This document shows positions 1 to 64,000 of a stretch of 64,000 nt of DNA, piece after piece (positions within the stretch are counted from its first letter, which is position 1; each line of letters starts with the position of its first letter). The notes under the pieces are model-generated. The model had not been told where the DNA came from, made no database searches, and saw nothing but the letters and a program-made list of their open reading frames with translations. Source of the DNA: Octopus vulgaris (taxonomy: Eukaryota). The DNA is taken from contig OX597827.1 in assembly GCA_951406725.2 (NCBI GenBank), positions 18,600,001-18,664,000 of the forward strand, written 5' to 3'. A program made the position numbers and the translations under genes.

Positions 1-95
1 CGAAGACAAATATCTCGTACCTACTAAATCCAATGAGTAGCATGAACCAGTGACTACTAAACTATTTTTTACTTTTAACTATAGCAATAACTTAC

Positions 96-166
96 GCAAT
101 ATTGTCTGACACACTTAACCCGACACACCGATGCTAAAAACGTGGAGAAGTTGAGAAACTCTGTAC
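96..166 (-). CDS. Candidate 71-nt internal exon of an unidentified host gene
   Basis: Minus strand: ctcctcaacAG acceptor, GTAAGT donor, one open frame (TEFLNFSTFLASVCRVKCVRQYC). No recognisable homology. Confidence 0.2.
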
Positions 167-258
167 CTGTTGAGGAGCAGACTTCGACAATTCACAGTGA
201 AAATGTGAAAAGAGCTAGGTATTTAAAGTAGAGGAGATGTGAATGTATCTCTTTGTTT

Positions 259-483
259 TCTCTTTTACTTGTTTCAGTCATTTGACTGCGGCCATGTTGG
301 AGCACTGCCTTTAGTCGAGCAAATCGACGCCAGGATTTATTCTTTGTAAGCCTAGTACTTATTCTATCTGTCTCTTTTGTCGAATCGCTAAGTTACGGGG
401 ACGTAAACACACCAGCATCGGTTGTCAAGTGATGTTGGTGGGGGGACAAACACAGACACACAAACATATATACACACACACAC

Positions 484-521
<38 letters not shown>

Positions 522-684
522 GACAGGCTTCTTTCAGTTTCTGTCTACCAAATCCACTCACAAGGCTTTGGTCAGCTCGAGGCTATAGTAGAAGACATTT
601 GCCCAAGGGGCCGCACAGTGGGAATGAACCTGGAACCATGTGGTTGGTAAGCAAGCTACTTACCACATAGCTACTCCTGCGCCT
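259..684 (-). mobile_element. SINE family A (tRNA-like head, CORE-like segment, internal (TA)n/(TG)n)
   Basis: Head aggcgcaggagt(a/g)gct..tggtaag with a B-box-like ggttca; tail gactgaaacaagtaaaagag. About 20 full or partial copies in the window. Confidence 0.85.
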
Positions 685-723
685 ATACTGTGTAATTTAA
701 AAAAATTATTTGTGTGTCAAAAT

Positions 724-742
724 GTAGATAGATAGATAGATG

Positions 743-808
<66 letters not shown>

Positions 809-809
809 G

Positions 810-852
<43 letters not shown>

Positions 853-861
853 GAGATAGAG

Positions 862-916
<55 letters not shown>

Positions 917-921
917 CAGGC

Positions 922-973
<52 letters not shown>

Positions 974-1000
974 GGATGAATGGATGGATGGATAGATAGA
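724..1000. repeat. (GATA)n/(GACA)n microsatellite
   Basis: Direct reading of the sequence. Confidence 0.95.
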
Positions 1001-1407
1001 GTCCATAATAAGATCTTTGAGGCTCCACGCAAGACAATAGTAAATTGGGGATTCAATTCAACCTACACAAAATAATGTGTGGAAAACTAAATGAGAATTT
1101 TGATAGAAGTTTTTATAAACCTAGTTTTTAAGCATCGAATGACTAAGGGGGTCCACCAGAATAAAATAGTACTCAAAGGACTCCAGATACAAAATGCTTG
1201 AGAACCCCCGCTTTAGATGTATGCATTGCAAGAAACAGTCGTTTCTTTCTCTAACATTTTACATAGTTTTAACCTCCGCAAGTTAATGTGTGAAAAATAA
1301 AATAGGAATTTTGAGACAAGTTTAAAAACTAGTTTTTAAACATCGAATGGCTATGGTGGTCCACCAGAATAAAACAGTAATCAAAGGAATCCACAGATAA
1401 AAAATGG

Positions 1408-1830
1408 GGATCTTTTCGGTTTGAACGGCAGTTTTTAACATAATTTCTAGGTAACTAAACACTTTTAAACTTCATATACTGGTAGAATGTGTTTATAAAA
1501 CATCTCTTTCTCATGGCTTTATTGAGAAAATTCTATGGTTTGTAAGATATTTGTTGTTTTTTTTCTTCAATTTCCGCAATTTCAATCAATCAGTGACGTT
1601 CATCGAGGTAAAAAACATTCTGTGCCGTATAAATATGTCCCTCGTTTAAGAAACAGATTGGGTTTATTTACATTTGTGAAGAAAAAAAGATACCCTTCCC
1701 CCACCCCTAGCCCTAACCTTAACCCTAAAACAGATTGAAATGCAATAGATCGATACTAGGGTCATAATTATGGGTGACAATTTCATATGACACCGCTAGA
1801 AAAAACTGCCCTTTCAAACCGAAAAGATCC
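1408..1830. mobile_element. MITE with GG-terminal TIRs and 8-bp TSD (Merlin-like; hAT not excluded)
   Basis: TIR ggatcttttcggtttgaacggcagttttt / aaaaactgccctttcaaaccgaaaagatcc. TSD aaaaatgg at 1400-1407 and 1831-1838. Internal ccctaa motifs. Confidence 0.85.
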
Positions 1831-1997
1831 AAAAATGGTATGCAGTCACCCGACCTGCTCGAAATAGCAGTCATGTTCTTACAATTCATACCCTACTTTA
1901 TGTAAAGGGTAGCTATTTTTTTAAAAGTGAATGTTGCATTCATCTCGTTAGAAAAAAAAATCACTTAGTGTTTCGTGGCCACATATGTGGAAATAAC

Positions 1998-2290
1998 CAC
2001 GTGATCGACCAGACAATCGGGTGTTGTTATATATCGCTGATCACAATGCGCTTTTCATCGTTTTAGGTTTCGAATTATGTATCTCTCTCTCTCAAAATTC
2101 GAGCAGGCCAACATTGCCCCTTGATGTGAAGGTTAGTCCGTCGCAGTGTTACCCATTTACAGCTAAGTCGACTGGAGCAACGTAAAATGAAGTGTTTTGC
2201 TCAAGAACACGACGCACCACCCGGTCCAACAACCGAACCCACGATCTAGCTATCGTGAATGCAACACCCTATCCACTGGGCCAAGCGCTT
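1998..2290 (-). mobile_element. SINE family C, diverged, with RTE-like 3' tail
   Basis: tRNA-like head near 2290; gtgttcttgagcaaaacact central domain; tail related to 34777-34840 and to the RTE end at 18001-18066. Confidence 0.65.
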
Positions 2291-2581
2291 TCATATGTAG
2301 ATATAAGAGAGTATAATATTCATTCAAATAATGGCTAATTGTAATTTAGGCACAAGAATAAGAATTTGGGGGCGAAGGGGTTAGTTGATAGCATTGATTC
2401 TAGAGCCTGACTGTTATTTCATGTTATCAAGGCCGAAAGGATAAACGGCGAAATCGACTTTGGTGGGATTTGAACTCAGTACGTAAAGAATTCAAATGAA
2501 CAACATGAATCATTTCTCCTTCCGATGTTCTACCGATTCTTCCAGTTCGTCGCCTTAAAATATGATTAAATAATGACTATT

Positions 2582-2776
2582 AGGCGCAGGCGTACCTGCT
2601 TTCCAACCACGTGGTCCCGGGTTCAGTCCCACCGTGTAGCACCTTGTGCAAGTGTCTTCTACTATTGTCCCGAGCCGACCAAAGCCTTGCGAGTGGTTTT
2701 GGTAAACGGAAACTAAATGAAGCCCATCGTATATAAATATAAACCTCTGTGAGTGTGTATGTGTGTGTGTGTATGT

Positions 2777-2873
<97 letters not shown>

Positions 2874-3095
2874 CGCGAGCCCTACCACCGCTTCACAACC
2901 GGTATTGGCCTGTGTATATCCTCGTAACTTAGCGGTTCGGCAAAACAGATCGATAGGATAAGTACCAGGCTTTAAAAAAAAACAAAAAACGGATAAGTCC
3001 TGGGGTCGATTCATTCGACTAAAAATTTATTCAAAGCGGTGCCCCAGCACGGCCGCAGTCTAAAGACTGAAACAAGTAAAAAAAAAAATAAAAGA
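2582..3095 (+). mobile_element. SINE family A
   Basis: Family A head, body and tail with a long internal (TG)n. Confidence 0.8.
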
Positions 3096-3133
3096 TGGGA
3101 AATAGAAGATACGGAAAACAATGACCACATATA

Positions 3134-3546
3134 CTCTTTTTACTCTTTTACTTGTTTCAGTCATTTGACTGCGGCCATGCTGGAGCACCGCCTTTAGTCG
3201 AGCAACTCGACCCCCGGGACTTATTCTTTTGTAAGCCCAGTACTTATTCTATCACTCTCTTTTGCCGAACCGCTAAGTAACGGGGACGTAAACACACCAG
3301 CATCAGTTGTCAAGCAATGCTAGGGGGAACAAACACAGACACACAAACATAGACACGCATACATATATATATACATATATACGACGGGCTTCTTTCAGTT
3401 TCCGTCTACCAAATCCACTCACAAGGCTTTGGTCGGCCCGAGGCTATAGTAGAAGACACTTGCCCAAGGTGCCACGCAATGGGACTGAACCCGGAACCAT
3501 GTGGTTGATAAACAAGCTACTTACCACACAGCCACTCCTGCGCCTA
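3134..3546 (-). mobile_element. SINE family A, full length
   Basis: Near-consensus copy. Confidence 0.9.
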
Positions 3547-4057
3547 TGCAGATATAAAAACTAATACAAAAATATATTCAAATAATGACCAGATATCTCG
3601 ATATAAATAGCCAATACTTGTAAAACACAATGAAAACTATTGACTAAATGGAAGTTGGTTAAACGAAATCCATTCAAATACCGACAACATATGCACAGAG
3701 AGAAAAAATATTTCCTCATTGCATGCTTTAATATTTTTGGTTAATAATGAGTCAAATATTCCACCCGGTTATGCAATGGTATTTGAGAGTAGGGGTGTGG
3801 GTTCCGCAACGAACATAGCCTGACTTTGTGTTTGCTTCCTCCCGTCTTGTCCAAACGAAACACTGCACAACGTTACTGGTGGGATACGATCTCACATGAA
3901 GTAGTTGAGAGATGATAGGTCAAGCATTCTTGCTAACCACTGCGGCAATTTTGACTCCACTCAGTCTAGACGAGAAACACCCGACAATCAACAACTACAG
4001 ACCTGCTATTTATTTCAGATTTTTAGATTTGACTTTGTTTATCGTTAACAGAGAGAA

Positions 4058-4130
<73 letters not shown>

Positions 4131-4684
4131 GGAGAGAGAGAGAGAGAGAGAGGGAGAAAGAGACGAACTAGTGCACAGAGATGAGAAAGGGAAAGAGAGA
4201 TACAAAAACAAAACTAAAAGAGCTAAAAAAAAAGAGAGAGAGAACGGAAGAGGGAGATCGAGATAGATATAGCAGAGAGAGAGAGAGTCAGAGAGTCAGA
4301 GAGAAAGAGAGGAAAAGAGAAACATAGAAAGATTAAACACACACACACACACACATATACACACCGACAGAGAGATGGGAAAAGACAAATTGAAAAACAA
4401 TATACGTGAGTGAGATAGAGAAAGGAAGAGAGAAAGGAAGAGAGAGAGAGAGACAGAGAGACAGAGAGAGAGAGAATGGGAGACAGAGGGAGAGGGGGAG
4501 ATTAAAAACAAGGCGAGAGAGAGAGACGAAGATTTGTTAGGGTCGTCGTTGATTCTGTTTAGCCCCAGGTCAGCCGGCCTTGTCTGAACAAACCAATTAT
4601 GAAAGGCATCCCAGCAATGAACATTCCGTCTCTATCTATATCTCCATCATCTATGTGTATATGTCTATGAATATGCATCATATA

Positions 4685-4728
<44 letters not shown>

Positions 4729-4974
4729 CACATATATATTCTTTTATTCTTTCATTCTTTTACTTGCTTCAGTCATTTGACTGCTGCCATGCTGGAGCAC
4801 CGACTTTGAAGAATTTTAGTCGAATGAATCAAATCCAATACTTATTCTTTAAAGCCTAGTACTTATTCTATCGGTTACTATTGCCGAACCGTCAAGTTAC
4901 GGGGACGTAAACACACCAAAGGAGGTTGTCAAGCGGTATTGGGGGACAAACACAGATACAGACACACACACACA

Positions 4975-5018
<44 letters not shown>

Positions 5019-5057
5019 AAAAAAGGTTTGAAAATGCAATTTAAACGATGTTTATTT

Positions 5058-5098
5058 ACTTAACCGGTTTCACTCTTTGGTAAAAGATTGTCAAAAGT
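5058..5098 (-). ncRNA. Minimal hammerhead-like motif (U3:A8 core), mirror copy
   Basis: Reverse complement of 8807-8847. Confidence 0.55.
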
Positions 5099-5113
5099 TA
5101 CATTTAAGGAAAC

Positions 5114-5340
5114 ATTGAATAATATGGGTTCAAAAAAGTTTTTTACATAATTGTCACATTGAATATTATGCATTCAAAAAAGTTTTTTACATAATTGTCA
5201 CATTGGATATTATGGGTTCAAAAAAAGTTTTTTACATAATTGTCACATTGAATATTATGCATTCAAAAAAGTTTTTTACATAATTGTCACATTGGATATT
5301 ATGAATTCAAAAATGTTTTTTTATACATAATTGTCACATT
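5114..5340. repeat. About 42-43 bp minisatellite, about 5 copies (mirrored at about 8565-8791)
   Basis: Unit ttg(a/g)atattatg(ca/gg)ttcaaaaaagttttttacataattgtcaca. Confidence 0.9.
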
Positions 5341-6169
5341 ATTTGGGAAAATTTGGCAGAAAAGGATAAAACAAATATATTATTGGGAATTGGTTGCGTT
5401 AATTATTGGTTGTCGCAAATTGTCACATTACATGTATATATATACAATCTTTGGTATATATATACAGCGTTTTGACAGCAAAAATTAAAATGGATTTTTT
5501 GTACATCTCAGAATATTTTAAGTATGTTTTTACTGACCTGTCAGTATTAGCAGAAAGGCTGAACTGAGAGAACAGAAGAAGTAGCCAATGTGGTGTATAC
5601 TTCCCCTTTATGCATGAATGATTTTGGGGTTATCAGGAGGTTAGTATGCGGGTGTGAATAGATGTGTCCGTGCCTGCTGGTCAGACATCATCTGTTTGTC
5701 ACACACATATATATACACACAAACACACACACACACAACAACACACACACACACACACACACATAGCATACAAACACACACCACATACAAACAACACACA
5801 CACACACACACAGAACACACACACCCACACACAACGCACCCACATATATCACATATACACACAGCACACAAATATAACATGTATCTATATATAACATACA
5901 CAGATATATAACACACATACACACACAACACACACACACACACACACACACACAACACACGCACACATACATACATAATATAAATATCACACAAATACAC
6001 CTAGCATATATATACACACATACAATACACACATACAGCATGTAAGTAATATACATACACAATATATGCATGCAATATACATACGCAATACATACATATA
6101 ATATATATATATATATAGACAATGCATATACATATATACACATATACATATAAATAGTGTATACATACA

Positions 6170-6697
6170 CAAGACCCACGCCTGAAAAAAATACTGGCAG
6201 CTCATAAAATAATAAAAAGTAAGAGACAACCTAAATCCCTAAAAAACCTCCTCACCAACGCAAAATTACACAACACAAACCCACCACCCACCATCAAAAA
6301 ATGTGGTCGCCCCAACTGTAAGACCTGCATCCACCTCATTGAGGGATCGTCGTACAAGTTCCACTCGGGACACACATTCATCATAAAAAATAACTTCACG
6401 TGCGCATCAAAAAATTTACTCTACGTCATAAGGTGTGAAGGATGCCACGAAGACTACATAGGGCAAACGAGCCTTACCCTCAGAGACAGAATGACAGTTC
6501 ACCGACAACAACTGAGGGACCCCTCCACAAGACAGATACCACTAAGTGGACACTTAGACCTTTGTGCACACAATAAGTCCCCCAAATTCTTAGTCTTCCC
6601 ACTATACCAATGCTCGGACAACACCACAGACCAAACACGAATAAATAAGGAAAGTAATCTTATTCAAAAATACAGACCACAACTAAACATACTCTAA
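6170..6697 (+). mobile_element. 5'-truncated Penelope-like element (Neptune-type) ORF: Cys-rich linker plus GIY-YIG endonuclease
   Basis: Uninterrupted 175-codon frame: ...KRQPKSLKNLL...CGRPNCKTC...FTCASKNLLYVIRCEGCHEDYIGQTSLTLRDRMTVH...SGHL...KESNLIQKYRPQLNIL*. Shows the LLY..YIG motif, CxxC..H..H and conserved R, E and N. Confidence 0.9.
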
Positions 6698-6882
6698 CAT
6701 ACCCCCTGGAAGCACATCCAGAGCAAGCACACAGGGACGCGCGCACGCTCACAGCATATCGTGCGGGCGGGCACATGCGCGCATCGGCACGCATAGGACA
6801 CACTAGCGGGCATTGACCGCACACATACGTGGCATGCACACGCATGCATTATATATATGTAGGTGATGTATGTGTGTGAGTG

Positions 6883-6920
<38 letters not shown>

Positions 6921-7070
6921 ACTGTGTGCGTGTGTGTGTATATGTGTGTGTGTGTGTGCACGTGTGTATATATGTGTGTGTGTGTGTGCACTGTGTGCGG
7001 GTGTGTGTGTATGTGTGTGTGTGTGTGTGTGAGCATTGTGTACGTGTGTATGTATTTACATATGTATCTG

Positions 7071-7117
<47 letters not shown>

Positions 7118-7740
7118 TGTGTGTGTATATGCATGGTATGTGTGTGTGTGTTGTGTGTGTATATGCATGGTATGTGTGTATATGTTAGTACTTTGTTTGT
7201 GTGTATGTGCGGCATTTAGAGATATATTTGAGTGTGTACGCTATAGGTTTGTAATTTGTGTGTGTGGGTGGTGGTGAATTTTTTATATATATATATATGT
7301 GGGTGTATGTGTGTGAAAAAATATATGTATGTGCATGTGTGTATGTATGTATGTGTGTATATATATATATATGTGTATATATATGTGTGTGTGTGTATGT
7401 GTGTGTGTATATTTATTTGCATGTTTATGTGTGTATAAACATGTACATTATTTGCATGCGCATTGTGTATATGTATATTGTATGTATGTGTATTGTATAT
7501 GTACGTGTACAATTAAGTGTATATATTTGTGTGTATGTGTGCACTGTATATATGTATATTGTAGGTGTGCTATATGTGCATGAATACATGTATATGCATT
7601 GCGTGTATATATATGTATGCATTGTGTGTGTATGTATGTTATGTGTGTGTGTGTGTATATATATATTATATGTATGCGTACGTGTATGTGTATGCATTGT
7701 ATGTATGTGTGTTGTGTGTATATGTGGTACATCTATGTAT

Positions 7741-8894
7741 GTGTATGTATACACTATTTATATGTATATGTGTATATATGTATATGCATTGTCTATATAT
7801 ATATATATTATATGTATGTATTGCGTATGTATATTGCATGCATATATTGTGTATGTATATTACTTACATGCTGTATGTGTGTATTGTATGTGTGTATATA
7901 TATGCTAGGTGTATTTGTGTGGTATTTATATTATGTATGTATGTGTGCGTGTGTTGTGTGTGTGTGTGTGTGTGTGTGTTGTGTGTGTATGTGTGTTATA
8001 TATATGTGTATGTTATATATAGATACATGTTATATTTGTGTGCTGTGTGTATATGTGATATATGTGGGTGCGTTGTGTGTGGGTGTGTGTGTTCTGTGTG
8101 TGTGTGTGTTGTTTGTATGTGGTGTGTGTTTGTATGCTATGTGTGTGTGTGTGTGTGTGTGTGTTGTTGTGTGTGTGTGTGTTTGTGTGTATATATATGT
8201 GTGTGACAAACAGATGATGTCTGACCAGCAGGCACGGACACATCTATTCACACCCGCATACTAACCTCCTGATAACCCCAAAATCATTCATGCATAAAGG
8301 GGAAGTATACACCACATTGGCTACTTCTTCTGTTCTCTCAGTTCAGCCTTTCTGCTAATACTGACAGGTCAGTAAAAACATACTTAAAATATTCTGAGAT
8401 GTACAAAAAATCCATTTTAATTTTTGCTGTCAAAACGCTGTATATATATACCAAAGATTGTATATATATACATGTAATGTGACAATTTGCGACAACCAAT
8501 AATTAACGCAACCAATTCCCAATAATATATTTGTTTTATCCTTTTCTGCCAAATTTTCCCAAATAATGTGACAATTATGTATAAAAAAACATTTTTGAAT
8601 TCATAATATCCAATGTGACAATTATGTAAAAAACTTTTTTGAATGCATAATATTCAATGTGACAATTATGTAAAAAACTTTTTTTGAACCCATAATATCC
8701 AATGTGACAATTATGTAAAAAACTTTTTTGAATGCATAATATTCAATGTGACAATTATGTAAAAAACTTTTTTGAACCCATATTATTCAATGTTTCCTTA
8801 AATGTAACTTTTGACAATCTTTTACCAAAGAGTGAAACCGGTTAAGTAAATAAACATCGTTTAAATTGCATTTTCAAACCTTTTTTCTTATATA
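7741..8894 (+). repeat. Right arm of long inverted repeat (PLE 3' tail)
   Basis: Reverse complement of 5011-6170. Confidence 0.95.
8807..8847 (+). ncRNA. Minimal type-I hammerhead-like motif (U3:A8 core)
   Basis: ACTT-TTGACAA-TCTTT tacc AAAGA gt-GAAA-CCGG-TT-AAGT. Stem I ACTT/AAGT, palindromic stem III. Base of stem II is imperfect. Confidence 0.55.
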
Positions 8895-9019
8895 ATCCCA
8901 CTCGTGCGATACCCCACAACTCAACTTTTTTATATATATATATATATATACTTATGTCATGTAGGATTGCTGAACTGTACGCGTTTTTTAAAAATTCTCT
9001 CTGTTTATTTCTCTTATTC

Positions 9020-9055
9020 CTTTCTGTTGAAGAGCGTAGGCTCGAAATCTAAAAG
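9020..9055 (+). ncRNA. Degenerate hammerhead motif
   Basis: CTTT-CTGtTGA-A-GAGC gtag GCTC-GAAA-tc-TA-AAAG. A6 and stem III are mutated. Same layout as 19182-19218. Confidence 0.45.
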
Positions 9056-9157
9056 ACGTTTTCATTTCTCCAGGGCGTCAAACTACACTTGCTTGTTGTT
9101 CATACACCTGTCTTCGTGTTTTGTTCTTCTATAAATTTGAACTATATATGTGTGTGT

Positions 9158-9193
<36 letters not shown>

Positions 9194-9265
9194 GTGTGCG
9201 CGTGTGTGTGTATTGAAAAAACAGTCGATATAGAAAATGCTAAAATTATTTTATAAAAAAACATT

Positions 9266-9302
9266 TCAGTACCGGTTTCAGTCATTGAGACTTTTTCAAC
9301 TG
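9266..9302 (-). ncRNA. Minimal type-I hammerhead ribozyme, U3:A8 variant, GUA site
   Basis: CAG-TTGAAAA-AGTC tcaat GACT-GAAA-CCGG-TA-CTG. All three stems pair. Confidence 0.7.
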
Positions 9303-9672
9303 TAAGTGTGGAAAAACAATTAAATTTTGGATATATATATATATATATACTAAGAAATGGTGTTATTATCGATGGAATACTATGACATTTCACTAAACCC
9401 TGGAACTTCTAACCTTTATAAGTAGGTTGTAACATCTTTGGCACTTATGTTAATTTTTACACCCCTGGTAACTATTTTTTTCGTGTTATTTGTACACATT
9501 GAAAAAATAAACACACACACACATGTGTATGTATGTATGTATGTATGTATGTATGTATGTATGTATGTATGTATGTATGTATGTATGTATGTATGTATGT
9601 ATGTATGTATACTTTCATTAAAGCAGCAAAGGTTTCCAGTTCGCCGGGCAGCTATGGAGTTTTCATCACAAA

Positions 9673-9708
9673 TGTCCGACGAACGGAAACGTGAAACTCT
9701 GAGTAACA
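9673..9708 (+). ncRNA. Minimal type-I hammerhead motif (U4C change)
   Basis: TGT-CcGACGA-ACG gaaa CGT-GAAA-CTC t GAG-TA-ACA. Same family as 41073-41102. Confidence 0.65.
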
Positions 9709-9831
9709 GTTTTGGGATATTTTTGCAGCTTTAATAAAAGCATATTACTCTACCTTTGGTATTCGAGTACTATTTTTCTATATTGTTTTGCGCTCATGCG
9801 CTTACCTGTGTGTGCGCGCGTGTGAGCGTGA

Positions 9832-9870
<39 letters not shown>

Positions 9871-10509
9871 CGAGTGTATACGACCAGCTTCTTTCAGCTT
9901 CCGTTTAACAAAATCCACTCACAAGGCTTTCGGGGCTACATCGTAGAAGACACATGCTCCAGGTGCCACGCAGTGGTACTGAACCCGGAACCATCTGGTT
10001 GGGAAGCAAACTTCTTACCACATTATCCAATGTTTCGCTCTCTCTCTCTCTCCCTCTTTCTCTGTCTCCCTCTCTCTGTCACCCACTCTTTCTTTCTCTT
10101 TCTCTCTTTTTGTTGTTCTTTGTTTAGATAAGGTGTGATTTGAGAGAATTCGGTTGCTGTTTTAGTAGGTTAAGCGGCCACGTAGACGCAAGTGTATTTC
10201 TCACCGACTTGGTGGCTGTGGTTGTTGCCTAGCCCCAGGGCTGTGCCAGTTAGAAGAGGGTGGGGTTCAGCTTAGCTAGCACATTGGCCCGGAACCCGTC
10301 GTGATTATCTGTTGGGACACATCCTTAAATAAATAAATAATATAGCAAAGCCCTCCGGAATTTCGAGAGCTCGATCCCCGTTTCTGGGCGGATGAGGGCA
10401 CTCGAGAAGGAAATCGTGTTCGGCTTGCCAAATTTTATTTCGGTATCTCTGGTCCCAAGTCAACACCAATCGGGCCGACATTATAATTAAAGTGCCTAAA
10501 GTTGGTCTT

Positions 10510-11045
10510 GTGACCATCCATCATTTTAGGAATAGGGATCCCTACACAAGTGTATCCGCCATCGAATTTGTTTCCTCATAACTTTCAGAAAAATGGGTAT
10601 TTTTCAATGAAATTTTCTACGAAGTCAGGATAGGGAGGAAGAATACTCGTGTAGGTTTTCCAAGGAACATATGTGATATTAACATCCTGGGACGGTAAGG
10701 AATGAATTGAGGGAGATTTAGCTGGCTGCTACTTCTAAGAGTCGATCAACGATGTAGAGTGGGGGATCAATAACATAAAGCGGAATTTCGATACTAAAGT
10801 TCTTCCTGTAGTGACCATCAATCATTTTAGGAATAGGGATCCCTACACAAGTGTATCCGCCATCGATTTTGTTTCCTCATATCTTTCAGAAAAATGGGTA
10901 TTTTTCAATGAAATTTTCTACGAAGTCAAGATAGGAAGGAAGAATACTCGTGTAGGTTTATGAAGGGACATATGTGATATTAACGTCCTGGGACGATAAG
11001 GAATGCTTTGAGGGGGCTTTAGCTGCTACATCAACAATGTAGAGC
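10510..11045. repeat. About 301-bp tandem duplication (about 1.8 copies)
   Basis: gtgaccatc.atcattttaggaatagggatccctacacaag starts at 10510 and again at 10811. Confidence 0.9.
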
Positions 11046-11239
11046 AGGGGTTCTCAACCATTTTTCACCCATGGACCCTTTTGGTAACTATTTTATTCTG
11101 GTAGATCCTCATGAGTTACTCGATGGTTTCAAATTAGTTTTATAGACCCTTCTTTCAAAATCCCTATTTTGTTTGTCACGTATTCAGTTGCTAAGGGTGA
11201 ACTGTGCAAAACGTTTCTATCTCTTATCGTTTATCTCTT

Positions 11240-11637
11240 CTCCTTGTTTCAGTTATTTGACTGCGGCCAGGCTGGGGCACCGCCTAGACGGGTTTTAGTC
11301 GAATAAATCGACTCCAGGACATCTTTTTTTCTTCAAGCCAGGTATTTATTCTATCGGTCTCTTTTACTGAACGCTACGTGACGGGGACGTAAACACACAA
11401 ACACTGGTTGTCATACAGTGGTTGGGGACAAACACAGACATAAGGTCACACACACACATATATATTTATATATGACGGGCTTCTTTCAGTTTCCGTCTAC
11501 CAAATCCACTCACAAGGCTTTGGTCGGCCCGAGGCTATAGTAGAAGACACTTGCCCAAGGTGCCACGCAGTGTGACTGAACCCAGAACCATGTGGTCGGT
11601 AAGCAAGCTACTTGCCACACAGCCACTACTGCGCCTA
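11240..11637 (-). mobile_element. SINE family A
   Basis: Family A tail, body and head. Confidence 0.85.
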
Positions 11638-11676
11638 TGTTAACAAAAATAATAAAAATATGATCTTGATTAAATA

Positions 11677-12392
11677 CAGGCTGATTGGAAAGTAACTCCC
11701 TATTTTAAAATGCTTATAATTTATTTATTAACTATAATTTTTTTCTCAAATTTGTTGTGTATGTTCTTTAATCTATGGGAATTGATTCTCTGTTGTCTTT
11801 TTTTTCAGATTGATTATTTTGTTTGAATTTTAAGCCCTACAAACATGGTTGGATGTTTTACTGTGCAGTAGCGTGCCCAGCTAGCTGCACAGTACGAAGT
11901 TTGGAGATGAGTTGTTCAAGTGCAAAGATGGTGGAAGACCATTAGAGGAAGACATGCTCAAGTTGATGCAAAGATAATCAAGAATTGCCATGCAAAATTC
12001 ATGACTATAGGATTTGTAGCTGATACTTGAAATGGTCGTCCTTCCAATTCATCAAGGTCCGCATGACTGGCTGGCCAGAAGCCCTGATTTAACACCCTGA
12101 GACTGTTTTTTTTTTGGGGGGGGGGGTTAAAGGAGGAAGTCTTCTCTACCAAACCAATGACTTTGGAAGAACTTGAAGGGTGAATACGAGAAGTTATGTC
12201 TTGCATTCCACAAGACTTGATGTGGTTCCCAGGCGGCTTCAGAAGCTGGTGGTGAATGCTGATGCTTATATCAAATTTTAAATAAAATTCCATGCTATAC
12301 ACTTTCTTTACATATTCGTTTTTTCTAAAAATCATAGTTAATAAATAAATTATGAGTATTTTAAAATAGGGAGTTAATTTTCAATCACCCTG
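11677..12392 (+). mobile_element. Internally deleted Tc1/mariner-superfamily element
   Basis: About 55-bp TIRs (caggctgattggaaagtaactccctattttaaaa / ttttaaaatagggagttaattttcaatcaccctg), TA on both sides, remnant DWLARSPDLTP*D..WG motif. Confidence 0.8.
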
Positions 12393-12594
12393 TATATTCA
12401 AATAAAACTAATGAAGGATGTATTCTTTTTTATCTTGAAATATTAATTACAGGACTTTTCTTTTTAACCCAATAGTGAAGTGGTTTCTAAAGATATAAGT
12501 GGGATCAAACCTGGAAGCCCATGACTGTGAAGTGATTTCCTTAACCATTCGGCCAACAAGATCCCTTGTAGAGTTATTGTTCACATATATATAT

Positions 12595-12798
12595 CTTTAC
12601 TACCCACAAGGGGCTAAACACAGAGGGGACAAAACAAGGACAGACAAACGGATTAAGTCGATTATATTGACCCCAGTGCGTAGCTGGTACTTATTTAATC
12701 GACCCCGAAAGGATGAAAGGCAAAGTCGACCTCGGCGGAATTTGAACTCAGAACGTAGCGGCAGAACGTAGCGTGCTAACGTTTCTGCCAGCTCGCCT
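12595..12798 (-). mobile_element. SINE family B (tRNA-like head, Deu/Nin-like domain)
   Basis: B box gagttcaaattc followed by gcctttcatcctttcggggtcgat.aaataagtacc. Confidence 0.8.
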
Positions 12799-12845
12799 AT
12801 TGTTCACATATATGGAACGCTGCTACTGTTTTATATGCGCGCACG

Positions 12846-12880
<35 letters not shown>

Positions 12881-12979
12881 ACACACACAAACGCACGCAC
12901 GCACACACACATAGTAACATGCTGGAAATAGCAACCAAATCTCACACGAAACTATTGTCTTTAAAAAGGCGGTGCTTAC

Positions 12980-13105
12980 GTTCCTCTTGAAGAACTGAAA
13001 TAAGCTGAAGCTTGTTGGGACGTCAGAAGTTGGGACGGGTTGGGGAGCGACTTGGCGTCAATCAGGTAGTCAGGCGACCGGTCGTCCAGAAAAGTGCAGT
13101 GACCT
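12980..13105 (-). CDS. Candidate 126-nt symmetric (phase 2-2) exon of an unidentified host gene
   Basis: ttctgcAG acceptor, GTAAGC donor, length divisible by 3, single open frame GHCTFLDDRSPDYLIDAKSLPNPSQLLTSQQASAYFSSSRG, locally GC-rich unique sequence. Confidence 0.4.
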
Positions 13106-13129
13106 CTGCAGAACACTGTTTATTGTTAA

Positions 13130-13523
13130 CTAGCAGTATCGCCCGGCGTTGCTCGGGTTTGTAAGGGAAATAACTATATAAGCATTTTTAGAGAGTTATA
13201 GCCAAAAGATAGCAAAAAATGCATTAAAAATGGAAAAAAAATTATGGTAAATTTTTTTTTAAATCGTTGACTCATCGTAGACATTTTTAGAGAGTTACTT
13301 CCCTTATATAATAGCGAAAAAATGCATTAAATGGAAAAAAATGATGGTACATTTTTTTTAAAATCGTAGACTCATCGTAGACGCGCGCTAATACCCAGAA
13401 GGGCTCGATATGAATCACGACTATAAGATACCCGGTTTTGGTTAAACTGCACCGCAAAATGTGGGAGTAGTTAGGAATCTAAATCGTAGGAGACAGACAC
13501 AACTTCTCTTTTATATATAAAGA
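13130..13523 (-). mobile_element. Non-autonomous Helitron
   Basis: Minus strand: a|TCtttatatataaaag ... cccgagcaacgccggg hairpin ... CTAG|t. Inserted between A and T. Confidence 0.8.
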
Positions 13524-13894
13524 TATAGTTCCTAAGGCGGCGAGCTAGCATACAGGACAAAATGCTTAGCGGCATTTCGTCCGCCTTTACGGTCCCTCGT
13601 TTAAGAAACAGATTGGGTTTACTTACATTTGTGAAGAAAAAAAGATACCCTTCCCCCCAACCTTAACCCTAACCCTAAAACAGATTGAAATGCAATAGAT
13701 CGATACTAGGGTCATAATTATGGGTAACAATTTCATATGACACCGCTAGAAAAAACTGCCATTCAAACCGAAAAGATGCAATTTGGCTGCTATTTCCAAA
13801 TGGTCAGGTGATAGCGTATAATAAAGTTTCCGTTTCCGGCTGGTGTATATCCGAAAAAGGAATTGTGTGGTTGTCTATATTGTTGCTGTCATTG

Positions 13895-14575
13895 ACGGTG
13901 ATGATGTTGATGGTGAGGATGCTGATGATGATGATGATGATGTTGTAGTTGATGGTGATGTTAACAGCGATGGTGTTGACGATGATGATGCTGACGGTTA
14001 TGATGTTGAGAGCGATGATGTTGATAGTGATGATGATGATGATGACAATGTTGATGGTGATGGTGTTGACGATGATGATGTTGACGGTAAAGATGATGAT
14101 GATGATGATGATGTTGACGATGATAATGTTGACGATGATGATGTTGACGATGATGATGATGATGATGATGTTGATGATGATGATGGTGATGATGATGATG
14201 ATGATGACAATGTTGGTGGTGATGATGTTGACGATGATGATGATGACGATGATGATGTTGACGATGATGATGATGATGATGTTGATGATGATGATGGTGA
14301 TGATGATGATGATGATGACAATGTTGGTGGTGATGATGTTGACGGTGATGATGATGACGATGATGATGTTGACGGGACTAGAGTGTGTGCCACCTGGAGC
14401 GGACCTGCAGTTTGCTGCCCTCAAGACCCCACAAAAATTGCATATTGCCTGTATCAGACTCAAAAGCGGTGCCGCCCCAATAAAGTACCACCCGGGGCGG
14501 ACCGCCGCCTCGCACTCTCCTCTAGCTACACTAGTAGTTGACGGTGATGATGTTGACGAGGATAATGATGATGAC

Positions 14576-14618
<43 letters not shown>

Positions 14619-14891
14619 TTGTTGATGATGATGATTGTGATGCTGTGGTTGGTGAAGTTATTGTAACTGTTCACGTTGCTGTTTAAGGCTTCCATTGTAA
14701 TTGTTTCTGTTCTTGTCGTTGCTCAAATTATCGCAGCTGTTATTATTATTGTTGTAGTTGTAGTTGCTTTTTGTTGTTGTTGCTGCTGTTGTTGTTGTTG
14801 TTGATACTAACGTTTAATGTTAAAGATTGCTTGTTGTTATAATTGATGTTGTTAACTCTGTTGTTGTTGCTATCGATGATGGTGGTGATGG

Positions 14892-14963
<72 letters not shown>

Positions 14964-15431
14964 CGATGATGATGATGATGGTGATGGTGATGATGATGAT
15001 GATGGTGATGATGATGACGATGATTTTGATGTGGTGATGATGATGATGGTGATGATGATGATGATGTCGATGATGATGATGATGATGATGATAATGATGA
15101 TGATGGTGATGGTGATGATTGCATTATAGTTGTTATTGGTTCTACGTTTTAATTGTTGCTGTTGATGTTGTTGTGGAAAGGGTAGCTGCCCCCTCACACC
15201 CCACTCCCATCGCCCCAGCCGACGACGATTGCGATTACGATTACGATGATGATGATGATGATGGTAATTATGATGTCGTTGTTTTTGTTACTGTTGTTCT
15301 TGTCGAAAAGGTTGTTGTTGTTGTTGTTAAATGATAATGACAATGGTGATGATGATGATGATGATGATGATGACGGTGATGATGATGATGATGATGATGA
15401 TGGTGATGATGACAACGACGACGACGACGAC

Positions 15432-15485
<54 letters not shown>

Positions 15486-15521
15486 GATGGTGATGACGAT
15501 GATGACAACGACGACGACGAC

Positions 15522-15555
<34 letters not shown>

Positions 15556-15780
15556 GTGATGATGGTGATGATGATGATGATGATGATGATAATACGGGTG
15601 TTGTTGTTAGCCGTTGTTGGCTGTTGCCACTTTTCCTACTGGCAATGACGCCACCGCCGACGATGATGACGACGACGACGACGATGATGATGATGATGAT
15701 GATGACGATGATGATGACGACGACGCCGACGACGGCAACAACGATGATGATGCTATTATTGTTGTTGTTGTTGTTATTCA
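13895..15780. repeat. Compound (GAT/GAC/GGT/GTT)n array with higher-order duplications
   Basis: Direct reading. Source of the poly-D/M/I/S/H pseudo-ORFs. Confidence 0.9.
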
Positions 15781-16542
15781 GACGACGTGTGGTCTACCTC
15801 GTAATCATTTTAAGGTCGCCGTAACAAGAAGAAGAAGACACACCCACCTCACTCAGAAAGCGGGGTGAGTCGCCGAGCGCATACCATACATAGCTTCGAC
15901 TGATTCAGGCGTCCGACCATGTGCCGCCAGGGTTAACGGCCGCTGCCGCCGCCGCCGCCACCTTCACCACGACAACCGCTACCACCACCACCACCACCAC
16001 CACACCCTACACCACCAATACTACCACCACCAACAACACCACCATAACCACCATCACCACCACCACACCCTACACCACCAATACCACCACCACTACCACC
16101 ACCACCAGCACCGCCGCCGCCACCACCACCACCCCACCACCACCACCACCATCACTACCCTCACCACCACCATCGCCCGACCCCCTTCTTCTGCGCCAAC
16201 ACTACATTCACAAGAGAGAGAGAGAGAGAGAGAGAGAAAGAAAGAGAAAGAAAGAAAGAGAGGGTGGGGGATGTGGAGGAAGAGAGAGGGGCACACATGT
16301 ACACATTACACGCCGACTGTTTAGACTTCGGACCTTAAGACAAGTCTGCTAAGCTAAGCCTCCTCGTTAAGATATTAAATTGTTTATCTTAAAGTATGTG
16401 TGTCGAGGGGCTTTTTTTCTTATAGCTTAATCAGATGCACACACACACACACACACACACAAGTACACACACACACATGTGCACACACACACATGTACAC
16501 ACACATATGTATGTATATATATATATATATATAAAAACATAC

Positions 16543-16578
<36 letters not shown>

Positions 16579-16773
16579 ATACATACATATAGGTATGTAC
16601 ATGTATATGTATGTATGTATGTTTGTATGCATGTATGTATATACACAGTCATCGAGTTGCGTGTAGGGGCTTAATTAGATGCATATATATAAATATACAT
16701 ACATACATACGTACATATGTACGTACATACATACATATATATGTGTGTGTATGTGTGTGTATGTGTATGCATG

Positions 16774-16870
<97 letters not shown>

Positions 16871-16986
16871 GTGCATATATATGTGTGTGTATTCCTATTC
16901 TTTTATTCTTTTATTTTTTTCCAGTCATTTGACTGCGGCCATGCTGGAGCACCGCCTTTAGTCGTATATGTATGCATATATATATA

Positions 16987-17054
<68 letters not shown>

Positions 17055-17248
17055 CACATACATACATCAGGCTTCTTTCAGTTTCCGTCTACCAAATACG
17101 CTCACAAGGCTTTGGTCGGCCCGAGGCTACAGTAAAAGACATTTGCCCAAGGTGCCATGCAGTGGGACTGAACCCAGAAGCATGTGGTTGGGAAGCAAGC
17201 TTCTTACCACGCAGCCACATCTGTGCCTACATAAATATGTATACACAC

Positions 17249-17334
<86 letters not shown>

Positions 17335-18000
17335 TTATGTGGTAAGCATTTTGCTTCCCACCCACATGGTTTCAGATTCAGATCCCACTGTTTTGCACCT
17401 TGGGTAAGTCCTTCCTCCTTGTACCCACGGGTGGACCCAAAACTTGTGAGTGTATTTTATACACGGAAATCGAAAGAAACCCATCATATATGTATGTGTG
17501 TATGTGTGTGTATGTGTATGCGTATGTGTATGAGTATGTGTGTTTATGTATGCGTATACTGTTGTGTTTTGGGACGGTCATTACTCCAATAATAACACAT
17601 GCACTGGTTTGATATCACTTTGTTAGTGTTAGTCAATTGGTTAAATATCAAACCAACTTACTAATCGATCGTTTGTCTAATGAGCTAGAGTTAAACAATC
17701 AATCGTCTCTTTGCCTTTCCGTCGCTGATCGCGACCTTCCCAGTTACTTACCCTCTCTCCTTAAGGTCTATTCTGAGTCTCTCCAAGAATTGGTCTTATG
17801 CCTCTGTGTGTGTATGTGTGTGGTGTAAACGTGTGTTTGCTTAGAAGAAGGGTAAGAGTGTATATATATATATAACACGTAATACATACATACATACATA
17901 CATCAGGCTTCTTTCAGTTTCCGTCTACCAAATCCGCTCACAAGGCTTTGGTCGGCCCGAGGCTACAGTAAAAGACACTTGCCCAATATATATATATACC

Positions 18001-18416
18001 ACCTTGATCACCTTGACCGACCAGTCTGTCAGGCTTCCATTTGACACCGCTGGTCACAGCACGCTTGTCCACTCCTCTCTGGATCGCACCTTTCTCATCC
18101 ACGTGATCCCAATCGTCCTCCTGAAATCGTAACTCCACCGTCGTGGAGGTCTTCCGGGTGGTCGTTTCCGCTCGCTCAGGTACCACTCGACAACTGCGCG
18201 GGTCCACCGATTATCGGTGAGCCGGGCGACGTGTCCAGTCCATCTAAACTTGGTGCGTGCATTTTCTGCGATGACATCCCTCACGCCGGACTTCTTTCTG
18301 ATGATCTCGCTACTGATGTACTCTCTCAACGAGATACCAAGCATTGGCCTTTCCATGGCTCTTCGAGCCGTTACCAGTCTCTGCTCTTCTCTCTTTGTTG
18401 TAGCCCATATTTCACA

Positions 18417-18421
<5 letters not shown>
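18001..18421 (-). mobile_element. RTE-clade LINE 3' fragment
   Basis: YGCEIW...MERPMLGISLRE...RWTGHVAR..DNRWT...KRPPGRPPRRW, followed by a short 3' UTR. Confidence 0.85.
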
Positions 18422-18500
<79 letters not shown>

Positions 18501-18814
18501 GGTTTGGCGGCGATGTACAGGTATTATATATTAGAAGAAATAAGTTACTCAGAAAACATACTGATATTGGTATGTTTACGTCCTCGTAACCTAGCGGTTC
18601 GGCAAAAAGAGACTAGGTTTATAAAGAATAAGTCCTAGGGTCGATTGGTTCGATTGAAGACGGTGCTCCAGCATGGCCGCAGTCAAATGAATGAAACTAA
18701 TAAAAGAAAAATAGAAGATACACACACACACGCACACATACATAAATAATATATATATATTGGAGAAGTACTTGCATAGCGAGTCACTTGATCTGAGATC
18801 GTGTGCTGGAACGA

Positions 18815-19052
18815 AAACAATTGCAGCGTGGAAGGTGTTTGTAAGCCATTTAAAAAACACACAAAACCGTTAGATTCACTTCAACATTTAAATTGATTTT
18901 GTCAAAATATTTTCGTTGCTTTGAAACCGCGACCTGTTCACTGACAAAACTTCGTGCAGCACGATTGACAAATTAAATTTAAATGTTGAAGTGAATCTAA
19001 CGGTTTTTGTGTGTTTCTTAAATGGCTTATAAACACCTTCCACACTGCAATT

Positions 19053-19056
<4 letters not shown>
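18815..19056. repeat. About 90-bp-arm inverted repeat
   Basis: 18815-18905 is the reverse complement of 18965-19056 with a few mismatches. Confidence 0.9.
18901..18945 (-). ncRNA. Minimal type-I hammerhead motif, G3:C8 variant
   Basis: GTCA-GTGAACA-g-GTCGC ggtttcaaa GCaAC-GAAA-ATAT-TT-TGAC. Stem I GTCA/TGAC, palindromic stem III. Confidence 0.6.
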
Positions 19057-19097
<41 letters not shown>

Positions 19098-19181
19098 ATC
19101 CAAACATGAGAACACAAAGAGAAAACATAACAACACGAGGACGTGTTATTGGACGCTCAGGAAAGGAAAGAAAGAATGAGG

Positions 19182-19218
19182 ATGTAACGTTTCGAGCGGA
19201 GCTCTTCGTCAGAAACAT
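19182..19218 (-). ncRNA. Minimal hammerhead motif, canonical core
   Basis: ATGTtt-CTGACGA-A-GAGC tcc GCTC-GAAA-CG-TT-ACAT, with an AACGTT palindrome. Confidence 0.65.
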
Positions 19219-19747
19219 AGAAAAAGGAAAGGTCCAAGGAAGGGAAGACGGAGGAAAAAAATCTCCAACGATGCACACGCGGTCATGCGACCAGCTTCTT
19301 TCAGTGTCTGTTTATCAAATCCCTACTCAAGCCCGTGGTTACACTAGAAACACTTGCTTAAGGTTTCACAAAACTGGACTGAACCAGAAAACATGCCGCC
19401 GAGAAGCGAACCTCTTAACACATGTTTCATTTTATTTTTGTTGTGTTGCGCTACTGTTCTGTGTTCGAGGATTTTCTTCCATTTTTTTTTTTATTCTTCT
19501 CAGTTTGACTATATTTGTGGCGTAGTTAGGATTATATTTTTATGCTTTTGTCGTGTTGAATATGTTTTGTTTGCTTGCTATACAAAAAAACTTATAAAAT
19601 ATATCGGTTGATTGTTAAAAGGCGTCTCTCACTCTGCACTTACGGTTCCAGAAGATGCTATCTTTGTCTGTCGATGTATGTATGTATGAATACACATACA
19701 TACACTCGTATACATATAGTCTCTGTAAATATATACATACACGCACC

Positions 19748-19801
<54 letters not shown>

Positions 19802-19844
19802 ATTGCATATGTATGTATATATGTACATGTATATGCATGTATAC

Positions 19845-20248
19845 ACTTTTACTTGGTTCAGTCACTTGTCTGTGGCCATGCTGGAGCACTGCCTTTAGTC
19901 GAACAAATCGACCCCCAGGACATATTCTTTGTAAGCCTAGTACATATTCTATCGATCTCTTTTGCCGAACCGCTAGGTTGCGATGACGTAAACACACCAG
20001 CATCGGTTGTCAAGCGATGTTGTGGGGACAAACACAGACACACAAACACACACACACACACATTTATATATATATACATATATATGACGGGCTTCTTTCA
20101 GTTTCCGACTACCAAATCCACTCACAAGGCTTTGGTCGGTCCGAGGCTATAGTAGAAGACACTTGCTCAATGTGCCACGCAGTGGGACTGAACCCAGTAC
20201 CATGTGGTTGGTAAGCAAGCTACTTACTACACAGCCACTCCTGCGCCT
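19845..20248 (-). mobile_element. SINE family A
   Basis: Full-length copy. Confidence 0.85.
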
Positions 20249-20729
20249 AAAATTACTCAATTTTGCCGGTTGAGTGGACTGCAGCAACATGAAATGAAGT
20301 GATTTGCTCAAGAACACAATACATCACCCGGTCCAGGAATCGAAACCACAATCTTACGATCATGAGTCCAACGCCCTAACCACTAAGCCACGCGTTTCCA
20401 TAATCAACAACCGACATAATGGACAGCGGAGGAAATGTAACTCGCCATGCAGGATGTCCGGTTGCATCGCCACCCGGCACGTTTAATGAGAAGACGCTGG
20501 GGGTAGGTAAAGATTATGGGCTTTCTCCACCCTGTGGGTGGGGAGAAAGAACGTGGTATATACAGGACAATGGATGTATAAAATGTGACTTGTTAATGGC
20601 CCAAAATAACACACTTTCTATGTAATTGGTCTGGACTGGACTGGTCGGTCGGTCGGTCAGTCTGGAGCAGCGGACCACAACCAGCACAACCATCGCAGTC
20701 AGCACTATCGCCGCTGGCACAATCGTTGA

Positions 20730-20738
20730 CATCATCAC

Positions 20739-20785
<47 letters not shown>

Positions 20786-20861
20786 CCACCACCATCATCA
20801 TCATCATCATCATCGTCATCATCGTCATCATCATCATCATCATCATCATCATCACCACCAC

Positions 20862-20929
<68 letters not shown>

Positions 20930-20994
20930 CCACCACCATCATCATCATCATCATCATCGTCATCATCGTCATCATCATCATCATCATCACCACC

Positions 20995-21067
<73 letters not shown>

Positions 21068-21144
21068 GTTGCAGCAGCAGCAGCAGCAATAACAATAATA
21101 ATGTCATCAGCCTCAGCTTCATCGTCATCATGAACATGATCGTT

Positions 21145-21188
<44 letters not shown>

Positions 21189-22071
21189 AATCATCATCAT
21201 CATCATCATCATCGTCATCATCATCATCGACGTCGTCGTCCCTGTCACCACCTCCACTAACACTGTTTACCGCCACTACCACCATCACCGGCATGCCAAT
21301 AACAACGCGTAACCATCACCATAACCACCACAACCACTACCACCACAACAACCACCATCATCACCACCACCACTACCACCACTTCCGCCGCCATCATCAT
21401 CACCAGTACCACAACTACCACCACAACCACCCCACCATCACCAACACTATTACCTCCACCACCACCATCATCATCATCATCCACTACCGACGCCACCATC
21501 ACCTACAGCCCCAGTACCATCACCATGAACACCACCAGCACCACCATAGTCAACATCACCATCATCATCAACCTCACAACCATCACCACCACGACAACTA
21601 CCACCACCATCGTCATCACCACAATAACTCCTCCCCCCCACACAGACACACACACAAGCACCATATACCTATTTCTTTATTACCCACAAGGGGCTAAACA
21701 CAGAGGGGACAAACGAGGACAGACATAGGTATTAAGTCAATTACATCGACCCCAGTGCGTAACTGGTACTTAATTTATCGACCCCGAAAGGATGAAAGGC
21801 AAAGTCGACCTCGGCGGAATTTGAACTCACAACGTAACGCAGACGAAATACCGCTAAGCATTTCGCCCAGCGTGCTAACGTTTCTGCCAGCTCACCGCCG
21901 ATTTATACCATTTACCATATACCATTTACATATATAATCACCACCACTAGTAATAACTCTATCATCACAATCATCATAATGGTGGTGATGGTCGTCAAGG
22001 CCATCATCATCATCATCATCAACATCATCATCATCGTCATCGTCACAAAACATCACCATCATCGTCACTAC

Positions 22072-22112
<41 letters not shown>

Positions 22113-22189
22113 CTACTATCAATATCATCATCATCATCGTCATCGTCCAATAATAATCATCATCATCATCATCATCATCGTCATCATCT

Positions 22190-22223
<34 letters not shown>

Positions 22224-22340
22224 GTCTAATCATCATCATCCAATAATCATCATCATCATCATCGTCCAATCATCATCGTCCAATCATCATCGTCGTCATC
22301 ATCATCGCCACCGTAGTCGTCATCGCCGTCGTCGTTGTCG
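20730..22340. repeat. Compound (ATC/ACC)n arrays interrupted by a family B SINE (21667-21900)
   Basis: Direct reading. Confidence 0.9.
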
Positions 22341-22792
22341 TGGTCATCCTCCACTTGATGCTATTTCTTGAAAAAAGAAACAAAACAAAAGAAGTTCGTT
22401 TCTTCCCGTTTCATTAATGAATATTCATAAGTAGTTCATTATATATTCATCAGCTTCATTATTATTCATGACATTCCCCGTCATCTTCTAATCTCTCGCC
22501 ACCACTCCATTAGATATTCATCTCTTTTTACTTAGTAGTACTCCGCCATTGTTGGCTTCTTCTTCTGCTTGTTGTTGTTGTTGTCGGTGCTGAAGCAGAG
22601 TGGTTCATGGATGGATGGGTGGGTGGGAGGGTGAGTATAGATACATTATGCATTGTCTTTGGAGTATAAATATATATAAATGTTGTGTGCGTGTGTGTGT
22701 GTATGCATGTGTATATAGCTACGCACCTATACTCATAGTTATATATACAAATACACTCACATACATATATGCATAAATATATATATAAATAT

Positions 22793-22855
<63 letters not shown>

Positions 22856-22986
22856 GATACATAAATATATATGTATGCATGTACGTTTATAGGTATATAC
22901 ACATATTATATACATATATATATATGTATATAAGTATGTGTGCGTGACTATGTATGAGCGTGTATATATGTATCTATAAATATGAA

Positions 22987-23021
<35 letters not shown>

Positions 23022-23071
23022 GGGTACATCCATATATATACATACATATATATATTTATGGATATATATGG

Positions 23072-23121
<50 letters not shown>

Positions 23122-23189
23122 TATGTGTAAATATATACATATGCACACATATGTATTTGCATATATTTATACACACACACACACACACA

Positions 23190-23232
<43 letters not shown>

Positions 23233-23774
23233 GTGTGTATGTGTGTGTAACTATGTACATATATATATACATATATATATGCTTACATGTATGCCTGTAT
23301 CGATATAAATATTTTGATGCATATCTATATACCCACATATACGTGTGTGTGTGTGTGTGTGTGTGTGAGTGTGTGTGTGAGTGTGTATGTGAGTGTGTGT
23401 ATGTGTGTGTATGTGTGTGTGTGTGTCAAACATGTGTATACATAACCTTGTTAATGAATGCTCTAACTCCTCCATGAATCTATTTCTTTATAAAATTATT
23501 GCTCGGCCATTTCTGCAGCGCAGAGACATTAAATTATCTTCATGGGGGAATTTGTTTTTTCGTGGACGCTTGTTGGAACGCGGATTCATTCTCTTTTCGT
23601 TCGTTCATGGTTCGTACGAGGATTGCTTCCTAACTTCGTTTATGTAAAGCTGGTCAACAAAGCACATCCTCTTCTCGTAAACCGGCCGATGCGTTAAGAA
23701 AAAAACCCAATCGAAACAATGCGTAGTCCAGAATGAAATCAGGTATTTTCTACAGACAAATACAGGTGCATCAA

Positions 23775-24196
23775 ATACCTATTTCTTTACTACCCACAAG
23801 GGGTTAAACACAGAGGGGACAAACAAAAACAGACAAACGGATTAAGTCGATTACATCGACCCCAGTGCGTAACTGGTACTTAATTCATCGACCCCGAAAG
23901 GATGAAAGGCAAAGTCGACCTCGGCGGAATTTGAACTCAGAACGTAAAGACAGAAAAAATACCTATTTCTTCATTACCCACAAGGGGCTAAACACAGAGA
24001 GGACAAACAAGAACAGACAAACGAATTAAGTCGATTACATCGACCTCAGTGCGTAACTGGTACTTAATTCATCGACCCCGAAAGGATGAAAGGCAAAGTC
24101 GATCCCGACGGAATTTGAACTCTGAACGTAACGGCAGATAAAATACGGCTACGCATTTCGCCCGGTATGCTAACGATTCTGCCAGCTCGCCGCCTT
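23775..24196 (-). mobile_element. SINE family B, tandem dimer
   Basis: Two body+tail units of about 184 bp sharing one head. Confidence 0.85.
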
Positions 24197-24461
24197 TATA
24201 TGTAGTATTTGATACAGGTGTATCAAATACAGGTGTATCAAATACCACAGAACATAAATCGTTTCCATGCCGGAAAAAATGCTGTGCGGCATTTCGTCCG
24301 TCTTAACGTTCTGCGTTCAAATTTCGCCGGGATCGACTTTTATCTTTTAGGATTGATAAAATAAGTACCAGTTGTGCACTGGGATCAATAATAGAATTAC
24401 TACTTTCCCTGAAATTGTTGGTCTTGTGCAAAAAATTTGAAACTAATATTATCTTGGTCTC

Positions 24462-24862
24462 TGAGGCGGTGAGGTGGCAGAATCGTTAGCACGCAGGGCG
24501 AAATGCTTAGCGGTATTTCGTCTGTCGTTACGTTCTGAGTTCAAATTCCGCCGAGGTCGGCTTTGCCTTTCATCCTTTCGGGGTCGATAATTTAAGTACC
24601 AGTTACACACTGGGGTCGATGCAATCGACTTAATCCGTTTGTCTGTCCTTGTTTGTCCTCTTTGTGTTTAGCCCCTTGTGCGTAGTAAAGAAATAGGTAT
24701 TTCGTTTGCCGCTACGTTCTGAGTTCAAATTCCGCCGAGGTCGACTTTGCCTTTCCTCCTTTCGGGGTCGATAAATTAAGTGCCAGTAGAGTACTTAACC
24801 CCTTTGTCTGTCCTTGTTTGTCCCCTCTATGTTTAGTCCCTTGTGGACAATAATGAAATAAG
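24462..24862 (+). mobile_element. SINE family B, tandem dimer
   Basis: Head gaggcggtgaggtggcagaatcgttagc; the second unit restarts at ggtatttcg (about 24696). Confidence 0.85.
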
Positions 24863-25362
24863 AATCGTCAGCACGTCAGGTATTACAAGATGCTGAACGT
24901 GATTTCGTCCGTCTCTACGTTTCGAGTTCAAATTCTGCTGGGGTCAACTTTGCTTTTCATTCTTTCGGGGTCTATGAAATAAATAAAAATTAGGTAAAGT
25001 TACCTTCTCGATTCCTACCGACGCACAAGAGCTGGTTTCCCCGTTTCATGGCGTATGTATTCCCAACGTGGACGGGACGCCGTTCCGTTGCAGGTTTACA
25101 ACTTTTTGCCAGCTGAGCGGCCTGGAGCAATGAGAAATGAAGGGTCTTGCTCAAGAACACAACCTGTTGTCCGGTTCAGGAAACAAAACAACAATCTTAC
25201 GATCATGAGTCCAACACCCTAACCACAAAGCCACGCGTCTCCACTATGAAATAATTTCGGTTCCGCACTGGGGTAGATGTAATCGACTTACCTATCTCCC
25301 CTGAAAGTGCTGTCGTTGTGCCAAAAATCGAAACCAATATTATCTCTAGTCTCTAGAAGATA

Positions 25363-25556
25363 CAAAGTGCGGCAGAAATACTTCCCACATTTTAAACTAA
25401 TGAACTGATGCAAGTGCCAATAATGTTTTCATTTAGCTAATGAACAAAAACTGTAACCCTTTCTTTAAACAATAGTAAAATTTATTTTTCATAAATTTTG
25501 TTTCTTTTTCCTTTTGCCAATCTTTTAAATGTGGGAGGTATTTCTGCCGCATCCTG
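25363..25556. mobile_element. Small Tc1/mariner-type MITE
   Basis: TIR caaagtgcggcagaaatacttcccacattt / aaatgtgggaggtatttctgccgcatcctg with TA on both sides. Confidence 0.75.
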
Positions 25557-25569
25557 TATATATGTTGTT

Positions 25570-25863
25570 CCTTCTCGAGCAATGCCTGGTTCATAAGGGC
25601 CGGTTTCCCGGTTTCTTGGCGTATAGGCTCCCCACCTGGATGTGACGCCGGTCCATCGCAGGTGAGCTGCAAGATGCAGGAGGAGAGAGTGAGAGAAAGT
25701 TGTGGCGAAAGAGTCAGCAGAAGTTCGCCATTATCTTTTGCCGGAGCCGCGTGGAGCTTAGGTTTTTCGCTCATAAACACACACATCGCCCGGTCTGAGA
25801 TTCGAACCCATGATCCCTCGACCACGAGTCCGCTGCTCTAACCACTAGGTCATGTGCCTCCAC
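25570..25863 (-). mobile_element. SINE family C variant
   Basis: tRNA-like head gtggaggcacatgacctagtggttagagcagcggactcg..ggttcgaatc. Confidence 0.75.
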
Positions 25864-26250
25864 CATCGTGTATATCATAATTACCAAATGGCAATGCTGC
25901 CCAGATCCACTTGAGAAAAGATCATCTCAAGTTTCAAGAATTCTCCAAGGTTGATATGTCTTCAAGGTAAAAAAAAAAAAGACAGAAAAAAACCAAAAAA
26001 AAAAAAAAACCAACGACAACAATATCAGGCTTTATTGTCTGGAGATAAGAGGACGGTCGTGGCCACGTATCTGTCTTGTGAGGAATAATTCTTGTCTTTT
26101 CAAAGTCGATTCAGACACAGATCTATCTGAAAGACAATATTATTGGCTCCGAAATCATTAAAAGCATTTCATGAAGCAATGCTATTTGCGATAGATTTGC
26201 CTCAATGTCGGACAAATTAGGATGTGTTTCTAGAATGAGTATGGCACGAA

Positions 26251-26305
<55 letters not shown>

Positions 26306-26310
26306 CACAG

Positions 26311-26374
<64 letters not shown>

Positions 26375-26493
26375 CACACACATACATATATAGATAGATA
26401 GATATACATACATATAAACATACATATATACATATATATATATATCATACACGCACAAAACACACATATATATATATGTTTATACATACATAT

Positions 26494-26910
26494 GATCTTT
26501 TCGGTTTGAACGGCAGTTTTTTCTAGCGGTGTTATATGAAATTGTCACCCATAATTATGACCCTAGTATCGATCTATTGCATTTCAATCTATTTTAGGGT
26601 TAAGGTTAGGGGTGGGGAGAAGGGTATCTTTTTTTCTTCACAAATGTAAATAAACCCAATCTGTTTCTTAAACGAGGGACATATTCATACGGCACAATGT
26701 TTTTTTTTACCTCAATAGACGTCAGTGATTGGTTGAAATTGCAGAAATTGACGAAAAAAACACAACAAATATGTTACAAACTATAGACTTTTCTCAATAA
26801 AGCCAAAAGAAAAGATGTTTTATAAACACATTCTACCAGGATACGAAATTTAAAATTTTTTAGTTACCTAGAAATTATGTTAAAAACTGCCGTTCAAACC
26901 GCAAAGATCC
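26494..26910. mobile_element. Merlin-like MITE, second copy in opposite orientation
   Basis: Same TIRs and body as 1408-1830. TSD not preserved. Confidence 0.85.
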
Positions 26911-27290
26911 CAGTGTTGTAAACATCCGTAAACGTTTCGTAGAAAAATACCTATTTAATAATATACGCAGTGTTACATTTAAATATATTGTGAGAAACAG
27001 CAGAATCTATACTACCAGGTATTACACAATATATGCCTTAAAATCTTGTGACATTGGTAGCAATGTTTCGCATTCGTAATTTCTTCAGGAGAAATAAAAG
27101 ACTTTTTTTTAGGAACACTGCCGCCATATATAGCCTTCATAGTGACGCAAGACGTTCATGGTGGAATGAAATGGATATGCATTTTATCATATACCGGAGA
27201 GGCGAAAATTAGATTTAAACAAAAGATATATAGACGTAAAGTATACTTAAGAATTATCTTGCATATATATATGTGTGTATGTGTATATAT

Positions 27291-27650
27291 GTGGAGGCGC
27301 AATGGCCCAGTGGTTAGGGCAACGGACTCGTGGTCATAGGATCGCGGTTTCGATTCCCAGACCGGGCGTTGTGAGTGTTTATTGAGCGAAAACAGCTAAA
27401 AGCTCCACGAGGCTCCGGCAGGGGATGGTGGTGATCCCTGCTGTACTCTTTCACCACAACTTTCTCTCACTCTTACTTCCTGTTTCTGTTGTACCTGTAT
27501 TTCAAAGGGCCAGCCTTGTCACTCTCTGTGTCACGCTGAATATCCCCGAGAACTACGTTAAGGGTACACGTGTCTGTGGAGTGCTCAACCACTTACACGT
27601 TAATTTCACGAGCAGGCTGTTCCGTCGTAACCGACGGAGTGCTTCCATGT
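27291..27650 (+). mobile_element. SINE family C
   Basis: Head gtggaggcgcaatggcccagtggttagggc...ggtttcgattccc. Confidence 0.8.
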
Positions 27651-27659
27651 TTGTATATA

Positions 27660-27875
27660 CTCTTTACTCTTTTATTTGTTTCAGTCATTTGACTGCGGCC
27701 ATGCTGGAGCACTGCCTTTAGTCGAGCAAATCAACCCCAGGACTTATTCTTTGTAAGCCTAGTCCTAATTCTATCGGTCTTCTTTTGCCGAACCGCTAAT
27801 TAACGGGAACCTAAACACACCAGCATCGGTTGTCAAGCTATGTTGAGGGGGGGGGGGGCAAACACATACACACTA

Positions 27876-27932
<57 letters not shown>

Positions 27933-28088
27933 CGACGGGCTTCTTTCAGTTTCCGTCAACCAGATCCACTCACAAGGCTCTGGTCGGCCCGAGGCTATAG
28001 TAGAAGGCACTAGCCCAAGGTGCCACGCAGTGGGACTGAACCCTGAACCATGTGGTCGGTAAGCAAGCTACTTACCACACATCCACAT
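27660..28088 (-). mobile_element. SINE family A
   Basis: Full-length copy. Confidence 0.85.
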
Positions 28089-28090
28089 TA

Positions 28091-28134
<44 letters not shown>

Positions 28135-28224
28135 GTGTGTGTGTGTGCAACAGTAAATAATTAACAATTTTATGTGCTCCCCTTCAGTCGCATTTACACA
28201 ATCAATGTTGCAATTATTCGAAAC

Positions 28225-28351
28225 ATATACGTTTCGTTACAGAGTTGCTTGATGTTGTAAACAATCGTAAATATTCTGCAGATAATAGTGTTAAGTCAAT
28301 CATGTGTGCAGCCATGCGTGTAACTATACGGCGAAATAACTTCGTCTGTAT
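28225..28351 (-). ncRNA. Degenerate hammerhead motif with long stem-II insert
   Basis: ATA-CaGACGA-A-GTTA...(about 100 nt)...TAAC-GAAA-CG-TA-TAT. Confidence 0.4.
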
Positions 28352-28467
28352 TACTTAGACATTAAACAAAAACAGCGCCGCCATAAGAAACACTACATAC
28401 ATACATACATGTATACATCTGTGTGTGTTCTGTGAGTGTGTGCGTGTGTGCGTGTGTATGTATCGTT

Positions 28468-28502
<35 letters not shown>

Positions 28503-28685
28503 TTTAGATATATACACTCCCACGCGCGCACGTATCTATCTTTGTTTTGTGAATACTAGTATTATTCTATTTTGCATGTATATCTTTACATGATGTATAT
28601 TAAATTACACCATTTTAACTATTATATAAATATATCTACACAGAGAGAGTGAGAGAGAGAGAAAGAGAGAGAGAGAGTGAAGGAA

Positions 28686-28726
<41 letters not shown>

Positions 28727-28749
28727 TATATATATATATATATAATTAC

Positions 28750-28808
<59 letters not shown>

Positions 28809-29243
28809 TATACATATATATATATACATACAGATATACGCGTATATATATATATAAATATATATGTATATATATATTAATACGTATATGTATATGCATA
28901 TATATATGTATCAATGTATATACATATATCTATATATCTATATATATCTACATGTATATCTACAGTATATATATCTATATCTCTCTCTCTCTATTTTTTT
29001 TTATATATATATATATATATATATGTTTTTGTTGAAATGGAAAGATGAATTTTCTTGTTACAGATTATTCAAAAGTTTAACCGATACCTGGGTAGCAAAA
29101 ATCACAGCAGAAAAAAACACGGTTGGAGATAAGACCATATGGTGTTGCAACCGTGCGTTGGTGCAGATAATTGAAGTTTAATATAATTAGTGAATGGAAG
29201 AAATGGAGTTGAATGAAGATTGTACAGAATACCTTTTATTACA

Positions 29244-29323
29244 TTCTACACATGTTTCAAAGGCCACAATTTTCCAAATTCTGATTAAATAAGGATACCA
29301 TATTGCAGCTTTCTCTTCAGGAA
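29244..29323 (-). ncRNA. Hammerhead motif with extended stem II (cleavage triplet mutated to GUG)
   Basis: TTC-CTGAAGA-GAAAGCTGCAAT...ATTGTGGCCTTT-GAAA-CATG-Tg-tagaa. Shares the aaatggagttgaa flank with 53020-53100. Confidence 0.55.
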
Positions 29324-29394
29324 AAACCAGGAATTACGTTGTCAGAACAAAACAAAACAGAGGCGCAGCAAAGCACTTCCAACGAGGACGTCCT

Positions 29395-29730
29395 CAGTGC
29401 GTAACTGGTACTTAATTTATAGACCCCGAAAGATTGAAAGGCAAAGTCGACCACGGCGGAATTTGAACTCAGAACGTAACGGCAGACGAAATACTTATTT
29501 CTTTACTACCCACAAGGGGCTAAACACAGAGAGGACGAACAAGGACAGACAAACGGATTAAATCAATTATATCAACTCCAGTGCGTAACTGGTACTTAAT
29601 TTATAAACCTCGAAAGGATGAAAGGCAAAGTCGACCTCGGTGGATTTTGAACTCAGAACGTAACGGCAGACGAAATACCGCTAAGCATTTCGTTCGGCGT
29701 GCTAACAATTCTGCCAGCTCGTCGCTCTAA
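29395..29730 (-). mobile_element. SINE family B, partial tandem dimer
   Basis: Family B head, plus a second unit joined at the same junction. Confidence 0.8.
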
Positions 29731-29789
29731 GAGATCCAAATATTGACAAACCTATCATTGATGCAAAAAACATCAAACAAAAAGCAAAG

Positions 29790-30292
29790 ACAACTGGAAA
29801 GAAGACAACTCTTGCATGGAAAATACCCTAACCGCCTGTCCAAGCCAGAAATTGATAAAAATCTAAGACACCAATGGCTAGAAGGGATAGGTCTGAAAGG
29901 GGAAACAGAAGGTTTTGTTATTGCAGCGCAAGATCTGAGCTTACCTATCAGAAACTACCAAGCAAACGTCCTTAAATGTGGATCGGACCCCTCGTGCAGA
30001 AATTGCGGAAAATTTAGAGACAATTGATCATGTTGTTTCTGGCTGCCCAGTCCTCGCTGAAAAAGAGTACCTCATAAGACATGACAGACTAGGGCAGTAC
30101 ATCCACTGGAATGCTTGTAAATACTACAAAATTAAATCCCATGATAAGTGGTGCAGGCACCATCCAGAGGGTGTAGTAAATGGCGAGGGCGTACTCACTC
30201 TTTGCAACTTCCCTGTACAAACAGAAAAATTGACTCCAATCGACCAGACATTGTGTTTAAGGACTACAACAGAGGAACTTGTCTCAAGATAG
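29790..30292 (+). mobile_element. R4/Dong-like (RLE-type) non-LTR retrotransposon fragment, frameshifted
   Basis: LHGKY..WL...LKGETEGFVIAAQD...CRNC..ETIDHVVSGC (CCHC), RHD, NRPDIV. Confidence 0.85.
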
Positions 30293-31479
30293 GAAGCTGC
30301 ACGCTAGGGAGAGAGGGCACTGTCGTTCACGCAGTGCCGACCCTGGTGTGCTGATATAAGTTAGTGGTTTGTTTTTTACTCCGTGTGTGTTGTACTTAAA
30401 AACGTGTTTATATTCTTAAATGTGATAAAAAGTCTCAAGAAAAGAATTTGCTAGAAATAACAGCTAAATCTCCCTCGCACTATGCTTATTATGCTCGCAC
30501 ATTCTAGAAATGAAGGACACATGAAATAATGTTGTCCTACATCTTCAATAAAAATACAGAATGACTCATTCTGGTCTGACCTGGGTTTAAACTGAAAGGC
30601 ATTCGTTCGAACGAATGTAGACACAGAAAAACTTCCACGAAATATATGTATAATATATATGAAAAATATATGGAAAACATGTAATATATTAAGACAACGA
30701 TCTCCTATAAAATTTTAATTGATAAAAATAAATTTTTATTAAAACAAAACACGCGGCCGATGTAACTCTCGTTGTGTGAACAATCAACACAACACAGCGT
30801 ACGGGTGATGTGAAACACGACACGTGCGGTTGTCATGGAAACAAGCTGTTGCTGTCTGTTGATTGGCTAAAATTCCCCAAATTTTCCCTACTTTAATTCC
30901 AAATAACATCAGATTCTTTAATTTACGAGATAAAGTAATTGGTTGATCGTAATCAGAATTCAGAGTTGCATCGATACACCAGAATTGGAAGCAATCTGAG
31001 CAAAATTAAAGGGGGGTGGTTATGTGAATCAGTTTAGCTAGATCGGCAGTATTTTGTCCGGGTCTGAGTTGAGAATCCAAATTCGCCAAGGTGTATTTAG
31101 GTGGGAACACAACCTGTTGCCCAGTTTAACAACACTGTAACGTAGAAGCTTGATTGCTTTTATCGAAGCCCCACTTTGTTGTAAGCATTCTGGCCAGGCT
31201 TCTGGTTTGAGGATATATTACCCGCTCCATCCTATCAGTGTCGGATGATGCCCTGTAAAGGGTCATGGGCTCACTGTAGAGCACAGCAATGGTGGGACGC
31301 CAGGTGAGTGGGTTGGAGCAACGTGAAACAAGGTGTTTTGTTCAAGAATACAACGCATCGCCCAGTTCAGGAATCGAAACCACAATCTTACGATCAAGAG
31401 TTCAATACTCTAACCACTAAGCCACGCGCCTCCACAGTAACACAACGCCGCCACCATCTATACCGCAACCGCCAACCAT

Positions 31480-31541
<62 letters not shown>

Positions 31542-31890
31542 TACCGCCACCACCATCAAAACCAACACTACCATCAAAACCAACACCACCACGACCATCA
31601 CCATTTCTGATATTCAAAGAGGTTGTGTGTGGGTTTAGGGATATTTTGGCTGCTATTTCTGGCAGGTTGAGACATCATGTAAGGGCTTCTTCATTGAATT
31701 GATCACAAATCAACCATCACCCCCTCCCCCCCCCCACCTCTCTCTCTCAAGTTCTCATCATCTTCGGTGACTTCAGTGCATACAACTCTTGACACTCAAT
31801 TCACTCTCAACGTCATCGCTGACCGACCCCGAGGACAAAATGTCTACCCTCTTAACTTCTGCACTAGTTTACTCTCTCTTACTTTCTCTC

Positions 31891-31952
<62 letters not shown>

Positions 31953-33039
31953 CTATACTCGTGACCATTCACGACGCCATACCGTTGGCTGTACACCGGC
32001 TACTACTCTTGACCCGAGCCAACGACATTGTCGCTATTTGATCACTCGACATGGTTAAAATAGCAGCCAAGTCCCTCTCAAACTACGCCACACCCTACCA
32101 AATAAGGAAACAGAAAGAACATTCTGGTTATTGAGTGCGTGAGAATGCGCGTGAGCGCGTGCGTGTGCGCGCGTGCATGAGTGTCCGTGCGTGTGTGTAT
32201 GTATGTGGGTATGCGTGCGCCCGTTAAACCTCTTGTCTATTATCCTTTATCTTTTCCTTGTGTCAGTCATTACATTTCGGCCATGCTGGGGCAACGTATT
32301 GGAGAGTTTAATCTAAGACATCGATTCCAGTACTTACTACGTCCGTTCTAATACCGAACCGCTAAGTTATGAGGACGCAAACTAATCAACGCCGGTCGTC
32401 AATCGCTGTTGGGAAATAAATAGCGCAAAGATACACATACAGGTGTAGGAGTAGCTGTGTGGTAAGTAGCTTGCTTACCAACCACATGGTTCCGGGTTCG
32501 GTCCCACTGCGTGGCACCTTGGGCAAGTGTCTTCTACTATAGTCTCAGGCCGACCAAAGCCTTGTGAGCGGATTTGGTAGACGGAAACTGAAAGAAACCT
32601 CCTCGTATATATATTTCTTTACTACCCACAATGGGCTAAACACTGAGGGGACAAACAAGGACATACAAACGGATTAAGTCGATTAGATCGACCCCAGTAT
32701 GTAAATGGTACTTAATTTATCGACCCCGAAAGGGTGACAGGCTAAGTTGACCTCGGCGGAATTTGAACCCAGAACGTAACTGCAGACGAAATACGGCTAT
32801 GCATTTCGCCCGGCATGCTAACGTTCTGCCAGCTCGTATATGTGTGTGTGTGTGTTTGTGTGTCTGTGTTTGTAGTTCGTAGCTACACAATATCTGAATG
32901 AAGAAGCCTTGGTCACGGTTGAACTGCTTTCGGTTGTAGAAGCGGATTGGTTTAAGTCAAGATATGGCGGATATCCGGATTACAGGGTGTTTTGCGCTAA
33001 ATCTGGAACAGCTTCATGTATTGGTGAACAGTCAACGGC

Positions 33040-33535
33040 GTCATCATCATCATCATCATTGTTCGACCGTGATCGAGACAATGGAATTTTCCATGCTACG
33101 CCAGACTTCACGGTCCATCATAGCATTATGGATGTCCTGTTGCTGGATGCCTGTATCCCTGGAGATTACATCAGGGTAGGAGAGTGTGCGCCCTCTGGTA
33201 TCGCGAGTAGATGGCTTCCAGAGGAGAAGAGTAGGAATTGCCTCGTTTTCAGCTCTACAACAATGTCCAGCAAACTGGACTCTCCTACCTTTCACAAGAG
33301 ATGACACAGGTGGTAGTTTCCCATATATTTGCATTTTGGTTGGATGACGCTTCCATGAGAGATTTTGAGCTCTCATAATGAGGCGAGTGTAGGTTCCATC
33401 TAAGTGCTTCTCAAGCTTCTTTGATAACGTCCAGGTTTCTGAGCCATATAATAGAACTGGTTCGACTGTGGCTTTGAAGATTTCAAGTTTGAAGTCTCTA
33501 CTAAGATTTGATGACCAGATCTTATGCATATCATA
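33040..33535 (-). mobile_element. RTE/RTE-X LINE 3' fragment with (TGA)n tail
   Basis: KIWSSNLSRDFKLEIFKATVEPVLLYGSETWTL...FAGHC...AMMDREVWR. Confidence 0.85.
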
Positions 33536-33738
33536 ACGGCGTAGGAGAGCATAAAGATTAGATTTGTAGTTGATATGGACGACTGAAAGCCATCTGAATA
33601 CTGGAAAAGAGTTACCTGCATGGTGATGATTTGCGCCAGGTATCAAAATGCCGACATCACGACTGCTTACAGTGCTCTGTAAACACTCTAAAGGCTGTAA
33701 GACGTGATACAGATAGCTGCATCAAAATCCTTCCCCAC

Positions 33739-33901
33739 AGGCGTAGGAGTGGCTGTGTGGTAAGTAGCTTGCTTACGAACTACATGGTTCCGGGTTCAGT
33801 CCCACTGCGTGGCACCTTGGGCAAGTGTCTTCTACTATAGCCTCGGGCCGACCAAATCCTTGTGAGTGGATTTGGTAGACGGAAACTGGAAGAAGCCCGT
33901 C

Positions 33902-33953
<52 letters not shown>

Positions 33954-34172
33954 ATATGTTTGTGTGTATGTGTCCCCCTCCCCAACATCGCTTGACAACC
34001 GATGCTGGTGTGTTTACGTCCTCGTAACTTAGCGATTTGGCAAAAAGAGGTCGATAGAATAAGTACTAGGTTTACAAAGAATAAGTCCTGGGGTCGATGT
34101 GGTCGATTAAAGGTGGTGCTCCAGCATGGCCGCAGTCAAATGACTGAAAAAAGTAAAAGAGTAAAAAAGAGT
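33739..34172 (+). mobile_element. SINE family A
   Basis: Full-length copy. Confidence 0.85.
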
Positions 34173-34229
34173 AAGCGTACATATTTGAACAGGATCTTAG
34201 ACTCAATTCAGAAGGTTGTGTGATGCTAC

Positions 34230-34610
34230 TAGAGATTGTGTTCAAATCCTGGCCGGAGAGGGTTGCTGCTGAACGGCCATTTGTGTGGCAGCAGGGTTCG
34301 GCTACTTACCACACCACCGGAAAGTGTCAAAAATAGCTGTCAGGAAATTTCTACAGCTTTGCCAGCCCCAATTTCTGGCCTGCTAAATCCTCCGACTATA
34401 ACTCTATGGATTACTCTATGTAGAACGCTATTCAGAATGATAAAAGTCACTCTGCCTTCGATACCAAGCCGAGTTGGTGTCAAGATCAAGGAGGTGTTCG
34501 GTTCGAAGATCATCCAAAGGTCAAATTGAGGCACGTATGCGCCAGGTTCTGGAGCCGTCTTGAAGCTGCGAGTGAAGCTGAGGGTAGCTACTTAGAGTAA
34601 ACTGTTATCT
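34230..34610 (+). mobile_element. Degenerate Tc1/mariner-superfamily transposase remnant
   Basis: NFWPAKSSDYNSMDYS resembles the WPxxSPDLNPxDY motif. Confidence 0.5.
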
Positions 34611-34776
34611 CCCAACTATAATTTAGTTGATATTTTTTGATTTTTTAAATTTTCGAGATATCGTGTTTTCTTTTCTTGTTATGCAAACTGTCAAATGCAA
34701 CCCAAAGACTCTGCATAACACCAAAGAAAGCTGGAGGAAAGAATGGAGTATGAAACCGTGCTAGTGTAACTAATAA

Positions 34777-35085
34777 TCACCGTGACCGACCAGGCTATCA
34801 GATGTTGTTACACATCGCTGGTCACAATGCGCTTCGCATTCTTTTTGCCTTCAAATGACGCCACCCCGCTGGCTAAGCGAGCAGGCCAACAGAAAAAAGA
34901 GTGAGAGAAAGCTGTGGCGAAAGAGTACAGCAGGGATCGCCACCATCCCCTACCGGAGCCTCGTGGAGCTTTAGGTGTTTTTTTTTTCGCTCAATAAACA
35001 CTCACAACGCCCGGTCTGGGAATCGAAACCGCGATCCTACACCCGCGAGTCCGCTGCCCTAACCACTGGGCCATTGCGCCTCCAC
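34777..35085 (-). mobile_element. SINE family C with RTE-like tail
   Basis: Head matches 27291; tail is similar to 18001-18066. Confidence 0.8.
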
Positions 35086-35664
35086 AATAATCAATATGTT
35101 CATAGAAAAAAGAAAAACAGTTAAGAATTGCAGAAACTTAGCTCTGGTGCGGTTGAACTACCAGTTACTGAAACTACACCACACAGGTAAATTATCAAGG
35201 TGTTACAAACTCCGGTAGGTGATCCTCGGCAGCAAATTACGAATTGGTGCACCGTGTTACTTCTCTAATACCATGTATTACCAAAGAGGAATCCTGCAAG
35301 GCGATATTTTGTAAGTAGCGCTCTTTCTCATCTCATTAAACTCGTTGCCATATCTGCTCAAGTAACAGTTTTTACAGAAACATGTCCTACTTTTTGTTTG
35401 TAAAGGATCTGAAATTGTACGAGCCAAGTAATGTCGTTTTTCTTTATCTCGAACCCTAGAACTCACAAGGCTGGTTACCCGTTTCCATGATGTTTAAGTG
35501 ACCGAGGGCATAACATTTCCTCTTGAACAGGGCGCCGGTCAGTTCAATTATCATTAACCACGTGGGAAAGTAATCGGATCTTACCTCCATAGTTGGTTGG
35601 CATCCTTTTTGTCTCGGGAGACAATGGAGTTGCGCATAAAATAATCTAGTCCGGCTTTTACATT

Positions 35665-36162
35665 TCATGTTCTAATATATTTCCTGCTGTGGCTGTGTAG
35701 TCCTCTCCTGGACAAACACTCCCTCTAGCAGGTACCGCAAATGTAGCGAAGATTTTGCCTGACTGGTTGTAATGTGATAGTTTCTTGTTGATGTCTTTTC
35801 TTGTCTTTCCATTTCTCCTCTCTCTCTCTGTCACTCCTTCGTGTTCCCTCTTTTACGTTACGTCGCCAATCTCCACGGTTGCTGACAGCTGCCTCCCAGT
35901 TGCTAATATTGATGTTGCAGGCCTTCATGTCCCTTTTGCAAACATCCTTGTAACGTAAGAACGGTTTTCCCACAGACCTAGTGCCCCTAGGCATCAAATG
36001 GCAGAATCATGTCCCCAACAAAGATGTCCTCAAGCAAGCAGGAATACCAAGCATGTTTGCACTCCTCACACAAAGACGCATGAGATGGCTTGGACATGTT
36101 AGCCGTATGAAAGATGGCAGAATCCCCAAGGACATACTCTACGGAGAGCTTGCTAGGGGCAC
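35665..36162 (-). mobile_element. RTE (BovB-like) LINE 3' fragment with inverted 5' segment
   Basis: Plus strand 35987-36162 reads LGIKWQNHVPN...RWLGHVSRMKDGRIPKDILYGELARGT; the protein continues on the minus strand as GTRSVGKPFLRYKDVCKRDMK...YICGTC. Confidence 0.85.
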
Positions 36163-36325
36163 CTCCATAGTAATTCGAATGAAATTTGGTGAGTCCAAAA
36201 TAGGTTGTGTGTGTGTGTGCGTTTGCGTGTTTGTGTATGTGTGTGTGTGTGTAGGGGGTGCGTGCGTGGTTAATAACATTTTGACTCAGTTCCAAGCTAC
36301 CTGAAGTTTCGTAGAAGTAGAACAT

Positions 36326-36520
36326 TTCAATTCAATTCAATTCAATTCAATTTTTATTGGCTCAAAAAGTAAAAGCAAGGCCATGTAGGGGGACAGGGAG
36401 TTATGTACAGGGAGGGTGGTCATACAAAGAGTTCAGGCCATTTCTGGTCAAGAGAGACTTTGAACCGAGCGGTCGTCGGCATCTTCCTTATCTCGTCCGG
36501 CAGCTTATTCCATGTTCACC
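36326..36520 (-). mobile_element. CR1/L2-like LINE 3' end with (TTGAA)n tail
   Basis: WNKLPDEIRKMPTTARFKVSLD followed by aataaa and (ttgaa)n. Confidence 0.6.
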
Positions 36521-37058
36521 TCATCAGATGTGCGGAGCCAGAGCAGACACGTAACTCCCATCAAGTGTGCTGAGAGCTTCTTTATTTCATTTTTTACGCT
36601 CACTCCTTTATACAAGTATGTACACTCGTGTAAGTATGTATGTAGGAGGGGATGCTGAAAAGTTCCCGGCTCTAAGAGTACCGCAAAAAAACCTCAAATT
36701 TTATTTAATTTGATTTTCGCGGGAAGGAAAATTTCATTGAAGACATGTATCGCCTTGACCTTCGAAACGTGGAGTTGATGAAATTAAAGCGACTGAAGAA
36801 GGGGAATTTTCCTTGCTTTGTAAGTCCTGTACTCTATTTTTTCGTTGTTTTAAAAAAATGTCCATTTCCTTGGTTTTGTGTTTATGTTTTCGTTTCTCAT
36901 TGTGTTCGACGTTTTTTTGGTGTCCTGTACCCATATATGCATGTATATATACATGTAGAGGTAGGTACGTACATATATGTATATATATATGCATATATTT
37001 TATTTATTTATTAATTTATTATATGACAGAACGCACGCATCCCTTTCTAAGTAAGATT

Positions 37059-37140
<82 letters not shown>

Positions 37141-37241
37141 TATATATATGAAGTTGCAAAACTGCAATATTTTAAAAAGAAATAAGTCCACGTTTCTCAA
37201 GCGAACTTCTTAACCACTTACCTATGCTTGTATACATACGC

Positions 37242-37314
<73 letters not shown>

Positions 37315-37441
37315 AACACATACACACAGACACAAACACACGCACTTACACACATATAACCCAGTTTCGATGTGCATGTGTACGTGTATGTGCGTGTGTG
37401 CGTGCGTGCGTGCGTACGTGCGTGTGTGTGCGTGCGCGCGC

Positions 37442-37476
<35 letters not shown>

Positions 37477-37973
37477 GCGTGCGTACGTGTATAGGCATAT
37501 CTCGTCTCAAAGCGTGTGCGATTGAATATATGTCCGTGTGTGCGCACACGCTTATATGGGTGTGGGCATCTAAAAAGCGATCTATGAATTACGAGGGAAA
37601 ATAGGAACAGTGCAGAATAGATAGCTAATTACTGTACAGAAGGCATAACATACAGCACAGGTTTGTTCTTGATAGCAATGTGCACACCCTTAGGTGTAAC
37701 ATGTGTTCTCTGTTATCTTTCTCGATGTTGATATGAAGGAATATATATATACATGTGTGTGTGTGTATATGTGTGTATTATACATATATATATGTATATA
37801 TACATACATACATATATACATATATACATATATGTATATATTTATATATATACATATATATATATATATACATACATATATATACATATATGTATATATA
37901 TACATACATATATGTATACATATACATATGTGTATATATATATACATATATAAGCATATATGTATACATATAC

Positions 37974-38012
<39 letters not shown>

Positions 38013-38102
38013 TAAGCATATATGTACGTCTGTCTCTCTCTCTCCCCCTCTCTCTCACTCTCTCTCTCTCTCTATATATATATATTTATATATACGCACA
38101 CT

Positions 38103-38150
<48 letters not shown>

Positions 38151-38213
38151 TATATATACATACATACATATATACATATATAAGCATATATGTATGTCTG
38201 TCTCTCTCTCTCC

Positions 38214-38274
<61 letters not shown>

Positions 38275-38848
38275 CATACATGCATACATCACCCATACAT
38301 ACATGCGTACGAAGCATATGCGCATGAGCATTTTTGCCTATCTACACACGTGTGTGTGTGTGTATGTTTGTGCGTGTGTGTGAGTACGTATGTATACACC
38401 CACACGCACACACACACGCGCACACAGCATCATCATATCAGGATATGCACACGTGTGTGCGTGTACCTGTGGAGGCTGGGGGGTGGAGGTAGAGCGATGT
38501 TGAGTGATGCGCAGCCCTTTATCGCGGATCTGATCTTGGGGGTTAATCAACAGTTGGAGCACTTCAAAGAAAATGGAAACAACTTTTTCAGTCAACCCCA
38601 GATCCCGCCCGTTCGCCTTATTAAAGATTAAATGGTGTAGTAGTATGTGTTGCAGTGTGGTGTGGTAGTGGTAGTGGTGTGGTGCACGGTATGGTGTAGT
38701 GTTGCGCGTTGTTACGCGGTGTGCCGCGGCGCGGCGCGGCGTGGTGTGGCGTAGCGTGGCGTAGCGTGGCGTTACGTTACGTTCGCTGATTCGATGCGAT
38801 ACGATGATGTGGTTGTTTGGAGTTAGCGCCAACTCTTTAACTAACTAG

Positions 38849-38849
<1 letters not shown>

Positions 38850-38889
<40 letters not shown>

Positions 38890-38890
38890 G

Positions 38891-38958
<68 letters not shown>

Positions 38959-38995
38959 ACTACTACTACTACTACTACTACTCCTGCTTCTGTTG

Positions 38996-39034
<39 letters not shown>

Positions 39035-39130
39035 CTGCTTCTGTTGCTATTACTACTACTACTACTACTACTACTACTCCTGCTTCTATTGCTACTACTA
39101 CTACTACTACTACTACTCCTGCTTCTGTTG

Positions 39131-39209
<79 letters not shown>

Positions 39210-39225
39210 AACTGCTACTGTTGCT
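38850..39225. repeat. (CTA)n microsatellite with a recurring ctcctgcttct(g/a)ttg interruption
   Basis: Direct reading. Produces the poly-L pseudo-ORF. Confidence 0.9.
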
Positions 39226-39583
39226 ACCAGTTAAAAGCTCCGTATACCGGAAGCTAGCAAGTGTATGGGGTCATCAGGAGAGAATGCGCGCCGTTTCGGG
39301 GCCTACCTCTCGACGGCATCAATGCGCACCGATATGAGGCCCCTCACTGATATGAGGCCCCTCTTGCTATTAGAGTTATTATCATCATCATCATCATCAT
39401 CATCATCATCGTTGTTGTTGTTGTTATTATTAGTAGTAGTACTGGTCTTATTATTATTTTTAATAGTAGTAGTAGTAGTATTAGTAGTAGTGGTGGTGGT
39501 GGTGGTCGTCGTCGTCGTCGTATTAGAGTTATTAACATTAGTATTAGTGGTGGTGCTATTAGTATCAACATTTTACCTCAGCT

Positions 39584-40275
39584 TCACTTCGATCTTCGTT
39601 GGAAGAGAGGAAAGTTTGTAGCTAGGTAAACTCTGGTTGTAGTGCTAGGGTTGCGAGTGTGATGTATGCTATCAATGACGGTCTTAGCGTTTTCGTGGCT
39701 TTGACCTATGCTATGATTATATATATTTAGGTAGAAGGAATTACGTTTACGTTTATTGAAAGAGGTAACAATAGATTCCATATTCAGTGGAGAGGAATAG
39801 GATAATTTTATGGTAGATCTATTGAATTTTGGATGGTATTTATGGTGACGTGGCAAGTTAAAGTCTACTATTTGAAAGTCGGTTTTGGCTAAGCCCTTAA
39901 CGTTTACGTTTATTGAAAGAGGTAACAATAGATTCCATATTCAGTGGAGAGGAATAGGATAATTTTATGGTAGATCTATTGAATTTTGGATGGTATTTAT
40001 GGTGACGTGGCAAGTTAAAGTCTACTATTTGAAAGTCGGTTTTGGCTAAGCCCTTAACGTTTACGTTTATTGAAAGAGGTAACAATAGATTCCATATTCA
40101 GTGGAGAGGAATAGGATAATTTTATGGTAGGTCTATTGAATATTGGGTGGTATTTATGGTGACGTGGCAAGTTAAAGTCTACTATTTGAAAGCCGGTTTT
40201 GGCTAAGCCCTTAACGTTTAAAGCGAATGGGGATGTAAGCCAGAGAATCGATCTACCCCCGCTTTTATTAGGCAA
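39584..40275 (-). mobile_element. PLE RT-to-EN linker fragment, with a 157-bp segment triplicated in tandem
   Basis: RSILWLTSPFALNVK...FNLPRHHKYHPIFNRPTIKLSYSSPLNMESIVTSFNK resembles the PLE motif IIWFNPP..HKIFNRNTVKVSYS. Units start at about 39741, 39898 and 40055. Confidence 0.75.
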
Positions 40276-41072
40276 TATAAGGGAAGTATAATCTATAGTA
40301 TTTGTTAGAGAAAAGTTGCAGGATTCATTGTTGTTATCAGTTCAAGTTTTGATCAAGTATTATACGGGTGAGTGTATACCAGGTTTCTAGCGGGGTTTTA
40401 GTTTGTCTATCTATAATGGAAGGGTTAATTTTTCTAGTAGTGGTGCATGTCCCCACTCCCGGGACTGAGTTTAGAGATGTGTTTTTTAAGACTAGTGTTT
40501 GCATGAATTTAATTTGCGTACTTATTCATTTAGATCACCAATGAACTAAACCCTCATATATATATATATTTATATATATGTATGTATGTGTGTATCTGTA
40601 ACTATAAAATGTGACAATTATTCGGTAGCCATGATAAAACTCCGAGTTTCGGATGCCGGCGCGGAAACCCACGACTCCTTCTCTTCCGTTATCCGGCCAT
40701 CGAAAAAATGCTATGAAAATGACCGTTAAATAAAGGGAAATTACTGTGTAATTGACCGTCATTAAGACAAAAGAGCTATCAGAATGACCGCAAAGTGAGG
40801 AGAGGGAGTAAAGGTAAGGGAGTGAAAATGTTCATGGTATTCGCGTAAGCGCGCATGTCTATACCTACACATACGCGCCCGCACACCTACGTATATATAT
40901 ACAAATAAATTAGAAAAAACCCACCTTTTATCAATTCAATAATGAAATATTAAATTATACCATTTAGAAAAATTACATGATATAAGATTAAATTGAATTT
41001 TTCCTTGTAAGTTTGGAATAATATTCGCTCATACTTTTATTATTATTATATATATATACATGCAAATATATA

Positions 41073-41102
41073 TACTCAGAGTTTCACATGACCGTTCGTC
41101 AG
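41073..41102 (-). ncRNA. Hammerhead motif, canonical core, 3' side of stem I lost
   Basis: CTGACGA-ACG gtca TGT-GAAA-CTC t GAG-TA, then (TA)n. Confidence 0.6.
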
Positions 41103-41350
41103 AAAAATGAAATTCCATTATTCTATATTATCACAACTGTCTGAGAGATGACCACGAGAAACTCTACGTAATAGTTTGCCAATTTTTTTTTTCAATTTAA
41201 TAAAATTGTATTTTTCTCTGCTTTTGGTATTCGAGTACTAATTTTCCACCTTGTTTGGCATCTATGTGCATGCTTGTGTATGTATACGTCTATATATATA
41301 TATAAACTTACTTGTAAATCAAATTATATAAATAATATATATATATGTAC

Positions 41351-41397
<47 letters not shown>

Positions 41398-41401
<4 letters not shown>

Positions 41402-41558
41402 CATAGGAGTGGCTGTGTGGTAAGTAGCTTGCTAACCAACCACATGGTTCCGGGTTCAGTCCCACTGCGTGGCATCTTGGGCAAGTGTCTTCTGCTATAG
41501 CCCCGGGCCGACCAATGCCTTGTGAGACGGAAACTGAAAGAAGCCTGTCGTATATATG

Positions 41559-41593
<35 letters not shown>

Positions 41594-41790
41594 TTGTATG
41601 TCTGTGTTTGTCCCCCTAGCATTGCTTGACAACCGATGCTGGTGTGTTTACGTCCCCGTCACTTAGCGGTTCGGCAAAAGAGACCGATAGAATAAGTACT
41701 GGGCTTACAAAGAATAAGTCCCGGGGTCGATTTGCTCGACTAAAGGCGGTGATCATGGCCGCAGTCAAATGACTGAAACAAGTAAAAGAG

Positions 41791-41791
<1 letters not shown>
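41398..41791 (+). mobile_element. SINE family A
   Basis: Full-length copy with small deletions. Confidence 0.85.
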
Positions 41792-41873
<82 letters not shown>

Positions 41874-42484
41874 ACATATGTTATTTCATTCAATTTGCTG
41901 TCAGGGCATTATATAGAAGTAGTAGTTGCAGGCTGGACAATAACATTAATGAGATGAATAATGACAAAAAACTGGTATTAATGAGGGAAAGCAGACAACG
42001 CCCACCGATCTCTGCTTCTCTAAAATCATTGTTCTTTTACAAAACGTACAATTTGGGGTAATAAACCTCTTAATAATGTTCCATTGGACACAAGGTCCTT
42101 ACAATGAGGCACTAAGCCTCTTACCAAAAATATCACAATGTCCTTACAAATGAGATACTAGGTCTCTTACATTTTCTCTTATGGGCCGTAAGTCCTTTCA
42201 GTATGAGGCACTCAGCCTCTTAATTTTTACTATTTTCCGCCCCGCCGGCACCCAACCAGGCTCAAAGCGTCACTTAGGCACCCCGATAGTGCCAATTCAG
42301 GGCGCCTTAATCTGAAGCGGAATACATCTTCTGCGAAGGCGTTTATTACTTTGATGAGATCCGTGTCTGAGATGACATCCACAGCTACCTGCGGAGGCCA
42401 TTCAGGATCTTTAATGCAGGTTATGTCTCCTCCTCTGGCAAACTTTTTAGTAAACTTTCCCACCGCTTCTCCCCTCATTTTCTC

Positions 42485-42888
42485 TTTTTCTCTTTTTACT
42501 TGTTTCAGTCATTTTGACTGCGGCCATGCTGGAGCACCGCCTTTAGTCGAGCAACTCGACCCCGGGACTTATTCTTTGTAAGCCCAGTACTTATTCTATC
42601 GGTTTCTTTTGCCGAACCGCTAAGTGACGGGGACGTCAACACACCAGAACGGTTGTCAAGCAATGCTAGAGGGACAAACGCAGACACACAAACATACACG
42701 CACATACATAAATATACATATATACGACGGGCTTCTTTCAGTTTCCGTCTACCAAATCCACTCACAAGGCTTTGGTCGACCCGAAGCTATAGTAGAAGAT
42801 ACTTGCCCAAGGTGCCACGCAGTGGGACTGAACCCGGAACCATGTGGTTGGTAAACAAGCTACTTACCACACAGCCACTCCTGCGCCT
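42485..42888 (-). mobile_element. SINE family A
   Basis: Full-length copy. Confidence 0.85.
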
Positions 42889-43616
42889 GTGGAAGAAGAC
42901 CAAAAATTATTCCTCCACATGGGTCGAGGCCATAACTTCCACTGTCGGTAGTACAAATTCCCACCGACGGGACTTCGGGACATACCGGCAGTGTATTAAC
43001 CGCCGGCACTGCCCGTTTTCCTTCTTTTTTCTCCCCTTTGCTACCCCTTTGTATATATGTGCATATATACATGTGTATGTATATGTACATACATACACAT
43101 GTACATATGCATAAATGGGTACAGGACGTCACAAACCGTAAACAACATGAATTACGAAAACAAAAGAGTTGAATACATAAACAAAGAGAGAAACAAATGG
43201 AAAACAGGACAAGTAACATAAAGAACGACCCTTCTTCCGTTGTCGACTGTCCATCTACTCCTCATTTCGAGCATTGAACAACAAGATGAGTCTTCGAAGG
43301 CAGTTGCTCCCGAAAACCAAAATAAAATTTGGGATTTGCGGAATGTCAAACTTGGTAACAAAAACGGGAAAGTAGAGACATACAAGGAACCGAACGAAAA
43401 CAAACATGGAAGGTCGTTAGACCAGAAGAACGTAAAATATCGAACGGTGGAGAAATATTCTCTTTGACAAGAGAAAAGATAGAAGAGAGAGAGAGACAGA
43501 TGGGATACGTGCAGTCTCTACGAAAGCCGTGAAGGAAATATATATATATATATATATATATAGAAAACATTGCACACGGCTTTCTATATCCATCTCTCTC
43601 TCTCTCTCTCTCTCTC

Positions 43617-43649
<33 letters not shown>

Positions 43650-43654
<5 letters not shown>

Positions 43655-43914
43655 TTATCGTAGAAGAAAAAATTCAAATCGGACCATGTTAACACCAAAA
43701 AAATTATTTACTTCAAAAAGGTGCTTTTTTTCTATGAAAATCCCTATATTTTACGATTTTTTACTGCTGTGTCGCCATTTTTCGGTGTATTTCAACCAGA
43801 AAAATGTTCACTTAAAGAGAATAGCAAGCTACATAATGCAAAATTCTTACTTTTTCAAAAATTCCAATTCTGAGGGTCGAAAGAAACCCGAGCACTGCCG
43901 GGCGATACTGCTAG
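43650..43914 (+). mobile_element. Non-autonomous Helitron 3' portion
   Basis: Ends cccgagcactgccgggcgatactgCTAG|t, the same terminus as the 13130 element. The 5' boundary is approximate. Confidence 0.65.
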
Positions 43915-43950
<36 letters not shown>

Positions 43951-46051
43951 TGTATGTATACGTATTTGTTTGCATATGGGCGCCCGTGGCTTGTGTGTGT
44001 GGATGTGTGTGGATGTGTGTGTGCGTGAGCTTCTGTGTATGAGTAAAGTTTTTTTCCATGCAAACGCATTGATACACATCACACACATAACACATACATA
44101 ACACACACACATACACATACACATACCTGCAGACATAAGCATACAATGATACGCAGAAGCGATGACGAAGTTATGGCAGAACTGGAAACGTGAATGAGTA
44201 CAAATAATGAGTGGTTCACAGAGGTATCTATAACGGGCAGTAAGTGTTGTTATGCAAGGTGGAGGGGGAGAGGAGGATAATATTGGTGGTGGTGGTCGTA
44301 GTCGTATTTGTCATCGTCGTCGTCGTCGTGACGGCAGAAGTAGGGGCTGTCTTGACGGTGACGGTGGGTTAGGCGGTAAGGATTGTCAACGATTGTAGAA
44401 ATGGTGAGTTACTTACTGGTGACGGTGGCGGTGGTGGTGGTCGTGGTGGTGGTGGTGGTGATGGTGGCTGCGGCTGTGGTGGTGGTGGTGGTGGTGGTGG
44501 CAGTGGTGGTAGATGTGGTAGAGGAATGGGGAATGGGTGGTAGTCATGGTGGTGAAAGTGTTTTCGTTTCTCAAGTAGTTTTTGTGATAGTATGGTGATG
44601 GTTGCAGCGTTGGTGGTTGTGGTGGTGGTGGTAGTGGTGGTAGTGGTGGTGCTGGTGCTGAGGGTGCTGGTTATAGTGGTGGTAGTGGTGGTTGTGGTGG
44701 TGGTGGTGGTTGTGGTGGTGGTTGTAGTGGTAGTGGTGGTTGTGGTGGTGGTGGTTGTAACGGTGGTGGTAGTGGTGGTTGTGGTGGTGGTGGTGGTGGT
44801 TGTGTTGGTGATGGTTGTGGTAGTGGTGGTTGCGGTAGTGGTGGTTGTGGTGGTGCGGGAGATAGTGAGGGCAGTGGTGAGTGCGGTAGTGGGGGCGGTG
44901 ATAATAGTGAAGATGTTGTTGTTGTCGATGGTGGTGGTGGTGGTGATGGTCGTCGTCGTCGTCGTGATGGCAATGGCCGCCGCCGCCGTCGCGAGCACAC
45001 ACCAGTCCAAGTCTTGCTCAACGGAGACAGTCATACCCATAAGAGAAACTAGTCTTTACACAGACACACCTCAATAGTCAGCCGACATCTTCAAAGGGTT
45101 GCTATTCAATGACTGGTGTATACAATGAGGTTTAAGGTGGTGGTGGTGGGGCGTAGCGGGTTAGTTAGTTGGATGTTGGGGGCGGGTGGTGGGGGTGGGG
45201 GTGGTGGAAACAAGATCTTAGTGTGGTGAGGTGGTTGTTATTGTAGTGTTGCTTTGTTGGTTGTGGTTTTGTTGGCCCTGGACTTAGGGGGGGTGGGCGT
45301 CTGTGGTTGTTGTTATGATGGTCATTGTTCTTGTTATTGTTCTTGTTGTTGTTGTAGTGGTGGTGGTGGTGGTGGTGATTTTTGTTTATGGCGGTTTGAT
45401 TGTTGTTTTTGTTGCTGCTGTCGTTTTTGTTTTTGTTTCTTTTTTTTTTGTTTTGAGTGGGTAGCAGACTTATAGGCGCAAGCATGTCTGTTGTGGTTAA
45501 GAAAGTTCGCTTTCCAGCCACCAAGGTTTCGAGTTCAGATCCACTACGCGGTACCTCTACTATAGTCCCGGACAGACCCAATGCCTTCTAAGTGAATTTA
45601 GTAGACGGAGACTCTGTGGAAGCCCATAATATGTGTGTGTGTGTGTGAGGCGTGTGTGTGTGAGGCGTGTGGGGGGTTGTTTGTGTCTTTGTGTTTGTCC
45701 ACACCACCGTTTGACAACCAGTATTGGTTTGTTAACGTTCCCGTGACTTCGCAGTTCGACAAACGTGTCTGAAAGAGTAAGTACCAAACTAAAGAATTAG
45801 TACCGAGGTTAATTTGTTTGACTAAAACCTTTCAATGTGGTGACCCAGAATGGCCACCGTCCACTGACTGAAACAAGTAAAAGATAAACCCAAAACAGTT
45901 CCGTTGTGAGCATCATGCCATTTTCCCACGTGACCTATCCATTCGCCAACGATGGAAAAACAACGTTTTATGATCTCTGACTTTTTGTCAGGGCCACGAA
46001 GAATGGTGGAAAGAAGTAAAGGAATTATTCTCAGTAAAGGATTTATTCTCA

Positions 46052-46468
46052 TAGGCGCAGGAGTGGCTGTGTGGTAAGTAGCTCGCTTACCAACCACATG
46101 GTTCCGGGTTCAGTCCCACTGCGTGGCATCTTGGGCAAGTGTCTTCTGCTATAGCCTCGGGCCGACCAATGCCTTGTGAGTGGATTTGGTAGACGGAAAC
46201 TGAAAGGAGCCTGTCGTATATATGTATATATATGTATATGTGTGTGTGTATGTTTGTGTGTCTGTGTTTGTCCCCCTAGCATTGCTTGACAACCGATGCT
46301 GGTGTGTTTATGTCCCCGTCACTTAGCGGTTCGGCAAAAGAGACCGATAGAATAAGTACTGGGCTTACAAAGAATAAGTCCCGGGGTCAAGTTGCTCGAC
46401 TAAGGGCGGTGCTGCAGCATGGCCGCAGTCAAATGACTGAAACAAGTAAAAGAGAGTAAAAGAGAGAG
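46052..46468 (+). mobile_element. SINE family A
   Basis: Full-length copy. Confidence 0.9.
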
Positions 46469-46814
46469 ACCAAAAATCCTGTCCGAAAGCTTGCAACAGA
46501 GTGGAGCTCTAGGAGACAACACACCGCTGGGAAACGAACTCACGTATTCACAATCGTCAGCCAAATATCCCTATCCTTTTAGCTGCGCGTCTTTACCAAG
46601 GGTTGAATGAAAACAAGAACCTATATACGTTGCCGTTTCATTGTCTTCTGCTACCATCGCCCATTGGTTAAGTTTGCAGTCACTAGAATGACTAAAGCAA
46701 AGTGTGGTGTATTTCGTACGGGTCCTCAAAACATACTGGAATTTGGCAAGAGTAGAGACAATGTTCCGGACCGAAGTCTCTAACACTCCGCAAATTAATG
46801 CCAAGAATAAATTC

Positions 46815-47160
46815 TATTGGGTTGTCCGGAAAGTTCGTGCCGATTTATAGAAGCTTACTTTTCGACTTATTTTAGAACATGGCTGAGTGCATAAAAGTTG
46901 ACTACACCTCCATTTAGAGCACAGTTTAAGCCATCTTTTCGTGGAAGAAGATTTATGTTCCTATAACCTGTATTAATTCTGTAACCCTTTAAAATGGAAG
47001 ATAAGAAAGTTCGTTTTCGGCACTTGATATTTTGGGAACCAGACAAAAATTGCTGCAGCTCGGCTGGGATGTGTTACCCACCCTCCATATTCACTAGATA
47101 TTGCTCCTTTAGATTTCCACTTATTCAGGCCTCTGCAGAATAGTCTTAATGATAAAAAAC
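46815..47160 (+). mobile_element. mariner remnant
   Basis: TIR-like ta|ttgggttgtccggaaagttcgtgccg; HPPYSLDIAPLDFHLFRPLQNSL. Confidence 0.7.
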
Positions 47161-47344
47161 AGAGATGTAGAGAGAACACTGTATTAGGAGAAGGTCAAGC
47201 GGTGGGAGAAATACGGGTGGAGTAATAAGGAAGCCATATATATATATATTTATAATATTTATACATAATATATATGTATAGATAGATACATACATACATA
47301 CATAGCCACAGTCAAAGGCTGAAACAAGTAAAAGGATAAAAGAA

Positions 47345-47478
<134 letters not shown>

Positions 47479-47515
47479 AAATGAAATAAATGAAAAACAG
47501 GACGCAAAGGATTTT

Positions 47516-47608
47516 GCGGTACATATGTTTCGGCTTTATTGAACAACTTATTCATATATGAATGCATAATTGATATAACAGATAGATCAAAAGCCTTCTT
47601 TCTGCACC
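47516..47608 (-). ncRNA. Degenerate hammerhead motif with extended stem II
   Basis: CaGAAaGA-A-GGCTTT...AAAGCC-GAAA-CATATG-TA. Core and stem I are damaged. Confidence 0.4.
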
Positions 47609-48047
47609 AAAGACTTGTATCACATTATAAAAGGTTTGAGAAAAAACCGAGTTTCACTGGGAAAGTATGTTTCTAAACATAATATGAAAGTATGTTCTGT
47701 ACTATTATGTTTGACCTTGATGTTCATATGTAGTGGGTTAATAAATTATGTGATTGGGTATTATCTGGTAGTTGATTATTGATTAAGGTGTATTTCTCCA
47801 TTTTCGTGTTTTGTATTATTAATTTGTGGTAAAACATTTTACCTTTGCCCATATAATATAATAAATGAATTAATTGCATCGCAATTCTTAACATTTATAT
47901 ATTAACCTTGTTGGGTGCTTTACTGGCAGTATATTGGATATATGTTATCCCATGGTGGGTTGCACTAACAACCCCCATCTCAATTTATATATATATATAA
48001 ATATATATATATATGTCCATAAACACGCACACACACACACACACACA

Positions 48048-48098
<51 letters not shown>

Positions 48099-48177
48099 CA
48101 TACATATATACATATCTATCTATCTATATATTTATATATATACATAGATATGCATATATATATATATATATATATAT

Positions 48178-48569
48178 AGGCAAAATTGTCGGATTAAGAC
48201 AGTAGGGTATTTTGAGGGAGATTTGGCTGCGATTTCTACCAGGTCTAGCTACCATGTGGAGATCTGCCTCAATGATATTATATATTCCTTATGTTTTCCA
48301 AAACCGAATTACAGATTTTGACGTATGGGTTATCAAAAGATTCAGTAGTATTTTGACTACAAATTAAACTTAATTTTCATTCACATATTTGTATTTCAAA
48401 AGTTTAACATATTTTTTTCCATAAATCAAGTATTGTAAAATTTTATACTATTACCTCACATATTCTATGTGTGTGTACCTTAAAAGACGTCAATCATCTC
48501 GACACACCTTCACTCACTCATTCTATCTCTTTTTCCCACCCTCTTTCTCTCTCACATACACACGCGCAT

Positions 48570-48628
<59 letters not shown>

Positions 48629-48771
48629 CATTTCATATAGACGTACATACATCTTTCATTTTCTTTCTCTGTTCTTTTCGCTTTATCTTCTTTCAATTTC
48701 TGCACTCTTGAAATGAAATTTTTACGGATGCAACGGCTTACAAAAATAGGGATATATATATATATACAGCC

Positions 48772-48828
<57 letters not shown>

Positions 48829-49497
48829 TGCATATATATACAGCCGTATATATATATAGAGACGCTTATACGTATATATATTCTAGAAGATCCACAAGAG
48901 GTTGAGAAGGAGCTGGTAGTGCTGGCAATGTTTCATGACCGTCTGAGCAGCACATACCATTTGGTTCATTTGAAAATTTTAAAGCTCTACAGAAAAGACA
49001 ATTTGTGGTTAGCACACCAATTTGGACAGAGTTATTATTTCTATAAGAATGGGGTGGATCATATCTGAAAACAGCTTCAGGAGTTGTGAGGAACGAATTT
49101 GAACGTAGTCTGTTCCTGAGAGCTATTCTATAGGACCTTTGTCTAATCATTAAAGCATTGATTTAATGATCTAGCATTAAGTGCTGCAACATGCATTTGC
49201 TGATGTTGAGAAAATCTCATCTAGCTTCTCTCTTCAAACTCTCGCCTTTTGTTTCCTACAATCCTCTTTGCTTTATACTTGTTTCTGGAGAGATTACATC
49301 TTTTCTTTCATGGCATATGTTTCCCAATATTGTAAACAAAAAATTATGAACATAGAGAGAAATTATACGTTAATCCCTATCTTTGTAAGCCGTAGCATCC
49401 GTAAAAATTTTATTTCAAGAGCGCAGAAATTGAAAGAAGATAAAGCGAAAAGAACAGAGAATGAAAGTGATAGATGTATGTACGTCTATATGAAATG

Positions 49498-49554
<57 letters not shown>

Positions 49555-49946
49555 ATGTGCGTGTGTATGTGAGAGAGAAAGAGAGTGGGAAAAAGAGATA
49601 GAATGAGTGAGTGAAGGTGTGTCGAGATGATTGACGTCTTTTAAGGTACACACACATAGAAAATGTGAGGTAATGGTATAACATTTTTACGATAGTTGAT
49701 TTATGGAAAAAATATGTCAAACTTTTGAAATACAAATATGTGAATGAAAATTAAGTTTAATTTGTAGCCAAAATAGTACTGAATCTTTTGATTACCCATA
49801 CGTCAAAATCTGTAACTCGGTTTTGGAAAACATAAGGAATATATAATATCATTGAGGCAGATCTCTACATGGTAGCTAGACCTGGTAGAAATCGCAGCCA
49901 AATCTCCCTCAAAATACCCTACTGTCTTAATCCGACAATTCTGCCT
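48178..49946. repeat. About 575-bp-arm inverted repeat (48178-48753 / 49373-49946)
   Basis: Arms are reverse complements with scattered substitutions. Confidence 0.9.
48880..49150 (-). mobile_element. Helitron RepHel N-terminal Cys-rich fragment
   Basis: FRYDP...VQIGVLTTNCLFCRALKFSNEPNGMCCSDGHETLPALPAPSQPLVDLL matches the IGxMxxxCxxCxALKFxxExxGMCCxxGKVxLP pattern. Confidence 0.75.
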
Positions 49947-50139
49947 GTTATGTAGTTTGAATGAGAAACTGTAACTAAAGATTAACACTATCAACCCCAC
50001 AAAGAGAGGAAAGAAGAGAGACAGCATAGCGACGGTTCTGGTTGACTGTCATCCTGTACTCCCCTTGTTGCTAGCGAAATGGTATATGCCGGCTGTGTGA
50101 GCAACTGGTTATTTTAATGGTGGAACAAGCAGGACATTA

Positions 50140-50329
50140 AAGATTACAAAAATAGGGATTCTCACTTTGAAACTAAGGATTTTTGAAAATATTTTTAGAT
50201 TAAGGAATTCCCAGCTCTCTCATGTATCTATGTTTCAATTTTCACCTCGATCGGATGAGGAATACTCGAATTATAAGCGCACAAACACACAGTCAGACAG
50301 AAAGACGGAACGGATTTTATATATTAAGA
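50140..50329 (-). mobile_element. Helitron 5' end
   Basis: a|TCttaatatataaaatccg start. Contains atccctatttttgtaa, also found at the inner ends of the 48178-49946 arms. Confidence 0.55.
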
Positions 50330-50332
50330 TAC

Positions 50333-50778
50333 ACGAGTACTGATCAATAAGTATCTGGACTGTTGCCTTAGTAACGAAGCTAATGCACGCAAAGTGAGGC
50401 TGAAGATTTGGGTATGAGACGTGTGTCCAGCAAGTTTGTGCCAAAACTGCTTTTAGCTGACCAAAAAGACACGCGGGTTTCAGTCGTACAAGATCTCCTT
50501 GATTGTATCAAGAACGATGAAATCTTTTTGAAAACTTTGACTAAGCTTCTGAGCAGGGTTACCAAGCTTTTGGCAAAATTTGATGCAGATTCTCTGCTCA
50601 ACTTTGTCTGTCATGGTCAATGCGACGATCACACACTACACACGTTCCTTCCAAGCACTGCTGTAAACAGTGGAAGTGATCTAGAACGTTAAAAACTTAG
50701 TACGGATGCACAGCAGCTTTACTCTCCGTGTTTTACCTTCGTTATAACAACAGTCCGGATACTTATTGATCACTACAT
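50333..50778 (+). mobile_element. Internally deleted mariner
   Basis: TIR tgatcaataagtatctggactgttg / caacagtccggatacttattgatca; LGMRRVSSKFVPKLL...FL. Confidence 0.8.
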
Positions 50779-50911
50779 ATATACCTGAACCTACATAAAC
50801 ACGCAAACACTTATACATGCATGTATACATGTATGTATACATATATGGCTGTGTATTTATATACATATCCCTCTCTCTCCCTCTCTCTATGTGCGTGCAT
50901 ACATACATATA

Positions 50912-51420
50912 TCGGAAATCCTCGAGTATAATCCACACTTTTTTCCAAAATTTAAAGGTCAAAATCCCTAGTGTGTACTATATACGAGGTTAAAAATGAA
51001 AAATATTTTCTAAGCAATGCCCGAGTCTCTATTTGCTGTCCGGCAATGTTTATTCAGACGCATTTTGTGATGTCGGGTGCGAAAATACCTGAAGCTAAGC
51101 CTGAAAGCAATGAAGAAGCATCTATAACTTGCAGAAGGCAACATTTATTAAAATAAAAGTATTCAGAACACAGAATAACATGTAACAAAAACAATTTGCA
51201 AACATATTTACATTCCCATATAATAGTTAAGAACATCACCATTATTGTATTACGCATGCGCGGAAGTGTATGTTCGACTAGGTGCTGCTGGCTTAATTAC
51301 GCACGACTCAAGTTAGAGAAGGGGTGCGTATTATACACAAGGCTTAGGTTTTTCAGAGGTACAGCCTCCTAAAAATCCCCTATGTATACTCAAGGGCGGA
51401 CTATACTCGAGGATTTACGG
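50912..51420. mobile_element. pogo/Tigger-like MITE
   Basis: TIR tcggaaatcctcgagtataatcc / ggactatactcgaggatttacgg. Confidence 0.7.
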
Positions 51421-51869
51421 AATTTATATGTACACATACACATACACATACATACAAGCATGCATATTATCTATTAGCATACATATGTGTATGTGTGTGT
51501 GTGTGTGTATGTACATATCTATATAAATTTGTATTATGTAAAAAAAAAAGAAAGAAAAAACACGGCAACGTTGTAGGCTTGAATCTTTTTTCTTTTTTTT
51601 TTTCTTTTCATCATTTCTCTGTTTTGTTATTGCATATTAAGTTATACTTCTGTCATGGTTTATCAGTGATTTATAAGTTCTTTTAATATTACGATGTGTT
51701 TGCTCCACGATCCATTCTTGCTATCGATTTAACCAAACCTTCTTTACTTCCTTGAACTGTTTTCTTATCTCCACAAGATTAAAAGCAAACAAATAAATAA
51801 AAATTATAATATATATGTATACATAGATACATACATATATATATATATATATACGCACACACACATATC

Positions 51870-51948
<79 letters not shown>

Positions 51949-52406
51949 GCATATGTGTCTGTGTTTGCACAAACGAATGGTGATACTGTTTTTAGTTTTC
52001 GGATTGAAACATTAACATTGGAACATTAAATTATTCTAAACTAACCATATATCACTCGAAGCATCTTTCCTGGTTATGTCTTATTTGGTTTTGAGGTCTG
52101 ATTATTTTCTTTCTTTTTTTGCTTTTTTTTATTTCTTGACAAACATATCTAGATGTGTGTGTGTGTGTGTGTATTATATTTTTGTAAGATAGTAATAACT
52201 TGAGGACGGTGGATGGGTTGCAGGTTGCATGAACTTTGAAAACCTCTCCGTTTCACTCTAGGATTAAAGAGATTTGAAACTGTTGAGGTTTGGCGTATAT
52301 ATATATATATATATTATATTTGTGTGTGTGTGTATGTATGTATATATATATGTGTGTGTGTGTGTATTTATATGTATATATTTATATATATATATATACA
52401 GACATA

Positions 52407-52506
<100 letters not shown>

Positions 52507-52974
52507 TATTTATATATATATGTATACATAGGCGTAGGAGTGGCTTTGTGGTAAGTAGCTTGCTTACCAACCACATGGTTCCGGGTTCAGTTCCACTTCG
52601 TGGCGCCTTTGGCAAGTGTCTTCTACTGTAGCCTCGGGCCGACCAAACTCTTGTGAGTGGATTTAGTAGACGGAAACTGAAAGAAGCCTGTTGTATATAT
52701 ATATATATATATATACAGAGAGAGAGAGAGGGGGGAGAGACAGACAGATACAGAGAAAGAGAAAGAGAACGAGAGGGTCAGCTTTCTTTCTGCAGTAGAG
52801 TTGATATTTTCAACTACCATGTATCGTTCTGAGGATCACTCTGATAGTTCCCCTATCAGCACCCTTCCATATACTGGTATACACTCACATACATATGTAT
52901 TCATTTATATGTATTCGTATGCATGTGTATATATATATGTGCATATATATATATATATACACATATATATATAA

Positions 52975-53790
52975 GTAAATAAATGGAGTTGAACGCAGAT
53001 GTTATTAAAATTATTTTACTTTCGACATATGTTTCGAAGACAACATTGGTTTTATTCCAAAGGAATAAAGGGTGTAAAATGCAATCTTGTCATCAGGAAA
53101 GAAAGAGAGCCTATCTCAACAACAAGACATTATAACAATTACGATGACTGCATAAATGATAAACAGTACGTTATTACGTATTTAAAAAAACCGTTAGTAG
53201 ATTCGACGTCAAAGGCAGATACTAGAAAGAGAAGGGTTAAAGAAATGATAAGTAGAGAACAAATAAAGAAGGATACGTTGGTTGAAAAAATGTTCAAAGT
53301 CTTGGAAGCAGATTTCTTTATTGAAGTAAAGTGCAAGTTAAAATAACTGTTCAAACTTATATGAGCTAAAGGTATGTTTCTGCCAGTTCTTACATTTGTG
53401 AGATCGCTCTATAAGTGTATTAACAAGGTGATTCTTAGAGAAGAGAATATGGAAGTGCTCAGAGTTGCGAATGTTACAAAATCCCTTGCCCTTATCGTAC
53501 GGAAAAGATATGGACAGGATGAACCAAACTAACTTAAAATCTTTATTGTTGTCTTTAAGATGCGAAACCAATTTACTTAGCCCTGTGCTATGACGTTTAC
53601 TGCTATCCCTAAATTATGAATAATGATTTGAAATTCTCTTAGATAACTGGGAAGAGGATGCGCCTATGTAGAAGTAGACATCGGTACCGGCAGAAATTTT
53701 ACACTGGTATATAGAATTCTTGATCTTAGAATTATTAGGCATAAATTAAATTCTGTTGGGGTTGTCCTCAGAGACAAAAACCATGTTTTT
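52975..53790 (-). mobile_element. PLE 3' end: GIY-YIG remnant plus 3' UTR with hammerhead
   Basis: KNSIYQCKISAGTDVYFYIGASSSQLSKRISNHYS*FRD..STGLSKLVSHLKD..KLVWFIL..PY....CN..E...VN...C, followed by an AT-rich UTR. Confidence 0.8.
53020..53100 (-). ncRNA. Type-I hammerhead ribozyme, canonical core, GUC site, extended stem II
   Basis: TTTC-CTGATGA-cAAGATTGCATT...tttattcc ttt ggaataaa...AATGTTGTCTTc-GAAA-CATATG-TC-GAAA. Confidence 0.75.
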
Positions 53791-53809
53791 ATTGCTATTA
53801 TTATTATTC

Positions 53810-54408
53810 AGTAGTTTTATTTTTATAGCGTGCTTTCACTTCACTACCGAGCGCAGCTCTGTGTGCCTTGGGTATGTGCTGTGATTTGTTGTGATGCTCT
53901 GATGGTTATTGTATGGAAAGTGTTCTGGGTAGGATGTGTGCAGTGCCTAGTAGTGCAATTTTCTGTATGTTATATGTTTGTAAGTCCTGGTGTTTTTGTT
54001 ATGTATTTGTCTGAATATTTTTTTATCATGCCTAATGCACCTACTATGATAGGAATTGTTTCTGTTTTTAGATTCCACATTCTGGTTACCTCTATTTCCA
54101 GGTCTTTGTATTTTGAAAGTTTCTCCATTTCTTTTAGAGACACGTTGTCATCTGCTGGTATTGATACATAAATTAGAAAGCATTTTTTTTCTTCATGATC
54201 TCTGACAACTATATCTGGCCTGTTGGCCTTAATTTCTCTATCTGTGTGTATCGGCATATCCCAGAGTATGGTTGCTTTCTCGTTTTCTGTGACCTTTTCT
54301 GGTGTGTGCCTATACCATCTTTTTTCTGTTGTTATTCCATAATGTTGGCATAGCTTCCAATGTATGTAGGTTCCAACTCTGTCATGTCTGTGAATATATT
54401 CCTTCTTA
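53810..54408 (-). mobile_element. R4/Dong-like non-LTR retrotransposon 3' fragment
   Basis: KKEYIHRHDRVGTYIHW...ILWDMPIHTDREIKANRPDIVV...EKLSKYKDL...PIIVGALG (RLE domain), ending in a TAA-rich tract. Confidence 0.85.
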
Positions 54409-54533
54409 GCCCTGTGCTATGACATTTACTGCTATCCCTAAATGAAGAATAATGAAGAATAATGATTGGAAATTCTCTTAGATAACTGGGAAGAGGATGC
54501 GCCTATGTAGAAGTAGACATCGGTACCGGAAGA

Positions 54534-54625
<92 letters not shown>

Positions 54626-55015
54626 GATTTGGTAGATGGAAACTGAAAGAAGCCCGTTGTATATATTTATATGTATATATGTTTGTGAGTCTGTGTTTGT
54701 CTCCTCACCATCGCTTGCAAACGATGTTGGTGTGTTTACGTCCCTGTAACTTAGCGGTTCGGCAAAAAGTGATCGATAGAACAAGTTCTAGGCTTACAAA
54801 GAATAAGTCCTGGGATCGATTTGTTCGACGAAATGCGGTGCTCCAGCATGGCTGCAGTCAGATGACTGAAACGAATATGAAAATAAAAGAATGAAAGACT
54901 ATATGGGGGCACCAAAATGTTTTAAGTGCTTGGGGCCTCTATGGATCTTAATCCGGCACTGGTCTCAGGCATTACTCGGTTCTGATCTTATTGAATATAT
55001 TATTTACCTCTCAAG

Positions 55016-55612
55016 TCGGCGCGCTGGCAGAAACGTTAACACGCCGGGCGAAATGCGTAGCCATACTTCGTCTGCCGTTACGTTCTGAGTTCAAATTCTG
55101 CCGAGTTTGACTTTGCCTTTCGTCCTTTCGGGGTCGATTAAATAAGTACCATTTTACGAAATGGGCTCGATATAATCGACTTAATCCGTTTGCCTGTCCT
55201 TGTTTGTCCTCTCTGTTTAGCCGCTTGTGGGTAGTAAAGAAATAGGTATTTCGTCTGTCTTTACGTTTTGAGTTCAAATTCCGCCGAGGTCGACTTTGCC
55301 TTTCACCCTTTCGGAGTCGATTACATAAGTACCAGCTACGCACTGGGGTCGATATAATCGACTTAATCCGTTTGTCTGTCCTTGTTTGTCCTCTCTGTGT
55401 TTAGCCCCTTGTGGGTAGTAAAGAAATAGGTATTTCGTCTGTCTTTACGTTCTGAGTTCAAATTCCGCCAAGGTCGACTTTGCCTTTCATTCTTTCGGGG
55501 TCGATTAAATAAGTACCAGTTACGCATTGGTGTCCATGTAATCAACTTAACCCCTTTGTCTATCCTTCTTTGTCCCCTCTACGTTTAGTCTCATGTGAGA
55601 AATAAAGAAACA
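55016..55612 (+). mobile_element. SINE family B, tandem trimer
   Basis: One head and three body+tail units; restarts near 55245 and 55429. Confidence 0.85.
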
Positions 55613-56199
55613 AATATATCATTTGCCTTTCAAGGCAGCAAAGCTGGCAGAATCGTTAGTACGCCGGGCGAAATGTTTAGCTGTATTTTCTCTGTCTTCA
55701 TGTTCTGAGTCCATATTCTACCCAGGTCGATTTTGCCTCTTATCCTTTCGGGATCGAAAAATTAAGTACAAGTTGCGTACTGGGGTCGATCTAATCGACT
55801 GCCCCCTTCCTCCTCTCCCCCCAAATTTCGGGTCTTGTGTCTAGAGCAGAAAAGAATATATTATTTACCTTTCAAATGCCCGTCGAAGAGTTAGTGTAAG
55901 TTGCTGTTGCTGCTGCTGCTGCTGTTGTTGTTGTTGTTGTTGTTGCTGCTGCTGCTGCTGCTGTTGCTGTTATTTAGCTTGAGGCCAGCTATAATCCACT
56001 AGATCTATGATTAAAGACAATCTAGCTGTGGCCATCTCGTTTTCTTCCGTTAAACTGTGCATCAAAGACCTTCTCCGTTGTATGTAATCACAATGGCTGA
56101 TGCTGTTGTTTCTAGCTTTGTTGTGCTTGTTGTTGCTGACCACCTTACAATTATTGCTGCTGTTGTTATTTTGTTGCTGTTGTTGTTACTAATGCTGCT

Positions 56200-56908
56200 T
56201 TCTCTGCTTCTTCCTTTTCTTCTCTTTCTCTCCCCTTTTCCTTCTTCTTCTTCACCCTCCTCCTCCTCCTCCTCCACCACCCCTCGTCCTTCACCCCTCT
56301 TCCTCATTCTCCTTCTTCATCCCTTCTCCCCCTCCTTCTTCACTTCTCCTCCTCCTCATTCTCCTTCTTCATCCCTTCTCCCCCTCCTTCTTCACTTCTC
56401 CTCCTCATTCTTCTTTTTCACCCTTCCTCCTTCTCCACATTCTTCTTCTTCTTCTCCTCCTCCTCCTTTTCCTTCTTCTTCTCCTTTTCTTTTTTTCTTC
56501 TCCTTTTCCTTCTTCTTCTTCTTCTTCTTCTTCTTTTCCTCCTCCTCCTCCTCCTCCTTCTTCTTCTTCTTCTTCTCCTTTTCCTTCTTCTTCTCCTTCT
56601 TCTTCTTCTTCTTCTTCTTCTTCTCCTCCTCCTCCTTCTTCTTCTTCTTCTTCTTCTCCTTTTCCTTCTTCTTCTCCTTCTTCTTCTTCTTCTTCTTCTT
56701 CTTCTTCTCCTCCTCCTTCTTCTTCTTCTTCTTCTTCTTCTCCTTTTCCTTCTTCATCTCCTTCTTCTTCTTCTTCTTCTTCTTCTTCTTCTCCTTTTCC
56801 TTCTTCTTCTTCTTCTTCTTCTTCTTCTTCTTCTTCTTCTTCTTCTTCTTCTTCTTCTTCTTCTTCTTCTTCTTCTTCTTCTTCTTCTTCTTCTTCTTCT
56901 TCTTCTTG
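56200..56908. repeat. Polypyrimidine (CTT/CCT)n tract with higher-order units
   Basis: Direct reading. Confidence 0.95.
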
Positions 56909-57162
56909 CTGCTGGTCCTCCTGCTGCTGCTGCTATTACAGCCGCTAGTTTGCTTGTTGCTCTATTATATAGCAATCCCCACCATTACTGCTCTCTTACA
57001 CGCTCCAGTTGCAGAAATCTAAACGACAAAGCTTCAGCCGTTGTTTACCGCCATTTTAACTGCAGTTGCATTTATTGTTATTGTCGCTTTTTTTTTTATA
57101 CTTGTTGCTGCTGTTGTTGTTGTCCTTGTTGCTGTTGTTATTGTTGTTGCTTTTCATTCTTT

Positions 57163-57377
57163 TCTTTACTCTTTTACTCTTTTACTTGTTTCAGTCATTT
57201 GACTGCGGCCATGCTGGAGCACCGCCTTTAGTCGAGCAAACCGACCCCGGGACATATTCTTTGTAAGCCCAGTACTTATCCTATCGGTCTCTGTTGCCGA
57301 ACCGCTAAGTGACGGGGACGTAAACACACCAGCATCGGTTGTCAAGCAATGCTAGGGGGACAAACACAGACACACAA

Positions 57378-57430
<53 letters not shown>

Positions 57431-57616
57431 TATATATATATACATATATACGACAGGCTTCTTTCAGTTTCCGTTTACCAAATCCACTCACAAGGCATTG
57501 GTCGGCCCGGGGCTATAGCAGAAGACACTTGTCCAAGATGCCACGCAGTGGGACTGAACCCGGAACCATGTGGTTGGTGAGCAAGCTACTTACCACACAG
57601 CCACTCCTGCGCCTAT
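57163..57616 (-). mobile_element. SINE family A
   Basis: Full-length copy. Confidence 0.9.
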
Positions 57617-58625
57617 GTCGGTTTTTTCTTGTTGGTTTTTTCCCTCACGGCTGTGGCAGCTTTTGTCCTTCCTTCTCGGTCACCGCAACAACCATTTTCA
57701 TGTCAACGTTGATTATTTATGTTGTTGTTGCTGTTGTTGTTGTTGCTGCTACTGCTGCTGCTGCCGCTGCTGTTGTTGTTCTTGATGTTGTTGTTGATGA
57801 TGGTGATGATGTTGTTGTTGTCACTTCTCTTACTTTCGTGTTCAATCAGAGTCTACCACCTCTCGCTCAGCTACCAATTGACCAGACATGAAAGACGAAA
57901 AGCGTTCCGACCATGACCATTCCGTCATTGTCATTTCATCACACACAAACCTACCTGGCGCACCTTAATCCTGCGTCACTTTCCTCGGCTTTAAACAGTA
58001 CACGTTTAGATCTGGTAGCAGATTTGGCTGCTATTTCTAGCGGATCTATTGGCCGCAAAGGGTGGTCTCCGTTTGTAAGGTCGATGTCCTATCGCATTTT
58101 GCGCGCGCGTGTATGTGTGTGTGTGTGGGAGGGGGGTTAAAATGCCCGCACGCGCCTTATTGTGTAAAAAAGGAGTAAACCTTAATATATAGCGTTTGTT
58201 GATCTCGGTGTGTATGAGTTTGTTCATTTGAGCATGGCTGTGCGTGTGTGATCAGTGTGTCCATTGTGCGTGTATGTGTGTGAACCCGTTTGTATGACCG
58301 ACGAGTCCCCGCCCTTATGCATTATATGTGTGTGTATGTGTGTATGAGTGTATGTATGTGTGTGTATGCTTGCGTATGTGTGTGTGCGTGCGCGTGCGTG
58401 TGTGTTTGTCTCTCAGTGTGCGTCTATATGCGTTTGCATGCATGTATGTCTTTGGTATGTTAACTTTGTCAATCTGTCTCCGTTTGTATATATATATATA
58501 TATAACTTCTATGCTGGAGTGAGTCAGCATGTTCTTTGTCTCTCTCTTTAACTTCTTGAAGATTTTATGTATAATTATACTAATGTGTCCATCTGTTCCA
58601 ATTTAATTAAATTCTATGTCTTTGT

Positions 58626-58710
58626 GCACCTGAAGATTGCTCTGCATTTTAAATATGTACTGATTGCATTGTTCAATTAAATGGAGTTGCATGAAACGAT
58701 CGTACTACAT
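58626..58710 (+). ncRNA. Hammerhead motif with extended stem II, GUA site
   Basis: CTGAAGA-tTGCTCtgCATTT...AAATGGAGttGCAt-GAAA-CGATCG-TA. Stem I is weak. Confidence 0.55.
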
Positions 58711-59118
58711 TACCTCTGGATATCCTTGTTGCTTATTTTGATTTTAATCACTTTACTTTAAAATTGTTTGTGCCTCAACTTAGGTACCATATTCATCTGA
58801 ATCTATATATCTATAAAATACAAGAATGGGGCAAGAACGGAAAACATCCAGACAGTTAGGTGAAACAAACAAAAAGGAAAAACAAAATATCCAGACAGAC
58901 GATACAAGGAAAACAAGGACGGATCATTCGGATTTTTCTATCCTCAGTCGAGTTCCAGATTATCTTTGCAATTTTGGCTGGTTATACTCGAGATTGCTCC
59001 AATCTGGCCAGCCCAAAGGAAAAATAAGCTAAGAGCATTACGTTCCTTGGAAGAAAGCAGCGAATGTATACGAAAACAAGGATGGAAAAAAGACAGAAAT
59101 GTTTTATATATCTACATC

Positions 59119-59237
<119 letters not shown>

Positions 59238-59262
59238 ATCTGTCTATCTATCTGTCTGTCTT

Positions 59263-59335
<73 letters not shown>

Positions 59336-59432
59336 GTATTTATGTATGTATGTATGTAAGTATGTATGTATGTACGCTTGTGTCTCTGTGATCTGGTGTG
59401 TGTGTATCTCTCTCACTCATTCTCCTTCACAG

Positions 59433-59469
<37 letters not shown>

Positions 59470-59846
59470 ATTGCTATATCTATACGTTGTGTATCCTGTG
59501 ACTAATCGACCACAAAGATGCCTGCCTGACCAACTAAGATCAACCGAAGATATTGTCTATGATAAGACTATGCGATAAATATCTCTTTGCTAAAAGACAT
59601 CTATTATTTCTTTTTTGTTATCATCATAAAATACCATAATACCAATACACCAATATACCAAAATATCAAAATATCAAAACATAAAATATAAAAAAAGGAA
59701 AAAAAATCCCTTGCAGACATTATTCCAAGTAATTTAGCGATATTAACTAGCTAAAACCGCCATCTTGCATATGTACAAACATAAAATGATATATGCACAC
59801 GTGACACAATAGCTTACACATATGTAATACATACATACATACATAC

Positions 59847-60005
<159 letters not shown>

Positions 60006-60216
60006 TTTACATGTGTGTGTGAGCGTGGGTGGGTGGGTGTGTTTATATAATCAAAGCCACACAGACAGACAAACATAAAGCACACACATATACTTGTATA
60101 CACGCGTACACAGTACACGAACGCGCATAAAAAAGGTTATTAACTTTTTTGTCTTTCCTTAATTGGAACCTAATTCACAAAAGAAATTACTCAGTTTGCG
60201 CACGTACACACACACA

Positions 60217-60247
<31 letters not shown>

Positions 60248-60397
60248 GCACACACACACACACACACACAGATGCCCCCCTCCACACACACAAAGGCAGG
60301 CACAAGCAGTATAGGGATACGTGATAAGGAAAAAATAGCGAAATTACCTCAATTTCTTCCAAGTCGGTGTGCGTGAGTTTGTATGTGTGCGTGTGTG

Positions 60398-60437
<40 letters not shown>

Positions 60438-60699
60438 CGCGAGCGTGTGTACATATCTATATGCGTCTATTCATGCATATGCATACATTCATATATACAT
60501 ATATGTATGTTTATCTTGTATATATGTAAATAATTAAATATATTTCTTTTTGTATATATATATATATTTTTGTATATATTAATGAAAGTATAGGCGTGGG
60601 CATAGATCTGTGGTTATGAATATTGCATTGCAGCTACTGGGTTGCAGGTTCGATCGTATTGCGAGGCACGTTAGTCAACTGTCTTTTACTATATATATA

Positions 60700-61096
60700 T
60701 ACTCTTTTACTCTTTTACTTGTTTCAGTCATTTGACTGCGGCCATGCTGGAGCACCGCCTTTATCGAGCAACTCGACCCCCGGCACTTATTCTTTTGTAA
60801 GCCCAGTACTTATTCTATCGGTCTCTTTTGCCGAACCACTAAGTTACGGGGACGTAAACACACCAGCATCGGTTGTCAAGCAATGCTAGGGGGACAAACA
60901 CACACACGCATACATATATATATACATATATACGACGGGATTCTTTCAGTTTCCGTCTACCAAATCCACTCACAAGGCTTTGGTTGGCCCGAAGCTATAG
61001 TAGTAGACACTTTCCCAAGGTGCCACGCAGTGGGACTGAACCCGGAGCCATGTGGTTGGTAAACAAGCTACTTACCACACAGCCACTCCTGCGCCT
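60700..61096 (-). mobile_element. SINE family A
   Basis: Full-length copy. Confidence 0.85.
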
Positions 61097-61369
61097 ATCA
61101 CAGCCACTTATACATATATAAATTTTTTTTTTCAGAATGAGATAAAAAAAAAACCAAGGCTGTGAAGATCTTTGGGTTTTTCTTTTTATCTCATTCTGAA
61201 AATTTTTTTTTTATATATACACATGCTGATGTATGACCTACGCTAGACTCTTCATTCGCATAATCGCCGAACCTGGAGCTTAACTAAGGTCTATCCAAAG
61301 CACTTACTCAGCATTACCTGACACCTTTGGGTCTTACTGACACCTTTACCTCTTATAAACTCTCTCTCT

Positions 61370-61411
<42 letters not shown>

Positions 61412-61606
61412 TACCAAATATATACGTTGTTCTACCAAATATATACATTTTATTTATTATTTTGCACATTACTTAATCATTGTTATAGGTTTTATTGTAT
61501 ATTTAATCTTTCTATAATATGTAATTTTTCTAAATGGTATAATTTAATTTTTCATTATTGAATTGGTAAAAGGTGTTTTTTTTCCTAATTTATACACACG
61601 CACAAG

Positions 61607-61637
<31 letters not shown>

Positions 61638-61646
61638 ACACACGCA

Positions 61647-61777
<131 letters not shown>

Positions 61778-62043
61778 GCACACACGCACACATATTTATA
61801 TTAAATTCGAAAATCTTCCTGTCGCATTTTTCACATGATTAATTTTAGGGGACATTTTCAATTCTAACAGTGAAATATGCATTGATTCTCACAGTCCGAT
61901 CTTTTCATTCTTTGTAGATTACTTTATACCTTAGCGGTTACATTAGTATCGATACTTACCCTTTTAAAATGAAGCTAGATTAGTCCAGCATCAGACACTC
62001 CATGCTGTATGAATTCAAAAGGGGGCTATTTATCAATAGAAGC

Positions 62044-62460
62044 GGATCTTTTCGGTTTGAACGGCAGTTTTTAACATATTTTCTAGGTAACTAAAAAGTT
62101 TTAAACTTCGTATACTGGTAGAATGTGTTTATAAAACATCTTTTTCTCTTGGCTTTATTGAGAAAATTCTATGGTTTGTAAGATATTTGTTGTTTTTTTT
62201 TCTTCAATTTCTGCAATTTCAACCAATCAGTGAAGTCTATTGAGGTAAAAAACATTCTGTGCCGTATGAATATGTCCCTCGTTTAAGAAAAATATTGGGT
62301 TTATTTACATTTGTGAAGAAAAAAAGATACACTTCCCCCACCTCTAACCCTAACCCTAAAATACATTGAAATGCAATAGATCGATACTAGGGTCATATTT
62401 ATGGGTGACAATTTCATATGACACCGCTAGAAAAAACTGCCGTTCAAACCGAAAAGATCC
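62044..62460. mobile_element. Merlin-like MITE, third copy, 8-bp TSD
   Basis: Perfect TIRs. TSD atagaagc at 62036-62043 and 62461-62468. Confidence 0.9.
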
Positions 62461-62559
62461 ATAGAAGCGGTAAGAATTATTCGTTCTGTTAAAAGAAAAG
62501 AAGCTTTTAGTGTTCAGACATGCCAATGGTGGTTTGGCCACTTTTGCTCTGGAAATTTT

Positions 62560-63585
62560 TCATCTTTAGATCTCCTTTAATGTGGACGACCAAGTTCTGT
62601 CAATATCGACTTGCTGAAAACTGACGTTGAGGGAAATCAAAAGCAAACTGCATGAGAATTAGCAAAGCAGTTCAATCTAAGTCACATTTCGATCATAAAA
62701 CACTTTGATGAATTATGAATTCAGAAAAAGTGTCAGTAGGTTTCTCTTTGCCTGATTGCTTCTCAGCTTGATCTAAGAGCTACAATCTGACCAATCGAGT
62801 TCTCTATAATCATATCAAACGAAAATGAAAGTGGTTAGCACCCAATGAAAATAGTGAATCTATTGCCAAACCAGGACTACATTGGAAAAAAAAAATCTGT
62901 GCTTTGTGTTTGGTGGAGTGTGAAAAGAATCATCTATCATGAAGTATTATACGAAACAGTTAATGCGGAGAATTATTATCGTTAAGCGAAAGCATTACAC
63001 AAAAGTTTACAGAAAAATCGTCCATCATTGATCAGTCATAAAAGTATGTTGTTTATACAAGACTAGCACTATGACCCGGCAACGCGGGTCATAGTGCTAG
63101 TGCATGCATATACAGCTGCGTGCGTGCACACATACAGGCGAGTGCTGTCCAAATCTCCGACCAATCACATACAGCTAGCTGGCATTCAATTGGCGTATCA
63201 AGTTTCGGGCATTTTGATTGAGTTTTGGATAGAAAATTCACAAAAAGTCACTTCTATTGATTTTTTAATGGCTTTGCGAGGTGACTGGGGAACTGTAAAG
63301 ATGTGCACGACCACCCTTGGACGGTTTTAAATGACCATAGAAAGTGCGAACCCTCTAACTGAAAAAATGTGGATTTGTATAAAGGACGCACACACAGACA
63401 TTTTGCGGTTTATATATATAGAGATAATGCCAAACCACATATTGTCCAACTTACTCAGGAAAATATCTACAAAATAAGGAAGGTTTGCTTCACCCTCCTT
63501 ACTCTCCTGACCTTGCTCCGACAGATAATCATCTCTTTAGATCATTGCAACAATATTTTGAGGGGAAAAAAGTTAATCGATTATA
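62560..63585 (+). mobile_element. mariner transposase pseudogene interrupted by a Helitron
   Basis: GRPSSV..LLK...ELAKQF, KPGLH..K..LCVWW...IIYHEVL, FIQD|NAKPH, HPPYSPDLAPTDNHLFRSLQ. Confidence 0.8.
63063..63424 (-). mobile_element. Non-autonomous Helitron
   Basis: Minus strand: a|TCtctatatatataaacc ... terminal hairpin ... CTAG|t. Confidence 0.8.
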
Positions 63586-63590
63586 AAGCT

Positions 63591-63703
63591 GCCCCGGTGG
63601 CACAATCGGTTAACGCGCCGTACTTATTAGACAGTATCTTCTTTGTGTTATTCCCAAAACAGGAGACATGCGGCGGTTATGAGTTCGAACTTCACCCAGG
63701 GTA
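63591..63703 (+). tRNA. Intron-containing tRNA-Ile(UAU), probably a pseudogene
   Basis: GCCCCGG TGGCACAATCGGTTAACGC G CCGTA CT TAT t [intron about 63629-63667] A TGCGG CGGTT ATGAG TTCGAAC TTCAC CCAGGGT A. Anticodon stem pairs; D, T and acceptor stems have mismatches. Confidence 0.7.
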
Positions 63704-63713
63704 GGATTTTAAA

Positions 63714-63930
63714 TGCGGCGAGCTGGCCGAATCGTTAACACGCCGGGTAAAACCGCTTAGCGGCATTTCGTCCGTCCTTAGGTTCTGAGTTCAAATTCCG
63801 CCGAGGTCGACTTTGCCTTTCATCCTTTCGATATCGATGAATTAAGAACCATCGAAACACGGGGGACGATGTAATCGACTTGACCCCCGCCCCGAAAATT
63901 TCAGATATTGTGCCTTTAGTTGGAAGGACT
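63714..63930 (+). mobile_element. SINE family B
   Basis: Head gcggcgagctggccgaatcg, B box and Deu/Nin-like domain. Confidence 0.8.
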
Positions 63931-64000
63931 TTTAACAAAGGATTAATTATAAAGAGGTTAAAAATTACATTGGATGTTTCTTTGCTTCAAAACCTGAAGA

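Follow-up and report, generated by a model that had tools for sequence, protein, structure and literature searches.

Two mirror arms of a young Neptune-type Penelope-like element in Octopus vulgaris probably arose by reverse transcription from both ends of one DNA cut

The window analyzed here, a 64,000-nucleotide stretch of Octopus vulgaris DNA, contains a recent 5′-truncated, head-to-head insertion of a Neptune-type Penelope-like element (PLE) into (TA)n. The best explanation of the whole, and in our judgment the probable one, is that its two mirror arms arose by two reverse-transcription events that started from both ends of one DNA cut and copied RNA of a single source copy. The element's identity, its youth, its (TA)n target, the fixed end points of its arms, the microsatellite in its 3′ UTR and the variants common to both arms are direct observations. 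The locus by itself is an ordinary dead insertion, and the layout, tail and U3:A8 hammerhead of this element are already in print.

Results

The forward-strand part of the insertion opens with the end of ORF2 (6170..6697, + strand), which is truncated 5′ so that a C-X4-CxxC linker and a GIY-YIG nuclease with CCHH residues remain and the reverse transcriptase (RT) is gone. The frame is stop-free for 175 codons (6170-6694) and matches Pfam GIY-YIG above the cut-off (E 4e-5), as a reading of the sequence alone had proposed; that reading also called the frame intact, which it is not, the 175 codons being residues 602-776 of the family's 776-codon RT-endonuclease frame, its last 175, and no functional gene. 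The base at 6286 differs from all 60 other loci compared. In the 776-aa frame of locus L090 there is an RVT_1 match (E 6e-8), and the GIY-YIG match falls in the last 175 aa, so that the family has RT followed by a C-terminal GIY-YIG in one frame. This architecture, with CCHH residues, a CX2-5CxxC linker and 5′ truncation, characterizes the EN+ PLEs in passages of PMC8557442 and PMC3846280. Inspected against the definition given in PMC8557442, the octopus nuclease has the two cysteines between GIY and YIG (YVIRCEGCHEDYIG...H...H), and upstream of it lies the linker CGRPNCKTC. By eye, the linker-nuclease spacing is like that of the Neptune rows in Fig. S2 of PMC8557442 and unlike that of the Nematis rows. 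In unbiased pairs, every one of the 56 outer ends is followed by at least four TA units, and this (TA)n preference is a Neptune trait; linker motif, spacing by eye and (TA)n target are the features that set the Neptune assignment. Pseudo-LTRs occur in direct and inverted form, with a 37-bp tail where 30-40 bp is the published optional length. A hammerhead in a direct pseudo-LTR was present in 15 of 60 loci fetched, and full-length 5,815-bp copies with a direct pseudo-LTR exist.

The family is young. A 175-aa query found 63 places in the genome with 100% identity, and all 150 places scored were at least 92% identical, which bears out the earlier proposal that a PLE inserted recently and carries an inverted partial copy where its 5′ end is truncated. 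The inverted layout is likewise a family property, the first 100 hammerhead ends listed comprising 30 head-to-head pairs, 2 tandem pairs and 0 tail-to-tail pairs.

The near-identity of the two arms, claimed even through low-complexity sequence, is real: blastn aligned 5011-6171 with 8894-7740 at 98.97%, with 1,151 of 1,153 aligned bases identical. The arms differ by 2 substitutions and by 4 indels, each indel being 2-4 bp long and lying within microsatellite runs. Homopolymer length differs among assembled copies, and therefore small indel errors are present in the assembly. The left arm (5011..6171, − strand) is an inverted, tail-less partial copy that corresponds to 4668-5779 in the unit coordinates of L062's 5,815-bp full copy, and it meets the forward copy at a head-to-head junction with 2-nt microhomology (CA; 6170..6171). 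The 3′ UTR on the + strand (6698..8931) measures 2,234 bp with the tail included. An internal TATATA (8889..8894, +), where all tail-less arms end, may have served as one priming site. The element had been thought to end at 8894; its true end is at about 8931, since the 37-bp PLE tail (8895..8931, +), carried at this locus by the right arm only, belongs to it. The (TA)n target tract was found by repeat scan at 4978..5016 on the left, where it overlaps the arm's terminal TATATA, and lies at 8931..8950 on the right. As had been noted, the left end merges into (TA)n and no target-site duplication (TSD) is evident, because both ends of the element lie within (TA)n. Each arm has a minisatellite of 5.1 copies (5112..5340, −; 8565..8793, +), with a 44/45-bp unit; its presence in both arms had been seen correctly, and its period is 44 (89 as a dimer) rather than 42. 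A substitution at 8217 (+; mirror 5688) is private to this insertion and present in both arms, a 24-mer with the variant having only two sites in genome G000, the two arms.

A minimal type I hammerhead lies at 8807..8847 (+), with its mirror copy at 5058..5098 (−). It has helix I ACTT/AAGT, a palindromic helix III ACCGGT, a predicted cut after 8843 and a U3:A8 core, TTGACAA...GAAACCGGT, at 8811-8842 and in the mirror. The motif ends 47 bp from 8894, in agreement with the distance first reported. The sequence TTGACAA...GAAAC CG GTT conforms to the core U/C3-U4-G5-A6-N7-A/G8-A9, G12-A13-A14-A15.1 and UH triplet. An Rfam scan returned no hammerhead match at E≤10 and only microsatellite-like miRNA noise; the call is made by inspection and by covariation in sister families, two of which have the same core with a helix I that is different yet paired. 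The G10.1-C11.1 pair that closes helix II is replaced by U.U in 164 of 183 fetched ends with the common sequence, whereas sister families retain G-C.

Of 712 hammerhead ends, nine lack the base expected three positions ahead of the cut, and five of these nine have a junction that fits the predicted cut exactly, against ~0.7 expected (P ~0.001, or 0.07 if the truncation rate is threefold higher), a pattern of five cases spotted post hoc by a search that misses junctions preceded by G. Among ends losing 10 bases further upstream, 11 of 11 were not truncations. We regard the five junctions as a candidate cleavage footprint, suggesting that the source RNA may be cut by its own ribozyme. A large truncation hot spot at the cut is rejected: at least 688 of the 712 ends run through it, and cutting is therefore rare or bridged.

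Full-length copies depart from the single-ORF organization of canonical EN+ PLEs in having two overlapping frames, a 447-aa ORF1, predicted to be helical, and an RT-endonuclease ORF in the −1 frame. Contigs of four runs from four studies agree on the overlap, without indels. A heptamer T_TTT_TTA (U_UUU_UUA), of the form X_XXY_YYZ used in programmed −1 frameshifting, lies in the overlap in L090 and in three sister families, whose 12 clean loci all have it in the ORF1 frame. Among pseudoknot-free folds 3′ of the heptamer, none beats shuffled sequences in any of six families (z −0.47 to +1.03), and ORF1 and RT share one frame at 2 of 20 sister loci. Two putative RNA runs extend across the overlap and neither shows an intron joint there, which speaks against splicing at this site. 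We infer that a −1 frameshift from ORF1 yields a putative RT-endonuclease fusion. The ORF1 protein P0001 and 16 relatives have no Pfam match above the cut-off, and ORF1 has no PDB sequence match under E 0.01. Its structure model is all-helical (pLDDT 78.6), without a Foldseek match at E≤0.001 and with a single weak Atlas match at 0.75.

These two side findings could be read differently, the stops at the ribozyme site as RT stalling at the paired ACCGGU helix and TTTTTTAG as a splice acceptor or a stop-restart signal instead of a frameshift site, a combination that we consider possible but doubtful. The helix III palindrome does adjoin the cut; however, L168 starts precisely at the 3′ product base, and the bases that precede it do not match. 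TTTTTTAG looks like a 3′ splice site, an ATG overlaps the ORF1 stop in this family, and the slippery site is followed by no stimulatory structure. Against this stand the missing intron joint in the two RNA runs, translated ORF2 starts without a nearby Met in two sister families, and the constant register of the heptamer in the clean sister loci.

The irregular compound TG/TA microsatellite of the 3′ UTR (6850..8206, +) spans 1,357 bp with 88% purine-pyrimidine alternation. It measures 1,141-1,449 bp in 55 other copies, and the block (~1.3 kb) is collinear in 56 of 58 others, a genome search that upheld the suggestion that the microsatellite-rich 2.2-kb 3′ UTR belongs to the element and is spread ready-made. 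The 229 copies that extend to the 5′ edge of the block amount to ~0.3 Mb of 2.8 Gb (~0.01% of the genome). The element's contribution of microsatellite to the genome is small, and the cargo is chiefly a caution for marker design and repeat annotation. The sequence reading had further proposed that read-through transcripts of this locus might form dsRNA open to ADAR or siRNA processing.

Across 59 pairs, variants known from other loci were shared by the two arms in 173 instances and confined to a single arm in 8; independent donor draws would split the two commonest variants 47% and 41% of the time. Private variants common to both arms number 19, in 12 of the 59 pairs, and 32 are confined to one arm. 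Genome-wide privacy of the shared variants was upheld in two of four tested, this locus and L123. The shared variant of L136 also occurs in the full-length copy of L049, to which both L136 arms are traced, and that of L115 is present at two further places. RNA editing as the origin of the shared variants is rejected (0 of 19 are A>G). In a k-mer nearest-neighbor test the partner arm ranked first, ties included, in 21 of 31 loci (L055 left out); raw edit distance was dropped as a measure, being confounded by microsatellite length.

Discussion

Self-priming by fold-back, in which a halted cDNA folds back and synthesis continues with its own 5′ part as template, making one arm a DNA duplicate of the other, has been put forward for PLE inversions in a passage of Arkhipova et al. 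2013 (PMC3846280). It accounts for the 19 private variants found in both arms, including those unique genome-wide at this locus and L123, for the tail on the long arm here and for the near-perfect palindrome of L058; genome G000 lacks a donor for the variant private to this locus, and that, with the tail's position on the longer arm, is likewise compatible with fold-back of cDNA at this site. However, a copy cannot acquire a tail missing in its template, and under fold-back the longer arm has to be the cDNA made first. Exactly one arm is tailed in 57 of 58 pairs (28 of 28 chosen without regard to ORF, 29 of 30 ORF-selected), and tail possession is independent of arm length: in 19 measurable unbiased pairs the long arm is tailed in 10 and the short in 9, and in the 30 ORF-selected pairs the counts are long 20, short 8, equal 1 and both 1. 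L123 is among those with the tail on the shorter arm. Moreover, the 34 junctions include 11 with inserted bases and 9 that are blunt, besides 14 with microhomology. Fold-back as the only route is refuted by the tails on shorter arms, and as the general account we think it unlikely.

Two independent insertions, or RNAs of different donors, at one (TA)n site followed by homogenization through gene conversion is less probable still. (TA)n tracts are insertion hot spots, inverted repeats can undergo gene conversion, and L046, the one exception to the tail rule, has two tails and arms that rank only eighth nearest to each other. But two insertions do not predict a single tail in nearly every pair, nor the want of tail-to-tail pairs among the first 100 ends listed, and the 32 one-arm private variants point to very incomplete conversion, whereas subfamily variants agree between arms in 173 of 181 cases. 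An assembly or read fold-back artefact is very improbable. The contigs of public sequencing runs skip repeats at 6100-6160, among those listed none bridges 6171, and the assembly has the small indel errors described above; against this, a fold-back error would mirror flanking DNA too, whereas here the mirror ends exactly at the element's internal TATATA, the flanks differ, only one arm is tailed, and 57 further loci, truncated at different points, obey this rule. The shared variants themselves do not discriminate among one RNA molecule, two RNAs of one donor, later arm-to-arm gene conversion and assembly polishing.

Under the preferred account of two reverse-transcription events, the GIY-YIG nuclease would open (TA)n, priming would occur immediately past the 37-nt tail at one 3′ end and, at the other, on the internal UAUAUA that directly precedes the tail, and each cDNA would halt at its own random point before the two were end-joined head to head. 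Some template RNAs, at least, may be cleaved by the hammerhead after U17, and full-length elements would produce RT-endonuclease by −1 ribosomal frameshifting out of ORF1. In L1 twin priming, a single RNA is primed by both strands of the target and microhomology joins the resulting cDNAs, an internal second primer giving an inversion without duplication. The octopus process would likewise have both strands priming on one RNA with joining by microhomology; unlike in L1, the start points lie 37 nt apart, both at the 3′ end, and therefore the 3′ end is duplicated. In a literature consisting mostly of open-access text without figures, we found neither twin priming nor a slippery site nor a cleavage footprint described for Neptune elements, which does not imply absence from print. 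A broader scheme, which we offer tentatively and hold to be less likely than its negation, is that the hammerhead cuts in vivo to give unit-length RNA with both TA priming sites at its 5′ end; this RNA would serve as template at both ends of a (TA)n break, the cut normally being crossed by an end-to-end jump or in a ligated circle, the enzyme would be made gag-pol style by a −1 slip from an unclassified helical ORF1 family of at least 500 clusters, and the hypervariable UTR could be a barcode for tracing donors and daughters.

Partial tandems giving pseudo-LTRs, an inverted 5′-truncated copy, a 30-40-bp tail at one end only and, in the Neptune clade, a (TA)n preference that hides TSDs are described for EN+ PLEs in passages of PMC8557442 and PMC3846280, and the octopus family shares these features along with domains and truncation. 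It differs from the canonical form in its 2.2-kb 3′ UTR with a 1.3-kb compound microsatellite and in its separate 447-aa ORF1, where the abstract of Craig et al. 2021 (PMC8557442) describes canonical EN+ PLEs as single-ORF. The legend to Fig. 1 there does allow some PLE types an optional ORF1 that has a coiled coil, a frameshift and a pseudoknot; the two-ORF structure therefore marks a variant within PLEs and no exclusion from them. The Fundulus Neptune repeat.CL27, in passages of PMC12602865, similarly has an upstream ORF1 without database similarity; unlike in the octopus family, that ORF1 (420 nt) does not overlap ORF2, and those passages propose no frameshift. Lepidopteran RTE elements also disperse 3′-UTR simple repeats, with slippage (Tay et al. 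2010, PMC2887409), but from a very short 3′ UTR, whereas the octopus family keeps a 1.3-kb irregular block collinear; its sister families have ~160 and ~750 bp from ORF end to hammerhead, versus the 2.2-kb 3′ UTR here. Like published minimal hammerheads, the motif has the U3-A8 variant core, a short helix I and a palindromic helix III for dimer folding, and it lies in a terminal repeat with opposite-strand motif pairs. Unlike them, its helix II is without the conserved G10.1-C11.1 pair and its arms are separated by 3.8 kb instead of 100-700 bp; the publication on those motifs states that in vivo cleavage has no evidence behind it, whereas here five genomic junctions fit the cut.

The origin of PLE inverted ends and the one-sided tail, and in vivo hammerhead cutting, are posed as open questions in passages of PMC8557442, PMC3846280 and PMC4209133. 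With a young family of hundreds of near-identical ends and a polymorphic UTR, such questions become counts. The family counts exclude fold-back as the only route and link both arms to one donor, and the candidate cleavage footprint supplies an exact bond at which in vivo hammerhead cutting may be tested.

Structure and age of the focal insertion

The inverted repeat at the focal Neptune-type Penelope-like element (PLE) is genuine, with arms 5011-6171 and 8894-7740 sharing 1,151 matches and differing by two substitutions and four short indels, all of the latter within microsatellite runs. The sequence-only reading ended the element at 8894, which is too short, as a 37-bp tail (8895-8931) belongs to it and is followed by (TA)n. 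The GIY-YIG frame (6170-6694) described there as intact is indeed stop-free and matches GIY-YIG, but because it is only the final 175 of the 776 codons of the family's RT-endonuclease (RT-EN) frame, it is a remnant rather than a gene. No TSD is evident, as that reading had remarked, because the insertion ends sit in (TA)n, which was present at 56 of 56 outer ends in 28 pairs picked regardless of ORF. The insertion is also recent, as had been proposed: two substitutions over 1,153 bases correspond to an age of ~0.24 million years (95% range 0.03-0.87), conditional on the octopus rate that a passage of PMC13282606 quotes, 0.0036 per site per million years, and any errors from copying or assembly would mean that the insertion is younger still.

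The foldback could in principle be an assembly artefact, and contigs of public sequencing runs skip its junction. Several features speak against this: the mirror stops at the element's own TATATA, the flanks of the two arms differ, the tail is on one arm, and the first 100 listed ends include 30 head-to-head and no tail-to-tail pairs. The evidence that the foldback is not an artefact is strong, albeit indirect. The focal locus is an ordinary PLE insertion, recent and dead, whose inverted-arm architecture has already been published for PLEs (in parts of PMC8557442 and PMC3846280).

By eye, 4745-4980 and 9860-10030 resemble halves of one common dispersed repeat, seemingly split at its central microsatellite by the focal insertion together with other fragments. 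Elsewhere in the window are short frames at 29939-30289 (+), 35954-36301 (+) and 53973-54416 (-), whose translations we take to resemble LINE protein ends.

A family that carries a microsatellite 3′ UTR

In the 2.8-Gb assembly, the 175-aa piece has 63 matches at 100% identity, and identity is at least 92% in each of the 150 places scored; 60 matching loci were fetched for comparison, and a real full copy (L062) measures 5,815 bp. Exact matches to a 22-mer from the hammerhead number 710, and those to a 22-mer immediately 5′ of the microsatellite block number 229. Of 58 other copies, 56 keep this 1,357-bp TG/TA block collinear: with runs collapsed, the median proportion of unique 14-mers in common is 76%, compared with no more than 1.6% for control stretches of the window. 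The element therefore disperses a ready-made compound microsatellite, as anticipated. Of the two exceptions, L083 is cut off by the fetched stretch and L064 is interrupted; the latter holds a 1.7-kb secondary insertion (oriented 7337-9083) within the element's own block. The ~229 whole blocks amount to ~0.3 Mb, or ~0.01% of the genome, with partial and older copies on top. Since two sister families hold just ~160 and ~750 bp in its place, the block is a family-specific gain, and it is likely captured host DNA. Spacer capture is described for Pen1_Av in part of PMC3846280, and the spread of microsatellites by retroelements is already known (PMC2887409).

The two-ORF parent element

The commonest layout among 16 full-length loci, whose assembled copies differ in homopolymer length, is a 447-aa ORF1 overlapping the 776-codon RT-EN in the -1 frame. 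At the full-length ORF reference L090, contigs of four runs, each from a different study, span the overlap without gaps and contain no intron joint there. The overlap contains T_TTT_TTA in the ORF1 frame. Among 20 sister-family loci (RT ~57% identical), 12 share the in-frame heptamer and have RT in the -1 frame, and two more carry it with an RT frame that breaks later; in three the heptamer precedes the RT start and ORF1 is broken, in two ORF1 and RT lie in one frame, and one has no RT match. ORF1 has 507 relatives at 50% clustering; at the protein level, Phe-Leu occurs in the last 35 residues of 58 of the 74 listed relatives of at least 330 aa, and in 7, 8 and 1 of the same 74 in the three preceding windows. 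No 3′ stimulatory fold was found after the heptamer. The N-terminal part of ORF1 is predicted to be all-helical, and ORF1 gave no family match and no fold match; the Fig. 1 legend of PMC8557442 mentions an optional frameshifted coiled-coil ORF1 for some PLE types. This ORF1 family recurs in at least four other young two-ORF PLE families of the assembly (L091-L110).

A transcript through the focal locus would, from the complementarity of its arms, pair over ~1.15 kb. Putative RNA runs hold 77-92% of ORF words, which indicates at most family-level presence, with no tie to the focal locus. In contigs of two such runs, five of seven sites differing from L090 and both DNA runs are A>G (L090 positions 3564, 3816, 3978, 4593 and 4813), two of them common to both studies. 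These may reflect editing of element RNA, or alleles; since a difference of animal or allele can account for the pattern, it is a weak hint.

The hammerhead and its predicted cut

The U3:A8 minimal motif, palindromic helix III and opposite-strand motif pairs are described in part of PMC4209133. The sister families keep the hammerhead core and have different yet paired helix I sequences; helix II closes with G-C in these families and with U.U in the focal family. The predicted cut follows 8843, upstream of both fixed end points of the element, and 688 of 712 ends continue through it. Nine ends lack the G three bases before the cut: five have junctions matching the cut exactly (L160, L162, L163, L167 and L168), two have point changes and two are older altered copies. 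The nearby truncation rate (7 in 68 ends over 305 positions) predicts ~0.7 such junctions (P ~0.001, or 0.07 at three times that rate), for a footprint of five cases noticed after the fact. As a control, the next 10 bases upstream were lost in 11 ends in the listed part of two assembly sequences (C1-C2), all 11 being sequence variants and none a truncation. Stalling at helix III could also place junctions at the cut. The partner arm extends past the cut in three of the five loci; the cut may have been crossed by a jump or by ligation, or both repeat copies of a more-than-unit RNA may have served for priming. On one strand, three hammerhead ends lie at 5.83-kb intervals (C2:55956690-55968365) and represent at least two full units in tandem, implying more-than-unit copying.

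L163 also carries a 23-bp duplication (1480-1555) that restarts at the predicted cut, as if the enzyme had stalled there and then re-primed. Within the window, a second U3:A8 hammerhead with paired helix II (9263-9303, -) closely resembles that of sister family C (L095) and is what little is left of another PLE in this microsatellite cluster; hammerhead-like motifs also occur at 9024-9050 (+, by eye) and 19180-19212 (-, canonical C3:G8 core).

Origin of the inverted arms

The tail is confined to exactly one arm in all 28 pairs of the unbiased set and in 29 of the 30 ORF-selected pairs. Inverted arms could be produced by fold-back of a single cDNA, a route that requires the longer arm to be the tailed one. 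Of the 19 unbiased pairs with both arms measurable, 10 are tailed on the longer arm and 9 on the shorter (20 versus 8 in the ORF-selected set), and fold-back therefore cannot be the only route. The simplest reading would be that the two target strands each primed synthesis once on RNA from one donor, using two fixed TA sites separated by 37 nt, and that the resulting cDNAs were then united by end joining. Junctions (n=34) comprise 14 with microhomology of 1-6 nt, 9 blunt and 11 with insertions.

Of the variants that recur at other loci, 173 occurrences across 59 pairs are shared by both arms and 8 are confined to one; the corresponding numbers for private variants are 19 (seven of them at L119, an old locus) and 32. 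The arm-shared variant of the focal locus is unique to its two arms in the whole assembly, as is that of L123; that of L115 recurs at two more places. The arm-shared variant of L136 is also carried in the 3′ UTR of the full-length L049 copy (L049:1470 region, oriented position 8455) and is absent from L049's upstream repeats; this points to a donor, and the two are likely a donor-daughter pair. One RNA molecule or two, later conversion and assembly polishing are all compatible with the variant sharing, which does not separate them.

The new features of the family are its two ORFs and microsatellite UTR, and the frameshift or the priming model may already be published. The PLE family supplies testable footprints of mechanism.
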